Assembly: GCA_964477875.1 (NCBI GenBank)
Contig: CAYZFR010000001.1
Span: 1 to 62,111, forward strand
Source: an uncultured Myxococcales bacterium
GTDB lineage: Bacteria; Myxococcota; Kuafuiibacteriia; Kuafuiibacteriales; Kuafuiibacteriaceae
Direction of reading: 5' to 3'
DNA: 62,111 nucleotides
The position numbers and the translations under genes were made by a program. The notes under the pieces are model-generated. The model did not search any database. It saw nothing but the letters and a program-made list of their open reading frames with translations, and had not been told where the DNA came from. Positions 1 to 62,111 of this stretch are shown here, piece by piece. Every line of letters begins with the position of its first letter. The first letter of the stretch is position 1.

Positions 1-114
1 GCAGGGCTTTGTTGGACTTCGGGCCAGGCCTCACGCGGCGACGCTCTCGACTCGCATTCGGAGCGCTTCCCGAACCTCCAGGGACCGCTTGTCGAGTGCT
101 GCAAGAATCGTGGA

Positions 115-197
115 TGCCCGGGAGAGGACTTGAACCTCCACTGTGTTGCCACAAGCGGATTTTGAATCCGCCGCGTCTACCATTCCGCCACCCGGGC
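115..197 (-). tRNA. tRNA-Leu, anticodon CAA, type II with long variable arm
   Basis: Reverse complement reads GCCCGGG..GCGGA/TTCAAAA/TCCGC..long variable arm..GGAGG/TTCAAGT/CCTCT/CCCGGGC/A. It has a 7-bp acceptor stem, an anticodon loop with U33 and CAA, and a canonical T-loop. CCA is not encoded. Confidence 0.93.
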
Positions 198-334
198 TGG
201 GAGGAACCGCGGTTCTAGACGAGGCGAGCAGGACGGGCAAGGGGAAGATGGGCCGGTCGGGCCTCGTTCGATGGACGCGGCGCGAGAAGCGAGCGAGGCA
301 AACTCGCCCGTGAAAGGTGCCGGAGGTTGCGGCC

Positions 335-1840
335 TCAGTTCGTGGTCAGGGCAGGGCGGGGTGCGATCTCGTCGAGGAGGAGGATCAGAGGCGGGGAGCG
401 GTCCAGTGTGTTCCGGAGCTCGAGGCTGAGCCAAGCTTCCGGAGCTGGCGCCGCCAAAGGAGCCTCCATCTCGACCCAGCCCGAGTCGCAGCCGCCGTCG
501 GGGGTCGGAGTCGTGGCTCGGATGCTGCGCCCGGCGCGGCCGGCGAAGGCTGCGGCTTGGCCCCAGGGGAGGGCGACGGAGAAGAGATCCAAGCCAGCGT
601 CGCAGGTCTCGCTGAGGAGCCTGACCTGGAAGCCGACGCCCTCGATCGGGCGCCCGAAGTCGAGGCGGGTCAGGACGCCGGCGTCGCTCGACTCACCGAC
701 GACGAGCTCCAGACACGAATTCTCGATGCAGCGGTCATCCGCGAACCGGCGATCCGAGTTCGGGCCCCAGGCCGAATAGTCCTCGAGACTGTCCTCGAAG
801 CCGACCCGCTCCGAAGCTCGAGGGTCTCGATGCACGGGTACCACGAGGTCTTGGGTCTCGGCTGCATTGCCGGACAGGTCGGTATGGGGATCGAAGTAGC
901 GCACCGTAATCGCCCCCGGAGGCCAAGGCGAAGCCGGCGTCAGGACGAAGCTGATCACCTGAGAGCCTCCGCCGTCGAAACTATAAAACCGCGGTTGTAG
1001 ATCGAAGTCGGCCGGACCCTCGCTCGTGTCCACTTCGAGGAGCGTCGCCTGCTCCCGTACGGGCTCGGAGAATCGAAGCCGAAATCCTTCGAAAGGCAGC
1101 AGGACGGACGGTGTCGTCTCTACCCGCACCCGGGGCGCGACCTCGTCGAGGCGGACCTCCAAAGAAGATGCCGCCTCGACGCTGACCAAGCTCCCGTCGT
1201 CTACCTCCACGCCCGTGACCCGACCCGTCCCCGACCAGCGGCGCGCGCCGTCTTCATCGATGACGGTCCCCAGCACCAAGCTCGACAGGATGAAGCGACT
1301 GTCGTTCTGCCGAGCTGCGGCCGCAACGCAGATCGCGCAGACCTGGGGGGTGAACACCATCTCGCCGACTCCGTCGTCCTGCTGCACGGGATATGGCCCG
1401 CTCGACTGCCCGAAGGGCGGATGGATCAGTACGCCCCTCGACTCACCGCCGGGGAGCATCGAGCGGACGTCCACTCGAATCGAATGGCCTTCGAAAGGTG
1501 GATTGTCGCGAACGTCGTCGGGCAAGGGGCTTTCGTCTCCGGTCCGGATGTAGTTGGTGAGCTCGATCTGCAGCGAGATCTCCTCGTCGACCGGGGGCAG
1601 GATCACCGGCGGTCCAGCGTCCGGACCGCCAGTGTCCGGACGGCCAGCGTCCGGTTTGCCCACGTCAGCGAGACCCAGGTCGGCCGGGCCGTCGCCCCCG
1701 TCTCGCTCGCCGGTCTCGGGGGGAGCCGCGTCAGCCGAGCCGCCTTCGCCCGGCCCCAGTCCGCCGAGCTCTTCTTGGCAGCCGGCACATGCGAACACGA
1801 GCAAGGCGATTCGAAGGGATCGCATGGTCTCTTTACGCAT
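335..1840 (-). CDS. hypothetical secreted lipoprotein
   Basis: 501-aa ORF. The N-terminus MRKETMRSLRIALLVFACAGCQ is a signal peptide plus lipobox, followed by a Pro/Asp/Gly-rich linker. No catalytic motif recognised. The start could be Met6 (1825). Confidence 0.75.
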   Translation of the reverse strand: MRKETMRSLRIALLVFACAGCQEELGGLGPGEGGSADAAPPETGERDGGDGPADLGLADVGKPDAGRPDTGGPDAGPPVILPPVDEEISLQIELTNYIRTGDESPLPDDVRDNPPFEGHSIRVDVRSMLPGGESRGVLIHPPFGQSSGPYPVQQDDGVGEMVFTPQVCAICVAAAARQNDSRFILSSLVLGTVIDEDGARRWSGTGRVTGVEVDDGSLVSVEAASSLEVRLDEVAPRVRVETTPSVLLPFEGFRLRFSEPVREQATLLEVDTSEGPADFDLQPRFYSFDGGGSQVISFVLTPASPWPPGAITVRYFDPHTDLSGNAAETQDLVVPVHRDPRASERVGFEDSLEDYSAWGPNSDRRFADDRCIENSCLELVVGESSDAGVLTRLDFGRPIEGVGFQVRLLSETCDAGLDLFSVALPWGQAAAFAGRAGRSIRATTPTPDGGCDSGWVEMEAPLAAPAPEAWLSLELRNTLDRSPPLILLLDEIAPRPALTTN

Positions 1841-1924
1841 TCGAATCCTCGAAGTGACGGTCGCTTCGGTAAGAAGTCAGCCTCGGAAATTCGAGCCCGG
1901 CCGTCGTGGGAGGGCGGGGCGCGT

Positions 1925-2767
1925 TCACGGGGTGCAGGCTCTCCCAGTGGCCAAGGCGAGCAGCCGCCGCTCGGTCTGCGCGTCGGCCGGGAAGAGGGTC
2001 TCGATGCGCAGGCTCGATAATACCGTGTCGGCCGAGCTCGCGAACATGGACATCATCGTGAAGAGCTGAAGCGCCTCGCCTCTGACCGACAGCTCCAAAG
2101 GGATCACGACACGGGGATCTGTCGTGGGCTCCCGAGCCTCGGCCGGGGGAGGCGGCAGCAGGGACTCGAGCTTGTGCAGGGTCTCCAAGGCGGCGGGCTC
2201 GTCCCGGGCGGCGCGCTGCAGGTGGTGGCAGATCTGGGTCGAGAAGGCCTCGAAGTTCTGGACCAGGGGCTTGAGCTGGGCCTCGTCGAAAAACGGGAGG
2301 AGCACGTTGGGAGCGTTCGCGAAGGGCTCGATGTGCAGGCGCTCCGGATCGGGGTCGAGATCGAGCACATCGTCGGGGGCGGCGAGCCGCCGACTAAAGC
2401 GGACGTAGGCGTCGTTGGCGCAGCGGGCGTTCCAGCCGGCGTCCACGACGACAGCCGGGTAGGGGTGGTGGCGGCGCAGCAAAAACGCCACCGCCGCCCG
2501 CACGGGCTCGGCGTCGGGCCCGTCCAGGCCACGGTCCCGAAACACCGGCGCGAAGCCGGCACTCGAAAGCAGCAGATTGGTCTCCCCGAAGGGCAAGTCC
2601 AGGACCTCGGCCAGGGTCAATGCCATGCTTCGGCTCGGGGCGGCCTTGCCGGTCTCGAGGCAGCTGAGGTGCCGGGTCGAGACCTCGGCCTCGGCCGCCA
2701 GATCCATCTGGGTGAACCGACGCTGCAGGCGCCAGCGGCGCAGCCGCGTCCCAAAGGCTTCGCTCAT
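1925..2767 (-). CDS. MmyB-like XRE-family transcriptional regulator
   Basis: The internal Met of the 371-aa ORF gives MSEAFGTRLRRWRLQRRFTQMDLAAEAEVSTRHLSCLETGKAAPS, an XRE-type HTH. The C-terminal part has PAVVVDAGWNARCANDAY, typical of the MmyB-like ligand domain. Its ATG overlaps the upstream stop as ATGA at 2764-2767. Confidence 0.85.
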   Translation of the reverse strand: MSEAFGTRLRRWRLQRRFTQMDLAAEAEVSTRHLSCLETGKAAPSRSMALTLAEVLDLPFGETNLLLSSAGFAPVFRDRGLDGPDAEPVRAAVAFLLRRHHPYPAVVVDAGWNARCANDAYVRFSRRLAAPDDVLDLDPDPERLHIEPFANAPNVLLPFFDEAQLKPLVQNFEAFSTQICHHLQRAARDEPAALETLHKLESLLPPPPAEAREPTTDPRVVIPLELSVRGEALQLFTMMSMFASSADTVLSSLRIETLFPADAQTERRLLALATGRACTP

Positions 2768-3657
2768 GCGGTTACCTCTGCGGGCTGCTTGGGCGCTCGG
2801 GCTGCCCTCGCCATCGAAGCCATGGTGTTCATCATGTCGGACTTCGCCTTGACCGTCAGCAAGGTCACGAGCAGAGGCGCCAAGGCCCTGGGGCGTGGCG
2901 TGAAGGTCCACCAGACCGTCAACCGGGCCCCGCGGCCCAACGGCTCCAGGATCCAGCCGCCCCGCATCGGGTGCATGGGGAACGGGAAGCCGGGGCGGTC
3001 GGAGAGGAAGCTCAGGTCGATGCTTCGACCGGGCACCCATCCTGTCACCTCCTCACTCCAGCTCTGACCGCCGTCATTCGTGCAGGTCCGTACGGCGCCC
3101 ACCCCTGGCTGCCCCTCTAGCCGAGCGTTGGCCAGGCTGCCGAGGTGCTGGTCGATGGACTCGAGATCGGCGAGCACCGGCCAGACGGCCTTCGGAGGTA
3201 CGTCGAGCACCGACGAGAAGGCGAGCCGATGGGTCGTGCCTTGGCTTTTGTCCGCCTCCGCGTAGAGCCGGTCGATGCCGATCCACTGGGCGGCGGCGAT
3301 GGCCAAGACCACCGCGCCCACGCCCCAGAACAGGGCGGCGCCGGCGGGCGCGAAGTCGGCCCACGCCACCGGCGTCAGGGCCAAGGTCCCCAGCACCCAT
3401 CCGAAGTCCAGAACGATGATGAGGAGGGCGAGGTCAGCCAAGGGCTCGGGGCGTCGCGCGCGCCGGACCGCGACCAGGAGCAGGCCGATGAAGCCCAGGA
3501 GCCCTGCGCCGACCAGGCGCAGGGCCCAGACCGGAACATCGCCCATCATGGGTGACAGGGTCTCGGGGATGCCGAGCAAGGGCAGGGCCGTCAGCCCCGA
3601 GAAAGCAACGTTGGTACCGAGGGCCCAGGTGAGCAGCTTCGAGCGGTCTTGGGTCAT
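2764..3657 (-). CDS. membrane-anchored SRPBCC (START/polyketide-cyclase-like) domain protein
   Basis: 297 aa. The N-terminal ~130 aa form about four hydrophobic helices. The C-terminal ~150 aa (RLAFSSVLDVPPKAVWPVLADLESIDQHL...WWTF) resemble the SRPBCC ligand-binding fold. Confidence 0.8.
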   Translation of the reverse strand: MTQDRSKLLTWALGTNVAFSGLTALPLLGIPETLSPMMGDVPVWALRLVGAGLLGFIGLLLVAVRRARRPEPLADLALLIIVLDFGWVLGTLALTPVAWADFAPAGAALFWGVGAVVLAIAAAQWIGIDRLYAEADKSQGTTHRLAFSSVLDVPPKAVWPVLADLESIDQHLGSLANARLEGQPGVGAVRTCTNDGGQSWSEEVTGWVPGRSIDLSFLSDRPGFPFPMHPMRGGWILEPLGRGARLTVWWTFTPRPRALAPLLVTLLTVKAKSDMMNTMASMARAARAPKQPAEVTA

Positions 3658-3882
3658 GTCGAAGCGGACGCTAGCCCCGGGGCGTCGTCATTCTCCATGA
3701 CCTCGGAGGTCAAGTCGGGGCGATTCTGGCTCCGACCACGGTTCCTGTATTCTTCGGTTGCGCGACCCCTCAGGCGACGTTTTTCAGCACACCGCCAGGG
3801 AGAGGGTCAGCACACTTCCGGTTCGACTCGGTGGCCGGCGACGACCAGGTGAACGTCGAGGCTCTGCGAGCGGGCCCCTGGG

Positions 3883-5457
3883 TCAAGGAACCGTGTCGAG
3901 GTCGTCCCAGAAGAACTCACCGCCGCCACCGGAGGCGCCATCGGTGCCGAAGTCGAAGAACACTGTGACTTGGTTGTAGTTGTAGGTCGGATTCAGCGCC
4001 GCCGTACCTGGGGCCTCGTTCGCAAAGTCGAACACGATGGTTTGCCACTGGTCCGCGACCGTCACCGTCGCCTCCGTCTCCACCGATCGCGTCGGGTCCA
4101 GAGCCTCTTCGATCTTGAGTCGGACCGGGATGTTGGCTCGGGGTGAAAGGACCCGAAGCTGCAGCTCGGAGTTGGTGGCGCCGACCGGAAGGAGGGCCAC
4201 CGACTCGTTGGGCCCGGTCGAGAAGGTCGTCCCCGCGAAGGTGGCCGCCGTGTTCGATTTGAGCGCTCGGCCGACGTTGCCCGTTCCGGAGATGGGGTCG
4301 ACGACGATCGTCGAGTCCTCGGCCCCTTCGAAGCCGGCCAGCTGGTAGTTCACCATCGGGTTGTCGAAAGTGTAGGGCAGGCCTGGCTGAAGACCGACCA
4401 TGGGGCAGGTGTTCGGGAAGCTCACGTCCTCGAAGCGGATGTCGTCTACGAAGAAGATCTGCTCGCCGACGGCAGCCCCCTCGACCCCGAAGTTCGGGAA
4501 CACCGAAAGCTTGTCGTAGGTGACGCCGAGGTCCAGAGCCGGCGTGCCGGCGACCTCGTTCGTAAAGTCTACGGTGATCATCTGCCAGGTGTTGGCGGCG
4601 GTGACCATGGCCTCGGACTCGACGGAGAGAGCTCCGTTCGCGGTATTCTCGACCTTGACGCGGACCGGGACGTTGGCCACCGGCGACAGGACGCGGAGCG
4701 ATATCGTGGAGGCGGTGCCCGAGAAGGGAAGCTCGGCAATGCCCTCCATGGGACAGTAGAAGACGGTGGCGCCGGCGAAGACCGCGGCCGTGTCCGAGCG
4801 GACGAGCCGAGCGACGTTGTTGCCGGCCATCATCGGATCTGGGGCCACCGTGGCGTCTTCGGCGCCGCCGAAGCCGCGCAGACCCGCTGGCGGCATCGCC
4901 TCGAAGTCGACCAGGGTGGTGCCTCCTGCTGGGATGACGGTGTCGTAATCCTGCGAAGCCGTGGCCGCCTCCTCGTTCTGGTTGCCGGCTTCGTCTTCGA
5001 AGCTCATGGCGCCAACGGTCACGGTGATGGTGCCCGTGGCGTCCGCTGGCGGTGAGACGACGACGCTGGCCTCGGTTGTGCTCACGATGGTGAAGCCGCC
5101 GGCCGTCCCCTCGCTGACGGAAAGGTCGCCCTCGTCGAAGCCGACCACGTCCTCGCTGAAGGTGAACGTGAAGGTGACGTCACCCATGGCTACCGCGTCG
5201 GGGACGTTGTCCGAGATGCTGACGGTGGGAGGCGTGGTGTCCTCGCCCATGTCGGTGCCCATGTCTTCGGGCTGGCCCATGTCCTCAGGGGGCGTGCCCA
5301 TGTCCTCAGGGGGCGTCCCGAGATCGGGGTCGCTGCCCTGGTCTATGATGGGGAAGCCCGCGTCGGGCTGTTCATCCGGTGTTTCGGAGTCACAGGCGCC
5401 AAGGCCGGCGATGAGAGTGGTCGAAAGAAGAATTGACGTGAGTCTTGCGTGGGTCAT
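3883..5457 (-). CDS. secreted lipoprotein with an Ig-like domain and two tandem carbohydrate-binding-like modules
   Basis: The true start is MTHARLTSILLSTTLIAGLGACDSE (lipobox); the upstream part of the 643-aa ORF is spurious. It has a PEDMG low-complexity linker and a bacterial Ig-like segment (VSISDNVPDAV...TITVTVGAMSFEDEAGN). Two homologous modules of ~160 aa follow (4429-4920 and 3886-4374). Confidence 0.85.
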   Translation of the reverse strand: MTHARLTSILLSTTLIAGLGACDSETPDEQPDAGFPIIDQGSDPDLGTPPEDMGTPPEDMGQPEDMGTDMGEDTTPPTVSISDNVPDAVAMGDVTFTFTFSEDVVGFDEGDLSVSEGTAGGFTIVSTTEASVVVSPPADATGTITVTVGAMSFEDEAGNQNEEAATASQDYDTVIPAGGTTLVDFEAMPPAGLRGFGGAEDATVAPDPMMAGNNVARLVRSDTAAVFAGATVFYCPMEGIAELPFSGTASTISLRVLSPVANVPVRVKVENTANGALSVESEAMVTAANTWQMITVDFTNEVAGTPALDLGVTYDKLSVFPNFGVEGAAVGEQIFFVDDIRFEDVSFPNTCPMVGLQPGLPYTFDNPMVNYQLAGFEGAEDSTIVVDPISGTGNVGRALKSNTAATFAGTTFSTGPNESVALLPVGATNSELQLRVLSPRANIPVRLKIEEALDPTRSVETEATVTVADQWQTIVFDFANEAPGTAALNPTYNYNQVTVFFDFGTDGASGGGGEFFWDDLDTVP

Positions 5458-5677
5458 GAGGCCTCCGAACGGAAAAAAAGCTTCGGGGCCGGTTTTGCTG
5501 CGGCATGGTCCCAACACTTTATTCAGTTGTTCGGCGAGCCATAAGGAATTGGGCAAGAAAATGCAAGAGGTCAAAGTGCGAGACTGCCTGCACTCCACTC
5601 GAGACGACCCAGGACCGTGCGCGCCGGACGGCGGCTCGACATTGGCACGGGGCCGCCAAGCGCGCAGAGTCCGAGGC

Positions 5678-6037
5678 ATGTTCGTCGTGACCAATCGAAT
5701 CCCCGTCGCGCAAGGGAAGGAGCTCGACTTCGAAGACCGCTTCAAAGCCCGGGCGCACCTCGTCGACCAGTCCCCCGGCTTCGTTCGAAACGAGGTCCAC
5801 CGGCCCCGGCCCATGAAGTTCGACCGCGAAGCGGGGACCTGGGTCCCGGACCCAGACCAGCAAGGCTACTACGAAGTGAAGACCTGGTGGCGCAGCTTCG
5901 AAGACTTCGTCGCGTGGACCAAGAGCGACAGCTTCAAAGAAGCCCACAAAGACCGCCCCCCTCCCGAGATCTTCGCTGGGCCCAACCAGCTCACCGTCCA
6001 CGAGGTCTTCACCAGCACCGATCTCGAATCGGACTGA
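5678..6037 (+). CDS. ABM-family (antibiotic biosynthesis / HmoA-like) monooxygenase
   Basis: 119 aa starting MFVVTNRIPVAQGKELDFEDRF...PGFVRNEV...YYEVKTWWRSFEDFVAWTKSDSFKEAH. This is the typical ABM ferredoxin-like pattern. The upstream part of the 358-aa ORF is antisense to the preceding lipoprotein gene. Confidence 0.85.
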   Translation: MFVVTNRIPVAQGKELDFEDRFKARAHLVDQSPGFVRNEVHRPRPMKFDREAGTWVPDPDQQGYYEVKTWWRSFEDFVAWTKSDSFKEAHKDRPPPEIFAGPNQLTVHEVFTSTDLESD

Positions 6038-6218
6038 CGCGGCCAGCCGACCTGACCGAAACGCGCTCGACCCGGCGTGGGGCAGACCGATGTGGAGCGC
6101 GACGGCGTAAAGGCTTTGCCCTCGCCCGAGCGACAGTCGCCGTTTCCGAACGAGAGGTCGCCCCCCGACGCGGCGTCATTGGTTGTCTCGCATCCGAGAT
6201 CACTGGGAGGTTCCAAGC

Positions 6219-7142
6219 ATGCGAATCGTCTCTTTGCTGCCCTCCGCGACCGAGATCGTCTGTGCCCTAGGGGCGGAGGACGAGCTCGTGGGCCGGTCCC
6301 ACGAGTGCGACTTCCCGGCCAGCGTCGCGGACCGTCCAGTCGTGACCTCGTCCAAGGTCGATGTCTCGGGGTCGAGCGCCGACATCGACCGCAGCGTGCG
6401 GGCGGTGGTCGCCGATGCGCTGAGCGTCTACGAGGTCGATCAGGACCAACTGGCCGAGCTTCGTCCCGACGTCGTGATCACGCAGGACCTCTGCGAGGTG
6501 TGTGCGGTCTCGCAGGACGACGTGCGAGCGGCTCTGCAGGCGCGGCTCGACAGCGAACAGGTTCGCCTGGTCAGCTTGTCGCCGACGCGGCTCGGGGACG
6601 TCCTCGAAGACGTCTCCCGGGTCGGGGAGTTCATCGGACGACTCGACGAAGGGCAGCGGGTGAAGACGGAGCTGAAGGATCGCATCGAGACGATCCACGT
6701 CCGGGCCGAACAGGCCGTCGAGCGGCGAGGGCGGCCCCGCGTCGTCTCCATCGAGTGGCTACAGCCGATCATGCTCGGCGGCACTTGGATGCCGGAGCTG
6801 ATCCGCCTCGCTGGCGGTGAGCCGGTGGGCGCCGAGGCAGGCGGGCCAGCCCCGACCCTCGAGCCCGAAGCCTTGGCCGAGCTTCGGCCGGATGTGGTCC
6901 TCGCCAAGCCTTGCGGCTTCGACGTCGAGCGCACGCTCGGTGAGCGCGCCCTCATCGAGCAAAGCATACTCCCCCAGCTCCCCCGTCACGCTCGGGCCTA
7001 CGTGACCGACGGCAACGCCTTCTTCAACCGCCCCGGGCCCCGGCTCGTGGAGTCTTTGGAGATCCTCGCCGCCTGCATTCATCCCGAGGCCTTCAGCGAC
7101 CTCGCCATGAAGCACGCGGGCTATCTGCTGCGCCTGAACTGA
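6219..7142 (+). CDS. BtuF/FhuD-like substrate-binding protein (class III SBP fold) without a signal peptide
   Basis: MRIVSLLPSATEIVCALGAEDELVGRSHECDFP is the hallmark N-terminus of cobalamin/siderophore-type binding proteins. GGGAGG lies 8 nt upstream of the ATG at 6219. No hydrophobic leader is present. Confidence 0.85.
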   Translation: MRIVSLLPSATEIVCALGAEDELVGRSHECDFPASVADRPVVTSSKVDVSGSSADIDRSVRAVVADALSVYEVDQDQLAELRPDVVITQDLCEVCAVSQDDVRAALQARLDSEQVRLVSLSPTRLGDVLEDVSRVGEFIGRLDEGQRVKTELKDRIETIHVRAEQAVERRGRPRVVSIEWLQPIMLGGTWMPELIRLAGGEPVGAEAGGPAPTLEPEALAELRPDVVLAKPCGFDVERTLGERALIEQSILPQLPRHARAYVTDGNAFFNRPGPRLVESLEILAACIHPEAFSDLAMKHAGYLLRLN

Positions 7143-7656
7143 GCGGAGCTCCGGCTTCCGGCGGTTCGGGGCGCAGCTCCAGCTGCCACCAACGGACGTC
7201 GTGCCAGCGCCCAAACTTGTAGCCGACCTTCGAGAACACGCCGATGGGCCGAAAGCCCATCGCGGCGTGAAGTCCTTCGCTGGCGGGGTTGGGGAGCGTG
7301 GTGCCGGCCAGAGCCTGGCAAAAGCCCATCGTCTTCAATCGATGCAAGAGCTCGCCATACAGTCGACGACCCACGCCGGCGCGATGGCTCGAGGCGTCGA
7401 CGTAGATCGAGGTCTCGACCGAGTACTGGTAGGCCTTCCGGGCTCGGTGAGCGGCCCCGTAAGCGTAGCCTACCGCGCCGGCGCCATCGGCCTCGGCCAT
7501 CAACCACAGGTGCGCCCTCGAGATCCGCTCCCCCATCTCCAGTGTCGACGGGACCCGATCCTCGAACGAGATCGATGAATCCTCCACGCAGGGCCTGTAG
7601 ATCTCGGCGACCCGCTCCGCGTCGCCGGTGTGAGCTTCTCTGAAGCGTACCTCCAC
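7093..7656 (-). CDS. GNAT N-acetyltransferase, phosphinothricin acetyltransferase-like
   Basis: VEVRFREAHTGDAERVAEIYRPCVEDSSISFE...SIYVDASSHRAGVGRRLYGELLHRL, with an RxxGxG acetyl-CoA loop, ...FGRWHDVRWWQLEL. The GTG start at 7656 is inferred, and Met at 7725 is also possible. The 3' end overlaps the convergent SBP gene by 50 nt. Confidence 0.75.
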   Translation of the reverse strand: MEVRFREAHTGDAERVAEIYRPCVEDSSISFEDRVPSTLEMGERISRAHLWLMAEADGAGAVGYAYGAAHRARKAYQYSVETSIYVDASSHRAGVGRRLYGELLHRLKTMGFCQALAGTTLPNPASEGLHAAMGFRPIGVFSKVGYKFGRWHDVRWWQLELRPEPPEAGAPLSSGAADSPRASWRGR

Positions 7657-7939
7657 CCACACCACGCAAGCGCAGCCGGGCCCGGATCTGCAAGGTGTTC
7701 GAGGGCGACCCGGCCTCGAACGCATCGAGCTGAGAAAACGGGCGTCGGACTCGAGTGCGTGACCAAGGGAACGACCTCCTTGCACGCATGACGAACAACG
7801 CCGCAAGGACGCTCGCTACCAGCGGGCTGTGTGCCTTTCTTCTTCAGGGCTGTGGTGGGGGCTCTCCCCCCGCATCCCCGACCTCTGATGGCGCTGCCGA
7901 CATGTCGCCGATCCGCGTAGGGTCGGCGGCTCCCCAGAT

Positions 7940-8443
7940 TCACTTCCCGGCGTTTTCGGGCGTGGACTGAGCGGCGGCCAGGGCCTCTTCGGCCGACTTC
8001 AGGGCCGCGTCGACCGCTTCCCGGGCTTCATCCCCTGCCTCCTCGCCCGAGGCTTCGACCTTCTTCAGCGCCGTGTTTAGCTTCTTCTCCGCTTTGGCCT
8101 GGGCCGCGTCGATCCGCTCGATCATGCCGTCGGTGGCCTCTCGAGCGTCCAGCTCGGCCTCCTTCCAGTCCTTCCGGAGCTCTTCGATCCGGTCTTGGGT
8201 CTTGTTTCGCCACTCGATCGCCTGAGCGTCGACGTTTTCGTCGAGGGCCTTCAGCGCCTCGTTCAGCTCCTGAAGTCCGGCGTCGACCGACTCTTTGGCG
8301 TCCTCGAGCATGCGCTCGGCGTCGTCCTGGAGCTCCTGCACCCGCCGCGCCAGGGTCTCGGCGCTCTTTTCGATGTTCTCCTTTGGTGAGGACTCGCAGG
8401 CCGTCATTCCGACCAGGAGTCCCAAGCAGATCTGGCTTCGCAT
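7940..8443 (-). CDS. coiled-coil (apolipoprotein-like) lipoprotein
   Basis: MRSQICLGLLVGMTACESS is a lipobox signal. The rest is an Ala/Glu/Lys/Asp-rich helical repeat sequence. Confidence 0.75.
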   Translation of the reverse strand: MRSQICLGLLVGMTACESSPKENIEKSAETLARRVQELQDDAERMLEDAKESVDAGLQELNEALKALDENVDAQAIEWRNKTQDRIEELRKDWKEAELDAREATDGMIERIDAAQAKAEKKLNTALKKVEASGEEAGDEAREAVDAALKSAEEALAAAQSTPENAGK

Positions 8444-8568
8444 CCCGGCCTTGATGGACCGTCGGAAGGGACCAGACAAGCGCCTTTGGGCCACTTCGTG
8501 GTCTCGAGCTGCTTCGGAATCCGGGGAGCAGTTGCGATGCCGTCCGGCCCTTCGTAGCGTCCCGCCCG

Positions 8569-9843
8569 GTGCGTGGCTCCGCCTCTCTTTTGGCCCTGAC
8601 GGCCCTTTCGTCGTGTTCGCATGCCTCCCCTCAGCCTTCCGCCGGGGCCCCGGCGCCCCGTCAGGCGCCCGCCTCGCGTCCGGCCGGCGAGCCCAGCGCC
8701 GAGCTCGCGATCTCGCCAGATGGCTTTCCTTTTCAGAAACACCCTCGGCTGCTGAAGAGATTGCGGGCCCACCCCCACGGCTACTTTCGCTTCATCAACC
8801 GGGGCTTCAGTCAAAACGTCTGCGACCGCTGGTCGGACGTCATGTCCTCGATGGCCACCGTCAACCTGCACGGCGACGCCCACCTCGAGCAGTACTCGGT
8901 CACCGACGTCTCTCGTGGCCTATCCGACTTCGACGACAGCTCCACCGGGCCACCGGTCATCGACATGCTTCGAATGATGGTCTCGATTCGGCTCACCGTG
9001 AAGTACATGGGATGGCCGGCGTCGACGAAGATGATCACCGATCGCTTCTTCGAGGGCTATGTGGGGGCGCTGATGAACCCCGAGGTGGCCGCGCCGCTGC
9101 CGACGCCGGCCGAACGTCTGCGCGCTCGATTCGGTGAGGACCGAAGAGCCTTCCTCGAATGGGTGAAGACGGTCATCGAGCCCGTGGGCGAACAGGCGCG
9201 AAGCGTCTTCCAGGAGGCCCTTCAGCCCTACGTAGATCGCATGCTGGCCGCTCGGAATGGAGTCGACGAAGCGAGCTTCTTCCGGATCGAAGAGGCGGGC
9301 CTGCTCCGGCTGGGCATCGGTTCGGCTCTCGACGAGAAGTATCTGCTTCGGGTCGAGGGCCCGAGCGAGGGTCCCGAAGACGACGTCATCCTGGAAGTGA
9401 AACAGGTGCGAGACCTCGGCGGCGTCAGCTGCATCGACGGCAACGAGAAAATAGATCCCTTCCGCATCCTGCTCGGTCAGTCGAGGATCGCGTACACGCC
9501 CTACCAGTATCTGGGCTACCTGCGGGTCGAAGGACGGACGTTCTGGATCCACAGCTGGGTCGATAACTATCGGGAGCTGGACCCACGAGAGATGCTGAAA
9601 TCGCCGGAGGAACTTGGTGAGGTCTTGTACGACATCGGGGTGCAGCTGGGGCGTGGCCATCCGAACCAGATCGCCGCCCCCTTCGACGACGAGCTTCGCG
9701 CGCTCCTGGCCCGGTGGGTGGATACCTACCGCAGCCGCCTTGGCAAGGATGCGCAAGAGCTGGCGGCGGAGGTAGAGCGGGCCTACACCCAGTTCCTGGA
9801 GGACTCCGAGGCGTTGGCCGAGGACCTGCTGTCCGGCGGCTGA
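8569..9843 (+). CDS. DUF2252-like lipoprotein
   Basis: GTG start. RGSASLLALTALSSCSH is a lipobox signal. NLHGDAHLEQY and the overall length resemble the DUF2252 family. The family assignment is from memory. Confidence 0.65.
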   Translation: MRGSASLLALTALSSCSHASPQPSAGAPAPRQAPASRPAGEPSAELAISPDGFPFQKHPRLLKRLRAHPHGYFRFINRGFSQNVCDRWSDVMSSMATVNLHGDAHLEQYSVTDVSRGLSDFDDSSTGPPVIDMLRMMVSIRLTVKYMGWPASTKMITDRFFEGYVGALMNPEVAAPLPTPAERLRARFGEDRRAFLEWVKTVIEPVGEQARSVFQEALQPYVDRMLAARNGVDEASFFRIEEAGLLRLGIGSALDEKYLLRVEGPSEGPEDDVILEVKQVRDLGGVSCIDGNEKIDPFRILLGQSRIAYTPYQYLGYLRVEGRTFWIHSWVDNYRELDPREMLKSPEELGEVLYDIGVQLGRGHPNQIAAPFDDELRALLARWVDTYRSRLGKDAQELAAEVERAYTQFLEDSEALAEDLLSGG

Positions 9844-9895
9844 AGTAGACGACATTGGAGCCAGATGCACAATTTCCTGCTATGGCCGCTCCGCC

Positions 9896-10291
9896 ATGAG
9901 CAGGCGCTTTCTCGTTTTGGCCAAGACCCGGGAGGGCGTCGTCGAGTTCTCCGACGATGCGGGGCGGGCGGCCCTTCAATTCGAGTCCGAAAAGCGACAG
10001 GCCGAGCCAGGTGGCATCGGGACGGCCTTTTGGGAGGCCATGAAGGCGGCCGGGGTCGAGCCGCTTCGGCAAAACCAGTTCATCATCCACGAGAAAGACC
10101 GAGACGGGACCCTGATCGCCGCTCTTTATCCCGTGCTAGAGGGGGCCCGAGCAGTGTGGCTGGTGCTCTACCGCGCGGACAAGGACGCCAGCTGCTTCAA
10201 GCCCCTCGGCAGCCGCCAGCGGATCGGCGACGCTTTGGACTTGGCCTTCCAGGCGCTCATCAAAGAGGTCAAGCGGCCCCACAAGCCCTGA
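9896..10291 (+). CDS. hypothetical protein
   Basis: 131-aa ORF with genome-typical codon bias. No motif recognised. Confidence 0.55.
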   Translation: MSRRFLVLAKTREGVVEFSDDAGRAALQFESEKRQAEPGGIGTAFWEAMKAAGVEPLRQNQFIIHEKDRDGTLIAALYPVLEGARAVWLVLYRADKDASCFKPLGSRQRIGDALDLAFQALIKEVKRPHKP

Positions 10292-10336
10292 TTGGGTGAG
10301 GCGTAGGCGAGGCGGAGTCCCCGAGCGCGGGCTTGC

Positions 10337-11923
10337 TCAGGCGCCGCGAACCCAGCCCGGCAACAGCACGTCGCCGTCGTCGAAGTGGTGGCGGGGCCAG
10401 ATCCTCGTCTGAAGGTCGGCGCCGGCCCAGAAGTTGGACCGGTGGTACTGAACGACGCCGTAGCCGCGGGCGCCGTTGTCGTACTCCTCCCGCTGCACCT
10501 GCTGAAGCTCGGTGTGATAGTCGGCCGGCGCCACGCCCATGCTCTGCAGGACGTTGCCCAACACGCGGTTGAGAAGGATGCCGGGATGACGGTTTGGAGA
10601 GCCGGCATCGACCCATTCGTCGATTCCGTAGTTTCGGTAATCGACGTAGCGACCAGTCTCGAAGAAGCCGCCCGCGCTTCCGGCCGTGACCACCGGCATG
10701 GAGAAGTTCACGTGGGTCTGGTCACCGCTCTCCATCGACCAGAGCAACAAGGTCCGGTCCAGGAAGGTCTGGCCGTCCGACTCCTCGACGTCGAGGCCGG
10801 AAGCGATCCGTAGGAAGACTTCTTCGAAGAAGCGACGGTGGGCTCGGTAGTTGATGCGCTGGAATTCGGGGTTGAAAGAGTCCCGAGAGCGGTCCCCGCC
10901 GCCGTTGTGTGCGATCTGCTCGTGCCAGTTCGTCCACCCGTCGTCCGGCGACAGCTTTCCTCCCGCCGCCGTCATGACGCCGACGTTGGAGGCGCCACAC
11001 CGCAGCGCGGCCACGAAGAGGTCGGCAGCTCGGCGTAGGCCTTCGACGCCGCTGTCGTTCGGCGGCTCGGAGACCGCGTCACAGGTCACGGTGGTGTTCA
11101 GCTTCCGCTGAAGCTCCGAGATCATGGTCAGATGCGCTTCGAGCCTGTCCCGGTCCGACCGGGACAGCCGGCGTGCCTCTCCGAAGGCGCCGCGGGTGAG
11201 GCTGCGGTACTGCTCGTGGACCAAGTCCACGACCGGGGTCTGGTTTCCGTCGCCGCCTACGTCGGCGAACAGCCGATTCCAGAGGTCACGAGGTCGTGAG
11301 GTCGCCTGAACCGGAACCACCTTCCCGTTGACCCTCGCCGCCGACGCCGAGAAGCGAACGTTGGAGCTGACGCCGTAGCCTTCGCCGTAATGGAGGCTGC
11401 GCTCCTTGACGGGGTTCTTGTTGAAATCGGGGTGGCGGGCGACGAGCTGGTCGATGGTCTGAACCTGGAGCCCGTGCAGCGATTCGCCCTGGTCGTTGGC
11501 GCCGAAGTTGCCCGTGAAGGCGGCGCGGTTGTGTCCGATGTAGGTTGAGATGTCGACGCCGCCGATGACGCTCAGCTTGCGGACCAGGTCCGATGTGAGA
11601 ACGCCTGCGTCGGCCTGCAGCACCTCGGAGAGGATGGCCCGTCCGCCCTCGACTCTCTCCGAGAGAGAGGACCACCGAACGTCGTGCTGCGGCACCTGGG
11701 CAACGGGGCCATACATGGTCTGAACGGTCTCGGGGCCGTGCTGCGGGAACATGTTCTCGGGCCACACGCCGCCGTGATTGGTCCCCAACACCACGAGCCT
11801 GAGCTGGGGGGTCGATTGAGCCTTGGCTCGACGAGGAGCCAATGAGCCCAGGAACGGAACGGCGAGAACGCCGGCCGAGCCGGCCAGGAAGTGGCGTCGA
11901 CCGATTCGTTGGATGTTGCTCAT
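10337..11923 (-). CDS. DUF1552-family protein with twin-arginine signal
   Basis: MSNIQRIGRRHFLAGSAGVLAVPFLGSLAP is a Tat motif (RRHFLAG). Length and partner match the planctomycete-type DUF1552 family. The ATGA overlap with the upstream gene is at 11920-11923. Confidence 0.8.
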   Translation of the reverse strand: MSNIQRIGRRHFLAGSAGVLAVPFLGSLAPRRAKAQSTPQLRLVVLGTNHGGVWPENMFPQHGPETVQTMYGPVAQVPQHDVRWSSLSERVEGGRAILSEVLQADAGVLTSDLVRKLSVIGGVDISTYIGHNRAAFTGNFGANDQGESLHGLQVQTIDQLVARHPDFNKNPVKERSLHYGEGYGVSSNVRFSASAARVNGKVVPVQATSRPRDLWNRLFADVGGDGNQTPVVDLVHEQYRSLTRGAFGEARRLSRSDRDRLEAHLTMISELQRKLNTTVTCDAVSEPPNDSGVEGLRRAADLFVAALRCGASNVGVMTAAGGKLSPDDGWTNWHEQIAHNGGGDRSRDSFNPEFQRINYRAHRRFFEEVFLRIASGLDVEESDGQTFLDRTLLLWSMESGDQTHVNFSMPVVTAGSAGGFFETGRYVDYRNYGIDEWVDAGSPNRHPGILLNRVLGNVLQSMGVAPADYHTELQQVQREEYDNGARGYGVVQYHRSNFWAGADLQTRIWPRHHFDDGDVLLPGWVRGA

Positions 11924-13716
11924 TCGTAGACCTCCTCCAGGCTTCGGAACTCGGGCGTGAAGGCGATGGAGCGAAAAACCTCCGCCAGCGGTGCGCCGCG
12001 ATGAACGCCGTCGCGAATGGCCTCCAGCGTGCAGCCATCACGGAGCACTTCCTCTGTGCGACCGAAGCTGTGTCGGAACAGGTGCCGCGCGAAGCACCGC
12101 TCGATGTCTTGGCTTTGGGCAAGTGCGGCGCTCATTTCGATCGGACCCGAAAATCGCACTGGAACTCCGTCCACCGGCGTCTCGGTTTCGAGGTCGAGAG
12201 GATGGCTGGCGCTGAGCATGCCATCCGCGTCGAAGACCAGCTCCTGCTCTCGGTGGCGTCCGAGAGCGTCATAGCGCTCCAGGGCGAAGCCGAAGGGGTT
12301 GAGGAGCTGGTGACAGCCGGCGCAGGTGGTTCCTGGGGCTTCGGTCAGGTCTTCCACTTTGGCGCGGGTGGTCTCGGCGGGATTGGCTTCCGGAATCTGG
12401 ATGTCGTCCATCTGGTCAGGGAGCACCAGCTCGGCGCAGGATAGCCGCACCCGGACCAACGCGCCCCTGATGATGGGACGGGTGACGGCCTGGTTGTAGG
12501 CGAGGAGGGCGGGGCGGCTCAGTAGGCCGGCGCGCTCCCGAGGATCCAGCTCGACGGCTTCGCCCACGGCGTCGACTCCGTAGAGGTCAGCGACCTCCGA
12601 GGAGGGCGGAACGGCCACCGAGCGGGTGAACAGATCCGAGAAGCTTCCGTTTTCCGTCCACACGACGTGGTCGATGAAGGCCAAGGTGTCTTCGATGAGA
12701 TCTTCTCGAAGACGAGGGCTCGGGAGGTTTTCGCCCGCGAAGGCTCTGAAGTCGGAGCGTTCGACGTTGGCCGCCATGTCTGGGAGCTCTTCCAGCTCCA
12801 GCCACGCCTCGAAGAAGGCGTGCATGCTCTGTTGCGTCCGCGGATCCTCGAAGATGCGGTCGACCTGCTCGCGGTAAGCATCCTCGGTCATGAGGGCCCC
12901 CGAGGCCGCGCTCGCCAAGAGTTCTGCGTCGGGAGGGGCGTTCCAGAAGTGGAAGGCGAGGCGATTGGCGAGCTCGTAGGCGTCCAGCTCGTCGGCGCTC
13001 TGGGCGCCATCCTCTAGATGGTAGAGAAAATCGGGGGACTGGGCGAGCAATCGGAGCGCCCGGTCCATGTCGTCGCTTTGGTTGCCGGTTCCGGTCGCGC
13101 CACCGAGAAAGGAAAGCTCCTCGCTCGAAATCGGGCGCCGGAAAGCGATCTCGGCCAGGTCCTCGAGGACCCCATCGCAGTCCCCAGCGCAGCGGTCGGC
13201 CGCTGAATCGGCGCCGACCTCGGCAATGGCCACCGCTACTTCACGGTAAGCGTCGACGTGGGCCTGCCCCACCGCCTGGACCAGGCTCGGATAATCTTCG
13301 TCCTCGGAGAGAACGTCGGCAGGCAGCTTTCGAATCGCTTCCCCGAGTCGAGCGTCGTCGCTGGAGCTCAGAGGGCCAGCCAGCGCGGCCTCGGCAAGGT
13401 CGCGGACCGCGCCCTCGTACTGGCTTCGCGACAGTCGCCTCAGCGTCTGCACCGACCTCTCGGCCTGCTCGTCGCAGGTAAAGCGTCGAGCAGGGTCGGT
13501 GACGTCGGGCGGGTCGATGCTTGGGTCGTTCGGAACGCCCGGTGGCTCGACCGAAGGGTTGCCTCCGCCCGGCGGTGGATTGGAGGACGAACCGCCACGA
13601 CCGGGCGGCGACTGGACGACGCTCGGCGCCTCCAGCTCGGCGCCGCAGGCGGCCAAGGTCGCCAGCAAAAACGCGGAGCCTGCTCCAAAATGAACGGCTC
13701 GTCCAATTTCAGGCAC
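11920..13716 (-). CDS. DUF1592/DUF1588/DUF1585-type (PSD/PSCyt) protein with CxxCH haem-binding motif; lipoprotein
   Basis: GTG start. AFLLATLAACG is a lipobox. CAGCHQLLNPFGFALERYDALGRHR is the conserved haem-motif block of this family. Confidence 0.8.
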   Translation of the reverse strand: MPEIGRAVHFGAGSAFLLATLAACGAELEAPSVVQSPPGRGGSSSNPPPGGGNPSVEPPGVPNDPSIDPPDVTDPARRFTCDEQAERSVQTLRRLSRSQYEGAVRDLAEAALAGPLSSSDDARLGEAIRKLPADVLSEDEDYPSLVQAVGQAHVDAYREVAVAIAEVGADSAADRCAGDCDGVLEDLAEIAFRRPISSEELSFLGGATGTGNQSDDMDRALRLLAQSPDFLYHLEDGAQSADELDAYELANRLAFHFWNAPPDAELLASAASGALMTEDAYREQVDRIFEDPRTQQSMHAFFEAWLELEELPDMAANVERSDFRAFAGENLPSPRLREDLIEDTLAFIDHVVWTENGSFSDLFTRSVAVPPSSEVADLYGVDAVGEAVELDPRERAGLLSRPALLAYNQAVTRPIIRGALVRVRLSCAELVLPDQMDDIQIPEANPAETTRAKVEDLTEAPGTTCAGCHQLLNPFGFALERYDALGRHREQELVFDADGMLSASHPLDLETETPVDGVPVRFSGPIEMSAALAQSQDIERCFARHLFRHSFGRTEEVLRDGCTLEAIRDGVHRGAPLAEVFRSIAFTPEFRSLEEVYE

Positions 13717-13764
13717 GGGTCATTCTTGCTCAGTCATTCGGGTAGGATTCCAGGCGCAGGGCGC

Positions 13765-13789
13765 CTTCGTGACGCGAATTGTCACGAAG
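13765..13789. promoter_or_regulatory. perfect 9-bp inverted repeat with 7-nt spacer in the metH/DUF1592 intergenic region
   Basis: CTTCGTGAC-gcgaatt-GTCACGAAG. A second perfect hairpin, GAAACCA-ccgat-TGGTTTC, lies at 13797-13815. Confidence 0.4.
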
Positions 13790-13842
13790 CTCCTTCGAAA
13801 CCACCGATTGGTTTCAAAAATGAAGGACATAGCTGCAAATCT

Positions 13843-13857
13843 GACAGCGCCGCTGTC
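13843..13857 (-). terminator. candidate weak terminator hairpin just after the metH stop
   Basis: GACAGCG-C-CGCTGTC palindrome 19 nt downstream of the metH stop. On the transcribed strand it is followed by AGAUUUG. The U-tract is poor. Confidence 0.3.
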
Positions 13858-13875
13858 CGAACGCCCTCCCGGGAC

Positions 13876-16800
13876 TCATGCGGACTTACGAGAGGGCTTG
13901 GCGTCCTCGATCGGATCGTAGTCCAGATTCGGGGCGAGCCACTTCTCCATGAAGGGCAGATCCATACCCTTGCGCTTCGCGTAGTCGACGATCTGGTCCT
14001 TCGAGACCTTGCCGACCCCGAAGTACTGCGAGTCCGGATGGGCGAAGTAGAGCCCGCTCACCGACGAGGCGGGCATCATGGCCATGCTGTCGGTCAGCTC
14101 GATGCTCGTCTTGGCGCTGACGTCGAGCAGCTCGAAGAGCTTCGTCTTCTCGGTGTGGTCGGGGCAAGCGGGGTAGCCGGGCGCCGGCCTGATGCCCCGG
14201 TAGCTCTCCTTGATGAGGCTGTCGTTGTCGAGGCGCTCGTCCGGCGCATAGCCCCAGAACTCTCGCCGCACGCGCTGGTGCATGTGCTCGGCGAAGCTCT
14301 CCGCCAAGCGGTCGGCCAGCGCCTTGACCATGATGTTGTTGTAGTCGTCGTCATCCTTCTCGAAGACCTCCAGGATCCGCTCGATGCCGATCCCGGTCGT
14401 GACGGCGAAGCCTCCCACGTAGTCGGCGATGCCCGTCGACTTGGGAGCCACGAAGTCCGAGAGGGCGAAGTTCGCTCGGCCGGGGGCCTTCTCGGTCTGC
14501 TGTCGCAGGGTGCAGAACTTTTGGATGACTCGGTCCCGGTTTTCGTCGGCGTAGACCTCGATGTCGTCACCCACGCTGTTGGCGGGGAAGCAGCCGACCA
14601 CCGTTCGCGCGGTGACGAGCTTCTCCTGGACCATCCGGTTCAACATCGCTCGCGCGTCCTCGAACAACTCGGTCGCCTGCTCGCCGACGACCTCGTCCTC
14701 CAGGATGGCCGGGAAGCGCCCGGCCAGCTCCCAGGTCTGGAAGAAAGGCGTCCAGTCGATGGTGTCGACCAATCTCTCCAGCGGGTAGTCGTCGAATACC
14801 TCGGCGCCCTTCACGTTGGGCTCCGCGGCCTCGTATTTGCTCCAGTCGGTCTTGAAGGCGTTCTTGCGCGCCGCCTCGATGCTGAGCTTCTTCTTCCGCG
14901 ACTTCTTGCCGGCGTGCTGCTTTCGCACCGTCTCGTACTCCTGCTCCAGCTCCTGCAGGTACTTTGGCTTCATGTCGTCGCTGAGCAGCTTGCCGACCAC
15001 GCCCACCGAGCGTGAGGCGTCGGTGACGTAAATCGTCGGGCCCTTGTACTTGGGCGCGATCTTCACCGCCGTGTGGACCCGCGAAGTGGTTGCGCCGCCG
15101 ATGAGGAGCGGCATGTCGAAACCTTCGCGCTCCATCTCGGAAGCCACCGTCACCATCTCGTCCAGCGAGGGGGTGATGAGGCCGGACAACCCAATGATGT
15201 CGACGTTCTCCTTGCGGGCCGTCTCCAGGATGTTCTGGACCGGCTGCATGACTCCGATGTCGATCACGTCGTAGTTGTTGCAGCGGAGGACGACGGCGAC
15301 GATGTTCTTGCCGATGTCGTGAACGTCGCCTTTTACGGTGGCGATCAGGATCTTGCCCTTGGCCGAGCTGACGCCGGTCCGCTCCTTCTCCTTCTCGATG
15401 AAGGGGATGAGGTAGCCCACCGCCTTCTTCATCACGCGGGCCGACTTCACGACCTGCGGGAGGAACATCTTACCTTCGCCGAAGAGGTCGCCGACGACGT
15501 TCATGCCGTCCATCAACGGCCCCTCGATGACCTGGATGGGCCGTTCGGCCCGGGCGCGGCACTCCTCGACGTCGTCTTCGACGTAGTCGGCGATGCCCTT
15601 GATGAGGGCGTGCTCCAGCCGCTTCTCGACCGGTTGCTCGCGCCAGGTGAGGTCGTTCTTCTTCTCGGACTTGGTGGCTTTGACCGTCTCCGCGAAGTCG
15701 ACCAGGGCCTCCGTGCCCCCGTCGTTACGGTTGAGGAGCACGTCCTCGACCTTGGTCAAAAGCTCCTCGGGAATGTCGTCGTATACCGTGAGCTGGCCGG
15801 CGTTCACGATGCCCATGTCCATCCCCGCCTTGGTGGCGTGGTAGAGGAAGGCGGAGTGCATGGCTTCTCGGACCGGGTTGTTGCCGCGGAAGGAGAAGCT
15901 GATGTTGCTGACTCCGCCCGAGATCTTGGCGTGGGGCAGCTCCCGCTTGATGTCCTTGCAGGCTTCGATGAAGTCGACCGCGTAGTTGTTGTGCTCTTCG
16001 ATGCCGGTCGCGACGGCGAAGATGTTCGGGTCGAACACGATGTCTTGAGGCGGGAAGCCCACCTTGTTCACCAGTATGTCGTAGGAACGCTTGCAGATCT
16101 CGACCTTGCGGGTCTGGGTATCGGCCTGGCCGTCCTCGTCGAAGGCCATCACGATGACGGCCGCGCCGTACCGGCGCACCAGGCGCGCCTGCTCCAGGAA
16201 CTGCTCCTCGCCTTCCTTGAGGCTGATGGAGTTCACGATCCCCTTGCCCTGAACGCACTTGAGCCCGGCTTCGATCACCGTCCACTTCGAGGAGTCGATG
16301 ACGACCGGGACGCGGCTGATGTCGGGCTCGGCGGCGACGAGGTTCAAGAAAGTCACCATCGCCTCCTCGGAGTCCAGCATGCCTTCGTCCATGTTGACGT
16401 CGATCAGCTGGGCGCCGCCTTCCACCTGCTCGCGGGCCACCTCGAGAGCGGTGTCGTAGTCACCATCCTTGACGAGGCGCTTGAACTTGGCCGACCCGGT
16501 CACGTTGGTCCGCTCGCCGATGTTGGCGAAGCGGCTGTCGGGCCCGATCTCGAAGGGCTCGAGACCCGAGAGGCGCATCACGGGCTCCGGGGTGGGGTGC
16601 TCGCGAGGCTCCATCCCCTCCACCGTCTTGGCGATGGCCTCGATGTGGCCGGGGGTGGTGCCGCAGCAGCCGCCCACGACGTTCAGGAAGCCGCTGTCGG
16701 CGAACTCCTTGATGAACTCGGCCATCTGCTCGGGGGTCTGGTCATACTCGCCGAACTCGTTGGGCAGGCCCGCGTTCGGGTGGGCGCTGACGTGGCAGTC

Positions 16801-17604
16801 GGCGATCCGGGAGAGCTCCTGCAGATAGGGTCGGAGCTCCTTCGCGCCGAGGGCGCAGTTGAGGCCGATGGAGAAGGGCTTGCTGTGGGCGAGGCTGTTC
16901 CAGAAGGCCTCGGTGGTCTGGCCCGAGAGCGTGCGCCCGGAGGCGTCTGTGATGGTGCCGGAGATCATCACCGGCAGGTCGAGGTTCTTTTCGTCTCGGA
17001 ACTTCTCGATCGCGAACAGGGCTGCCTTGGCGTTCAGGGTGTCGAAGACCGTCTCCACCAGGAGCAAGTCTGCGCCGCCGTCGACCAGGCCCTGCACGTT
17101 CTCGGTATAGGTCTCGACGAGCTCGTCGAAGGTCACGTTTCGATAGCCTGGGTTGTTGACGTCCGGGGAGATGGAGCAGGTCCGGTTCGTCGGTCCGAGC
17201 ACGCCGGTCACGAATCTCGGCTTGTTCGGCTCCTTCTCGGTGAAGGCATCCGCTACTTCGCGGGCCAGCTTCGCCCCCTGAAAGCAGATGTCGTAGACCG
17301 CGTCCTCGAGCGCGTAGTCCGCCTGGGCGATCCGCGTGCCCGAAAAGGTGTTGGTCTCCACGATGTCGGCGCCGGCCTTGAAGTTGGCCTCGTGCACCGC
17401 CTTCACGATGTCGGGGCGGGTCACGTTCAAGATGTCGTGGTTGCCCTTGAGGTCATGGGTGTGGTCTTCGAAGCGATCGCCGCGGAAGTCTTTCTCCTCC
17501 AGCTCGTACTGCTGGAGCATGGTTCCCATGGCGCCATCGAGGACCAGAATGCGGTTCTCGATCACTTCGTGGAGGGTCTTTAGTCGTTCGTCTCGGTTCG
17601 TCAT
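13876..17604 (-). CDS. metH: cobalamin-dependent methionine synthase
   Basis: 1242 aa with all modules visible: Hcy-binding ([15 protein letters not shown]), pterin-binding, the B12-binding DxHxxG motif (GDVHDIGKN), and the C-terminal AdoMet activation domain. Confidence 0.97.
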
Positions 17605-17614
17605 TTTCTTCTCT

Positions 17615-18547
17615 TCAGCTCGGTCGGTGGGCGTGGACCGTGATGATCTTGAAATGCGGCTTGCGCCGCTCTTGGTGCGTCACGTCGCACAGGCTTGCGC
17701 AAAGTCCCGCCGACTCGATCATCGAACGTACCTTGCTTGGCGTGAAGCCATTTTGAACATGGTCAAAGGCTCGCACTTCGTCGTGAAACTCGTGTTGGAG
17801 CAGCGTCTGCGCGACAAAAGACCCGCCGGGCCGAAGAACTCGCCCAGCCTCGGCCACGACTTTGTCCGGCTCGTGTGCGTACGGAAGCGCATGCAAAAGC
17901 AGAACCTGGTCGAAACGCGAGTCGTCGAAGGGGAGGTCGTGCATGTCGCCCTGCACGAAGTCCATGTTGTGGACGGCCTTCAGCCGCTCGCGCCCTGCCT
18001 CCACCACCCGTCGGCTCGCGTCGATGCAGGTCACTTGCTCCGCGCGAGGGGCGAGAAGTTCGGCGAGCGCGCCGTCGCCCGACGCGACATCGAGGACGTG
18101 GCCGAGCTCGACCAGGCCGAGGATGCCGCGGGTGACGGCCTCCCAGGTTCGTCCCGGGGAGTAGTGCCGCGCCATCGTGCCCGCCACCGAGTCCGCCCAG
18201 GTCGTCACCTCGCTTCGGGCCCTGACGAGCTGCTCGGCTCGCTCGATGTCCGTCGCGAGCAGGGGATCCCTGAGCTCGGCCATCAGAATCTTCCACAGAC
18301 GGGCGGCGTCGGCGTCTTCGGCCATCCGGGCACGGTACTTGGAGCCCGTCCCGTACCGCTCCACTTCGACCAAACCCTCACTCTTCAGCTTGCCGAGGTG
18401 GGTCGACACGCGGCTCTGAGCCGCGCCGAGCAGCTCGGTGAGCTCACCCACGGTGAGGGCGTGCTGCGAGAGCAAGGCCAGGAGCCGCAGGCGCGTGCCG
18501 TCCGCCAGGAGCCGGCAGAGTTCATGGGTTCGGTCGAGGTCCATCAC
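17615..18547 (-). CDS. sahR: ArsR-family wHTH fused to a SAM-methyltransferase-like domain (SahR-type regulator)
   Basis: The N-terminus [41 protein letters not shown] is an ArsR HTH. The C-terminus has methyltransferase motif I ([17 protein letters not shown]). The stop lies 10 nt before the metH ATG. The start is GTG at 18547 or ATG at 18544. Confidence 0.8.
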
Positions 18548-18549
18548 TA

Positions 18550-18575
18550 AATCCGGCTATCCGGATGCGCGGATT
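18550..18575. promoter_or_regulatory. candidate operator: nested ATCCGG repeats
   Basis: AATCCGGCTATCCGGATGCGCGGATT. ATCCGG occurs at 18551 and 18561, 10 bp apart. ATCCGG-CTAT-CCGGAT is a palindrome, and the outer arms AATCCG/CGGATT also pair. The element lies directly upstream of the sahR-like start. Confidence 0.35.
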
Positions 18576-18791
18576 CTGATGCGCGACACCGACGAATGCA
18601 ACCGTTTAGGTGATTCGGGGCTAGGGAGATACCTGAGCGGCCGGCCCTGGGGTTCGAGGGAAGGGTTGGGGACGGACCGGCCGCCCAGGTACGCAAAGAA
18701 CCCAGGGCCGGGCGACGACATTCCGGAGGCCGACGAATTCGATCGCCGAATACGCCGAGAGATTTCGGGCCGGAGTCAGCGCTGCTAAGAT

Positions 18792-20159
18792 TTGCCCGTG
18801 AAGGTCCGGGACTCCATCCTCGACACCGTCGGGGACACGCCGATGGTTCGCCTCAACAAGATCGGGGCCGAGCACGGCTGCGAGATCCTCGCGAAGTGCG
18901 AGTTCCTCAATGCCGGCGGCTCGGTCAAGGATCGGATCGGCAAGCGCATGCTGCTGGAGGCCGAGGAGGCCGGTCGCATCAAGCCTGGAGACACCCTCAT
19001 CGAGCCGACGAGCGGCAACACGGGCATTGGATTGGCCATGGCCGCTGCCATCCGCGGCTACCGGATGGTCATCACCATGCCCGAAAAGATGAGTCGGGAG
19101 AAGCAGGTGGTGCTGGAGGCCTTGGGCGCCGAGATCATCCGGACGCCGACCGAGGCGGCCTTCGATAGTCCTGACAGCCACATCAGCGTCGCCAAGCAGC
19201 TCCAGAGCATCATTCCCAACAGCCACATCCTCGACCAGTACGGGAACGAGGACAATCCGCTCGCCCACTACCAGGGTACGGCCGAGGAGATCCTGGACCA
19301 GACCGGCGGCAAGCTGGACTACTTCGTGTCCGGCGCGGGGACCGGCGGCACGATCACAGGGGTGGGCAAGCGACTCAAGGAGGCCATTCCTGGCGTGAAG
19401 ATCATCGGCGCCGATCCGGTAGGCTCAATCCTCGCCGGTGAGGGGCCGGTTCACTCCTACAAGGTGGAGGGGATCGGCTACGACTTCGTGCCTGACGTGC
19501 TCGATCGCAGCGTGGTCGACGAGTGGATCAAGACCGAAGACCGGGACTCTTTCCTCCTCGCTCGCCGCCTCATTCGCAAGGAAGGCCTGCTCGTCGGCGG
19601 CAGCTGCGGCTCGGCCATGTTCGCGGCACTGACCGTGGCCGCGCGCGCTCCCGGCAAGCGGATCGTGGTCCTCCTCGCCGACTCGGTTCGCAACTACATG
19701 ACCAAGTTCATGGACGATGCCTGGATGAAGCAGTACGGCTTTCAGGAGTCGAACTGGGACCACGAGAGCGTCGGCGACATCTTGAATCGGATTCCACCCC
19801 GAGAACTGGTGGTGGCTCAGTTCGAAGACACAGTGGCTGAAGCCATCAAGACGATGAAGGACCACGCCATCAGCCAGCTTCCCGTGGTTCGGAACCAGAG
19901 AGTGTCTGGTATCGTCACAGAGTCCGACCTGCTCGGGAAAGTGGTCGAAGGCCATGCCAACCTGGGCAGCTCCATCGCCGAGGTCATGTACCGTCGCTGT
20001 GACACCGTTCGCCTCGAGGATCCCGTGAAGCACCTGCTGGAGCTGTTTGCCAACGACGAGGTAGGCGTCGTGGTCGACAACGACCAGCGCCTGGTCGGCA
20101 TCGTGACGAAGATGGATCTCGTCGACCATCTCACCGCCCAAGTATCCGCCGCCAGCTGA
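18792..20159 (+). CDS. cystathionine beta-synthase (PLP domain plus tandem CBS domains)
   Basis: DTVGDTPMVRLNKI...KCEFLNAGGSVKDRIG contains the PLP lysine. TSGNTGIGLA is also present. The C-terminal ~120 aa form a CBS pair. The start is TTG at 18792 or GTG at 18798. Confidence 0.9.
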   Translation: MPVKVRDSILDTVGDTPMVRLNKIGAEHGCEILAKCEFLNAGGSVKDRIGKRMLLEAEEAGRIKPGDTLIEPTSGNTGIGLAMAAAIRGYRMVITMPEKMSREKQVVLEALGAEIIRTPTEAAFDSPDSHISVAKQLQSIIPNSHILDQYGNEDNPLAHYQGTAEEILDQTGGKLDYFVSGAGTGGTITGVGKRLKEAIPGVKIIGADPVGSILAGEGPVHSYKVEGIGYDFVPDVLDRSVVDEWIKTEDRDSFLLARRLIRKEGLLVGGSCGSAMFAALTVAARAPGKRIVVLLADSVRNYMTKFMDDAWMKQYGFQESNWDHESVGDILNRIPPRELVVAQFEDTVAEAIKTMKDHAISQLPVVRNQRVSGIVTESDLLGKVVEGHANLGSSIAEVMYRRCDTVRLEDPVKHLLELFANDEVGVVVDNDQRLVGIVTKMDLVDHLTAQVSAAS

Positions 20160-20203
20160 GCGCCCGGGTCATTACCCTGCAGCGAAGCGTGGTAGGGCGG
20201 GGC

Positions 20204-20665
20204 TCAGTCGATGGGGTCGCAGATGAAGGTCTGGCCTGGGTCGATGAGGACCTTGCCCTTCAGAGCCTGGCGGCCGAGCAGGAGGCGAAAGCCCATCAGC
20301 CGGCGATCGGTCAGCGTGAGCTCGATGGGCCAGCTGGCGTCGCCGATCTGAATCGGGGTCTCGATGACGGGCCGAAACTCGGTGCTTCCGTTTGAGCTCT
20401 TGATGGCCCGCTCGTCCACGACGCGGGCCGCGGTCTCGATGGTGCGCTGACTGCTCGTTTTTTTGGGCACTTCGAAGCGGACCCAGCGCTCGCCGTCCCG
20501 GGTCTCCTCGCGAAGGTTGATGGCGTGGAGTGCGGAAGTCTTGGCGCCGGTGTCCATCTTTCCCTGGATCCGACTCAGGCCGAGCTCGGGCAGCTCGACC
20601 CACTCCCGCCAGCCGACTCGGGCGGTGGGGCGGGGACGAGCTCCCCTTCTACGCATAAAGGGCAT
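20204..20665 (-). CDS. retropepsin-like aspartic endopeptidase (PF05618, RimB-like, annotated putative ATP-dependent zinc protease)
   Basis: 153 aa. VGWREWVELPELGL..IQGKMDTGAKTSALHA...RPVIET...LTDRRLMGFRLLLGRQAL matches the family pattern as I recall it. Confidence 0.75.
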   Translation of the reverse strand: MPFMRRRGARPRPTARVGWREWVELPELGLSRIQGKMDTGAKTSALHAINLREETRDGERWVRFEVPKKTSSQRTIETAARVVDERAIKSSNGSTEFRPVIETPIQIGDASWPIELTLTDRRLMGFRLLLGRQALKGKVLIDPGQTFICDPID

Positions 20666-20697
20666 CCACGACTCGCAATGAGGGAAACGGAGAGGCT

Positions 20698-21993
20698 ATG
20701 CAGCAGCTCATGACGGACGCCAAGCCTTGCTTCGAAACCCTCGCCGTACACGGGGGCGCCGAGCCCGACGCCGCCACCGGCGCGCGTCAAACACCGATTT
20801 ACCAGACGACTTCCTATGTCTTCAACGACTCGGAACACGCAGCCAATCTATTCGCCCTCAAAGAGACGGGCTTCATCTACTCTCGGCTCACCAATCCCAC
20901 AGTAGGGGTGCTCCAGACCCGCGTAGCGGCGCTGGAGGGTGGGGCGGCGGCGACCGCCACCGCCTCCGGTCACGCGGCGCAGCTGTTGTCCTTGTTCGCC
21001 TTCATGGAGCCAGGCGCCCACATCGTGGCCGCCAAGCAGCTCTACGGCGGCAGCATCAATCAGCTCGGGGTGAGCTTTCCCCGGGCCTTCGGCTGGAAGA
21101 CGGACTTCGTCGACGCGACCAACCCCGAGAACTTCGAGAAGGCCATCAAGCCCGAGACCCGGGCCCTCTGGATCGAGGCTCTGGCCAATCCAGGCGGGGT
21201 CGTGACCGACATCGAGGCCATCGCCAAGGTGGCCCATGACGCGGGGGTGCCGCTGATCGTCGACAACACGATGGCCACGCCGTTCCTCTGTCGTCCCATC
21301 GAGCACGGCGCCGACCTGGTCGTGCATTCGACGACCAAGTTCATGAGCGGCAACGGCACCTCGATCGGGGGGGTCGTCGTCGACAGCGGCAAGTTCGACT
21401 GGAGCAGCAGCGATAAGTTCAAGGCGCTCACCCAGCCCGACCCCGGCTACCACGGCCTGAAGTTTCACGAGACCTTCGGTGAGCTCGCCTTCACCTTGTT
21501 CGGGCACGCGGTGGGCCTGCGAGATCTGGGTGCCAACCAGCAGCCGCTCAACGCCTGGCTCACGCTTCTGGGGCTGGAGACCCTCCACCTCCGAATGGAG
21601 CGGCACGTCCAAAACGCCGAAAAGGTGGCGAACTTCCTCGAGGGGCACCCGGAAGTGGAGTGGGTCAGCTACGCCGGTCTGAAGTCGTCGCCCTTCAACA
21701 CCCTTGCGAACAAGTACCTGCCGAACGGCGCCGGCGCGGTCTTCACCTTCGGTGTGAAGGGCGGCTTTCAGAAGGGGAAGAAGGTGGTCGAAGGGGTGAA
21801 GCTCTTCAGCCACCTGGCCAATATCGGTGACAGCCGAAGCCTCATCATTCACCCGGCTTCGACCACCCACAGCCAGCTCGACGCCGAAGCCCGCCGCGCC
21901 GCCGGCGCCGCCGACGACACCGTCCGCGTCTCGGTCGGCATCGAAAACGCCGAGGACATCATCGCCGACCTCGACCAAGCCCTCAAAAACTGA
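20698..21993 (+). CDS. metY: O-acetylhomoserine sulfhydrylase
   Basis: FETLAVHGG...TPIYQTTSYVF...YSRLTNPT...HSTTKFMSGNG (PLP lysine)...IIHPASTTHSQL. Confidence 0.93.
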   Translation: MQQLMTDAKPCFETLAVHGGAEPDAATGARQTPIYQTTSYVFNDSEHAANLFALKETGFIYSRLTNPTVGVLQTRVAALEGGAAATATASGHAAQLLSLFAFMEPGAHIVAAKQLYGGSINQLGVSFPRAFGWKTDFVDATNPENFEKAIKPETRALWIEALANPGGVVTDIEAIAKVAHDAGVPLIVDNTMATPFLCRPIEHGADLVVHSTTKFMSGNGTSIGGVVVDSGKFDWSSSDKFKALTQPDPGYHGLKFHETFGELAFTLFGHAVGLRDLGANQQPLNAWLTLLGLETLHLRMERHVQNAEKVANFLEGHPEVEWVSYAGLKSSPFNTLANKYLPNGAGAVFTFGVKGGFQKGKKVVEGVKLFSHLANIGDSRSLIIHPASTTHSQLDAEARRAAGAADDTVRVSVGIENAEDIIADLDQALKN

Positions 21994-22011
21994 CCCCTCT
22001 CAGTCTCCGGG

Positions 22012-24519
22012 TCAGCGGCCGCGGAGGGTCTGGGCGATGCGGAGGACGTCGGCGAGGACGCCGGCGGCGGTGACGGCGCCGCCGGCGCCGGCGCCCTGCA
22101 CGATGAGGGGATGCTCGGCGTAGCGGTCGGTGGTGAAGGCGACGAATGACTCCGTCGCTCGGAGCCGGGTGGCCGGGTGGTCGGCGGGGACGGCCATCGG
22201 GCCGACCTTCATGACCTTGTCGCCGTTGGCGGCCGCCCTCGGGTCGACGCGGGCCAAGTAGCGGAGCACGAGACCCTCCTTCTCGTAGGCGTCGAGCTGG
22301 GCGTCGAGCTCGGGCTGATAGGCCTGAAGCCCGGCGTAGAAGTCATCGAGCTCGGTCTGCTCCAAGATCCGCTCCGGCACCAAGGGCTCCAGCTCCACAT
22401 CCGACAGCTCGATCTGAAGACCGAGCTCCCGGGCCAAAATGATGGCCTTTCGGGCCGCGTCGAGGCCTGACAAGTCGTCCTGCGGCTGGGGCTCGGTATA
22501 GCCCAAGGCCTTCGCCTCTCGCACCGCCTCGTGGAGCGGCTTTCGCTGCATCATCTGCCAGGTCAGGTAGCCCAGGGTGCCGGAGAAGGAGCCCTCGATC
22601 AGCTGCACCCGGTCGCCGGTTCGGACGAGGTCCTTGAGGGTCTCGATGACCGGGAGGCTGGCCCCCACCGTGGTCTCGTACGCGTAGAAGCGGTGGTGGG
22701 CGCGGGCGCTCTCGATCAGCGCGTTGCGGCGCTGGACCTCGATGGTGAGGGGCTTCTTGTTCGCGGCCACCACGTGGATGCCCCGCTCGAAGGCCTGCTG
22801 GTACAGGTCCTCCAGGCCGCCGGCCGCCGTCACGTCCACCAGGATCGGGACCGGCAGCCGCCGAAGTCGGTCGAGCACCGCCGGGGTCACCGGTCCATGC
22901 GGCCCCAGCGGCGCCTCGGGCGCGCTGCTCAGTCGTCCCTCCCAGTCCGACGGCGGCAAGCCCTCGGGCTCGAAGGCGAGCCGGCGCTGGTCGGCCAGGC
23001 CCACCAGCCGCAGATTGATGTCGTGCTCGTCCCGAAGCACCCGGGCCTGAGAGGCGACCTGCTCCAGCAGCTCCGAGCCCACCGTGCCCTTGCCGAGGAC
23101 GAGCAGGCTCACCGTCTGGTGCGCGAAGTTGAAGGCGTCGTGGACCGCTCGCACCGCGGTGTTGGTCTCGTCGGCGTCGACGATGCAGCTGATCGAGCGG
23201 CTGCTCGCGCTCTGGCCAATGGTGCGAACGTTGACGCCCACCGCGCCCAGGGCCGCGAACATCCGGCCCGCTACGTTCACCGATTGACCCATGGCCTCCG
23301 CGACCAGGGTCAACAGCGTGGTCGGCGCCCAAACTTCCAGGGGCCGGATCTCCTTCGCCGCCAGCTCCGCCCGCAGCTCGAGCTCGATCGCGGCCTGGGC
23401 CTCGGCCGCCTGCTCCATGGGCACCACCACGGACAGCGCCTGGCCGTGGGCGCTCTGAGTCGACAGCCACACCGAGATCTCGCGCTGCTCCAGGCTCCGC
23501 TGCAGTCGCTCCGCCATCCGCGAGCGGGTGTCCAGGCGGCGCACCTGGATGTCGATCAGCGCCACATTCTCGAGCGAGGTGACCGAGGTCGGCTTGCCTG
23601 GATCCCGGTGGCCGGTCTCGTCGACGAGGGTGCCCTCCGCTTCGGGGGTCAAGGTGTTGCGGATCCGCAGCGGCACCCCCGCCTCGATGAGCGGGATCAT
23701 GGTCCGGGGATGGAAAATCTTGGCCCCGAAGGTCGCGAGCTCCAGGGCCTCCATGTAGCTGAGCCGAGACAGGGGATAGGCGTCGGGGACGATGGCGGGG
23801 TCGGCGGTCATCACCCCCGACACATCGGTCCAGATCGTCACCTCCTCGGCGCCGAGGCCCCGCGCGAGGAGGGTGGCGGTGTAGTCGGAGCCGTTGCGGC
23901 CCAAAGTCGTGGTCCGTCCGTCCGCGCTTCGGCCCAGATAGCCGGTGTGGACCGTCAGGGCGGAGCGCCATTCTTCGGCCTGGGCCTGGATGTTGCGCTC
24001 GGTAGCCGGCCAATCGACGTGGGCCAGCCCGAAGCGTGCGTCGGTCAACAGCCAGTCGCGGGCGTCGACGAATCGGGCCGGAAGGCCCTTGGCCTTCAAG
24101 AAGGCGGTCACGAGAAGGGCGCTGCTCCGCTCGCCGAAGGACTGGATCAAGTCCAGGGTCTGGGGCGTGTACTCCCGCAGCAGGCCGACGCCGTAGAGCA
24201 ACTTGCGCAGGTTGCCGTACAGAGCCTCCAGCTGGGTCAGCGTCTCACTCAGCTCGTGACCCTGCCCGAGCACCGACTCCGCGTTGCCGGTCACCAGCCG
24301 CTGCACCTGGTCGACGAGGGCGTTCGCCAGGTGGTCTTCGCCGTCGCCGGCTTTGGCCGCCGCCTCGATCAGCAGGTTGGTGGTCGGCCCCGCCGCCGAG
24401 ACGACGATGGCGGTGGGTCGAGGCGCCGCCTGGATGATCCCGACCACCCGGTGCACGCGCTCGGGGTCCTGCAAAGAGGAGCCACCGAACTTGAGGACGT
24501 GGGGACGCTCGACCGTCAC
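22012..24519 (-). CDS. thrA: bifunctional aspartokinase / homoserine dehydrogenase
   Basis: GTG start, then TVERPHVLKFGGSSL (aspartokinase N-terminus). ACT-like region in the middle. The homoserine dehydrogenase half has VLGKGTVGS (NAD fold) and a C-terminal catalytic domain. The GTG overlaps the metX stop as GTGA at 24516-24519. The rest of the 1162-aa ORF is read-through in frame. Confidence 0.9.
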   Translation of the reverse strand: MTVERPHVLKFGGSSLQDPERVHRVVGIIQAAPRPTAIVVSAAGPTTNLLIEAAAKAGDGEDHLANALVDQVQRLVTGNAESVLGQGHELSETLTQLEALYGNLRKLLYGVGLLREYTPQTLDLIQSFGERSSALLVTAFLKAKGLPARFVDARDWLLTDARFGLAHVDWPATERNIQAQAEEWRSALTVHTGYLGRSADGRTTTLGRNGSDYTATLLARGLGAEEVTIWTDVSGVMTADPAIVPDAYPLSRLSYMEALELATFGAKIFHPRTMIPLIEAGVPLRIRNTLTPEAEGTLVDETGHRDPGKPTSVTSLENVALIDIQVRRLDTRSRMAERLQRSLEQREISVWLSTQSAHGQALSVVVPMEQAAEAQAAIELELRAELAAKEIRPLEVWAPTTLLTLVAEAMGQSVNVAGRMFAALGAVGVNVRTIGQSASSRSISCIVDADETNTAVRAVHDAFNFAHQTVSLLVLGKGTVGSELLEQVASQARVLRDEHDINLRLVGLADQRRLAFEPEGLPPSDWEGRLSSAPEAPLGPHGPVTPAVLDRLRRLPVPILVDVTAAGGLEDLYQQAFERGIHVVAANKKPLTIEVQRRNALIESARAHHRFYAYETTVGASLPVIETLKDLVRTGDRVQLIEGSFSGTLGYLTWQMMQRKPLHEAVREAKALGYTEPQPQDDLSGLDAARKAIILARELGLQIELSDVELEPLVPERILEQTELDDFYAGLQAYQPELDAQLDAYEKEGLVLRYLARVDPRAAANGDKVMKVGPMAVPADHPATRLRATESFVAFTTDRYAEHPLIVQGAGAGGAVTAAGVLADVLRIAQTLRGR

Positions 24520-25616
24520 CCCTGGGCCTCTCGCAGGATGGCTTCCATTTGATCCCACTCGATCAAGAAGCCGTCGTGTCCGTGAAGCGAGCGGAGCTCG
24601 CGGTAGGCGCCGTCGGGTAGCTCCGCCGCCCACGCGCTCATGGGCGCGGCCGGGTAGAGCTGGTCGCTGTCGATCCCCACGAGGGTGGTTCGAGCACGGA
24701 CGCGGGATGGGGTCCAAACAGAGTCGCCCACTGATCGAGGCGGTGTGAAGACGTCGTGGTGATCCATCGCGGAGAGCTGAGCGAGGTAGGCGAGAGGGTC
24801 GAAGCGCGCCCGGAGCTTTTTTCCTTGGTGCTCCAGATAGGTCATGGCGCTGCCGGGGCGCGGAGGGATGGTGGGGCCATCGTGGCGAGCGGCGAGGCCG
24901 GCCGGGGCCCGGTAGGTCATGTGGGCGACCTGTCGCGCCAGCTCCAGACCGCGACCGGCGGCGGGGAAGGCAGGGTCCGCCAAGATGCTCATCCGCCCGA
25001 TGTGATTCCAGCCCTGGATCCAAGGGGTGCTCTTCGGGCAGCAGGCGATCAGCGCCGCTCGGGCGAAACGATCCGGGGCCAGCATGGTCAAGCACCAGCC
25101 GATCATGCCTCCGAGGGAGCCGCCGGTGACGAAGGCGATCTCGCCGAGGCCGAGGGCGTCCAGCCCTGCGAGGATCGCCCGGGCCTGGTCCCAAGTGCTG
25201 AGGGCGGCCGGGGTCCTGGGGTCGTGACTGAAGGCCCCCTTGCCGGTCGCGGCGTAGGGTGTATCGGCGCTCCGCGGGAACGCCGGGTCCACCGGCCCGA
25301 AGCTGCCGTAGCAGCTCCCGAGGTTGTTGAAGCAGAGGACGTTGGTACGCTCCGCGTCGAGCGCCCGGCCCGGCCCGACGAGGGGCCCCCACCAGTCGTC
25401 GACTTCGGGCGCGCCGGTCAGGGCGTGGACGACCAGGGCGGTGGGCGCGACCGAGGGCTCTTTCGCCGCGAGCCGTGCCTCGTCCGGTCCCGCCACCCAA
25501 GCGGCCAGCTCGTGGTCGGGGAGCACAGGGCCGCTCTCCAGCCCGAAGCCGGGGCAGCGCAAGGCAAGGCGTCGTCCCACTTCGTCGACGCGAGCAGGTC
25601 TTTGGGACCTTGGCAA
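24516..25616 (-). CDS. metX: homoserine O-acetyltransferase
   Basis: FGLESGPVL...LVVHALTG...NNLGSCYGS...VTGGSLGGM (nucleophile elbow)...GHDGFLIE. The TTG start at 25616 is uncertain. Confidence 0.88.
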   Translation of the reverse strand: MPRSQRPARVDEVGRRLALRCPGFGLESGPVLPDHELAAWVAGPDEARLAAKEPSVAPTALVVHALTGAPEVDDWWGPLVGPGRALDAERTNVLCFNNLGSCYGSFGPVDPAFPRSADTPYAATGKGAFSHDPRTPAALSTWDQARAILAGLDALGLGEIAFVTGGSLGGMIGWCLTMLAPDRFARAALIACCPKSTPWIQGWNHIGRMSILADPAFPAAGRGLELARQVAHMTYRAPAGLAARHDGPTIPPRPGSAMTYLEHQGKKLRARFDPLAYLAQLSAMDHHDVFTPPRSVGDSVWTPSRVRARTTLVGIDSDQLYPAAPMSAWAAELPDGAYRELRSLHGHDGFLIEWDQMEAILREAQG

Positions 25617-25625
25617 GTCGGTCGC

Positions 25626-27128
25626 TCAGCCGACCTTGGCGAAGAGATCGGCGAGGCTGTCGTCGGCGAGGTCGTGGACGCTTCGGACGTCGTCGCAGAA
25701 GCCGAGGCTGGACGGGTTGGCTTCGCCCACCGCGATGCCCTGGACGAAGAAGCGCATCCGGCGCCGGGCGGCGTCGACGTCCTCTACCAGCGGGCGGGAT
25801 ACGCTAGCTTCCCCGTCGGTGATGAAGACGACGTCGCCGCGGCGATAGGGCTTCTCGGTGAGGGCCTCCAAGGCTCGCCGGAGGGGCTCCTCGAAGCTCG
25901 TCCCGCCCCCTGGGAAGTGCTCGGCGAAGTTCGATACAGCCTCCATCGACACCTGGCTTCGGCCCGTGGCCCGAGGGGGCTTCGACAGCTCCACCTCCCA
26001 CAGCTCTTCGCCGCCGCTGAAGATCAGGCCCAGGCAGCGCCGCCGCTGGCGGCGCGCGATCTCGGCGAAGGTGAGGGCGACGGCCTTGGCCCAGATCTCG
26101 CGGGAGCCAGCCATCGAGCTGCTCCCGTCCACGCAGACGACCATGGGCCCGCTCTGCTTGGGGCCACGGAGCTCGTAGCGGAGGAGCTCGCTCTCGGCGA
26201 AGCGCCGCAGGAAGGCACGGTGGAGCTTGGAGCTGCTGCGCAGGCCGAGCAGTTCGCTGGGTAGGAGCCGGTCGAGCTCCCGGCCTCGAGAGACGTCGTG
26301 CAGGGTCTGAGGGGCCCGCTGGATCTTGTTGCGGCGCGCCTCGTTCGCCACCTCCTTGAAGGCGCCCAAGAGCCGGGCGAGGAGGCGCAGCTTCTTGGAG
26401 CGGGCCAGCTTTCGACCCAGCTCGGCTCGGGTGGCGGCGTCGGTCTTCTGGTCCTGGCCGCTACCGATCCCGAAGGCCGCCATCGCTTCGTCGACGTCGG
26501 CCTGTCCGCTCTCCAGCGACGCCAGAGCCCCCGACATCGCGTGGTCGAAGCTGACCGGCAGGTCGTCGGCCGACTTCTTCTGTTCGCCTCGCTTTCGCTT
26601 CAAGTCCTGGCGGAGACGGCGCTGGTCCTGATCCAGACTTCGCTTCAGATCGCTCTTGGTTTCCTCGGACCAGGGCATCTCGTCCAGATGGGTCTTCTCG
26701 GCGTCGAGGCGCTCGAGCTTCGCCTCGTCGTCTTTGGCGTCCATGCCCACCACCAGCTCGCTCGCCACGACGGTCTCTCGAGAGCTCAGGGCGTCGGCGA
26801 TGAGACCTGCCAGCGGTCCCAGCACCTCTATCGAGCGCCGGGCGTCGAGGGCGGTGTGAGAGCGGAGCGCCTCCAGCTTCGGATCGTCCCGAAGGGAGCG
26901 GACGATGCGGCGATTCAGCAGAACCGAGGCGTCCAGCTCCTTCTCCAAGCGCACGCGGAAGGTCAGCTTGTAGAGGAGGGCGAAGACGTCCATCAGCAGA
27001 GCGTCGGGATGAGGAAGGAGGTGGCCGAGTCGCTCCCGGGCCGCCTCCAGCCCGGTGGCGTCGGGCAAGAGCGATGCGAACTGATCGCGGTCGAAGCCGT
27101 CGTGCTCTACCGTGAAGGTGGCGCTCAA
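25626..27128 (-). CDS. ViaA-like VWA-domain protein (partner of the MoxR AAA+ ATPase)
   Basis: 500 aa. A long helical N-terminal region is followed by a C-terminal VWA domain with MIDAS VCVDGSSSM...ITDGEA. The TTG start overlaps the upstream stop as TTGA. Confidence 0.85.
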   Translation of the reverse strand: MSATFTVEHDGFDRDQFASLLPDATGLEAARERLGHLLPHPDALLMDVFALLYKLTFRVRLEKELDASVLLNRRIVRSLRDDPKLEALRSHTALDARRSIEVLGPLAGLIADALSSRETVVASELVVGMDAKDDEAKLERLDAEKTHLDEMPWSEETKSDLKRSLDQDQRRLRQDLKRKRGEQKKSADDLPVSFDHAMSGALASLESGQADVDEAMAAFGIGSGQDQKTDAATRAELGRKLARSKKLRLLARLLGAFKEVANEARRNKIQRAPQTLHDVSRGRELDRLLPSELLGLRSSSKLHRAFLRRFAESELLRYELRGPKQSGPMVVCVDGSSSMAGSREIWAKAVALTFAEIARRQRRRCLGLIFSGGEELWEVELSKPPRATGRSQVSMEAVSNFAEHFPGGGTSFEEPLRRALEALTEKPYRRGDVVFITDGEASVSRPLVEDVDAARRRMRFFVQGIAVGEANPSSLGFCDDVRSVHDLADDSLADLFAKVG

Positions 27129-28246
27129 TTCGCCGCCCCCAGCAGGCTATCCTGCATCGACCGAAGCTCCGACTCCAGCTGGGTGAGCAAGCCCGGGCTT
27201 CGGCCCTCGCCCTCGGCCCGCTCGCGGAGCTGAGCGAGGCGTTCGCCGAGCTGGGCGAGCTTGGTGTGCGCCTCGAGGGCCGCCCGGCCCTTGCTGTCGG
27301 GGTCGGGCCAGGCCTGGAGCGCGTAGGCGAAGATCTCCTTGGCCTGGGTCTGGATCTTCTTCGCCTCGGACTCGAGGCCGGTCGCGACCTGGGCCAGCGC
27401 CGCCTCGACCTTGGGGATGTCTTCGGGGTCGGTCCACAGCACCGCCTGCAGCCACGTCAAGTCGCTGGCGTCGACAGCGTCCCGGCCCTCCAGCAACGCG
27501 GCCGCACGCAGCACCGCGAGGCAGCTGCGGAATCGGCGGTCCGAGGGCGTGACCCCCTCCTTGAAGAGGGTTCGCCGGAGCACGCGCAGGTCGCCGAGCA
27601 CCGTGTCGGGGACCTGGATCTCGGCCATGCGCCGCCGTAGCGCGGCGAGGTCGTCCGGGGACAAGGTGCTCTTCACCGGCGCTGGATCCGAGAGGCTCAG
27701 CAGCTTGGAGAAGCCCGCGTCGTCGACGTAGCCGACCTGGAAGCGAAGGAGAAAGCGGTCGTACAGCGCCCGAAGCTCGTCTTCTTCCGGCAGCTCGTTG
27801 GATGCGGCGACCACTGTCTCCAACGGCGCTTCGACGAGCTTGGTGCCTTGGTGAAAGCGGCGCTCGTTCATCAGGGTGAGCAGCGCGTTCAAGATGGCGC
27901 TGTTCGCCTTGAAGACCTCGTCCAGAAAGGCGATCTCGGCCGAGGGGAGCTTGTGCTCGAGCAGTCGCTCGTAGCGCCCCTCCTCCAGCGCCGGAAGATC
28001 GATGGGGCCAAAGATCTCCTCCGGCGTCGTGAACTTGGTGAGCAGCCACTCGAAGTACCGGGCCTGACCGAGGTGGGCGCAGAGCCGGCGGGCCAGCATG
28101 GACTTGGCTGTGCCCGGTGGACCGAGGAGGAGCACGTGCTGACCGCTGAGAAGCGCGATGAGCAGCCCATCGATCTCCTGGTCGCGGTCGATGAAAGCCT
28201 CGCGAAGCTCTCGGCGGACCTGCTCCAAGGCGTCCTGCGACGACAT
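27125..28246 (-). CDS. RavA-like MoxR-family AAA+ ATPase
   Basis: MSSQDALEQVRRELREAFIDRDQEIDGLLIALLSGQHVLLLGPPGTAKS (Walker A)...AFLDEV (Walker B)...LNALLTLMNERRF...VAASNELPE...ALYDRF. It is collinear with E. coli RavA as I recall it, but shorter, with no LARA-like tail. Only the last 373 aa of the 846-aa ORF are real. Confidence 0.9.
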   Translation of the reverse strand: MSSQDALEQVRRELREAFIDRDQEIDGLLIALLSGQHVLLLGPPGTAKSMLARRLCAHLGQARYFEWLLTKFTTPEEIFGPIDLPALEEGRYERLLEHKLPSAEIAFLDEVFKANSAILNALLTLMNERRFHQGTKLVEAPLETVVAASNELPEEDELRALYDRFLLRFQVGYVDDAGFSKLLSLSDPAPVKSTLSPDDLAALRRRMAEIQVPDTVLGDLRVLRRTLFKEGVTPSDRRFRSCLAVLRAAALLEGRDAVDASDLTWLQAVLWTDPEDIPKVEAALAQVATGLESEAKKIQTQAKEIFAYALQAWPDPDSKGRAALEAHTKLAQLGERLAQLRERAEGEGRSPGLLTQLESELRSMQDSLLGAAN

Positions 28247-28257
28247 AGGATGGAAGC

Positions 28258-28887
28258 CTATCCTTTGGAGCGTTCGAAGTGAACGACATCGATGAGGACG
28301 GTGGCGGCGAAGGCGAGGGCTTTCATCTCGGGCGTGGACAGCTGTCCGAGCTCGACGCCGAAGTTGTCGGCGTCGGTGAACATCTCGGTGCCGAGCCCGC
28401 TCCATCGCTTTCGGATACGGCCGACGACGTTGCCCTGGTCCTGCAGCTCGAAGGTCCAAGGCTTGAAGAAGGGGCCAAAGATCTCCAACTCGTGGCCCTG
28501 CGCGCTCTTGACGGCGTAGAGGCGGCGGAACCAGCTCCATCGACGGGTGATGATGCCCAGCCCCCGGCCCTCGCCGTCCTTCACCCGCAGCTCGTGGAAG
28601 ATGAAGCGAAAAGGACGGTGCAGATCGAGTAGAACTCTGCCGGTCCCGGTCTCGGTGATCTGGACGTGGAACGGCCGGGTGGGGCCCAGAAACATGCGCT
28701 TGAGGAAAGCGGTCAAACCTTCGTCCTTCTCCACCGCCACCATTACCGGTTGACCCGTCTGATCGAAAACCTCGTAGCGATTCCGCATCTCGAAGGAGAG
28801 CAGGATCTCGGTCCAGTTCTTCCGCTGGCGGACGGTGAGCTGGTCGAAGTGGCTGAAGGGGCGGGCGAGCTCGGACACGCTCCGCAT
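28258..28887 (-). CDS. phospholipid scramblase (PLSCR, PF03803) family homolog
   Basis: 209 aa. [28 protein letters not shown]...[18 protein letters not shown] parallels the human PLSCR1 C-terminal core as I remember it ([28 protein letters not shown]...MKAVMIGACFLIDFMFFE). Confidence 0.85.
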   Translation of the reverse strand: [209 protein letters not shown]

Positions 28888-28942
28888 CCGATGTCATGAT
28901 CGGGTTGCAGACAAGGGGGCCCTGGTCCATGGAGGGCGCCTG

Positions 28943-29812
28943 TTGGGAGAGCTGGCGGCCACGGCCGCGGCCCTGACCTGGGCCGTCGCCTCGATCCTGT
29001 TCGCTCGCCTCGGCAAGAGCGTCTCGCCGGTCGTCCTCAACTTCGCGAAGTGCGCCCTTGGCGGCCTGGGGCTGGTTCTGACCCTGGCCGTCGTCGAGTC
29101 CCGGGTGTGGCCCATCGGTCTGAGCGGAGCGGACTGGGGCTGGCTCGCCGCTTCGGCCGTCCTGGGGCTCAGCTGGGGAGATACCGCCTTCTTCCAGGCT
29201 CTGAATCGCCTCGGCCCTAGACGCGCTCTGCTTTTCTGGGCCCTGGCGCCGCCCCTCACCGCCGGTCTGGGCGCCATCTTCCTGGGTGAAGCGATCAGCC
29301 TTCGCATGGCGCTCGGGATCGTGGTCACCATGGCCGGCGTGACCTGGGTGGTGGCCGAACGCAGCCCCGACGGCCGGGTCGATCCCAGGCTGTGGTCGGG
29401 GGTTCTGTTTGGGGTAGGTGCGGCGTCCGGGCAGGCGCTGGGCTCGATCTTCGTGAAGAAGGGTGGGCTCGGAATCTCGGCTCTGGAGGTTTCGGCCGTT
29501 CGTCTCGTCCTCGGAAGCCTCGCGCTGGCCGTCCAGGTCGGGGCGGCGGGGGCGTGGCGCGAGCTCGGGCGCCTCGCCGCCCCGGTCACCGGTCGGGACG
29601 TGGTGGTCGGGACCTTCATCGGCACCTACCTCGGGATCTGGCTTTCGGTCTTCGCGCTCCAGCACACCTACGCTGGCATCGCCGCCACCTTGCAGTCGAC
29701 GAGTCCGCTCTTCGTCCTCCCCCTGGCGGCGCTGACCGGAGAGCGGATCAGTCTGCGGGCGGTGCTCGGCGCTTGCATCGCCGTCGCTGGCGTGGGGCTG
29801 TTGTTGGTGTGA
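28943..29812 (+). CDS. EamA/DMT-family transporter
   Basis: About ten hydrophobic helices with two EamA-like halves (AAALTWAVASILFARLG..., ALQHTYAGIAATLQSTSPLF). The 5' end is uncertain. The ATG at 28835 would overlap the scramblase gene, so TTG at 28943 is my guess. Confidence 0.7.
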   Translation: MGELAATAAALTWAVASILFARLGKSVSPVVLNFAKCALGGLGLVLTLAVVESRVWPIGLSGADWGWLAASAVLGLSWGDTAFFQALNRLGPRRALLFWALAPPLTAGLGAIFLGEAISLRMALGIVVTMAGVTWVVAERSPDGRVDPRLWSGVLFGVGAASGQALGSIFVKKGGLGISALEVSAVRLVLGSLALAVQVGAAGAWRELGRLAAPVTGRDVVVGTFIGTYLGIWLSVFALQHTYAGIAATLQSTSPLFVLPLAALTGERISLRAVLGACIAVAGVGLLLV

Positions 29813-30171
29813 AGGCGTCGATTCGAATCGCCCTGGAGCTCTCGGGCGTCGTCGCCTTCGTCACCCTGTTCATCCATCCGACCTGCAATCTGTTGTTCCG
29901 ATGCGGCTGCCGGATGATCGGTTTCGGCGGCATCGAGCCCTGCAACATGCACGACGCGTCCACGCCGGACTGCCCCTGGTGCGTCATGCCGTTGCCGGCG
30001 CTGGTCCTGGTGGGGCTGTTTTTGGTGGCGGGAACCTGGGCGGCGGGACACCGCAAGCAGTCTTTCAGCTGGGTCGGGGGCTTGTTGGGCTACGTCTTCG
30101 CGAGCCTGGTCGGAAGCGCGGTCAGCGCCTGGGCGATGGGATATCCCAAGTGGCTCTTCTTCGGGAGCTGA
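29808..30171 (+). CDS. small Cys-rich integral membrane protein, hypothetical
   Basis: The GTG overlaps the EamA stop as GTGA. The 120-aa protein has 3-4 hydrophobic segments. Its cysteines sit in CNLLFRCGC and CNMHDASTPDCPWC. Confidence 0.6.
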
Positions 30172-30172
30172 G

Positions 30173-31099
30173 GTGAGAGGGCGCGTCCATCACCGCGTCG
30201 TGGTGACGGCCCGTCCACTCGGTCTAATGCTGAGCGTGCGGCTTCACCGCTTCGGGCCCGCTGATCCCTGCTTCCACCTGAAGGAAGCGGGCTTTCTTCG
30301 GGGCGTGAGCACGCCCGACGGTCCCGGCCTGCTCCAGGTCGAGCGCCGAGGCCCCCGGAGTTTCGAGGTCTGGGCCTACGGACCCGGCGGCGCGCGCTTG
30401 ATTCAAGCCGCCCCGTCTTTCCTCGGAGTGGGCGACGGCGAGACGCCGGCCTTCGAGAAGCACCCGCTCTTGCGGAGGCTGGCCCACAAGCTCTCTGGTC
30501 TCAGACTCGTGCGGACGCCCACCGTTTTCGAGTGCTTCGTGACCATGGTCTTGCAGCAGCGAGTGGCGTGGCGAGACGCCGCCTGGGCCTACCGGCGGAT
30601 CGTTCGCCATCACGGCGAGCCCGCGCCGGGCCCGTTCCCCGAGATATACGCCCAGCCGGCTCCGGCGGTTTGGCGACAGCTGCCTCAAAGCCGCTACCAG
30701 GAGCTGGGCGTCGACGCTCGGAGGGCCCAGACGCTCAAGCGGGCCGCCTCTTCCTGGCGCCGGCTCGAAGAGCTGAAGGGGATGACGGTCGAAGCGGCCG
30801 ATGCCCGCCTGCGCGCGCTGCCCGGGGTAGGCACCTGGACCAGCCAATACGTGCTGGGCTTCGGGCTCGGCTTTGCCGACGCGGTCCCCTTGGGCGACTA
30901 CGACCTGCCGCGGCTGGTCGGTCGCGCCCTCGCCGACGAGCCCCGGGCCGATGACCCCCGCATGGTGCAGCTGCTCGCCCCCTTTTCCGGGCACCGCTTC
31001 CGCGTGATCCGGATGCTCCAGGAGTCCGGGATCTCGACGCCCCGCTTCGGGCCTCGGCGGGGACCGGGACCAGGGCCCGGAAGGCCGGGACCGCGCTGA
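30173..31099 (+). CDS. HhH-GPD DNA glycosylase, AlkA-like (3-methyladenine DNA glycosylase II)
   Basis: The GTG start lies 1 nt after the previous stop. QQRVAWRDAAWAYRRIV...LRALPGVGTWTSQYVLGFGLG..DAVPLGDYDL is the helix-hairpin-helix plus catalytic Asp region. Confidence 0.8.
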   Translation: MRGRVHHRVVVTARPLGLMLSVRLHRFGPADPCFHLKEAGFLRGVSTPDGPGLLQVERRGPRSFEVWAYGPGGARLIQAAPSFLGVGDGETPAFEKHPLLRRLAHKLSGLRLVRTPTVFECFVTMVLQQRVAWRDAAWAYRRIVRHHGEPAPGPFPEIYAQPAPAVWRQLPQSRYQELGVDARRAQTLKRAASSWRRLEELKGMTVEAADARLRALPGVGTWTSQYVLGFGLGFADAVPLGDYDLPRLVGRALADEPRADDPRMVQLLAPFSGHRFRVIRMLQESGISTPRFGPRRGPGPGPGRPGPR

Positions 31100-31256
31100 A
31101 CTCGGGTCGGGGTCGAGCGGAGGGGAGTTGAGAAGTGGGCGCTCGACATCCGATGGATGGAACCGAGGATTGGGTCACCGAACACCGAGGCCCAGTCGTA
31201 AGTTATGGACCCGCCCTTGGGCTGTAAACCCCAATCGCCAAAAACCGATGACGATC

Positions 31257-31904
31257 TCAAGGGGAACCGCGGGGCGCCAAAGGCGCGTCCACGGCCACCC
31301 GGAGGATCACCTCGGACGCGATCAGGTCGTCCGGGCGGCCGGCGTAGACGATCCCAAAGGCCTTTCGATCGAGGACGAAGGTGCTCTTTCCTCGTACCCG
31401 CTCTGCGCCGAGGCTGATTCGAACCGGGAAGGCGATGTCCCTTCGGATGCCTCTCAGCTCGAGGGATCCCGAGGCCCTGTACCGCGCCTCGCCGAGGGGT
31501 CGCAGCTCCTCGACCCACAGTCGGGCCCGAGGATGGGTCTCGACCCCGAAGAAGTCTTCGGACTTCAAGTGTCGGGTCAGCTTGGGCGTGTCGCTCACGA
31601 CGGAGGCAGTCTCGATGTCCACCAGCAGGCGGGTCGCGTGCAGGCGCCCAGGGTCGAGCTCCAGTCGACCGGTGGTTCGCTCGAAGCGCCCCCGGTGCCG
31701 GCCGCTGAGCTTGGCCGCCTCGAAGTCGACGGTCAGCTCATCGGGGCCGAGAGGGATGGACCGAAGGGAGGGCGCAGGAGGAGGCGGACGGCCGAGGGAG
31801 ACGGTTCCAGTCCTCACCAGCGGCCCGAGCTCGGCCCGCGGCAGGCCTTCTGCAAACTCGGAGCACCCGCCGAGGAGCAGCGCTCCCAGGGTCCTCCCGA
31901 GCAT
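31257..31904 (-). CDS. YceI-family lipoprotein
   Basis: MLGRTLGALLLGGCSE is a lipobox. LLVDIETASVVSDTPKLTRHLKSEDFFGVETHPRARL is the YceI signature region. Confidence 0.85.
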   Translation of the reverse strand: MLGRTLGALLLGGCSEFAEGLPRAELGPLVRTGTVSLGRPPPPAPSLRSIPLGPDELTVDFEAAKLSGRHRGRFERTTGRLELDPGRLHATRLLVDIETASVVSDTPKLTRHLKSEDFFGVETHPRARLWVEELRPLGEARYRASGSLELRGIRRDIAFPVRISLGAERVRGKSTFVLDRKAFGIVYAGRPDDLIASEVILRVAVDAPLAPRGSP

Positions 31905-31930
31905 GTGGCCCGGCCCGAGAAGAGCGCGGA

Positions 31931-34189
31931 TCACAGCAGCTCCAAATAGGCCTCGAGGCGGGCTCGCTCGTCTTCGCTCAAGGCGTGGAGCTGGCCGTGC
32001 TCTCCGGAAGCGGTCCCGAGCTCCAGGACGCGGTCGATGGCGTCGTCGTGGGTGGCGAGGACCCTCCCGTCCTCGGTGACCGAATAGCCGCCGCCGGCCG
32101 AATGCAGCAGCGGGTAGTTGTTCCACAGACCGACCAGCGAGGGTGCAGGCAGTCGATAAAAGTCGTCGTCCTGCATCTCGGACCGGAGCGGCAGGGCGAC
32201 CGCGGTTCCGACGTCGTAGAGACGTCGCCGGGTCGCCTTGTCCTGGTCGGTCGTGAACTGCGGCGAGGGGTGACAACGCGCGCAGTCTCCTTTGTCTTCG
32301 AACAGCGCTCGTCCTTCGACGAGGAGGTCGGAGCTGGCCTCGGCCAGGCCGGGGTTGGGGGGCTGAACGAGGGTCTCCTGGAAGGCTCCCAGCGCCGCGA
32401 TTTCGGTCCCGGTCGGGTCGGGATTGTGAAAGCGGTTGCGGGCCAGGACGAACGCAGCCGTCGCATGGAGCGAGGGGATCAGCGCGGGCGTGAAGTAGGG
32501 CGGGGACTCTCGGGCCGACAGAATGGTGGGCGTCCGGTAGATGTGCATCGGATCGCCCTTGGTGAAGAGTACGCCAGAGCTGTGGCCCTGGTAGTGGCAG
32601 GCGTCGCAGCTCATTCGCGTGTTCCCGAGGTCGGTGTAGAAGAGGACTTCGCCGAAGCGGCGTCGGCTCTGGGTTCGTTGGGCGGGCACGAGGCCGAAGG
32701 TCTCCAGGATCAGCGCACCCTCCCGCACCGCGCTCGTATCGGCGCGATGCACGACGCCGGTGAATCGGTTGAGGACGAACAGCGTTTCGCCGGCGAGAGC
32801 GAGGTCTACCGGACCGGAGTGGATCGAGGTCCCGTTCCTGCCCTCTACGCCAAAGTCTCCGGCCGGCCGCACGAGGCGGGTGCTGGGTGGAGGCTCGACC
32901 GGCGTCGCCAGCAGCAGCGCCTCTCGGGCTGCGCCGTCGCTCTCGGCGAGGCGCCGGGCGTCCAAGGCCACCACTCGGCCTGCCGCCAGATCGGCGGCAA
33001 AGAGGATGTCGCGCTCGCGGTCGAGGGCCAGGGCCTGGGGCACCCCCCGGAGGATCGAGACGTGCCGGACGATGCGCCGGGCCTTCAGGTCGTAGACCCC
33101 GACCCCGCCGTTCATGCTGACCTCCATTCGGTCGGGGTTGGGACCGATGACGGGCCCGACGTCGGCGATGAAGGCCACCCCGTGCTCGATGTCGAGGACC
33201 AGATCCCGCGGGGCGGAGCTCCCCATCACGTAGCTCTGGTACGGTGCGGTGTGGCCGCCGATGATGGTCGTGCGGCGGTCGGCGGCGATGCGTGCCTCGG
33301 CGGGGACGTCGAAGTCCTGCTCCCCTTCGATGCGAACGTGAGCCAAGTCGGTCGAAGCTTCGTTCCCGACCACGAGGACGCCGTCTTCGACCGCGAGCGG
33401 CCCCGGATCGACGCCGACCTTCCCCTCGGCGACGAGCTTCTCCCCTAGCAGATCCACGACGTGGACGGCGTCGGTACGCCGGTTGCTGAGGTAGGCGAAG
33501 TTTCCGTCCACGGTGACCCGGGTGCTGCCCGGCGGGACCTCGATCCTCCGGGGCGAGGCTTCGGGCTCGTCCATCCGAAGCAGACGCAGCTCGGGGGCCC
33601 AACGGTGGGCCACCACCAGCCAAGGCGCCTGGCCCGGGGGGAGCCAAGTGGCCAGATCGCAGGGACCGTCGGAGACCTCGACGCTGGTCCACTCGGCGCC
33701 GCGCCCCACGTGGACCTGATCGGTGTGGGGGGAGGCGACGAAGACGGCGGTGCCCCCGGGATGAGCCGCGAGGGCCGTCCCGACGCCGTACGCGGCGTCG
33801 TTGACCACCCACAGAGGGGCGGTGCCGCCCGCCTTGTGGCCGTCCTCGTCCACCAAGTGGGCTTGGAACTCGGCCACGGAGAGCTGGGCTGGGACCGGGA
33901 TGTCTTTCACCACCGCGATCGCGAGTCGGTCGTCGACGAACCGAAGAGGGAAGCGAAGGCGCGTTTGCTTTCGCCGGAGCTCCAGCTGCAGCCCAGGGGT
34001 GAGCCCTTTGCCGACGACCCGGAGCGGGTAGGCCGTCTGATTCGAGATGTGCCGGGGGCTCGCGTGGAGCAGCTCCGTCTCGTCTAGGCGCGCCTCGGGC
34101 TCGGGCTCGTTCCTTCCCCGGGGGCGGGCCAGGTAGAGGACGAGGACGGACACCCCCACGGCGACGAAGATCAGCGCGCGTCGTCGCAT
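31931..34189 (-). CDS. membrane-anchored beta-propeller-like domain fused to a di-haem cytochrome c peroxidase/MauG-like domain
   Basis: 752 aa with an N-terminal hydrophobic anchor. The middle region has repeated strand-rich YVTN-like segments. The C-terminus has two CxxCH motifs (CDACH, CARCH) with CCP-like spacing and RTPTILS / LPAPSLVGLW blocks. Confidence 0.75.
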   Translation of the reverse strand: MRRRALIFVAVGVSVLVLYLARPRGRNEPEPEARLDETELLHASPRHISNQTAYPLRVVGKGLTPGLQLELRRKQTRLRFPLRFVDDRLAIAVVKDIPVPAQLSVAEFQAHLVDEDGHKAGGTAPLWVVNDAAYGVGTALAAHPGGTAVFVASPHTDQVHVGRGAEWTSVEVSDGPCDLATWLPPGQAPWLVVAHRWAPELRLLRMDEPEASPRRIEVPPGSTRVTVDGNFAYLSNRRTDAVHVVDLLGEKLVAEGKVGVDPGPLAVEDGVLVVGNEASTDLAHVRIEGEQDFDVPAEARIAADRRTTIIGGHTAPYQSYVMGSSAPRDLVLDIEHGVAFIADVGPVIGPNPDRMEVSMNGGVGVYDLKARRIVRHVSILRGVPQALALDRERDILFAADLAAGRVVALDARRLAESDGAAREALLLATPVEPPPSTRLVRPAGDFGVEGRNGTSIHSGPVDLALAGETLFVLNRFTGVVHRADTSAVREGALILETFGLVPAQRTQSRRRFGEVLFYTDLGNTRMSCDACHYQGHSSGVLFTKGDPMHIYRTPTILSARESPPYFTPALIPSLHATAAFVLARNRFHNPDPTGTEIAALGAFQETLVQPPNPGLAEASSDLLVEGRALFEDKGDCARCHPSPQFTTDQDKATRRRLYDVGTAVALPLRSEMQDDDFYRLPAPSLVGLWNNYPLLHSAGGGYSVTEDGRVLATHDDAIDRVLELGTASGEHGQLHALSEDERARLEAYLELL

Positions 34190-34193
34190 CGAG

Positions 34194-35858
34194 TCAGCCT
34201 CGCATGTGCGCGATCATCCGGTCCGCCACCCGAAAGGCGTTGGCGAGGATGGTGTGGGTGGTCGGCACGCCGCCCGAGCTGGGCATGAAGCTCCCGTCGG
34301 AGACGTAGAGGTTCTTCACTTCGTGGCTGCGACAGTCCGGGTCGAGGACCGAGCTCGACGGGTCGGTTCCGAAACGACAGGTGCCGTGTTGGAGCACGTA
34401 GGTCGTGCCCCCTACGGCGTCGGTCCAGGTGCTGTTCGCTCCTGCTGCCTCGAACACCTGTACGCCGAGCTCGGCCAAAGTGCGGGCGTTCTCGACCGCG
34501 GCCGGGTGGCGCTGCAGATGTATGGTGGCGACGGGGATCCCGAACTTGTCTTTGGTGTCGCCGTCCACGCTCACGAAGGTCTTTGGTCCGGGCAGGAATT
34601 CGCCGAACACCTCGAACTCGATCTGGTGCACCTCCGAGTAGTAGCGCTGGATCTCCTTGGTCAGGGCCTCGCCCCACAACATCGGCTGATGCCGCTTCGC
34701 CAATCGCTCGGCGGTGTAGATCGCGTTTCTGTGCGGCAGGATGTAGTGGATGGTGCCGCCCTTGTCGAAGGTCGACTTGCCCTTCAAAAAGTAGTGGTCC
34801 TGGATCGCGCGGTCCAAGAAGTGGTTCGGAGGCACGGGCTGCAGAGGCTTTGCCAAGCTCGCCCGCTCGAACTCGCCGAAGCCCTTGGCCAGGGTCGAGA
34901 AGCTGAGATTCTTTCCCACCAGACCGCTCCCGTTGGCGAGCCCGTCCGGAAAGCCCTTCGGCCGGCTGTTGAGGAGCAGGCGCGCCGTCTCGATCGAGGT
35001 GGCGGCGAGGCAGACGACCTTGGCCTTTTGATCCTGCACCCGACCCTCCGCGTCGTAGTAGCGCACGCCGCTCGCTCGTCCCTTGGCGTCGAGCGCGACC
35101 TCGAAGGCCATGCTGTGGGGTCGGATCTCGCAGTTGCCGGTCGCCACCGCCTCCGGCACCAAGGAGGCGAGGGTGCTCGACTTCGCTCCCGACTCGCAGC
35201 CGTAGCTGCCGCAGTAGTCGCAGTACACGCAGGCGCTCCGACCCTTGTAGGCGGTGGACAACACGGCCCGCGGGATCTGAAAGGGATGCCAGCCCTTCTT
35301 CCGCGCGCCCTTCTCGACCAGCTGCGCGAGGGCGTTGGTGGCCACCGGCGGAAGCGGAAAGGGCCCGCTTCGCGGCGGCTCGAAGGGGTTGCCGCCGGCT
35401 GCGCCCGACACCCCGATCGCCTTCTCGACCTTGTCGTAGTAGGGCGCCAAGTCTTCGTAAGCGATGGGCCAGTCGGCGACCGAGGCCCCGTCCAGCCCCT
35501 GGTAGCGCCGGCCCATCCGAAAGTCCTCCGGGTGGAGGCGGTAGAAGTAGCCGCTCATGTGAACGGTGCCGCCGCCGACGTTGTTGGCGATCCAGCCGTT
35601 GTTGGTGGGCTGCCGTGGTCCACCCTCGGTGGTCTGGAGATGGGGCTCGTCCATCACCAGCGGCGCCCACATGTCCCGGCGGGCGTTCTTGATCTCGTCG
35701 TGGTCGAAGTCCTCTTTTCGGTACCAGGGGCCTTTCTCGAGGACGACGACCTTGGCGCCGGCGGCGGAGAGAGCGTGGGCGATGGGCGCTCCACCCGCCC
35801 CGCTGCCGACCACGCACACGTCGACCTCTTCGCCGAGGAAAGAGGGGCCGTCAGCCAT
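34194..35858 (-). CDS. GMC-family FAD oxidoreductase (large subunit of a gluconate-2-dehydrogenase-type enzyme)
   Basis: MADGPSFLGEEVDVCVVGSGAGGAPIAHALSAAGAKVVVLEKG is the FAD Rossmann fold. The C-terminal GMC block is VLQHGTCRFG...NLYVSDGSFMPSSGG. GGGGAGG lies upstream of the ATG at 35858. Confidence 0.88.
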   Translation of the reverse strand: MADGPSFLGEEVDVCVVGSGAGGAPIAHALSAAGAKVVVLEKGPWYRKEDFDHDEIKNARRDMWAPLVMDEPHLQTTEGGPRQPTNNGWIANNVGGGTVHMSGYFYRLHPEDFRMGRRYQGLDGASVADWPIAYEDLAPYYDKVEKAIGVSGAAGGNPFEPPRSGPFPLPPVATNALAQLVEKGARKKGWHPFQIPRAVLSTAYKGRSACVYCDYCGSYGCESGAKSSTLASLVPEAVATGNCEIRPHSMAFEVALDAKGRASGVRYYDAEGRVQDQKAKVVCLAATSIETARLLLNSRPKGFPDGLANGSGLVGKNLSFSTLAKGFGEFERASLAKPLQPVPPNHFLDRAIQDHYFLKGKSTFDKGGTIHYILPHRNAIYTAERLAKRHQPMLWGEALTKEIQRYYSEVHQIEFEVFGEFLPGPKTFVSVDGDTKDKFGIPVATIHLQRHPAAVENARTLAELGVQVFEAAGANSTWTDAVGGTTYVLQHGTCRFGTDPSSSVLDPDCRSHEVKNLYVSDGSFMPSSGGVPTTHTILANAFRVADRMIAHMRG

Positions 35859-36486
35859 GACTCGCCTCCCCATGGGCGCAGCTAGGGTCGATGTCGAGGG
35901 CCTTCCAAGCCATCTCGTCTCGGTTGCCGCCGTACCTCGGATCGCCCAGATGTCCCTCCAGGGTCAGGTTCAGCATGAGCTGAAAGAAGCGGTGACTGGG
36001 GTAGCGGAGGCCCTTGACGCTACCGGTTTGAAAGGCCGTCAAGACCTCGTCCTGGGCGCTCGGCGCCAGCTCCGCGAAGGGCTTCCCGCGCTCCTTCTGG
36101 GAGACGCGGTTCAAGAACACGAGCCCCTGCCGCACGAACTTGGCGACGGGCCGGAAGTGGCGCTTCTGCAGCTCACGGTCGATGAAGCGTAGCGCTCCGG
36201 ACTCCTTGGCGCTCGGAAAGCCCGGCGCACCAGGCAGAAGGCGGGCCACCATGGCGGTGCCTACCGCGACCTCCTGGGGCTGAAGAAAGCCATACTCGGG
36301 CTCGTCTTGCGAGGGCTCGCCGGTCTTGGCGCGCTCGGGAGCGGCCTCGCTTCGACGCGCCTCCTCTTCCTTCTTGCAGGCGGCGAGGATGACGGCGCTC
36401 GAGGTCACCCCGCTCATCTTCATCAGCCACACGATGGCCTCCCGTCGGATCACGTCCGCCAATCTACCCCGACATCGTCTCGACAT
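35851..36486 (-). CDS. gluconate 2-dehydrogenase subunit 3-like small subunit (Tat signal)
   Basis: RLADVIRREAIVWLMKMSGVTSSAVILAAC is a twin-arginine-like leader. The body (ALRFIDRELQ...LTLEGHLGDPRYGGN) resembles the subunit-3 family. It overlaps the GMC start by 8 nt. The start could instead be 36522. Confidence 0.75.
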   Translation of the reverse strand: MSRRCRGRLADVIRREAIVWLMKMSGVTSSAVILAACKKEEEARRSEAAPERAKTGEPSQDEPEYGFLQPQEVAVGTAMVARLLPGAPGFPSAKESGALRFIDRELQKRHFRPVAKFVRQGLVFLNRVSQKERGKPFAELAPSAQDEVLTAFQTGSVKGLRYPSHRFFQLMLNLTLEGHLGDPRYGGNRDEMAWKALDIDPSCAHGEASHG

Positions 36487-36556
36487 CGAGGGGTCAGGCC
36501 GGTTAGGCCCGCGCGCACACATCTCGGGACGCTGGCCTCCGAGCCTTGAATGGGCG

Positions 36557-37852
36557 ATGGCCTGTGGGGAGATGTGGACGGTTTTCCTCGCCGTGGCCCT
36601 GGTTGGCGCCGAGACGCCTCGTGGTTGTCGCCCCCAACCGATGGACCTCGCCGGCAGCCGCTACTGGAGCTGTGGTGAGGACGGAGTCCTGGTCGAGGAC
36701 CTCGCCGACGAGGACGGTGTGCTGCGCGTCTTCGCGCCGGCGCCACCGGGCTTTCGCGTCGACTCGCTGACCTCGCAGGGAGCTTCGGTGATCGTGCGCT
36801 TCACGCCCATCGAGCCGGCGGGCGAGACCGACAGGTCCACCGGGGCCGGACCGATCGAGAGGCGCATGCCCCGGGCTCTCTTTCGCCGCTCCCCGGACCC
36901 CACGCCCGACGTAGAGGTGGAGGTCGTCGACACCCGGCGGATCACGGTCGTGATCTCGGGCGGCGCGTCGGGCGGCCTGTACTACGGCGACGTGTTCGAA
37001 TTCCATGACGAGTCCGGAGAGCCAGTGGCAGCGGGGACCGTCGACAGGCTCTCGAAGAACTCGGCCGACGTCAGACTGTGGCTCAATCATCCGGTGGAGG
37101 TCGGCATGAGGGGCGTGCTCGTCGAGTGGCAGCCCAACCGCGCCCGGACCATCTCGCCGCCCAAGGTCGACGGCATGAGCTCGGCTTCTCTGGGAGCTTC
37201 GATGTTCATCCAGGGGGGCCGGCGCTCTGGCGTGAACGGAGCCCTCCTCCACGCTCGAGGTCGACATCACTTCGACGCGATCCCGCTCGCCCTCGTCCTC
37301 GACGTCGGCCCCGCCTTCATCACCCGGGATCCGCGAAGCGACTCCGTCCAACTCGGGAGCGGGGGCGACGCTTTGCTCGCCGGCTCGATCGATCTGGTCG
37401 CCGAGCTCGACCTGGACATCTTTGGTTTCGGCCTCGGTGGTGGTGGTGCGACCTTCAACCGCGACCTCCGCGGCGACGGCCGCCCGCGAAGCGCGGCCGA
37501 GATGGTCTTTCGGGCTCGGCTCGGTAACCGCGACGGCTTGATGGTGCAGCTGTCGCCCGTCATGACCTTCCCCGAGGGTGCAGAGGGGCCCCTCCTGGGC
37601 CGGATCGAGGGACGCTTTCAGATCCCCCTCGGCAACGGGTTCTTCCTGGGCGCCGAGGGCGCAGGCGGCAGGGTCGGTTACACCTATGGTGCGTGGAACC
37701 TGCGCTTTTTGGCGGCTGGCCGTGGGACGCCCGTGAGCTGGTTCGTAAGCGCCCGGGTCGGGGGGGCACAGGTGCGCTTCGAAGGGCAGGAATTCGCCAC
37801 CACGGACGTGGTCGGCGGACTCGTCGGCACGAGCCTGCAGGCCCGGTTTTAA
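36557..37852 (+). CDS. hypothetical secreted protein, C-terminal half outer-membrane beta-barrel-like
   Basis: In-frame Met giving MACGEMWTVFLAVALVGAE. The C-terminal part has alternating hydrophobic strands rich in Gly. The protein ends ...SLQARF, a terminal aromatic typical of OMPs. Confidence 0.6.
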   Translation: MACGEMWTVFLAVALVGAETPRGCRPQPMDLAGSRYWSCGEDGVLVEDLADEDGVLRVFAPAPPGFRVDSLTSQGASVIVRFTPIEPAGETDRSTGAGPIERRMPRALFRRSPDPTPDVEVEVVDTRRITVVISGGASGGLYYGDVFEFHDESGEPVAAGTVDRLSKNSADVRLWLNHPVEVGMRGVLVEWQPNRARTISPPKVDGMSSASLGASMFIQGGRRSGVNGALLHARGRHHFDAIPLALVLDVGPAFITRDPRSDSVQLGSGGDALLAGSIDLVAELDLDIFGFGLGGGGATFNRDLRGDGRPRSAAEMVFRARLGNRDGLMVQLSPVMTFPEGAEGPLLGRIEGRFQIPLGNGFFLGAEGAGGRVGYTYGAWNLRFLAAGRGTPVSWFVSARVGGAQVRFEGQEFATTDVVGGLVGTSLQARF

Positions 37853-37921
37853 CCGCGCTCACACTCGGGGTCCGGTTCGTTTTCCAAACCGATGTGCTAT
37901 CCCGTCAGCGGAGCCGAGCCC

Positions 37922-39727
37922 ATGCCTATTACGAAGTCCCTTCCGTTCCTGCCGCACCTCTTTGCCAGCATCTTCGTGCTGACCGCTGCCTGCGAGGTCA
38001 ACCAGGGGGGGGCTCCCGCTCCCGAATTTCAGCCGCCTCCTCCGCCGCCTTTGCTGCCCAGCCAACAGGTGGTGACCGCGGACGAGCCGCCGCCGGCGAT
38101 TTCGGGCGGCACGATGAGCATCGGGCCCGAAGATCGATGGCTGGTTGCTGCCGACCCCGACCGAGACCAGATCTACGTGGTCGCTCTCGGAAGCAGGATG
38201 GAGCTGGTGCATACGATCCAGCTGGCGCAGGACGAGGAGCCAGGTCGAGTCGCCTTCCTCGACGGACGGCGGGCGCAGGTCGTCTTGCGAAACGGCCGGC
38301 GGCTGCTCACCATCGATATGGCGGAAGGCTCCGTCATCGAAGACCGTCGTACCTGCCCCGAGCCCCGGGGCCTGACCCGAGACGGCGACCAGAGCATCGT
38401 CGCCTGCGCCTCGGGGGAGATTTGGTGGATGGCCGACGGAGAGGTGGCGCCGACCCGAACCGAGTTCGTCGAGCCGGACCTCCGTGACGTGGTCATGGGC
38501 CCCCGCGGACCTGTCGTCTCCACCTTCCGCCTCGCGAAGATCGTCGACCTCGAGGACGGGGCTCGCTTCATGAACTTGGACGCGGGCAGGAATTTTCCCG
38601 CCCGCATCGCATGGCGGATGCAAGCGATGCCGAACGGAGACGCTTTGGTGCTCCACCAGCGCGCGGCCGGACGCGGGATCGAGATCTCGGTTCAGCGCGG
38701 CGGCTACGGCGGCTCAGCCCGCGTTCGCCGCGAAGGCGGCATCGGCTGCAACAGCGGCATCGTCAGCACCGAGATCAGCCGGGTGTCGCCCGACGGCACG
38801 GTGAGGCCGCTCATCGGGCTCGCCCGCTCCGGTCTCGCCGTCGACATGGCCGTCAGCGACGACGGTACCCGGGTGGCAGCGGTCAGCCCCTCCGAGAGCA
38901 GCGTGGGAGCGGGTGGGGTCACCGATAGTCGAATCGACGAGAGCACCGGTCGTTTCGGGCCCCAATGCGTATCCAGCCGATTCGTCGGCGGCTCCATGAG
39001 CGCGGTGGCCTTCAGCCGAGCCCGACAGCTCTACGTCCAGTTCCGCGAGCCAGCGATGATCACCAACCTCGACACTGGGGATTCGGTGGAGCTCTCCCAG
39101 GAGTCGGTGGCCGACACCGGCCACCAGCTCTTTCACGCCGTGACCCAAGCCGGCGTGGCCTGCGCCTCCTGCCACCCCGAAGGTCGGGACGACGGCCACG
39201 TCTGGGAGTTCGAGGGCATCGGTCAACGACGAACCCAGAGCCTGACCGGTGGCATCATGGACACCGCCCCCTTCCACTGGAGCGGTGAGTTCGACTCCTT
39301 GAACGCGCTCATGAGCGACGTCTTCAGCAGCCGCATGGGCGGGGGAGAGGTGAGTCGGGCGCAGGTCGCTGCCCTGAGCGATTGGGTGGACAGCTTGCGG
39401 CCCATGGCGTCCGCCGAGCTCGGCGAGCCCCAGGCCATCGAAGCGGGCCGGGCCATCTTCCACTCGGCGGCCGTTGGCTGCGCCAACTGCCACGACGGGG
39501 CCCGAGCCACAGGTCCGGGGAGCTTCTTCGTCGGGACCGACGGCATCTTCCAGGTGCCGGCGCTGGAGGGCTTGGTCTACCGCGCGCCCTTCATGCACGA
39601 CGGATGCGCCAGCAGCCTGGAGGGTCGCTTCGATCCTGCCTGCGGCGGCGGCGACGTCCACGGTCAGACGTCCATCCTCACCGAAGACCAGCTGGATAAT
39701 CTGAGCGCCTACCTGCGCAGCCTCTGA
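37922..39727 (+). CDS. lipoprotein: beta-propeller-like domain fused to a di-haem cytochrome c peroxidase-like domain (paralog of 31931-34189)
   Basis: MPITKSLPFLPHLFASIFVLTAACE is a lipobox. CASCHPEGRDDGHVWEF and CANCHDG are two CxxCH motifs. FQVPALEGLVYRAPFMHDGCASSLEGRF matches the CCP C-terminal block. Confidence 0.8.
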   Translation: MPITKSLPFLPHLFASIFVLTAACEVNQGGAPAPEFQPPPPPPLLPSQQVVTADEPPPAISGGTMSIGPEDRWLVAADPDRDQIYVVALGSRMELVHTIQLAQDEEPGRVAFLDGRRAQVVLRNGRRLLTIDMAEGSVIEDRRTCPEPRGLTRDGDQSIVACASGEIWWMADGEVAPTRTEFVEPDLRDVVMGPRGPVVSTFRLAKIVDLEDGARFMNLDAGRNFPARIAWRMQAMPNGDALVLHQRAAGRGIEISVQRGGYGGSARVRREGGIGCNSGIVSTEISRVSPDGTVRPLIGLARSGLAVDMAVSDDGTRVAAVSPSESSVGAGGVTDSRIDESTGRFGPQCVSSRFVGGSMSAVAFSRARQLYVQFREPAMITNLDTGDSVELSQESVADTGHQLFHAVTQAGVACASCHPEGRDDGHVWEFEGIGQRRTQSLTGGIMDTAPFHWSGEFDSLNALMSDVFSSRMGGGEVSRAQVAALSDWVDSLRPMASAELGEPQAIEAGRAIFHSAAVGCANCHDGARATGPGSFFVGTDGIFQVPALEGLVYRAPFMHDGCASSLEGRFDPACGGGDVHGQTSILTEDQLDNLSAYLRSL

Positions 39728-39837
39728 CCAGCTTCGAACATCGCCTCGTGCTCCCCCTGAGCCGAGGCGCCCTCGGCCTCCCCGATGGGGGTGGTCCTGC
39801 TGCCGCGCTCGTGCTCTGCAGGACGGAGGGCTCGACG

Positions 39838-41283
39838 ATGACGGAGATCGGCGAATACGAGGACTGGGACGCCACCGAATGTGCGGAGCGTCTGCGGCGA
39901 GGCGACGTGTCCGAGGCCGAGCTCCTGGTCTCTGCTCGGGCCCAGATAGAGGCCCTCGACCCCGAGCTCAACGCCGTGATCCATCGCTTCGAGCTTCCGC
40001 GCCGGGGTTCGAAGGATGCGCCGTTCGCCGGCGTGCCCTTTTTGTTCAAGGACGACATCGACATCGAAGGGACGCCGGTCACGCTTGGCTCCAGGCTCCT
40101 CGCCGGCTTCACGTGTGAGCGCAGCCACCCATTCGTGGAGGCGGCCCGAGATCTGGGACTGGTCACCCTGGGCCGCACCAACATGCCCGAGCTGGGCCTC
40201 GTTCCCACCACCGAGCCCAAGGCCCATGGCCCGACGCGCAATCCGTGGAGCCTGGAGCACTCTTCCGGAGGTTCGAGCGGGGGCGCGAGCGCCGCCCTCG
40301 CGTCGGGTATGGTTCCGCTCGCCCACGGTAGCGACGGTGGGGGCTCGATCCGTGTCCCGGCGTCGGCCTGCGGCCTGGTGGGCCTCAAGCCGAGTCGCGG
40401 TCGCATGCCGGCCGCGGTCAACGACCCTCCGCCGGCGTTCGTCACCCACGGCTGCCTTTCCCGCACCGTGCGCGACAGCCGGAGCTTCCTCGTCGAAATG
40501 CGGGCCAGCACCGGGCGCGCAATAGGGAGCGCCGTTCCGCCTCTGCCCGTGAGCCCCGAGCGGCCGCTCCGGATCGCCGTCTCCTACGACGGTCTGCTCG
40601 GCCACGCGCCCCATCCCAACGTCCGCCGGGCCATCGACGACGCCGGGCGGCTCCTGGAGCAGATGGGCCACGCGATCGAGGTCGCAACGCCTCCCGTCGA
40701 CACCCGAGGCTTTGCCGAGGCCTACCGGGTACTGTGGGCGACGGCGGCGGGGGTGTTCTTGGACGTCGCGCAGCGGGCCATCATGGACAAGGCGCCCGCC
40801 TGGAGCCACAGAGTCCTTGGACGCTCCGAGGTGTTTCGGGTCGGAGTCCAGCTCTCGCAGCGGGTCGAGCCCTTCACCCTTCGCCTCGCCAAGCAGAACG
40901 CGATGCTTCAGCCCAGCTCTCTGTGGCTCGCCGAGGAGGCCTTCGCCTTCGCGGGCCACGTCCTGGAGCGCTGGTTCAGCCATTTCGACGTGTGGCTGAC
41001 GCCGACCTTGATGCGACCTCCCTGGCGGCTGGGCGAGCTCGACCTCGCCCGCAAGACCGATGACGAGATCGAGGACGTCCTCATGGGCTACGTGGGCTGG
41101 TTGCCCTTGGCCAACGCGGCCGGCGTGCCCGGGCTGTCGCTCCCCTCGACTCCGAGCGACGAGGGGCTGCCGATCGGGGTTCAGCTGGTGGCGGGATGGG
41201 GCCACGAGCTGACCCTCCTCGACTTGGCGGAGGCCTACGAAGAAGCCCGCCCTTGGCCGAAGCGCGCGCCTGCTCGCTCTTGA
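39838..41283 (+). CDS. amidase-signature family amidase
   Basis: GGAGGG lies upstream of the ATG. GGSSGGASAALASGMVPLAHGSDGGGSIRVPASACGLVGLKPSRGR is the amidase signature with the Ser-cisSer-Lys context. Confidence 0.9.
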   Translation: MTEIGEYEDWDATECAERLRRGDVSEAELLVSARAQIEALDPELNAVIHRFELPRRGSKDAPFAGVPFLFKDDIDIEGTPVTLGSRLLAGFTCERSHPFVEAARDLGLVTLGRTNMPELGLVPTTEPKAHGPTRNPWSLEHSSGGSSGGASAALASGMVPLAHGSDGGGSIRVPASACGLVGLKPSRGRMPAAVNDPPPAFVTHGCLSRTVRDSRSFLVEMRASTGRAIGSAVPPLPVSPERPLRIAVSYDGLLGHAPHPNVRRAIDDAGRLLEQMGHAIEVATPPVDTRGFAEAYRVLWATAAGVFLDVAQRAIMDKAPAWSHRVLGRSEVFRVGVQLSQRVEPFTLRLAKQNAMLQPSSLWLAEEAFAFAGHVLERWFSHFDVWLTPTLMRPPWRLGELDLARKTDDEIEDVLMGYVGWLPLANAAGVPGLSLPSTPSDEGLPIGVQLVAGWGHELTLLDLAEAYEEARPWPKRAPARS

Positions 41284-41362
41284 GCGTGTTGGATTGAGCG
41301 CGCCTGCGCCATGACGAATCGTTGGATTTGTCCGGGCCCCGGTCCATACTCCGGCCGGGCCC

Positions 41363-42820
41363 GTGTCGAAGGAGATCCGCACATCTCTGGCTGAAGGCGA
41401 CCAGCTGGGTCGCTACCGCATCGTGCGTCAGATCGGCGCCGGCGGGATGAGCACGGTCTTCGAGGCCGAGCACGTCGACCTCGGAAAGCCGGTGGCGCTC
41501 AAGGCCCTCCTGCCCCAGCTCGAGGGGAGCGATGAAGTCCGAGCCCGAATGCTCCGAGAGGGCAAGGCCGCGTCCTCCATCCGCCACCCCCACGTCGTCG
41601 ACATCTCCGACGTGGGCGAGTTCGAAGGCATCACCTATTTGGTGATGGAGCTTCTGGAGGGGGAAGATCTGAGCGGACGGCTCCGGCGTCGCGGGGCCTT
41701 GGGTGTGGCCGAAACCGCCGACATCTTGGTGCCGGTCATGGCGGGCCTCGCCGCCGCCCACGGCGTGGGCGTGCTTCACAGGGATCTCAAACCGGGCAAC
41801 ATCTTCATCACCCGCGGGCCTTACGGCGAGGAGGTTCCCAAGCTCGTCGACTTCGGGATCGCCAAGGACCTCAGCCTCTCCGAGGCCAAGCCCCTCACCG
41901 AGACCGGCCGGGTGATCGGGACCCCGTACTACATGTCGCCGGAGCAGGTGACGGCGAGCCCCAAGCTGGACGGCCGCAGCGACGTCTACTCCATGGGCGT
42001 CATTCTCTACCACTGCCTGTGCGGGGTCGCGCCTTTTCGGGGAGAGTCGCTGTACACCGTGATGACCGAGGTCGTGCAGGGCAGCTTTCAAACCATCGAC
42101 AGCGTGCGGCCCGACCTTCCGGCCGACCTCTGTCGAATCGTCATGACCGCCATGGCGACGGATCGGGACCGTCGCTGGCCCACCGTTTCTCGGCTCGGAC
42201 AGGAGCTCGCCGCCTTCGCCTCGCCCCAGGTGCGGGACCGCTGGGGGCCGATCTTCTCGGGGGTCTCGCAGACGCCGAAGCTGGCCGTCGCAGAGTCGCC
42301 GGCGCCGCTGGAAGCGGCGCTCCATACCGGACAAGTCAGCGCGGCCTTCGATGCGCGTACGCCGGATCTGCCGTCTCGCTCCCGCTCTTCGGGCTGGCTG
42401 GTCCTGGCTCTGCTTCTGGTCGTATTGGCGGCTGGAGGGTGGTGGTGGACGTCCCGGGGCCCCGGCGTGGAGTCGGCGCCCATCGAAGCGGGCGAAGTGA
42501 GGCGCCTGCCGCTGCGCGGGGTGTCACCCCTCGACGCCGAAGATCCGGGAGCCATGGTCCCGCCCCCCGATTCGGCCGAAGAGCCAAAGGCCGAGGCTTT
42601 GGGCCCCGAACCGAAGGACCGCGAAGTAGAGCGCCCGGTCCGTCGGCGTCCCCCCCTTCGGCGCCGGGCGCCCGAGCCCAAACCAGAGCCGAAGCCGGAG
42701 CGCGAGGCCAAAGAAGCCATCACGGGCACCGAGAAGCCGAGCCCGAAACCGAGGGCTCCGGAAGCCAGCCCCAAGAAGGACGTCGAGCTCGGAACCAACG
42801 ATGCTCCGATCCTGAACTAG
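41363..42820 (+). CDS. Ser/Thr protein kinase with one TM segment and a Pro/Lys/Glu-rich tail
   Basis: GTG start. GAGGMSTVFEA...ALKAL...HRDLKPGNIF...DFGIAK...YYMSPEQ are the kinase motifs. The TM segment is GWLVLALLLVVLAAGGWWW. Confidence 0.92.
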   Translation: MSKEIRTSLAEGDQLGRYRIVRQIGAGGMSTVFEAEHVDLGKPVALKALLPQLEGSDEVRARMLREGKAASSIRHPHVVDISDVGEFEGITYLVMELLEGEDLSGRLRRRGALGVAETADILVPVMAGLAAAHGVGVLHRDLKPGNIFITRGPYGEEVPKLVDFGIAKDLSLSEAKPLTETGRVIGTPYYMSPEQVTASPKLDGRSDVYSMGVILYHCLCGVAPFRGESLYTVMTEVVQGSFQTIDSVRPDLPADLCRIVMTAMATDRDRRWPTVSRLGQELAAFASPQVRDRWGPIFSGVSQTPKLAVAESPAPLEAALHTGQVSAAFDARTPDLPSRSRSSGWLVLALLLVVLAAGGWWWTSRGPGVESAPIEAGEVRRLPLRGVSPLDAEDPGAMVPPPDSAEEPKAEALGPEPKDREVERPVRRRPPLRRRAPEPKPEPKPEREAKEAITGTEKPSPKPRAPEASPKKDVELGTNDAPILN

Positions 42821-42826
42821 TTCGCC

Positions 42827-44107
42827 ATGAGACATCTTTGCTTCATCAGCGTTCTCGCCCTCCTCCTGGTGGGTGGCGGCGTCGCCCAAGCCGACGAGGG
42901 TCTCATCGATCGAGGCATCGAGCTGCGCCGGCAGGGAAACGACGCCGAAGCCCTAGAGGTCTTCGAGAAGGCCTATGACCGAACAGGAACGTCTCGAGCC
43001 CTCGCCCAGGTCGCGCTGGCCCACCAGGCCCTCGGCCACTGGGTCGAAGCGGAGGAGCACCTGGCTCAGGCCCTCGAGATGGGCGGTCCATGGATCGAAA
43101 AGAACGAAGGACCGCTCCGGGGCGCGCTGCGCAAGGTGAGAGAGAGGCTCGGCACGCTCGAGGTCCGCGGCAGACCCGAGGACGCCCTCGTCTCCGTCAA
43201 CGGTCGGTCGGTCGGCCGGCTGCCCCTCGAAGCGCCGATCCGGGTGGTGGCCGGCGACGTGGTCGTTCAGGTGAGCCGGGAGGGCTACGTCCCCATCACG
43301 CGACGGGTTCCCGTGGACGCCGGCAAGCGTGTTCGGGAGACCATTCAGCTGGTACCCCGGCAGGAGGGGCTGGCTGGTTCGACGCCGGCGGGAGGAGAGG
43401 GCGCAGCGACTCGCTCCGAGGGCAGCGTCTATTTCGGGACGCCAGGAAGAGCGAGTCTGATCCTGGAGGCGGGCTACTCCAGCCTCCCCGGCATCACGCG
43501 ACTGGAGCCGGTCAGCGAGTGGTTCGCCCTTGGTCTGAAGGTGGGGATCGATGCGGGCTTGTTCGGCTCCGCGGGCGAGGACATCCCGGGGACGCTGACC
43601 TTCTACGGCGCCCTGCCTCTGGTGCTGGAGATGGTCGACGATCCCGAGTGGGTGGCCCGGCTGTCGCTGATGCCCGGAGTCGGACTGACCGTGATCGACT
43701 ACTCGAGCCGGATCCCGGGTGGGCAGCTGGCGGTCGACAATGGCGTCGACCTCGTCGGGGAGTACTTCTCCCTGCTGGTTCACGCATCCTTGGACGTGGG
43801 TCATCGGCTCAATCGGTGGTTCACTTTTGGGGGCAGCCTCGACGTGCCCACGACCTTCTTCTTCGGCGGGGGCACCGACCTGAACGGCGTCGCCTTCGCA
43901 AATGTCCAACCCGAGGAATTCTCGGTGGTGCCCGTGCTGCTCGGCCCCACCGCCGAGTTCCGTCTCTCCGATCAGGCTCGGGTCGGCCTCGCGCTTCGGA
44001 TGGGGCCCCACTTCACCACCGGGGACCTGGCGCAAAACGTCGACAACGAAGACGTGCGGACCGATTTTGGCTTCGCGGCCCGGCTCGGCTTCGCCTTCGC
44101 GCTCTGA
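42827..44107 (+). CDS. secreted TPR plus PEGA domain protein with beta-barrel-like C-terminal half
   Basis: The signal peptide is MRHLCFISVLALLLVGGGVAQA. TPR-like helices follow. LEVRGRPEDALVSVNGRSVGRLP...VVVQVSREGYVPITRRV is a PEGA domain. The C-terminus is strand-like and ends GFAFAL. Confidence 0.8.
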   Translation: MRHLCFISVLALLLVGGGVAQADEGLIDRGIELRRQGNDAEALEVFEKAYDRTGTSRALAQVALAHQALGHWVEAEEHLAQALEMGGPWIEKNEGPLRGALRKVRERLGTLEVRGRPEDALVSVNGRSVGRLPLEAPIRVVAGDVVVQVSREGYVPITRRVPVDAGKRVRETIQLVPRQEGLAGSTPAGGEGAATRSEGSVYFGTPGRASLILEAGYSSLPGITRLEPVSEWFALGLKVGIDAGLFGSAGEDIPGTLTFYGALPLVLEMVDDPEWVARLSLMPGVGLTVIDYSSRIPGGQLAVDNGVDLVGEYFSLLVHASLDVGHRLNRWFTFGGSLDVPTTFFFGGGTDLNGVAFANVQPEEFSVVPVLLGPTAEFRLSDQARVGLALRMGPHFTTGDLAQNVDNEDVRTDFGFAARLGFAFAL

Positions 44108-44117
44108 GGGGCGGCCT

Positions 44118-45023
44118 TTACCGAGGGAGGAGGGCGCGGAGGAGGGGATGGTCGACGCTGCGGTCCGTCGTGACGGCGAAGAAGTTCTGTTCGATGCCGT
44201 CGAGGGGACCGACCGTCCGAACTCCGTAGGTGGACTCCAGCTCCGTCCTCGCGATCTCGGGGGCGACGAAGAAGCCTTCCCCAGCACGCCCGAACTGCTT
44301 CAGCAGGGCGCTGTCTTCGAATTCGGCCACGCAGCGAATGTGGATCCCACGGTCCAGCAGCCAGCCGTCCACGGCCTGGCGCAGGAGGCTCCCTCGCGCC
44401 GGAAGCAGGAAGGGGGCCTCGTCCAAGTTCCGCGGGAAGTTGGTTCCGGCGCCCTTGGCGAGGCCAGGCGCGGCCATGAGCACGCATGGGCTCCCAAGGA
44501 GCGCGTGGTTGTGGGTCGGGAGGCCATGGCTTCCCTGCAGGGGATGATCGCTCAACAGAAGGTCGTAGTCGTGGCGGGCCAGTCCTTCGAGGAGCCGGAG
44601 CGGATCGGCCTCGGCGCAGCTCAGTCGCGCGTCGGGCGACGTCTTCAGGGTGGGGCTCAGGATCCTGTAGACGATGACTTTGGGAAGCGCGTCCAGGATC
44701 CCCACACGCAGCGGTCGGGCGGTGCTCTCGGTTCGATCTCGAACGACCCGCATCATCTCCGCGCTGGTGGCGAAGATCTCCTCCGAGTAGCGGAAGATGA
44801 TCTTCCCAAAGTCGGTGAGTACGAGCCTCCGGCCAGACCGGCAGAAGAGCTCTCCCCCCAGAGCTTTCTCCAGCGCTCGGAGCTGGGCGCTGATGGTGGA
44901 CGGAGACACCGACAGCTCTTCGGCGGTTCGGGCGATGCTCCTGGATCGAGCCACCTCCCAGAAATACAGAAGATGGTTGAAGTTTGGGCGACCTGAGGCC
45001 TGGGGCAGCCTTCCTTGTTCCAT
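44118..45023 (-). CDS. LysR-family transcriptional regulator, NhaR-like
   Basis: NFNHLLYFWEVARSRSIARTAEELSVSPSTISAQLRALEKALGGELF resembles the NhaR N-terminus. The start at MEQGRLPQ (ATG 45023) is inferred. Confidence 0.85.
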   Translation of the reverse strand: MEQGRLPQASGRPNFNHLLYFWEVARSRSIARTAEELSVSPSTISAQLRALEKALGGELFCRSGRRLVLTDFGKIIFRYSEEIFATSAEMMRVVRDRTESTARPLRVGILDALPKVIVYRILSPTLKTSPDARLSCAEADPLRLLEGLARHDYDLLLSDHPLQGSHGLPTHNHALLGSPCVLMAAPGLAKGAGTNFPRNLDEAPFLLPARGSLLRQAVDGWLLDRGIHIRCVAEFEDSALLKQFGRAGEGFFVAPEIARTELESTYGVRTVGPLDGIEQNFFAVTTDRSVDHPLLRALLPR

Positions 45024-45213
45024 GTAGAAAACCGAAATGGGGATGAACCTTGGCGAGCGCCTTTGACGAATCTGCGACCGTGCCGCGTCGCCCGGGAAAA
45101 CTCGTTCGGCCTCCACACGAAAGCCTCTCCTCGATTCGATGCACCTCTGTCATCCAGCGCCCCGTCGTCGCTGGCGCCGTTTGGACGCGGCGCGTGACGA
45201 AAGGAGAGTCATT

Positions 45214-47346
45214 GTGAGCGCACAGAGCAAAATTGTTGGATTTCTTTTGAGCGGCTTGCTGCTGCTCGGATGTGGCGAGGAGCAGGGGGACCCGGGGGAG
45301 GTCGGTCTGCCCGGCGAAGCGGGCCCGAGCGGGCCAGCGGGCCCGAGAGGGCCGGCGGGGGCCGATGGCCAGGACGGCGCAGACGGCCGAGACGGGGTCG
45401 ATGGTATGGACGGGGTCGACGGGTTGGACGGCCGCGACGTATCGGCCGATGCCCTAGTCGGGCCCTTCTTCGCCGAGAACGACCGCATCTTGACCGACCC
45501 CTACCTCACCGGACCCACCGCCGATGGCGTGGTGGTGGCCTGGTTCACCGAGTTCGAGGGGGACGGGCACGAGGTCGTGTTCGGGGACGCGCTGCAGCAG
45601 CGGGTCGCTGCGACGACCACCCGAATGTCGCAGATGTTCGAAGACGCTTCCTCCCGCATCGCGGGCCGGCCGACGCCGGTTCCGGCCGAGGGGGAGGCGA
45701 TAGTGGATCGACCCGTCTACCGCCACGCCGCCTTGGTGACCGGTCTGGAGCCCGACGTTCGGGTGCCCTACTATGCGGTCAGCACCGTCAACGGGATCAG
45801 CTTCAAGTCCAGGGTCTTCACGCTGCAGCCGCTTCCTTCCGGAGACCGGCCGGTGCGTCTGTTGCTGACCTCGGATCAACAGAACCGCGCCATGGCCCCG
45901 GCCAACTACGAGAAGGTGGTCGAGACGGTGGGGCTCGTCGACGCGGTCCTCTTCGCCGGGGACTTCGTTGATACCCCGAACCGGGCCTCGGAGTGGTTCG
46001 ACCGTGACGACGAGGGGCGACCCTCCTTTTTCCCGTCGATGCAGGGACGCTTCAAGGCGCTGTTCCCCGAACATCCCTACGCCGGCGGGCAGATCCTCCA
46101 GCACGCGCCCGTGTTCGGCACCATTGGCAACCACGAGAGCCCCGGCCGCTTCGACCGAGCCGACACCTTGGGCACGATGGACAACGAGCCCCGTCCGCGC
46201 TGGTTCGCGGCCTGGCAGTGGGAGCAGCTGTCGCCGGCCGAGCAGGCCGCCACCAACATGACGCGGGACGAGTTCGTTCGGGCCCGGTCCTTCGATCACG
46301 TGACCTACTACGAGATGTGGGACCTGCCTGAGAACGGCGTCCAGGGCGAAGATCCGGAGAACTTCTTCAGCTTGACCTACGGAAACCTGCACCTGATCTC
46401 GATGAACGTGTCCAGGGTTTGGCGGAACTGGAACAACGGCTTCACCAATGGGGGCCGGGGCAAGTTCGCCGAGCCCAGCACCACCATCAACGACCTCGAC
46501 ACCTGGGGTTTTGGGGACATCTTCTTTGGCGACTACTCGCCGGGCTCGGCCCAGCGCATTTGGCTCGGAGACCAGCTGTCCAGTGCCGAGCTGGCGAGCG
46601 CCGACTTCTCGGTCGTCTTGACCCACCAGACGATGTTCGGGAACGGCGACAATGCCGTCCCGGTCATGGCGGACCCCGAAGCGCGCGTCACCTTCGTCGA
46701 TGGACGGGAACCAATTTTTACGACCTTCCCGGCCAGTGAGGCCGACTGGCAGGAGATCGTCGACGCCGCCGAACAGGGCCTCATCGAGAGCGTCAATTAC
46801 CGCTACCGTCGCGCCGACGATCTGTGGCTGGGCGTGGAGGATGAACTTCTGGCTGCTGGGGTCGATCTGGTGCTCGCGGGGCACTCCCACATCTGGAGCC
46901 GGACCTTCGTGGAAGAAAACGGCGTTCGCCTGAACTACCTCGAGACCTCGAACGTAGGGAACACCTTTGGGCCCACGGTCAACTTCAACAACCGGGTCCC
47001 CTGGGCGCGGCAGTTCTATCCGGACCCCGAGCTCGGCACGACGCGGGATCCGGACTTTTGGGATCCGAACGACTACGTGCGCACCGGCGACCCCCAGGGT
47101 CGGCCGGACATCCCGCCGAGCCGTGTGCCCGATGTGGACTTGATGCGCGACGTCGAGGGAGGCCCAGAGGGGCTGCCCTTCATCAGCTCCAATCGGATCA
47201 CGGTCTTCTCGGTCCTGGACACGGAGGACGGCACGGTTCGGTCCTACGGACACGACACCGCCTTCCCCCGGGCGCCTGCGGTCGAGGTCGACTGCTTCGC
47301 GCTGGACGAGAACGCCTCGCCCAACCCCTGCGATACGCCTCGGTAA
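45214..47346 (+). CDS. lipoprotein with collagen-like GXY stalk and purple-acid-phosphatase-like metallophosphoesterase domain
   Basis: AAGGAGAG lies 5 nt upstream of the GTG at 45214. FLLSGLLLLGCG is a lipobox. 17 uninterrupted GXY triplets follow. The metallophosphatase motifs are GDFVD, GNHE, VLTHQ and GHSHIW. Confidence 0.88.
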   Translation: MSAQSKIVGFLLSGLLLLGCGEEQGDPGEVGLPGEAGPSGPAGPRGPAGADGQDGADGRDGVDGMDGVDGLDGRDVSADALVGPFFAENDRILTDPYLTGPTADGVVVAWFTEFEGDGHEVVFGDALQQRVAATTTRMSQMFEDASSRIAGRPTPVPAEGEAIVDRPVYRHAALVTGLEPDVRVPYYAVSTVNGISFKSRVFTLQPLPSGDRPVRLLLTSDQQNRAMAPANYEKVVETVGLVDAVLFAGDFVDTPNRASEWFDRDDEGRPSFFPSMQGRFKALFPEHPYAGGQILQHAPVFGTIGNHESPGRFDRADTLGTMDNEPRPRWFAAWQWEQLSPAEQAATNMTRDEFVRARSFDHVTYYEMWDLPENGVQGEDPENFFSLTYGNLHLISMNVSRVWRNWNNGFTNGGRGKFAEPSTTINDLDTWGFGDIFFGDYSPGSAQRIWLGDQLSSAELASADFSVVLTHQTMFGNGDNAVPVMADPEARVTFVDGREPIFTTFPASEADWQEIVDAAEQGLIESVNYRYRRADDLWLGVEDELLAAGVDLVLAGHSHIWSRTFVEENGVRLNYLETSNVGNTFGPTVNFNNRVPWARQFYPDPELGTTRDPDFWDPNDYVRTGDPQGRPDIPPSRVPDVDLMRDVEGGPEGLPFISSNRITVFSVLDTEDGTVRSYGHDTAFPRAPAVEVDCFALDENASPNPCDTPR
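45286..45438 (+). repeat. collagen-like triplet repeat, 17 x Gly-X-Y (coding)
   Basis: The translation is GDPGEVGLPGEAGPSGPAGPRGPAGADGQDGADGRDGVDGMDGVDGLDGRD, with Gly at every third residue. Confidence 0.9.
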
Positions 47347-47426
47347 ATCCGTTCTTCAGCACTCCCTAGGGCCCGCGTCCCTCGTCGACCTGAGCGACGG
47401 GGGGCGCATCACCTTGGTCTTGGCCC

Positions 47427-47795
47427 TCAGCTCGTGGGAGCTTTTCTTCTTCGGCGCGCCAGTCGCGCGAGCAAGCCTGCAAGCAGGAGCCAAGCCATCG
47501 GGGCAGGGCCTGCGTTCTGACAGTCGACGAGGTCGAGGACGCACTCGTTGTTGTTGGAGCAGCGCTCGTTTGTACCGCACTGGCTGTCGTTCACGCACTC
47601 CACGCAGGTGCCGGCCGAGCGGTCGGAGACGCCTATACAGATCGGTCGGTCGTCGAGGGCCTCGCGGCACTGGCTGCTGCGGGTGCAGCAGTCGTGGAAC
47701 TGCGACTGGCAGAGCTCCACCGGATTGGGGTCGCCGCCGCAGGCCAAGCCGCAGGCGAGTAGGCCCGCGACGCCTCCCATAGTCATGATTCGCAT
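47427..47795 (-). CDS. Cys-rich secreted protein with MYXO-CTERM-type C-terminal sorting signal
   Basis: MRIMTMGGVAGLLACGLACGG is the signal peptide. 17 Cys (two in the signal peptide). The tail CQNAGPAPMAWLLLAGLLARLARRRRK has the pattern Cys, small residues, hydrophobic helix, Arg cluster. Confidence 0.8.
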   Translation of the reverse strand: MRIMTMGGVAGLLACGLACGGDPNPVELCQSQFHDCCTRSSQCREALDDRPICIGVSDRSAGTCVECVNDSQCGTNERCSNNNECVLDLVDCQNAGPAPMAWLLLAGLLARLARRRRKAPTS

Positions 47796-47899
47796 GCCGA
47801 TCGCAAGCTGAGCCGTCGAAGGAGACCGCGTCAACGACGTGGCCGCGCGCACTTCCCTGGAGGATAGGAGCCCCTACCGAGGGGCGTGCGGTCCCGCCT

Positions 47900-48385
47900 T
47901 TAACTGTCGACGGTCCGGAAGCTTCGTGTCTCTTTCGAGAAGCTGCAGTCGGTCGTCATCCCCTCTGAGATACTGCCCAGGCCCCATCCAAAAAGGACAA
48001 GACCGCGTTCGGGGAGCGCAGCCAGGTCGGCGGTGTACACGAGGACCGTGTTGAGTTCCTCGTATGTGTAGTCGCTGATTATCGTGTCTCCGATTCGAAT
48101 CAGAGGGTCCAGCCCACCCGCTAGAAACGGAGACGTACTCCGGACACGGAACTGAACCCTGCCTCCTCCCATGTCGGTGACGCTCAACTCGGTCAAAGCC
48201 TGCCCGCGGAGCTCGAAGTCGAGCGGACCGCAGGTCTTGTCCACCTCGGCTTCATTGACCGAGGGATGCTCGACACCGTCGGGAGCCTGCAGTCCGTCTC
48301 CGGACTCGGACCCACATGCAACTGTAAGGCCGAGCATGGCCAACGAGGCGAGGGGATGATGATGTCGATTCTTGCGAAACTTCAT
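47900..48385 (-). CDS. hypothetical lipoprotein
   Basis: MKFRKNRHHHPLASLAMLGLTVACGSE is a lipobox. No other motif recognised. The gene is visibly more A/T-rich than its neighbours. Confidence 0.6.
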   Translation of the reverse strand: MKFRKNRHHHPLASLAMLGLTVACGSESGDGLQAPDGVEHPSVNEAEVDKTCGPLDFELRGQALTELSVTDMGGGRVQFRVRSTSPFLAGGLDPLIRIGDTIISDYTYEELNTVLVYTADLAALPERGLVLFGWGLGSISEGMTTDCSFSKETRSFRTVDS

Positions 48386-48504
48386 CTCCGGTTCGAAGGT
48401 CGACCACTTCCCCGTCGTTGACAAGCTGTCTCATCGAACCTGTTCGAGGCCCGAGCGCGTGAAACGAGTCGTCGTGGCCAGGACGATGGAGGGCTCTCGA
48501 CCCT

Positions 48505-49812
48505 TCAGTCCGAGACGACTTCGAGGGCGTAGAGCGAGCCCTCATTGGCGGCGAAGTAGATCCGGTCTCGAACCCAGATGGGCGAAGCGGTAATCGGGCC
48601 GTCGGCGGTGAAGCTCCAGACCGCGTCGCCGGTGGCCGCATCCACTCCCCACAGCGTTCCGGAGTCCGAGCCAACCACCAGGCCGTCACCGGCGCCGTTC
48701 ACCGCGGGGGAGCTGCGAATCCCACCTTGGACGTCGATGCGCCATTCGACGTCTCCCGTGTCCAGGTCGAGAGCGAGCAGGGCGTCCCGACGGAGGGGCG
48801 TACCCACGTACACCCGACCGGTGCCTTCGTGTATGGCCGCGGAGCCCATGAAAGCGCCGCCAACTCGGGTCTCCCATACCGTCTCCCCTGTCCGACGGCG
48901 CAGTGCGTAGATCGACCCGTCCCAGGTGGGGACCACGACCAGATCTCGGTCCGGGCTCACCGCCGGGGTCGTCTTGATGTCCGCGCCGGAGCTGCCTGGC
49001 TCGGGTTCGAAGTCTCGGCTCCAGACCGTTTCGCCGGTCTGGCTGTCCATGCTGAAGAAAACGCCGTTGTTGGCGCCCACGAAGACCAGGCCGGCCTCCG
49101 GGTCCACCGCCACCGATGAGTGGATGTAGTCGTCTTGGACCACGCTTCGCCAGACCTCCTCTCCGGTCCGCGGGTCGTTCCGGGTCACGAAGCCCGCGCC
49201 CGAGCCGTTCGACCCGAGGGTCTCGTGGCTGAGGTACAGGGCGTTGTCCTCGGGCACGTAGACCGGGCTCGAGCCGATCCATCGACCAGGCCGAGCATCG
49301 TAGATCTCGCGGCCGCTCTTTGCGTCCAAGGCGTGAAGGTAGCCGGAGTAGGTCCCGATCCAGACCACGGACTTGGCGGCGGCGGGCGAGCCGTGGATGC
49401 CCTTCTCGTGACCGCTGAGCCGTCGGCTCCAGCGCGGGTCGCCGGTCCGCCGGTCGAAGGACCACATCACGCCGTCGTCCGAGGGATAGTAGAGCGCATC
49501 ATCCCAGACCGCGCCCGAAGGCTTCACGGCGGAGTAGGCGAGCTTTAGGAACCCCTCGCGCCGCCATTCGATCGTGACGGCGTTCCCCAGGAGCCCGCTT
49601 TCGCTTACGCCCTGACGAAGGGGGCCGTTCCGGAACGAGGTCCAGTCCTGGGATGCGGCCGGGCCGAAGAGGGCCCGACCCCGATTGGAGCCGCACCCCC
49701 CAACGCACCGCTCGCCTGACGGCCCGCAAGCGGCGCCGAGGGTCAGGGAAAGGGCGGTGACCGCGGGTGGGAGGACCCGGCGTCTGACCGCGCTTTCCCA
49801 GGTTGGCCTCAC
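48505..49812 (-). CDS. PQQ-like (BamB-type) beta-propeller repeat lipoprotein
   Basis: Repeated YALD..TGE.VW motifs are present (LHALDAKSGREIY, FFSMDSQTGETVWS, IYALRRRTGETVWE, LLALDLDTGDVEWR, LWGVDAATGDAVWS). The GTG start at 49812 gives the signal ...AVTALSLTLGAACG. The longer ORF runs through the tRNA-Ala gene. Confidence 0.85.
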   Translation of the reverse strand: MRPTWESAVRRRVLPPAVTALSLTLGAACGPSGERCVGGCGSNRGRALFGPAASQDWTSFRNGPLRQGVSESGLLGNAVTIEWRREGFLKLAYSAVKPSGAVWDDALYYPSDDGVMWSFDRRTGDPRWSRRLSGHEKGIHGSPAAAKSVVWIGTYSGYLHALDAKSGREIYDARPGRWIGSSPVYVPEDNALYLSHETLGSNGSGAGFVTRNDPRTGEEVWRSVVQDDYIHSSVAVDPEAGLVFVGANNGVFFSMDSQTGETVWSRDFEPEPGSSGADIKTTPAVSPDRDLVVVPTWDGSIYALRRRTGETVWETRVGGAFMGSAAIHEGTGRVYVGTPLRRDALLALDLDTGDVEWRIDVQGGIRSSPAVNGAGDGLVVGSDSGTLWGVDAATGDAVWSFTADGPITASPIWVRDRIYFAANEGSLYALEVVSD

Positions 49813-49838
49813 TCGTCCAAGCCCTCTGAATCGTTGAG

Positions 49839-49911
<73 letters not shown>

Positions 49912-50025
49912 ATGGGATCCCGGCCCGTTCAAGACCAGGAGCAGGGTGGTAACAGAGCCCTGGGGGGTCGTCAATGTTCCTCGGTCTTGCGGGTGGCGGC
50001 TCCGGCGTCACGTCACGCGGCACGG

Positions 50026-50050
50026 TCTGACACAGCAAGGATGTGTCAGA
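50026..50050. promoter_or_regulatory. perfect 9-bp inverted repeat with 7-nt spacer between tRNA-Ala and the TSP3-repeat gene
   Basis: TCTGACACA-gcaagga-TGTGTCAGA. Confidence 0.35.
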
Positions 50051-50156
50051 ACGCGTGGGATTCTCGGTTTTCGGGCCGATCTGGCCTCGGCGGTGTTGGC
50101 CCGATGGTTGCTCTTCACCTCCCCGTGGCCCTGCGGGGCACGGAAGGAGACAGACC

Positions 50157-50825
50157 ATGAAACTCATCACTGCGCTCGGCGCGACGACCCTCACCTTTTC
50201 TCTGGCAGCCCCTGCGGCGGCCCAGCTTTTTCGGCCCCTGGACATCGATCTTCGGACCGGCGAGGCGCTTTCGCCTTCGGGACCGCTGAGCCCTGCGCCG
50301 GTGCTGGCGGAGCCCATTAGCTTCGGCTACGACCCCGACGGGGACGGACACACCGGCCTCGCCGACAACTGCCCCCAGGACAACAACCGCTCCCAGGCCG
50401 ATATCGACGTCGACGGCCTCGGGGACGTCTGCGACCCGCGGCCAGCGAACATCTGCGAAGGCGGCCCCGACTTCCTCGTCATGTCCGTGGATTCGGTTCA
50501 GCCCGAGGACATGTACGCCTTCCCGACCGACCCTAACTATGTGAGGGCCATCTTGGCGGTCGTCCACCGACAAGAGTCCTCGGTGCGGGACAGCATGGCG
50601 CGGCTCTATGATCAGAATCCCAAGGCCGACGAGCTTCAGCTGATGCTGGAGGTCATGGCCTGGGCGAAGATGGTGCGATCCGACGACTACTACGCCTTCC
50701 AGATGCGGACCAAGGAGCTGAAGAGCGGGGAGGTGCACCCTCTCGACCCGTACGCCGCCCGCATTCTGGCCGACTACTGCACCCTGTCGGAAATCGGCCT
50801 CGAGCCGGCGGTCGAGCTTCCCTGA
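50157..50825 (+). CDS. secreted protein with thrombospondin type-3-like calcium-binding repeats
   Basis: GGAAGGAGA lies upstream of the ATG. MKLITALGATTLTFSLAAPAAAQ is the signal peptide. DPDGDGHTGLADNCPQDNNRSQADIDVDGLGDVCDP carries the TSP3-like repeats. Confidence 0.8.
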   Translation: MKLITALGATTLTFSLAAPAAAQLFRPLDIDLRTGEALSPSGPLSPAPVLAEPISFGYDPDGDGHTGLADNCPQDNNRSQADIDVDGLGDVCDPRPANICEGGPDFLVMSVDSVQPEDMYAFPTDPNYVRAILAVVHRQESSVRDSMARLYDQNPKADELQLMLEVMAWAKMVRSDDYYAFQMRTKELKSGEVHPLDPYAARILADYCTLSEIGLEPAVELP

Positions 50826-50828
50826 GCC

Positions 50829-51590
50829 TCAAAGAAAGGCCTCGATGCGACCGTGGTGGAACACCTCGTCCGGGCCGGACTCGGTCCGGACGAGGAGCCC
50901 GCCTTCTTTGATGCCCAGCAATCGACCTTGCACCTCCCGGCGACCATCGCCCCACCGGATGGCTCGGCCTACCCCGTACGCACGGGCCGTCCACTCGGCC
51001 TCCGAAGGTCTAGGCCCCGACCTCGCGAAGTCTCGACAGCGTCGGTCCAGCCCCACCGCCAGGGCGTCGCACCACCCCTCCAAGGATCGGTCTTCCACCG
51101 CCCCGAGCTCGAACAAGCTGATGGTGTCGCCCTCCCGCTCGGCGGGACGGAGGTTCAGGCCGATCCCGATGACGACGTGCTCCAGCCGGGTCTCGCTGAT
51201 GGCGCCCTCGACCAAGATGCCTGCCACCTTGGCCTGGGCTCGGGACCCGCCGGCCACCCACACGTCGTTGGGCCACTTCAGGGCCAGGCGGTCGGTCACC
51301 GGGGGGCCGATGGCGTCGAGCAGCGCCAGGCCGGCGAGCAGGGTCAGCATGGGCGACTGGGCCGGGGTCACCTCGGGCCGGCATACGAAAGAGGCGTAAA
51401 GACCCGCTCCCGGCGGCGAGGACCAGCGGCGGCCCCGCTGGCCCCGCCCGGCGGTCTGGGTGCCGGCTACGATCACCGCCGGAAGCGACCGGCCTGCCCG
51501 GGCCCAGGCGCCGGCCCTGTCGTTGGTGGAGGGCAGGGTGGCGTGTCGCTCCAGCCACCACCCCGAGGGCAGGCGCTCGGGCTCAGGCAT
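50829..51590 (-). CDS. birA: biotin--[acetyl-CoA-carboxylase] ligase, class I (no N-terminal HTH)
   Basis: LPSTNDRA...AGTQTAGRGQRGRRWSSPPGAGLYAS (GRGRxGRxW loop)...KWPNDV. The protein starts directly at the catalytic domain. Confidence 0.88.
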   Translation of the reverse strand: MPEPERLPSGWWLERHATLPSTNDRAGAWARAGRSLPAVIVAGTQTAGRGQRGRRWSSPPGAGLYASFVCRPEVTPAQSPMLTLLAGLALLDAIGPPVTDRLALKWPNDVWVAGGSRAQAKVAGILVEGAISETRLEHVVIGIGLNLRPAEREGDTISLFELGAVEDRSLEGWCDALAVGLDRRCRDFARSGPRPSEAEWTARAYGVGRAIRWGDGRREVQGRLLGIKEGGLLVRTESGPDEVFHHGRIEAFL

Positions 51591-52422
51591 CCCAATCGAG
51601 GCCGATGTCGACCGCCCGGGCGCTGTGGGTGAGGGCGCCCATCGAGATGAAGTCGATGCCCAAGGCGGCGATCTTCGGGATCCGCTCCAGCGTGATCCCA
51701 CCGCTGGCTTCGGTGAGGGCCCGGCCGTCGATGCGCCGAAGGGCCTCGGCCATGGTCTCGTCGCTCATGTTGTCGAGCAGGATGATGTCGGCCCCCGCCT
51801 CGATCGCTTCATCGACCTGGTCGAGCTCATCGCACTCCACCTCCACCTTGAGGAGGTGATGGGCTTCGGTCCGGGCGCGCTCGATCGCCGCCGTCAGCTC
51901 CCCCACCGCGGCGATGTGGTTGTCCTTGATCAGGATCCCGTCGAACAGCCCCACCCGGTGGTTGAAGGCGCCGCCGGCCCGGACGGCGGCCTTCTCCAAC
52001 GACCGAAGCCCCGGGGTCGTCTTGCGCGTGTCGACGATCTTGGTGGCGTGGGACCCGACCGCCTCTTGGGCCTGGCGAGCCAGGGTGGCGATGCCGCTCA
52101 GGCGCTGAAGCAAGTTGAGGGCGGTCCGCTCGCCGGTGAGCATGCCCCGTACCGGCCCCTGGAGCCGGCCCAGCACCTCGCCCGGCTCGGCGTGCCGGCC
52201 GTCCGTCTCCTCGAAACCGACCTGGACCGCGGGCTCCAGCTGCTGAAACACCTCCCGTACCGCCGCCGTGCCGGCCAGGACCAAGGGCTCTCGGGCCCGG
52301 AACAGCGCCGCTCCCATGGCGTCGGGCGCGATGATCGCGCTCGTCACGTCGCCGGGCCCGATGTCCTCCTCCAGCGCCAGGGTGATCAGCCGCCGCGCGT
52401 GGGCGTCGAGGGCGTCGCGCAT
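51583..52422 (-). CDS. nadC: nicotinate-nucleotide diphosphorylase (quinolinate phosphoribosyltransferase)
   Basis: ALEEDIGPGDVTS...GERTALNLLQRLSGIAT...DTRKTTPGLR...ILIKDNHI...LLDNM...ASGGI. It overlaps the birA start by 8 nt. Confidence 0.92.
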   Translation of the reverse strand: MRDALDAHARRLITLALEEDIGPGDVTSAIIAPDAMGAALFRAREPLVLAGTAAVREVFQQLEPAVQVGFEETDGRHAEPGEVLGRLQGPVRGMLTGERTALNLLQRLSGIATLARQAQEAVGSHATKIVDTRKTTPGLRSLEKAAVRAGGAFNHRVGLFDGILIKDNHIAAVGELTAAIERARTEAHHLLKVEVECDELDQVDEAIEAGADIILLDNMSDETMAEALRRIDGRALTEASGGITLERIPKIAALGIDFISMGALTHSARAVDIGLDWDA

Positions 52423-52424
52423 GC

Positions 52425-53840
52425 TCAGAAGCGAAGCACGGCGGTGGCCATGAAGCCGACCCGCAAGATGCCTTTGGCGATGAAACGACCCCCGACCGCG
52501 TCGTAGCGGGGGTCGAAAAAGCGGGAGCGCTCGTCTTCGCCGAGGCTGTTGCGGCGGTTGATCCGCCCGGTGCAGGAAGTGGAGCCGCACACGTCGTTCG
52601 GCACCACGGCGGGGTCGGTGTCCTCGCCGGGGCTCTCGCCGGTGATGAAGTGGTCGTTCTGAAATCCGACCATGGCCACCGCCGAGAAGCTGAAGATCTC
52701 GAGGGGCTGGAGCCGAAAGCCGATGTGACCGTCCATCTGAAAGTGTTCCTCGACTCGGGTGAATTCGCCACAGGGCACGCCGGGGAGCAGCGGGTCGCCA
52801 GTCGCGGGGTCGGTCAGACAGCTCACGTCGAGGCCGCTCGAGAAGCGGCTGTAGTTCATGGGGTCGGCGAAGTCCGCGCGACCGGCGAAGTCGGCGTCGA
52901 CCCGGGTCTGATCGAAGTCGGGCAGGTAGTCGCTGAGCTGGCTCCGGGTCCGACCCGAGCCGATGAAGCGAAAGGCGAGGCCGAAGTCCAAGCCGTAGTA
53001 GCTGCCTTTGGCTGGGTCCTCGGAGATGATGACTTCGCTGCCGGTCCGAACCCGGCCCACCGGCGGCGGCTCGTAGCCCAGATCCTCGAGCTCGGCGTTC
53101 GCGATCGGCAGCTCGACCCCGAGCTCGAAGTAAGGCTCGAAGGTGGGGGCGCCCCAAGCGCTCCGCTTGGACATGGCCAGCGAGAGGTCGAAGGTCGTCT
53201 GCCCGCTACCCACGCCGCCGCTGCCGTCGATTTGGGGCAGGGCGTTCACGTCGGCGGGATCCCAGGGGTCGCCGGTCGGAAAGGTGACGTTCACGCCCAG
53301 GGTCAGGGTCGGAAAGGCCCGGTTGGGCCGGTCTTCGACCACCGACCAAAACAGCCCCGCCCCCAGATCCCCGAAGCCGGCTCGGTTTCGCTCCTGGGGC
53401 ACGGTGCTGATCGGGAAGCGGGTGGCAAAGGCGGGGTCGTCGGCGTTGGTGCTCCCGAAGATGGTCGAGTTACCGGCCACGCCTTCGGCGAACTGGATCG
53501 AGGAGTCTGCCTGGAGCACCACCGGCGCCCGGAGGCGAAACTCGAGCCGCTGCACCAGCCCGACCCGGGCCTGGAGGACCAGCTCTCGGCGGATCGCCTC
53601 GTAGTCGAGCTCCCGGACTTCCTCGAAGCTGCCGTCGGGAGCGTTCTGCACGAACTCCCGGGAGATGCCGGCCTTCTCCCAGTACTGCTCGAAGCCGACC
53701 GAGAGCCGGAACTGGGGGAGCTTGCGCTCGGAAGTGACGCCTTCCAGGGCCAGGACCGACTCCGCGGCCCCGGCGTCGGTCGCGCACAGGAGGGCCCCGG
53801 CCACGAGCCCGGCCGGTCGGAGCAGCCCCCTCATCATCAT
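52425..53840 (-). CDS. putative outer-membrane beta-barrel protein
   Basis: MMMRGLLRPAGLVAGALLCATDAGAAE is the signal peptide. An amphipathic strand pattern runs throughout. The protein ends ...ATAVLRF. Its stop lies 2 nt from the nadC start. Confidence 0.7.
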   Translation of the reverse strand: MMMRGLLRPAGLVAGALLCATDAGAAESVLALEGVTSERKLPQFRLSVGFEQYWEKAGISREFVQNAPDGSFEEVRELDYEAIRRELVLQARVGLVQRLEFRLRAPVVLQADSSIQFAEGVAGNSTIFGSTNADDPAFATRFPISTVPQERNRAGFGDLGAGLFWSVVEDRPNRAFPTLTLGVNVTFPTGDPWDPADVNALPQIDGSGGVGSGQTTFDLSLAMSKRSAWGAPTFEPYFELGVELPIANAELEDLGYEPPPVGRVRTGSEVIISEDPAKGSYYGLDFGLAFRFIGSGRTRSQLSDYLPDFDQTRVDADFAGRADFADPMNYSRFSSGLDVSCLTDPATGDPLLPGVPCGEFTRVEEHFQMDGHIGFRLQPLEIFSFSAVAMVGFQNDHFITGESPGEDTDPAVVPNDVCGSTSCTGRINRRNSLGEDERSRFFDPRYDAVGGRFIAKGILRVGFMATAVLRF

Positions 53841-53929
53841 CTACAGGGCTAGTCCCAGCCAGGAGTGAGGTCAAGACGACGGCCCGGTCGGACCAGCGCC
53901 CGACGCGAAAGCCGTGTCGGGACGAGGCG

Positions 53930-55327
53930 TCAGTCCTCGGCGTGCTCGCGAAGGCCGTGGTCGCGCATCTTGTTTTGCAGGCTCTTGCGAGAGATCTCGA
54001 GCCGTCGCGCGGCCTGGGTGACGTTGCCTCCCGTCTCTTCGAGCGCGCGCACGACCAGATCCCGCTCCAGAGACTCGGTGTGTCGCTTGACGATGGCCTT
54101 CAGCGGGCCAACGGCCGGCCGACTCTGCTTGTCCTCCTTCTGGCTCGACGAGGGCCCAGGGGTGCGAAGCTTGGGGGGCAGCTGCTCCGTTTCCAGGGTG
54201 TCGCTCTCTGAAAACAGGACCGCCCGCTCCAGCACGTTCTCGAGCTCGCGGATGTTCCCGGGCCAGTCGTGGTCGACCAGGATCTGGAGCGCCTCCCGAG
54301 AGAGACGCTGAACGTCCTTCCCGAGGCGCTCTCGGTACTTGCCCAAGAAGTGGTCCACCAGCAGCGGAATGTCCTCTCGACGCTCTCGAAGGGGCGGAAG
54401 CCTCAGGGGAACCACATTGAGACGATAGAAGAGATCCTCCCGGAAGCGGCCCGCCGCCACCTCGGCCTCCATGTCGGCGTTGGTCGCCGCCACCAGCCGG
54501 ACGTCGACCCGGATGCTGTCGATGCCGCCCACCCGCTCGAACTCCGACTCCTGAAGCGCCCGCAGCAATTTGGCCTGCATCTCGGGGGGAATCAGACCGA
54601 TCTCGTCGAGGAACAGGGTGCCCTCGTGGGCGAGTTCGAAGCGGCCAGGCTTGGAGGTGACGGCGCCGGTGAAGGCGCCTTTCTCGTAGCCGAAGAGCTC
54701 GGACTCGATGAGGTCCCGGGGGATGGCCGCACAGTTGATCTTGATGAAGGCTCGCGCATGGCGCGCCGACTCCTCGTGCAGGGCCCGCGCGATCAGCTCC
54801 TTGCCGGTTCCGGACTCGCCGGTGACGAGGATGGTGCTGGGGCTGGCCGCGACCTTGCGGATGGTGTCGAAGACCTCGGCCAGCGCCGGGCTCTGGCCCA
54901 CCATGCCGAACTGGCCCATGGCCTCCGCGGCCGGCTCTTGCTCGGACAGCTGCGCGGCGCGGACCGCCTTGCCGATCACGATCTCGAGCTCTGCCCGGTC
55001 GAAGGGCTTGGTCAAGTAGTCGAAGGCGCCCAGCTTCATGGCGTTGACGGCGGTGTCGACGGTGCCATGGGCGGTCAGGACCACGACCGGCATCCGGGGC
55101 CGGCGGCTCCGGACCTCGGACAGCAGCGCCATGCCGTCGACCTCGGGCATGCGAAGGTCGGTAAGCATCACGTCGTGGGCCTCGGTGCCCAGGAGGTCGA
55201 GGGCCTCCTGCCCGTTGGCGACGGTCGTGACTTCGTAGCCTCGCTGCCGAAGAAGGGCAGACAGCACTTTTCGCAGGTTCGCCTCGTCGTCAACGACGAG
55301 GACCCGTGCCGATTCACTTTGCTCCAC
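53930..55327 (-). CDS. sigma-54-dependent response regulator (NtrC family)
   Basis: The receiver domain is VLVVDDE...DVMLTDLRMPEVDG...TKP. The AAA+ domain has GESGTGKE and the GAFTGA loop. The C-terminal Fis-type HTH is GNVTQAARRLEISRKSL. Confidence 0.93.
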   Translation of the reverse strand: MEQSESARVLVVDDEANLRKVLSALLRQRGYEVTTVANGQEALDLLGTEAHDVMLTDLRMPEVDGMALLSEVRSRRPRMPVVVLTAHGTVDTAVNAMKLGAFDYLTKPFDRAELEIVIGKAVRAAQLSEQEPAAEAMGQFGMVGQSPALAEVFDTIRKVAASPSTILVTGESGTGKELIARALHEESARHARAFIKINCAAIPRDLIESELFGYEKGAFTGAVTSKPGRFELAHEGTLFLDEIGLIPPEMQAKLLRALQESEFERVGGIDSIRVDVRLVAATNADMEAEVAAGRFREDLFYRLNVVPLRLPPLRERREDIPLLVDHFLGKYRERLGKDVQRLSREALQILVDHDWPGNIRELENVLERAVLFSESDTLETEQLPPKLRTPGPSSSQKEDKQSRPAVGPLKAIVKRHTESLERDLVVRALEETGGNVTQAARRLEISRKSLQNKMRDHGLREHAED

Positions 55328-55351
55328 CGTGGTCCGGCGGGCAGAGTGGGC

Positions 55352-56509
55352 TCAGAAGTCTTCGCTGTCCAGGGCCTGGAGCACGGTCTGTTGGAAGAGC
55401 TCGGGTTGCTCGACCATCGGAAAGTGACCCGAATCCTCGAACTCGATGCGCGTCAGGTTCGGGATCTGTTCGTACATCTCGTAGGTCGACTCCGGAATGA
55501 AGTCGCAGGCGCCGGTGATCATGGTCGTCCGCGCCTGGACCCCGGGGAGCTCACTTCGCAGATCATAGGGATCTTCTTCCCAGCTCTGGACGATGCTGCC
55601 TGGATACAGGTTGGTCGGCCCGAATCCCGAGATGCCGCCCGAGCTCACGAAGCGGATGTCGAGGCTCCGGAAGGCATCCACGTTCTCCCGACAGACCCAG
55701 GTCTTGGCGAAGATCAGGTAGACCTCGAGAGCACACTGGTTGGGGTCGAAGAAGCAGCGCGGCACGCTCTGCAGATCGTTGATGAACTGGCGATCGCTGG
55801 CCGAGATCCGCTCCGCAGAGCGGTACTTGCTGTTGTAGAGGCCGCGCTCGGCGAAGGTGAGCGGGTAGGGCGAGATGAGCACCATGTCCTCCACCAGGTC
55901 GGGCCGGCGGTTCGCGAGCAGGGTTGCCACCAGCCCGCCGAAGTGGTGGCCGATCACGTCGTAGGGGCGGTCGTCGAAGGTGTGGAAGTAGTCCTCGATC
56001 ACGTTGATCAGGAAAGCGTACTGATTCTCGGTGGTGACGTTGGGCCGGGACAGGGAGCCTTCGTCGGAGCGGCCGGCGCCCGGAAGGTCGACAAAGAAGA
56101 CGAGCCGGTTGGGATCATCCACCCCGCCCGGGCCGAGCAGGAAGTTGGAGGGCTCTATGAAGTACTCGAAGCCCACGCTCGGTCCGTGGGTGAGCATCAG
56201 GACCGGGGTGAGGGTCGAGGTCGCGGAGCCTCGGACTTGCAGCTGGATCCGAGCGTTGGAGATCGAGCGGCGCCCCTGGTAGATCGCGGCCGGGTCGCTG
56301 AATCTCGGGCCCATGTCGGGCTCGGGGCCCATGTCCCCGTCCATCGGGACGCCCTGGTCGAAGGCCCCGAAGTCCGGCCGTACGGGCCCTGCGTCGGGCT
56401 CGGGAAGGACGCCGCCCATGTCCGAGTTGGGCGCGGACGGAACCTGGTCCGAGCACGCCGCCGAAGCGGAGGCGACCAGGAGGGCTAGACCCAGGCGTTC
56501 GAAAATCAT
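55352..56509 (-). CDS. alpha/beta-hydrolase-fold lipoprotein with atypical nucleophile elbow
   Basis: MIFERLGLALLVASASAACSDQ is a lipobox. The fold motifs are LTHGPSVG, VIGHHFGGLVA (His where Ser/Asp/Cys is expected), GACDFI and SGHFPMVEQPE. Confidence 0.8.
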   Translation of the reverse strand: MIFERLGLALLVASASAACSDQVPSAPNSDMGGVLPEPDAGPVRPDFGAFDQGVPMDGDMGPEPDMGPRFSDPAAIYQGRRSISNARIQLQVRGSATSTLTPVLMLTHGPSVGFEYFIEPSNFLLGPGGVDDPNRLVFFVDLPGAGRSDEGSLSRPNVTTENQYAFLINVIEDYFHTFDDRPYDVIGHHFGGLVATLLANRRPDLVEDMVLISPYPLTFAERGLYNSKYRSAERISASDRQFINDLQSVPRCFFDPNQCALEVYLIFAKTWVCRENVDAFRSLDIRFVSSGGISGFGPTNLYPGSIVQSWEEDPYDLRSELPGVQARTTMITGACDFIPESTYEMYEQIPNLTRIEFEDSGHFPMVEQPELFQQTVLQALDSEDF

Positions 56510-56524
56510 CAGCAATGCAGCGAG

Positions 56525-56540
56525 TGCATGTACCGCACCA
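56525..56540 (-). promoter_or_regulatory. candidate sigma-54 (-24/-12) promoter upstream of the alpha/beta-hydrolase gene
   Basis: The minus strand reads TGGTGCGGTACATGCA. GG and GC have the canonical spacing relative to TGGCACG-N4-TTGCW. It lies only ~16 nt from the ATG, which leaves an unusually short leader. Confidence 0.25.
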
Positions 56541-56640
56541 GTCCGCCAGCGCAACGATCGAACGCCCCTAGGGGGGTGCTGGCCGGTCCCGCGCCCCACT
56601 CGCTCAGGGTAAGCATGAGACCAAGGCGGTCAAACTTCGC

Positions 56641-58401
56641 TCAGGGGGCGGGCGTGCGGCTTGCCATCCATGCCCGCCGGACGAGGCCGCGCAGGCGCCA
56701 AGCCAACCAGCCGGTGGCGATGGCGTTCATGACGAGCCAGGCCCGGTCCAGCCAGCTGCCGGTTCCCGGCATTCCGATCAGGTCCCACGGAAGCTGAAGC
56801 CCCAAGTAGAGAAGCAGCATCGCCCAGCCGGTCGCCAGGCCGAGCAGCACGGCCCGCCAGCGGCGCTGGTGAAGCAGGCCCACGACGAGGACGAGCGGGA
56901 TCCCGACGCTCGCCCACAGGGCGGTGGCCACGAATCCGCCCATGCCGGCCCAGCCGAAGGCGCCGGCGGCCAGGCCGCCGCCCAGAAGCGAGCCCAGACG
57001 CACGCCCGCGCCGCCGGGGGTCAAAAGGCCCATCAGCAGGGCGGCCGCCAAGGCCAGCCAGGCCGGGCCGCTGCGCGCGTCCTTGGCCGCTTCCACCGCC
57101 GCCCGGGCGTTGATGAGTCCGTGGCCGAAGCGCGGGTCGTGCCCCTCGGGGCCGAGGTCGCTAGCGGTCCCCTCCACGATCGACCGGACCGCATCCGGAT
57201 CGTTGACCCCCGCCGAGATGACGAGCGCGGCCAGGCCGGCCACGTGGGGGGCGGCCATCGAGGTGCCCTGGTAGGCGAGGTAGGCGTCGGTTCGGTCGAC
57301 CGAGGTGGGGAGGATGGTGTTTTGGAGGATGCCCGCCGCCTCGCCGAGCTGCTTGTTGCCGCCGGGGGCAGCGACGGAGACCTGGGCCCCGTAGCTGCTG
57401 TAGAAGGCCAGCTTGCGGTCGGGCCCGACGGAGCTCACGGCCAGGCTGCCCTTGTAGGCGGCCGGGTACTCGACCCGCTCCCGGGCGCCGTTGCCGGCCG
57501 CGCACACGACCAGGACGCCTTTGTTCACCGCGTGCTTGATCGCCGACTCCATCACGAAGGATCGGGGCCCGCCGCCTAGGCTCATGTTGATGACCCGGGC
57601 CCCCTCGTCGGCGGCGAAGCGAATCGCGTCGGCGATGTCGCCCGCGGTGCCCGCGCCTCGCTTGGACAGCACCTTGAGCGGCATGATGGCCGCCTCGGGT
57701 GCGACGCCGGCCACGCCGAGCGCGTTGTTGGTGGTCTGGGCGATGGTGCCGGAGACGTGGGTGCCGTGGCCGTGGTCGTCGTTGGGGTGGTCGGTGTCCT
57801 TGACGAAGTCGTAGCCGGGAACGAAGGCGGTGCCGCCCAGGTCCTCGACCCGCTTGAAGGTCTTGAAGTCCTCGAAGGCGACGCCGGTATCGATGACGGC
57901 TACGACCACTCCCCGACCCTTGGCGCTCTTCCAGGCGCCGGGCGCGTCGATCATGGGGAAGGACCACTGCTCGCCGTAGCGAGGATCGTTCACCACCGGG
58001 GCGGGCTTTTGGGGCTGGAAGTCTTCGGCCGGGGCTCCGGCGTCGACCGGCTCGATGAGCTCGAAGACGTAGTTGGGCTCGGCGAACTCGACGTCGGGAC
58101 GGCCCTGGAGCGCCCTCGAGACCTCGTCGATGCGGTCGAGTGCGACCTCGCCGGTGTAGATCCGCTCGTCCTCGGCGTGGATGGAGTTCAGCTCGAAGTC
58201 GACATCGAGACGCTCCTCGTAGGCCTCGATGGCCCGGTCCGAGATGTCATCGGCGAAGTCGACCAGGATCTCTTCGCCTCGGGCGACGGCATCGCCGGTT
58301 GCGAACGCATCGGCGACGCGCTGGCTGGTCTCGGCTGGCCCGGCGTAGACGGGCGTCGAAGCCGGCAAGGTCGCAGCCAGGGTTAGGGCCAAGCACTTCA
58401 T
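56641..58401 (-). CDS. subtilisin-like S8 serine protease with I9-like propeptide and polytopic C-terminal membrane domain
   Basis: MKCLALTLAATLPASTPVYA is the signal peptide. The catalytic triad motifs are VAVIDTGV, HGTHVSG and GTSMAAPHVAG. The last ~150 aa contain about five hydrophobic helices. Confidence 0.88.
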   Translation of the reverse strand: MKCLALTLAATLPASTPVYAGPAETSQRVADAFATGDAVARGEEILVDFADDISDRAIEAYEERLDVDFELNSIHAEDERIYTGEVALDRIDEVSRALQGRPDVEFAEPNYVFELIEPVDAGAPAEDFQPQKPAPVVNDPRYGEQWSFPMIDAPGAWKSAKGRGVVVAVIDTGVAFEDFKTFKRVEDLGGTAFVPGYDFVKDTDHPNDDHGHGTHVSGTIAQTTNNALGVAGVAPEAAIMPLKVLSKRGAGTAGDIADAIRFAADEGARVINMSLGGGPRSFVMESAIKHAVNKGVLVVCAAGNGARERVEYPAAYKGSLAVSSVGPDRKLAFYSSYGAQVSVAAPGGNKQLGEAAGILQNTILPTSVDRTDAYLAYQGTSMAAPHVAGLAALVISAGVNDPDAVRSIVEGTASDLGPEGHDPRFGHGLINARAAVEAAKDARSGPAWLALAAALLMGLLTPGGAGVRLGSLLGGGLAAGAFGWAGMGGFVATALWASVGIPLVLVVGLLHQRRWRAVLLGLATGWAMLLLYLGLQLPWDLIGMPGTGSWLDRAWLVMNAIATGWLAWRLRGLVRRAWMASRTPAP

Positions 58402-58473
58402 TGCCCGATGGTCGCCGAAGCGAAGCCCAGGACGCAATCGGGGCCCGCGCTTCGGCGCGCTGCGCGCCTGTGC

Positions 58474-59874
58474 TCAGGGTTTACGGCGCTCGACCGCTTC
58501 GAAGCCGGCCAGCTCGACCTGAGGCTGGACCAGATCGGCGTCTCCCACCATGAGGACGACGATGCGCTCTTCGTCGATGAAGTCGACCGCGGCCCGGCGG
58601 ATCTCCTCGAGCGGGCTCTGGTCGAAGCGGGGGCCGAGCTTCACGAAGTAGTCCGTGGGCAGCGACTGAACGAATAGGCTCGCGGCCGCGCCGGAGACCT
58701 GACCCGCGGTTTGGAACTGACCGGTCAGCGTGCGCACGACGCCGCTCTTGGCCAGCCGCACCTCGTCTTCGCTCAGCGGTTGGGTCTGCAGTCGCGCCAT
58801 CTCGTCCATCATCTCGGCCAGAGCGGCTCCGCTGACGTCGGCTCGCACGGCGGCGTAGGCCACGAAGGCCCCCACGCCCCTGCGAAAGATGGCCTGGCTG
58901 CTGGCGCCATAGGTGTAGCCCTTGTCCTCTCGAAGGTTCAGATTCAGCCGGGAGGAAAAGCTGCCGCCGAAGACTTCGTTGGCGATCGTCAGCGGCACCT
59001 CGGCCGCGTCGCCTTTGGGCGGGAGCGGCCGAGCGGCGAGGATCAGGGTCTGAGGCGCGCCCGGCTTGTCGATGAGGACGATCCGCCGGGCGGGCGGAGG
59101 CTCGACGGCGGGGATCTCGGGGACCCGAGCCTCGCCCTTCCAGCCGCCGAGGGCGGCCCGGGCGAGCGCGACCACTTCTTCGTGGGGCAGCGCGCCGGCC
59201 GCGATGAGCGCCGAGCCTTTCGGACCGAGGATCTCGCCGAAGTGGGCCTTTACGCGGGCGAGGTCCAAGTCCTTCACCGACGCCGGCGTCCCTTGGGGCG
59301 GGTGTCCGAGGGGATGTTTCTTTCCGTACAGCAGCGCGGGCAGCTCGCTGAACGCGATCCCTTGGGGTGCGTTTCGGCTGCGGGTCAAGGAGGCGAGGGT
59401 CTGGGCCTTTACGCGCTCGAAGTCCTCCATCTGCAGCCGGGGCATCTGGACGGCGAGTCGGAGCAGCTCGAGCATGAGCGCCGCGTGCCGAGACAGGCCG
59501 CTGATGCTGACGCTGCCGGAGTCCCTTCCTGCCTGCGCGCCGAAGGTGGCTCCCAGGTCGGCGACCCGGTCCGAAAAAGCGAGGGCGTCCAGGTCCCCGG
59601 CCCCCTCCTCGAGCATCGCGTAGGTGAAGCTGGTGAGCCCGGAGGCGCCGGAGGGGTCGGCGGCCGAACCGCCCCTGGTCACCAGGCTGAAGGACACCAC
59701 CGGCAGGTCCGCGGTCTGGGCCGAATACACTTCGAGGCCGTTGGGGAGGACGGTCCGCTCGAAGCTGGGAAGCACCGGGGGCTCCGGGGGCGGTACCGGG
59801 GGCGGCTCGCTTCGCCAGTCGGCGCTGGCGCCCAGGCTGAGGAGGGCAAGGGCGACACAATGGGGTGCGTTCAC
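58474..59874 (-). CDS. M16-family peptidase, non-catalytic (no HxxEH) subunit
   Basis: The GTG start overlaps the upstream stop as GTGA at 59871-59874. It has the M16 fold pattern (LPNGLEVYS...SFSLVTRGGSA) but lacks the zinc motif. Confidence 0.82.
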   Translation of the reverse strand: MNAPHCVALALLSLGASADWRSEPPPVPPPEPPVLPSFERTVLPNGLEVYSAQTADLPVVSFSLVTRGGSAADPSGASGLTSFTYAMLEEGAGDLDALAFSDRVADLGATFGAQAGRDSGSVSISGLSRHAALMLELLRLAVQMPRLQMEDFERVKAQTLASLTRSRNAPQGIAFSELPALLYGKKHPLGHPPQGTPASVKDLDLARVKAHFGEILGPKGSALIAAGALPHEEVVALARAALGGWKGEARVPEIPAVEPPPARRIVLIDKPGAPQTLILAARPLPPKGDAAEVPLTIANEVFGGSFSSRLNLNLREDKGYTYGASSQAIFRRGVGAFVAYAAVRADVSGAALAEMMDEMARLQTQPLSEDEVRLAKSGVVRTLTGQFQTAGQVSGAAASLFVQSLPTDYFVKLGPRFDQSPLEEIRRAAVDFIDEERIVVLMVGDADLVQPQVELAGFEAVERRKP

Positions 59875-61256
59875 GAGGCCTCTCCTTCCGCCGCCGGCGC
59901 GGCCTTCAGCACGATGCGCTTGTCGTCGAGGAGCTTCATGGCCTCCTTCAGATCCGCCAGGTCGACCTCCCGGTGGCGAGCCACGTCCCAGCCGAGCTTC
60001 CCTGGGTCGTCCAGAAAGTGCTGGTACATTTGAAGGCGCTCGGCCCGTCCGCCGAATCCGCCCAGCGACTGGAGGCTGGACAGGGTCGAGGTCTCCCAGT
60101 CGTTCTGGGCCCGGCGGAGCTCGGCCGGGGTGGGGGGCTGGGTGCGAAGCCCGGCCAGCACCTCGTCGATGGCGGCCAGGCCCTCGTCGGTGCGGCGGCC
60201 TTCCTTCATGACCATGTCGATCTGAAAAACCGACGCCGCCTCCATCTCTCGAAAGGAGGCGGTGACGGCCTGAGCCATCGGGTCCTCGTAGGAGACCTTC
60301 CGGTCGAGTCGGGAGGAGCGCTCGCCGCTGATGACGTGGGCCAACAGGTCCAGGGCGGCCGTGCCCTCGGCGAAGGCCGGCGGCCCTCGCCAGGCCACCG
60401 AGAGCTTTTCCAGCTTGCCGACCGGCTCGACGAAGTCGACGAGCTCCTCGGCCGGGATGGGCTTGGTCTCGACCGTGACCGGCGCCGGCGCCGGTTGGCC
60501 CTGCAGCGGGCCGAAGTACTTCTCGATGAGGGCCTTGGTGGCCTTGGGCTCGAAGTCCCCGGCCAGGGTCAGGGTCGCATTGGCCGGCGTGTAGTTGGTC
60601 TCGAAGAAGTCGGCCACGTCGGCGAGGGAGGCGGCGGCGATGTCCTCCATGCTTCCGATGACGTCTCCGAAATACGGGTGGGGGGCGGGGAAGAGAAGCT
60701 TGGTCAGCTTCTCGGACATCAGGCCGTAGGGCCGGTTCTCGACCGACTGCCGGCGCTCGTTTTGCACGACCTCGATCTGATTGGCGAGGCTGTCCTCGGT
60801 GAGGGCCGGCAGCAGAAAGCCCATCCGGTCCGACTCCAGCCACAGGGCGGTCTCGAGGGCGTTGGAGGGGACCGTCTCGAAGTAGTTGGTTCGGTCGAAG
60901 TTGGTGGTGCCGTTGACGCCGGTGGCGCCGACCGCCTGAAGGATCTCGAAGTGCCGGTCCTCGGGGACGTGCGCGGAGCCCTGGAACATCATGTGCTCGA
61001 ACAGGTGGGCAAAGCCGGAGCGGCCGGGCCGCTCCTCCAGCGCGCCGACGTCGTACCAGACGCTGACTGCGACCAGCGGCAGTCGAGCGTCTCGGTGGAG
61101 GATGACGGTGAGTCCGTTGTCGAGCTGATAGCGCTCGAAGGCCAAGGAGAGCTCGGGCCCTTCGGGCGGCGAGGCGGCGGGGAGCTCGGCCCCGCCGCCG
61201 CTCTGGCAGGCGCAGAGGCCGAGGCCCAGCGCGAGCAAGGTTTCGCGGTAGCGCAT
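59871..61256 (-). CDS. M16-family zinc peptidase (pitrilysin-like), lipoprotein
   Basis: MRYRETLLALGLGLCACQ is a lipobox. GFAHLFEHMMFQGS contains the HxxEH zinc motif. ERRQSVENRPYG contains the downstream Glu. Confidence 0.9.
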   Translation of the reverse strand: MRYRETLLALGLGLCACQSGGGAELPAASPPEGPELSLAFERYQLDNGLTVILHRDARLPLVAVSVWYDVGALEERPGRSGFAHLFEHMMFQGSAHVPEDRHFEILQAVGATGVNGTTNFDRTNYFETVPSNALETALWLESDRMGFLLPALTEDSLANQIEVVQNERRQSVENRPYGLMSEKLTKLLFPAPHPYFGDVIGSMEDIAAASLADVADFFETNYTPANATLTLAGDFEPKATKALIEKYFGPLQGQPAPAPVTVETKPIPAEELVDFVEPVGKLEKLSVAWRGPPAFAEGTAALDLLAHVISGERSSRLDRKVSYEDPMAQAVTASFREMEAASVFQIDMVMKEGRRTDEGLAAIDEVLAGLRTQPPTPAELRRAQNDWETSTLSSLQSLGGFGGRAERLQMYQHFLDDPGKLGWDVARHREVDLADLKEAMKLLDDKRIVLKAAPAAEGEAS

Positions 61257-61330
61257 CGTGAGGCGGGGTCGTAGCGCTCTCGGGCCAGCGGGTCGAGCGA
61301 AGGTGTGCCCAAGTCCGGGGTCCGGGTGCT

Positions 61331-61933
61331 ATGCACGGGCCCGTGGATCCGTTCGCCGGTCTTCGAAGCCCGCTGCGGGCAGCTCGGCAGAGCCTGGAGA
61401 GCCTCATCGAGGAGGAGCAGCGGCGGGCGGAGCTCCACGTTCAGCTGATTCGAAGCCTGGAGCCCGACGCCTCCAGGGATCGCGTCGCCCACATCATGGT
61501 CCAAAGATGGGTGAGGGTGGCCACGGTGGAGGGCGGCCTGACGGGTGCAGCAGGCGTGTTCGGCATCCCGCTGAACTGGATCCTGTTCACCTACTGCCAA
61601 GTGGCCGTGACGGTGTCGGTGGCGACGGCCTACGGCACCAAGCTGGAGGGCAGAGGGGGGCGCGACGCGGTCCTCGCCACCATCGGCCGGGCCCACGGCC
61701 TCGGCGAAATGGTCCGGGCCTCGCCCCGGATCCTGGGGGCCTTGGCCCGTCGTCTCGCGCTGCGTCGAGGCCTCGGGATGCTGGGACGCTGGGTGCCGGT
61801 GGTGGCTGCGCCGATCGGCGCGCGCCTCAACCAGCGAGATCTGCAGCGGACCGGCGACGAAGCGCTGCGTCGCTTCGGCGCGGTGCTGCTGCTGCCCCCC
61901 GCGGATCTTGCCCCGAGCGTCGCGCGCGATTAA
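61331..61933 (+). CDS. EcsC-family protein
   Basis: 200 aa. GGLTGAAGVFGIPLNWILFTYCQVAVTVSVATAYG and the following helices resemble the EcsC family. The assignment is from memory. Confidence 0.6.
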   Translation: MHGPVDPFAGLRSPLRAARQSLESLIEEEQRRAELHVQLIRSLEPDASRDRVAHIMVQRWVRVATVEGGLTGAAGVFGIPLNWILFTYCQVAVTVSVATAYGTKLEGRGGRDAVLATIGRAHGLGEMVRASPRILGALARRLALRRGLGMLGRWVPVVAAPIGARLNQRDLQRTGDEALRRFGAVLLLPPADLAPSVARD

Positions 61934-61945
61934 GCACGCCGCAGG

Positions 61946-62111
61946 ATGGCCACGAAGAAGAAGACCTCGACGAAGAAGAAAGCGTCCTCCAAGAAGGCGT
62001 CGACCAAGAAGAAGGCGGCCTCGAAGAAGAAGTCGTCGACCAAGAAGAAGGCGGCCTCGAAGAAGAAGTCGCCGACCAAGAAGAAGGCGGCCTCGAAGAA
62101 GAAGTCGCCGG
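61946..62111 (+). CDS. Lys/Ala/Ser-rich histone H1-like basic repeat protein (5' partial, runs off the window)
   Basis: The ATG at 61946 opens MATKKKTSTKKKASSKKASTKKKAASKKKSSTKKKAASKKKSPTKKKAASKKKSP, with no stop before the window end. This ORF is not in the supplied track. Confidence 0.7.
   Translation, partial: MATKKKTSTKKKASSKKASTKKKAASKKKSSTKKKAASKKKSPTKKKAASKKKSP
62003..62110 (+). repeat. three tandem 36-nt coding repeats (TKKKAASKKKS[S/P])
   Basis: ACCAAGAAGAAGGCGGCCTCGAAGAAGAAGTCG(T/C)CG occurs at 62003, 62039 and 62075. The copies are identical except for one position. Confidence 0.9.

Follow-up and report, generated by a model that had tools for sequence, protein, structure and literature searches.

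A myxobacterial phospholipid scramblase homolog and its RavA/ViaA-type neighbours: probably two separate units joined by inherited gene order

When a phospholipid scramblase (PLSCR) homolog stands directly ahead of a MoxR ATPase and a VWA protein in a bacterial genome, do the three genes encode one machine or do they merely share a place on the chromosome? The question is raised by a locus in the window, as we call the whole stretch of 62,111 nucleotides from an uncultured Myxococcales bacterium that was analysed. Three minus-strand ORFs run head to tail there: the scramblase-homolog gene scr (28258..28887, 209 aa, ATG start), the MoxR ATPase gene (27125..28246, 373 aa, ATG start) and the VWA-protein gene (25626..27128, 500 aa, TTG start). 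A minus-strand spacer of 11 nt (28247..28257, gcttccatcct) separates the scr stop from the MoxR start, and the MoxR stop overlaps the VWA start by 4 nt on the same strand (27125..27128, aaTTGAgc). These coordinates and junctions agree with those in an earlier note on this DNA, which had described three same-strand genes with an 11-nt gap and a 4-nt TTGA overlap. A divergent EamA/DMT transporter gene (28943..29812, plus strand) lies 55 nt from the scr start. Downstream on the minus strand follow a gene for a MetX-like acyltransferase (24516-25526), whose start is 99 nt past the VWA stop, and one for an aspartokinase/homoserine dehydrogenase (ThrA, 22012-24519). A consensus scan of positions 24300-29300 returned no promoters, and terminator-like sites at chance level. 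The arrangement of scr, MoxR and VWA is compatible with an operon, and because the same-strand gap measures just 11 nt, the three genes are probably co-transcribed in the window, possibly with metX-thrA too.

The homology signals for all three genes are strong and are not chance matches. The earlier note had proposed a profile check against scramblase, AAA_5 and VWA models, and all three proteins matched. The 209-aa protein, recognised there as similar to the PLSCR core, contains the peptides that were quoted and matches the Scramblase family PF03803 over profile positions 17-221 of 221 (E = 4.4e-45, 154.2 bits against a cutoff of 25.4). Its match to PF04525 is weak or faint, so PF03803 is the significant one. 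Many of its homologs also carry a precomputed PF04525 match and are named YxjI by JGI. No NCBIfam model matches the protein. Its AF2 model (pLDDT 85.6, pTM 0.84) has 12 strands and a helix at residues 186-208, and is predicted to form a Tubby-like beta-barrel that encloses this C-terminal helix. Foldseek, which had also been suggested as a check, matched the model to the Tubby-like fold of TULP1 (3c5n/2fim) and At5g01750 (1zxu) with a probability of 1.0 each (TMt 0.64 for 1zxu). Since a phmmer search of PDB sequences with the same protein gave no matches even at E <= 10, the relationship to Tubby and 1zxu is one reached by fold comparison only.

The DADNFG motif is kept at residues 172-177 of this barrel protein, as is the GPxRPF motif. 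The Ca2+-binding segment of human PLSCR1 comprises residues 273-284 (PMC7150476). Compared with PLSCR1 D273-D284, residues 172-183 retain Asp at positions 1 and 3, while the Asp at position 12 is Leu, in line with the earlier remark that the start of the calcium loop is kept and its last acidic ligand replaced. PMC2639001 questions whether such a segment is truly EF-hand-like. There, Bateman et al. also argue that the C-terminal helix of PLSCR1 is the core of a barrel. The barrel protein begins about ten residues ahead of the Pfam core, without a proline-rich N-terminus, ends four residues beyond the C-terminal helix and contains no Cys. The hydrophobic tail had been cited in describing a scramblase/Tubby-like membrane protein; in our model it is predicted to be a buried core helix and not a membrane anchor. 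With this helix predicted to occupy the barrel interior, the protein would more plausibly bind ligands or lipids as a soluble or peripheral barrel than act as a transmembrane scramblase.

In the MoxR ATPase, Walker A (GPPGTAKS) is at residue 42 and Walker B (FLDEV) at 107, and the AAA lid at 216-283 is followed by a helical tail of about 80 aa. Its Pfam matches are PF20030 (6e-64), AAA_5 (9e-31) and AAA_lid_8 (1.5e-17). The LARA domain (LARA_dom) and ATPase_RavA_C (PF20265 and PF12592) are both present in E. coli RavA and both absent from the window ATPase by Pfam, which bears out its description as RavA-like but without a LARA-like tail. It is 43% identical to residues 18-304 of E. coli RavA, the AAA+ module, and scores 239 bits with the NCBIfam RavA equivalog model (NF010054), for which the cutoff is 681. 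By sequence we would place it in the RavA-type MoxR subfamily in the broad sense, and not as a RavA equivalog.

The VWA protein likewise has the ViaA layout that had been claimed for it. In its AF2 model, residues 1-311 are all-alpha and an alpha/beta VWA domain follows; confidence is high for about 1-220 and low for the 220-325 linker. VWA_2 matches residues 329-440 (1.4e-9), and the MIDAS is complete (D334-x-S336-x-S338, with DGSSS at 334, T410 and D438), its residues being invariant in 21 homologs. Foldseek matches to the model were VWA domains only, among them NorQD (9qhe), with no solved counterpart for the helical N-terminal domain. Identity to ViaA residues 184-421, the linker and VWA domain, is 29%, and the score with the NCBIfam ViaA equivalog model (NF008230) is 85.5 bits against a cutoff of 500. 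The C-terminus is acidic, ending ...HDLADDSLADLFAKVG, where ViaA ends ...GMRSRLLRRWRR; the Arg-rich C-terminal amphipathic lipid-binding helix of ViaA is absent. The protein is therefore ViaA-like in layout, in the broad sense, and is not a ViaA equivalog.

If the three proteins worked together as a rule, their genes should be found together, and the earlier note had made conservation of the neighbourhood the measure of its proposal. PLSCR-family proteins are broadly distributed in bacteria, with 486 clusters found in Myxococcota, Planctomycetota, Fibrobacterota and other phyla. Of the scramblase-homolog loci, 31 extend at least 1.5 kb downstream, and in only three of these (L001, L002 and L036) does a MoxR and VWA pair adjoin the homolog. 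The other 28 lack the pair, and no MoxR or VWA gene was detected elsewhere among these loci even at a tblastn E-value <= 0.05. Homologs with 57-65% identity occur in unrelated contexts (L125, L126, L119/L120, L121 and L122). One follows an alpha/beta-hydrolase-fold gene with Abhydrolase Pfam matches and precedes a gene that is not MoxR (L125), one shares 4 nt with an overlapping Lar_N gene (L126), one is carried on an integrase-flanked island (L119/L120) and one adjoins succinate dehydrogenase genes (L121).

Seen from the VWA side, the picture is more uniform. In all 49 VWA-family loci with at least 2 kb of upstream DNA, MoxR lies directly upstream of the VWA gene, the pair usually overlapping, and none of the 49 has a scramblase homolog nearby. 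MoxR and VWA are the sole genes common to the VWA-family loci that were compared. Two of these loci (L037 and L038) have unrelated flanks around MoxR-VWA; in L037, the gene ahead of MoxR encodes 278 aa, bears no resemblance to a scramblase gene and gave no Pfam match. Tight or overlapping junctions between MoxR and VWA recur in L036, L037, L038 and L127. Across the loci compared, the triad is restricted to one lineage.

Within that lineage, the triad is part of a longer collinear block. The order g290-EamA-scr-MoxR-VWA-MetX-ThrA (7-8 genes) is shared by the window, L001, L002 and L036, plus L127/L128. EamA belongs to the block in all triad loci, and MetX and ThrA are kept beside MoxR-VWA in L001, L002, L036 and L124, all of the same lineage. 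In L124, a VWA gene whose product is 53% identical is followed by MetX-ThrA, and the sequence ends inside MoxR. Independent triad genomes are few, representing four lineages. Divergence across the block is even: scr is 62-64% identical, MoxR 64%, VWA 57-58%, ThrA 69% and EamA 53-61%. As all block genes have diverged to a similar extent, the adjacency of scr, MoxR and VWA is no better conserved than that of their housekeeping neighbours. A point against separate units is that this adjacency survives to about 60% protein identity.

Considering these distributions, we suggest, with a probability of roughly 65%, that the locus combines two independent units, brought side by side by a gene order that one lineage has inherited. 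The first would be a free-standing two-gene chaperone module of the RavA/ViaA type; its ATPase keeps both Walker motifs intact, and its VWA partner has an intact MIDAS and a conserved helical N-terminal domain. If the module works like E. coli RavA-ViaA and other pairs of this class, the VWA protein may dock onto the ATPase by its helical N-terminus and grip an acidic residue of a client with its MIDAS site. The client, which would not be encoded at a fixed place beside the pair, would then be remodelled or matured through ATP hydrolysis. The second unit would be the scramblase homolog, a small, basic, Cys-free member of the PLSCR/LOR Tubby-like barrel superfamily. Co-transcription of the three genes would, in our judgement, reflect local gene order and not a dedicated three-part machine. 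Because the adjacency is confined to one narrow lineage that keeps its whole surrounding order, nothing in it shows that the three form a dedicated lipid-scrambling machine.

Possible, though doubtful, is a clade-specific recruitment, in which the PLSCR-like barrel became a client or cofactor of the RavA/ViaA-like pair; the MIDAS would bind the barrel and the ATPase would remodel, load or release it at the membrane. MoxR-VWA pairs are often encoded next to their clients, as in CbbQO, NorQD and CoxDE, and it is because of this habit and the 11-nt gap between scr and MoxR on one strand that we grant a client relationship in this clade some probability. The adjacency is kept in four lineages down to about 57-64% identity, and the barrel protein is strongly basic (pI 9.7) with an inserted helix at residues 58-70, only weakly amphipathic (muH 0.34), that could touch anionic lipid. 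Against this, the adjacency is conserved no better than EamA, MetX and ThrA in the block, and the scr-MoxR gap, again 11 nt in L001, is wider in L036 and L127 (47-55 nt). L125, which nests within the triad clade in a neighbour-joining tree without support values, appears to break the scr-MoxR link inside the clade. Moreover, the MoxR/VWA pair can be aligned with non-triad homologs over its full length, C-terminal tail included, and has no clade-specific features. Unlikely, in our estimate, is a fuller version confined to this single Myxococcota clade: that a LARA-less RavA/ViaA-type pair came to share an operon with a PLSCR-like Tubby barrel, which it employs as its client or as an adaptor to the membrane.

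The two-unit reading fares better still against a general, undescribed system, with the triad as its hallmark, in which an ATP-gated scramblase would redistribute envelope lipids; this we regard as highly improbable. The earlier note had favoured an ATP-controlled module acting on a scramblase/Tubby-like membrane protein, which it would load, gate or remodel; the note's domain identifications were correct, but its own measure, a conserved triad neighbourhood, goes against it. With the triad missing from 28 of the 31 scramblase loci and from every one of the 49 VWA-family loci, such a system is largely refuted by distribution. The bridge to the membrane had been sought in the binding of anionic lipids by E. 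coli RavA-ViaA, which has been mapped to the LARA domain and the Arg-rich C-terminal ViaA helix (PMC9489729), and this bridge falls because both elements are absent here. In addition, the C-terminal helix is the predicted core of the barrel, there is no Cys for acylation, and one Ca-motif position carries a replacement. Whether the PLSCR proteins themselves act as scramblases in vivo is disputed (PMC2639001, PMC3590573).

Hardly credible, and rejected, is a conflict or defence system of the Kaur-Aravind type, a MoxR-vWA ternary system in which the barrel protein would be the effector. In its favour, PF20030, the top Pfam match of the ATPase, bears the title 'MoxR domain in the MoxR-vWA-beta-propeller ternary systems', and one scramblase homolog lies on the integrase-flanked island. 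Against it, E. coli RavA matches PF20030 equally well. VMAP, iSTAND, FtsH and beta-propeller, the components by which PMC7159879 defines such systems, are absent from the three proteins and from 10 kb on either side, and the vWA domain carries no fused effector. The flanking genes are housekeeping genes, and PADLOC gave a single marginal match for the three proteins (MoxR to mad8, E = 0.0033, 15 bits).

To our knowledge, bacterial PLSCR-family proteins are widespread and none has an assigned function, and we know of no client for the LARA-less RavA/ViaA-like pairs, which are common. Our literature searches for scramblase with MoxR, for bacterial PF03803 and for YxjI/LURP-one/Tubby-like proteins retrieved no study that deals with the triad or with PLSCR homologs from bacteria. 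A real functional link would thus connect two orphan families, and a clade-specific client or adaptor would provide the first genetic handle on bacterial scramblase homologs and on RavA-ViaA targets outside enterobacteria. Our results indicate that the link between scr and the MoxR/VWA pair is a local gene-order feature, which makes the locus at most a cheap experimental entry point in one clade; it offers no evidence of a new lipid system of the envelope. This negative outcome has a use of its own: neither the PF20030 name nor the lipid binding known from E. coli RavA-ViaA should be transferred to such homologs.

With the MoxR-vWA ternary conflict systems (Kaur et al. 2020, PMC7159879) the locus shares the MoxR-vWA core and the PF20030 model, but it lacks their third component, effector fusions and variability and has a housekeeping context. 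LURP-one-related/DUF567 proteins (PF04525; At5g01750, 1zxu; COG 'YxjI') are alike in superfamily and fold, whereas the significant match of the barrel protein is to PF03803. With the eukaryotic phospholipid scramblases PLSCR1-5 (PF03803) the barrel protein shares the whole conserved core, the predicted 12-stranded Tubby-like barrel, the hydrophobic C-terminal core helix and both sequence motifs; it differs from them in having neither the proline-rich N-terminus nor the Cys-rich palmitoylation motif, in the Leu at the last acidic position and in ending so soon after the helix. Compared with E. coli RavA-ViaA, the window ATPase is without the LARA and RavA C-terminal domains (373 against 498 aa), the VWA protein has an acidic C-terminus in place of the Arg-rich lipid-binding helix, and both score far below the equivalog cutoffs. 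The known E. coli partners LdcI, Nuo and Frd are not implied for the window pair. What the two pairs have in common is the AAA+ module, the layout of the VWA partner with its related linker and VWA domain, and an ATPase gene that lies directly upstream of, and overlaps, the gene for that partner.

Three genes occupy the minus strand of the window (G+C ~67%), in the order 28887 to 25626: a scramblase homolog (gene 1, 28258-28887, 209 aa, ATG start), a MoxR ATPase (gene 2, 27125-28246, 373 aa, ATG start) and a VWA protein (gene 3, 25626-27128, 500 aa, TTG start). Their coordinates match the stored gene calls of identical public contigs and agree with the same-strand arrangement described in the earlier note, with an 11-nt spacer between genes 1 and 2 and a 4-nt overlap between genes 2 and 3. 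As the first gap is 11 nt and 99 nt separate the VWA gene from metX, an acyltransferase gene, this triad is probably co-transcribed; promoter and terminator scans of the region were uninformative on transcription. The genes for an EamA transporter and the scramblase homolog are divergent, with starts 55 nt apart (28888-28942). This is very short for two promoters; one annotated start could be misplaced, or a compact control region may serve both genes. Elsewhere in the window, a 752-aa ORF (31931-34189, minus strand) has no Pfam match and a 72% identical counterpart in the homologous locus L001. It neighbours a GMC oxidoreductase gene and a gluconate-2-dehydrogenase subunit-3-like gene, and its product may act with this dehydrogenase as an uncharacterised partner or third subunit. 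Rfam and ARAGORN identified tRNA-Leu(CAA) (115-197, minus strand) and tRNA-Ala(GGC) (49838-49911, minus strand), and nothing else over the window.

Gene 1 is a phospholipid scramblase homolog, as had been proposed: it matched Pfam PF03803 (Scramblase) over nearly the entire profile (E=4.4e-45), with no match in NCBIfam or PADLOC. An AlphaFold2 model based on an alignment of 52 homologs was confident (pLDDT 85.6, pTM 0.84) and consisted of 12 strands and a C-terminal helix (residues 186-208). The anticipated Tubby-like relationship was recovered by Foldseek against the PDB, where human TULP1 (3c5n, 2fim) and Arabidopsis At5g01750 (1zxu) were each hit with probability 1.0, and the predicted fold is a Tubby-like barrel. 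Such a barrel has been proposed for PLSCR1, with the supposed transmembrane helix as its buried core (Bateman et al., PMC2639001). The gene 1 protein is basic (pI 9.7), and its sequence lacks cysteine, a proline-rich N-terminus and any strong transmembrane signal. Compared with PLSCR1 segment 273-284, Asp1 and Asp3 are kept whereas the last Asp is a Leu, which agrees with the earlier note on the sequence of this putative calcium loop (start retained, final acidic position replaced).

Gene 2 contains Walker A and Walker B motifs, AAA_5 and AAA_lid_8, and shares 43% identity with E. coli RavA over the AAA+ module. Two further domains that the same scan detected in E. coli RavA, LARA and the RavA C-terminal domain, are missing from gene 2, consistent with its description as a RavA-like MoxR ATPase without LARA. 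Its top Pfam match (27125-28246) is PF20030, 'MoxR-vWA-beta-propeller ternary systems'. Since canonical E. coli RavA matches PF20030 equally (E=1.5e-56), the family name has no system-level meaning for gene 2 and is misleading when annotation is transferred. Gene 3 has the ViaA layout ascribed to it, with a region modelled as all-alpha (residues 1-311; confidence high over ~1-220 and low in the 220-325 linker) and a VWA domain (residues 329-440) whose complete MIDAS (D334, S336, S338, T410, D438) is invariant in 21 homologs. Identity to ViaA residues 184-421 is 29%. The family is conserved over its full length of ~505 aa, and 716 clusters were found, Haliangium among them.

A metagenome scan with the VWA family alignment confirmed 367 relatives, the best 80 of which supplied loci. 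Among these, 49 loci had at least 2 kb upstream; MoxR lay directly upstream of the VWA gene in 49/49, and 0/49 contained a scramblase homolog (tblastn E<=1e-3). Only MoxR and VWA were common across these loci from the best 80 of 367. The flanks of the pair were unrelated in L037 and L038, and L124 (VWA 53% identical) again carried MoxR-VWA-MetX-ThrA (ThrA, aspartokinase/homoserine dehydrogenase), its contig ending within MoxR. With MoxR always upstream, nothing else in common and no scramblase, the MoxR-VWA pair is a self-contained two-gene module. Its catalytic and MIDAS motifs are intact, and the pairing of both genes is obligatory.

For the scramblase homolog, 32 loci came from scanning a single genome for each species and seven from exact-protein look-ups; 31 had at least 1.5 kb downstream. 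MoxR and VWA were present in three of these, L001 (82% identical), L002 (62%) and L036 (64%), while the other 28 showed no similarity to either anywhere (tblastn E<=0.05). All three belong to one collinear block, g290-EamA-scr-MoxR-VWA-MetX-ThrA (scr, the scramblase homolog), common to the window, L001, L002, L036 and L127/L128, the last being the contig of L002 and a near-identical MAG. Identities within the block (scr 62-64%, MoxR 64%, VWA 57-58%, ThrA 69%, EamA 53-61%, MetX 51-53%) show that all its genes are similarly diverged. The adjacency of the triad is conserved exactly as that of its unrelated housekeeping neighbours is, so it carries no independent functional information.

In a neighbour-joining tree (no support values), the triad copies formed one clade with L125 inside it. 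The L125 homolog (64-65% identical; tblastn 65%, homolog table 64%) has an alpha/beta-hydrolase-fold gene (Abhydrolase Pfam matches) upstream, and the gene downstream of it is unrelated to MoxR. Other homologs with similar identities adjoin succinate dehydrogenase genes (L121, 59%) or an alcohol dehydrogenase gene (L122, 58%), and all-against-all clustering of flanking ORFs revealed no gene common to every scramblase locus. In L126 (6001-7865), the homolog (61%) and a Lar_N (PF09861) gene overlap by 4 nt, followed by a penicillin amidase gene. Tight junctions to unrelated genes thus exist in this family, a control against over-reading short intergenic gaps.

P0011, a 60% identical homolog with entries in 46 collection blocks, is found within a ~9-kb stretch flanked by two tyrosine-integrase genes (L119 1708-9976, L120 606-10427). 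The six small ORFs upstream had no Pfam or PHROG match, the downstream cargo differs between the two loci, and the stretch may be a mobile island with a PLSCR-like gene. In L031 (6001-6457, on a 2.6-Mb contig), the match falls in two pieces, covering residues 7-98 and 151-209 of the query; this copy probably has an internal deletion or is a pseudogene.

We favour, with a probability of about 0.65, the reading that lineage-specific gene order has placed a free-standing RavA/ViaA-type chaperone pair beside a PLSCR-related, uncharacterised barrel protein. By homology, the pair would carry out ATP-driven remodelling of a client protein. MoxR-VWA genes are often neighbours of their clients, which makes a clade-specific client relationship with the barrel protein plausible; with triad adjacency as its sole support, we consider it unlikely, and if true it would offer a useful way into two orphan families. 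The earlier note described the genes accurately, but its general ATP-gated scramblase system defined by the triad is effectively excluded by the distribution (3/31 scramblase loci; 0/49 VWA loci among the best 80 of 367). Least credible is a defence system, effectively excluded by its missing parts: a MoxR-vWA ternary system, as defined by Kaur et al. (PMC7159879), needs a VMAP, iSTAND, FtsH or beta-propeller component and shows variable effectors, none of these occurs within +/-10 kb of the triad, and PADLOC gave one marginal match only for the triad proteins.

Compared with what is known, both families are already in public annotation ('phospholipid scramblase-related protein', 'VWA domain-containing protein'), scramblase/DUF567 proteins in eubacteria were noted by Bateman et al. 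(PMC2639001), and our literature search found no study connecting a scramblase with MoxR. At this locus, known kinds of gene are juxtaposed in a lineage-restricted way. The membrane link carried over from E. coli RavA-ViaA loses its footing here, as an ATPase without LARA and an acidic VWA C-terminus leave that argument without sequence support at the window. Felix et al. mapped phosphatidylglycerol binding by RavA to LARA, the domain absent from the window ATPase, and phosphatidic acid/cardiolipin binding by ViaA to an Arg-rich amphipathic helix (471-483), with lipid binding abolished in ViaA(1-472) and in R476E/R479E (PMC9489729). Whereas ViaA ends in ...GMRSRLLRRWRR, the window VWA protein has the acidic C-terminus ...HDLADDSLADLFAKVG.
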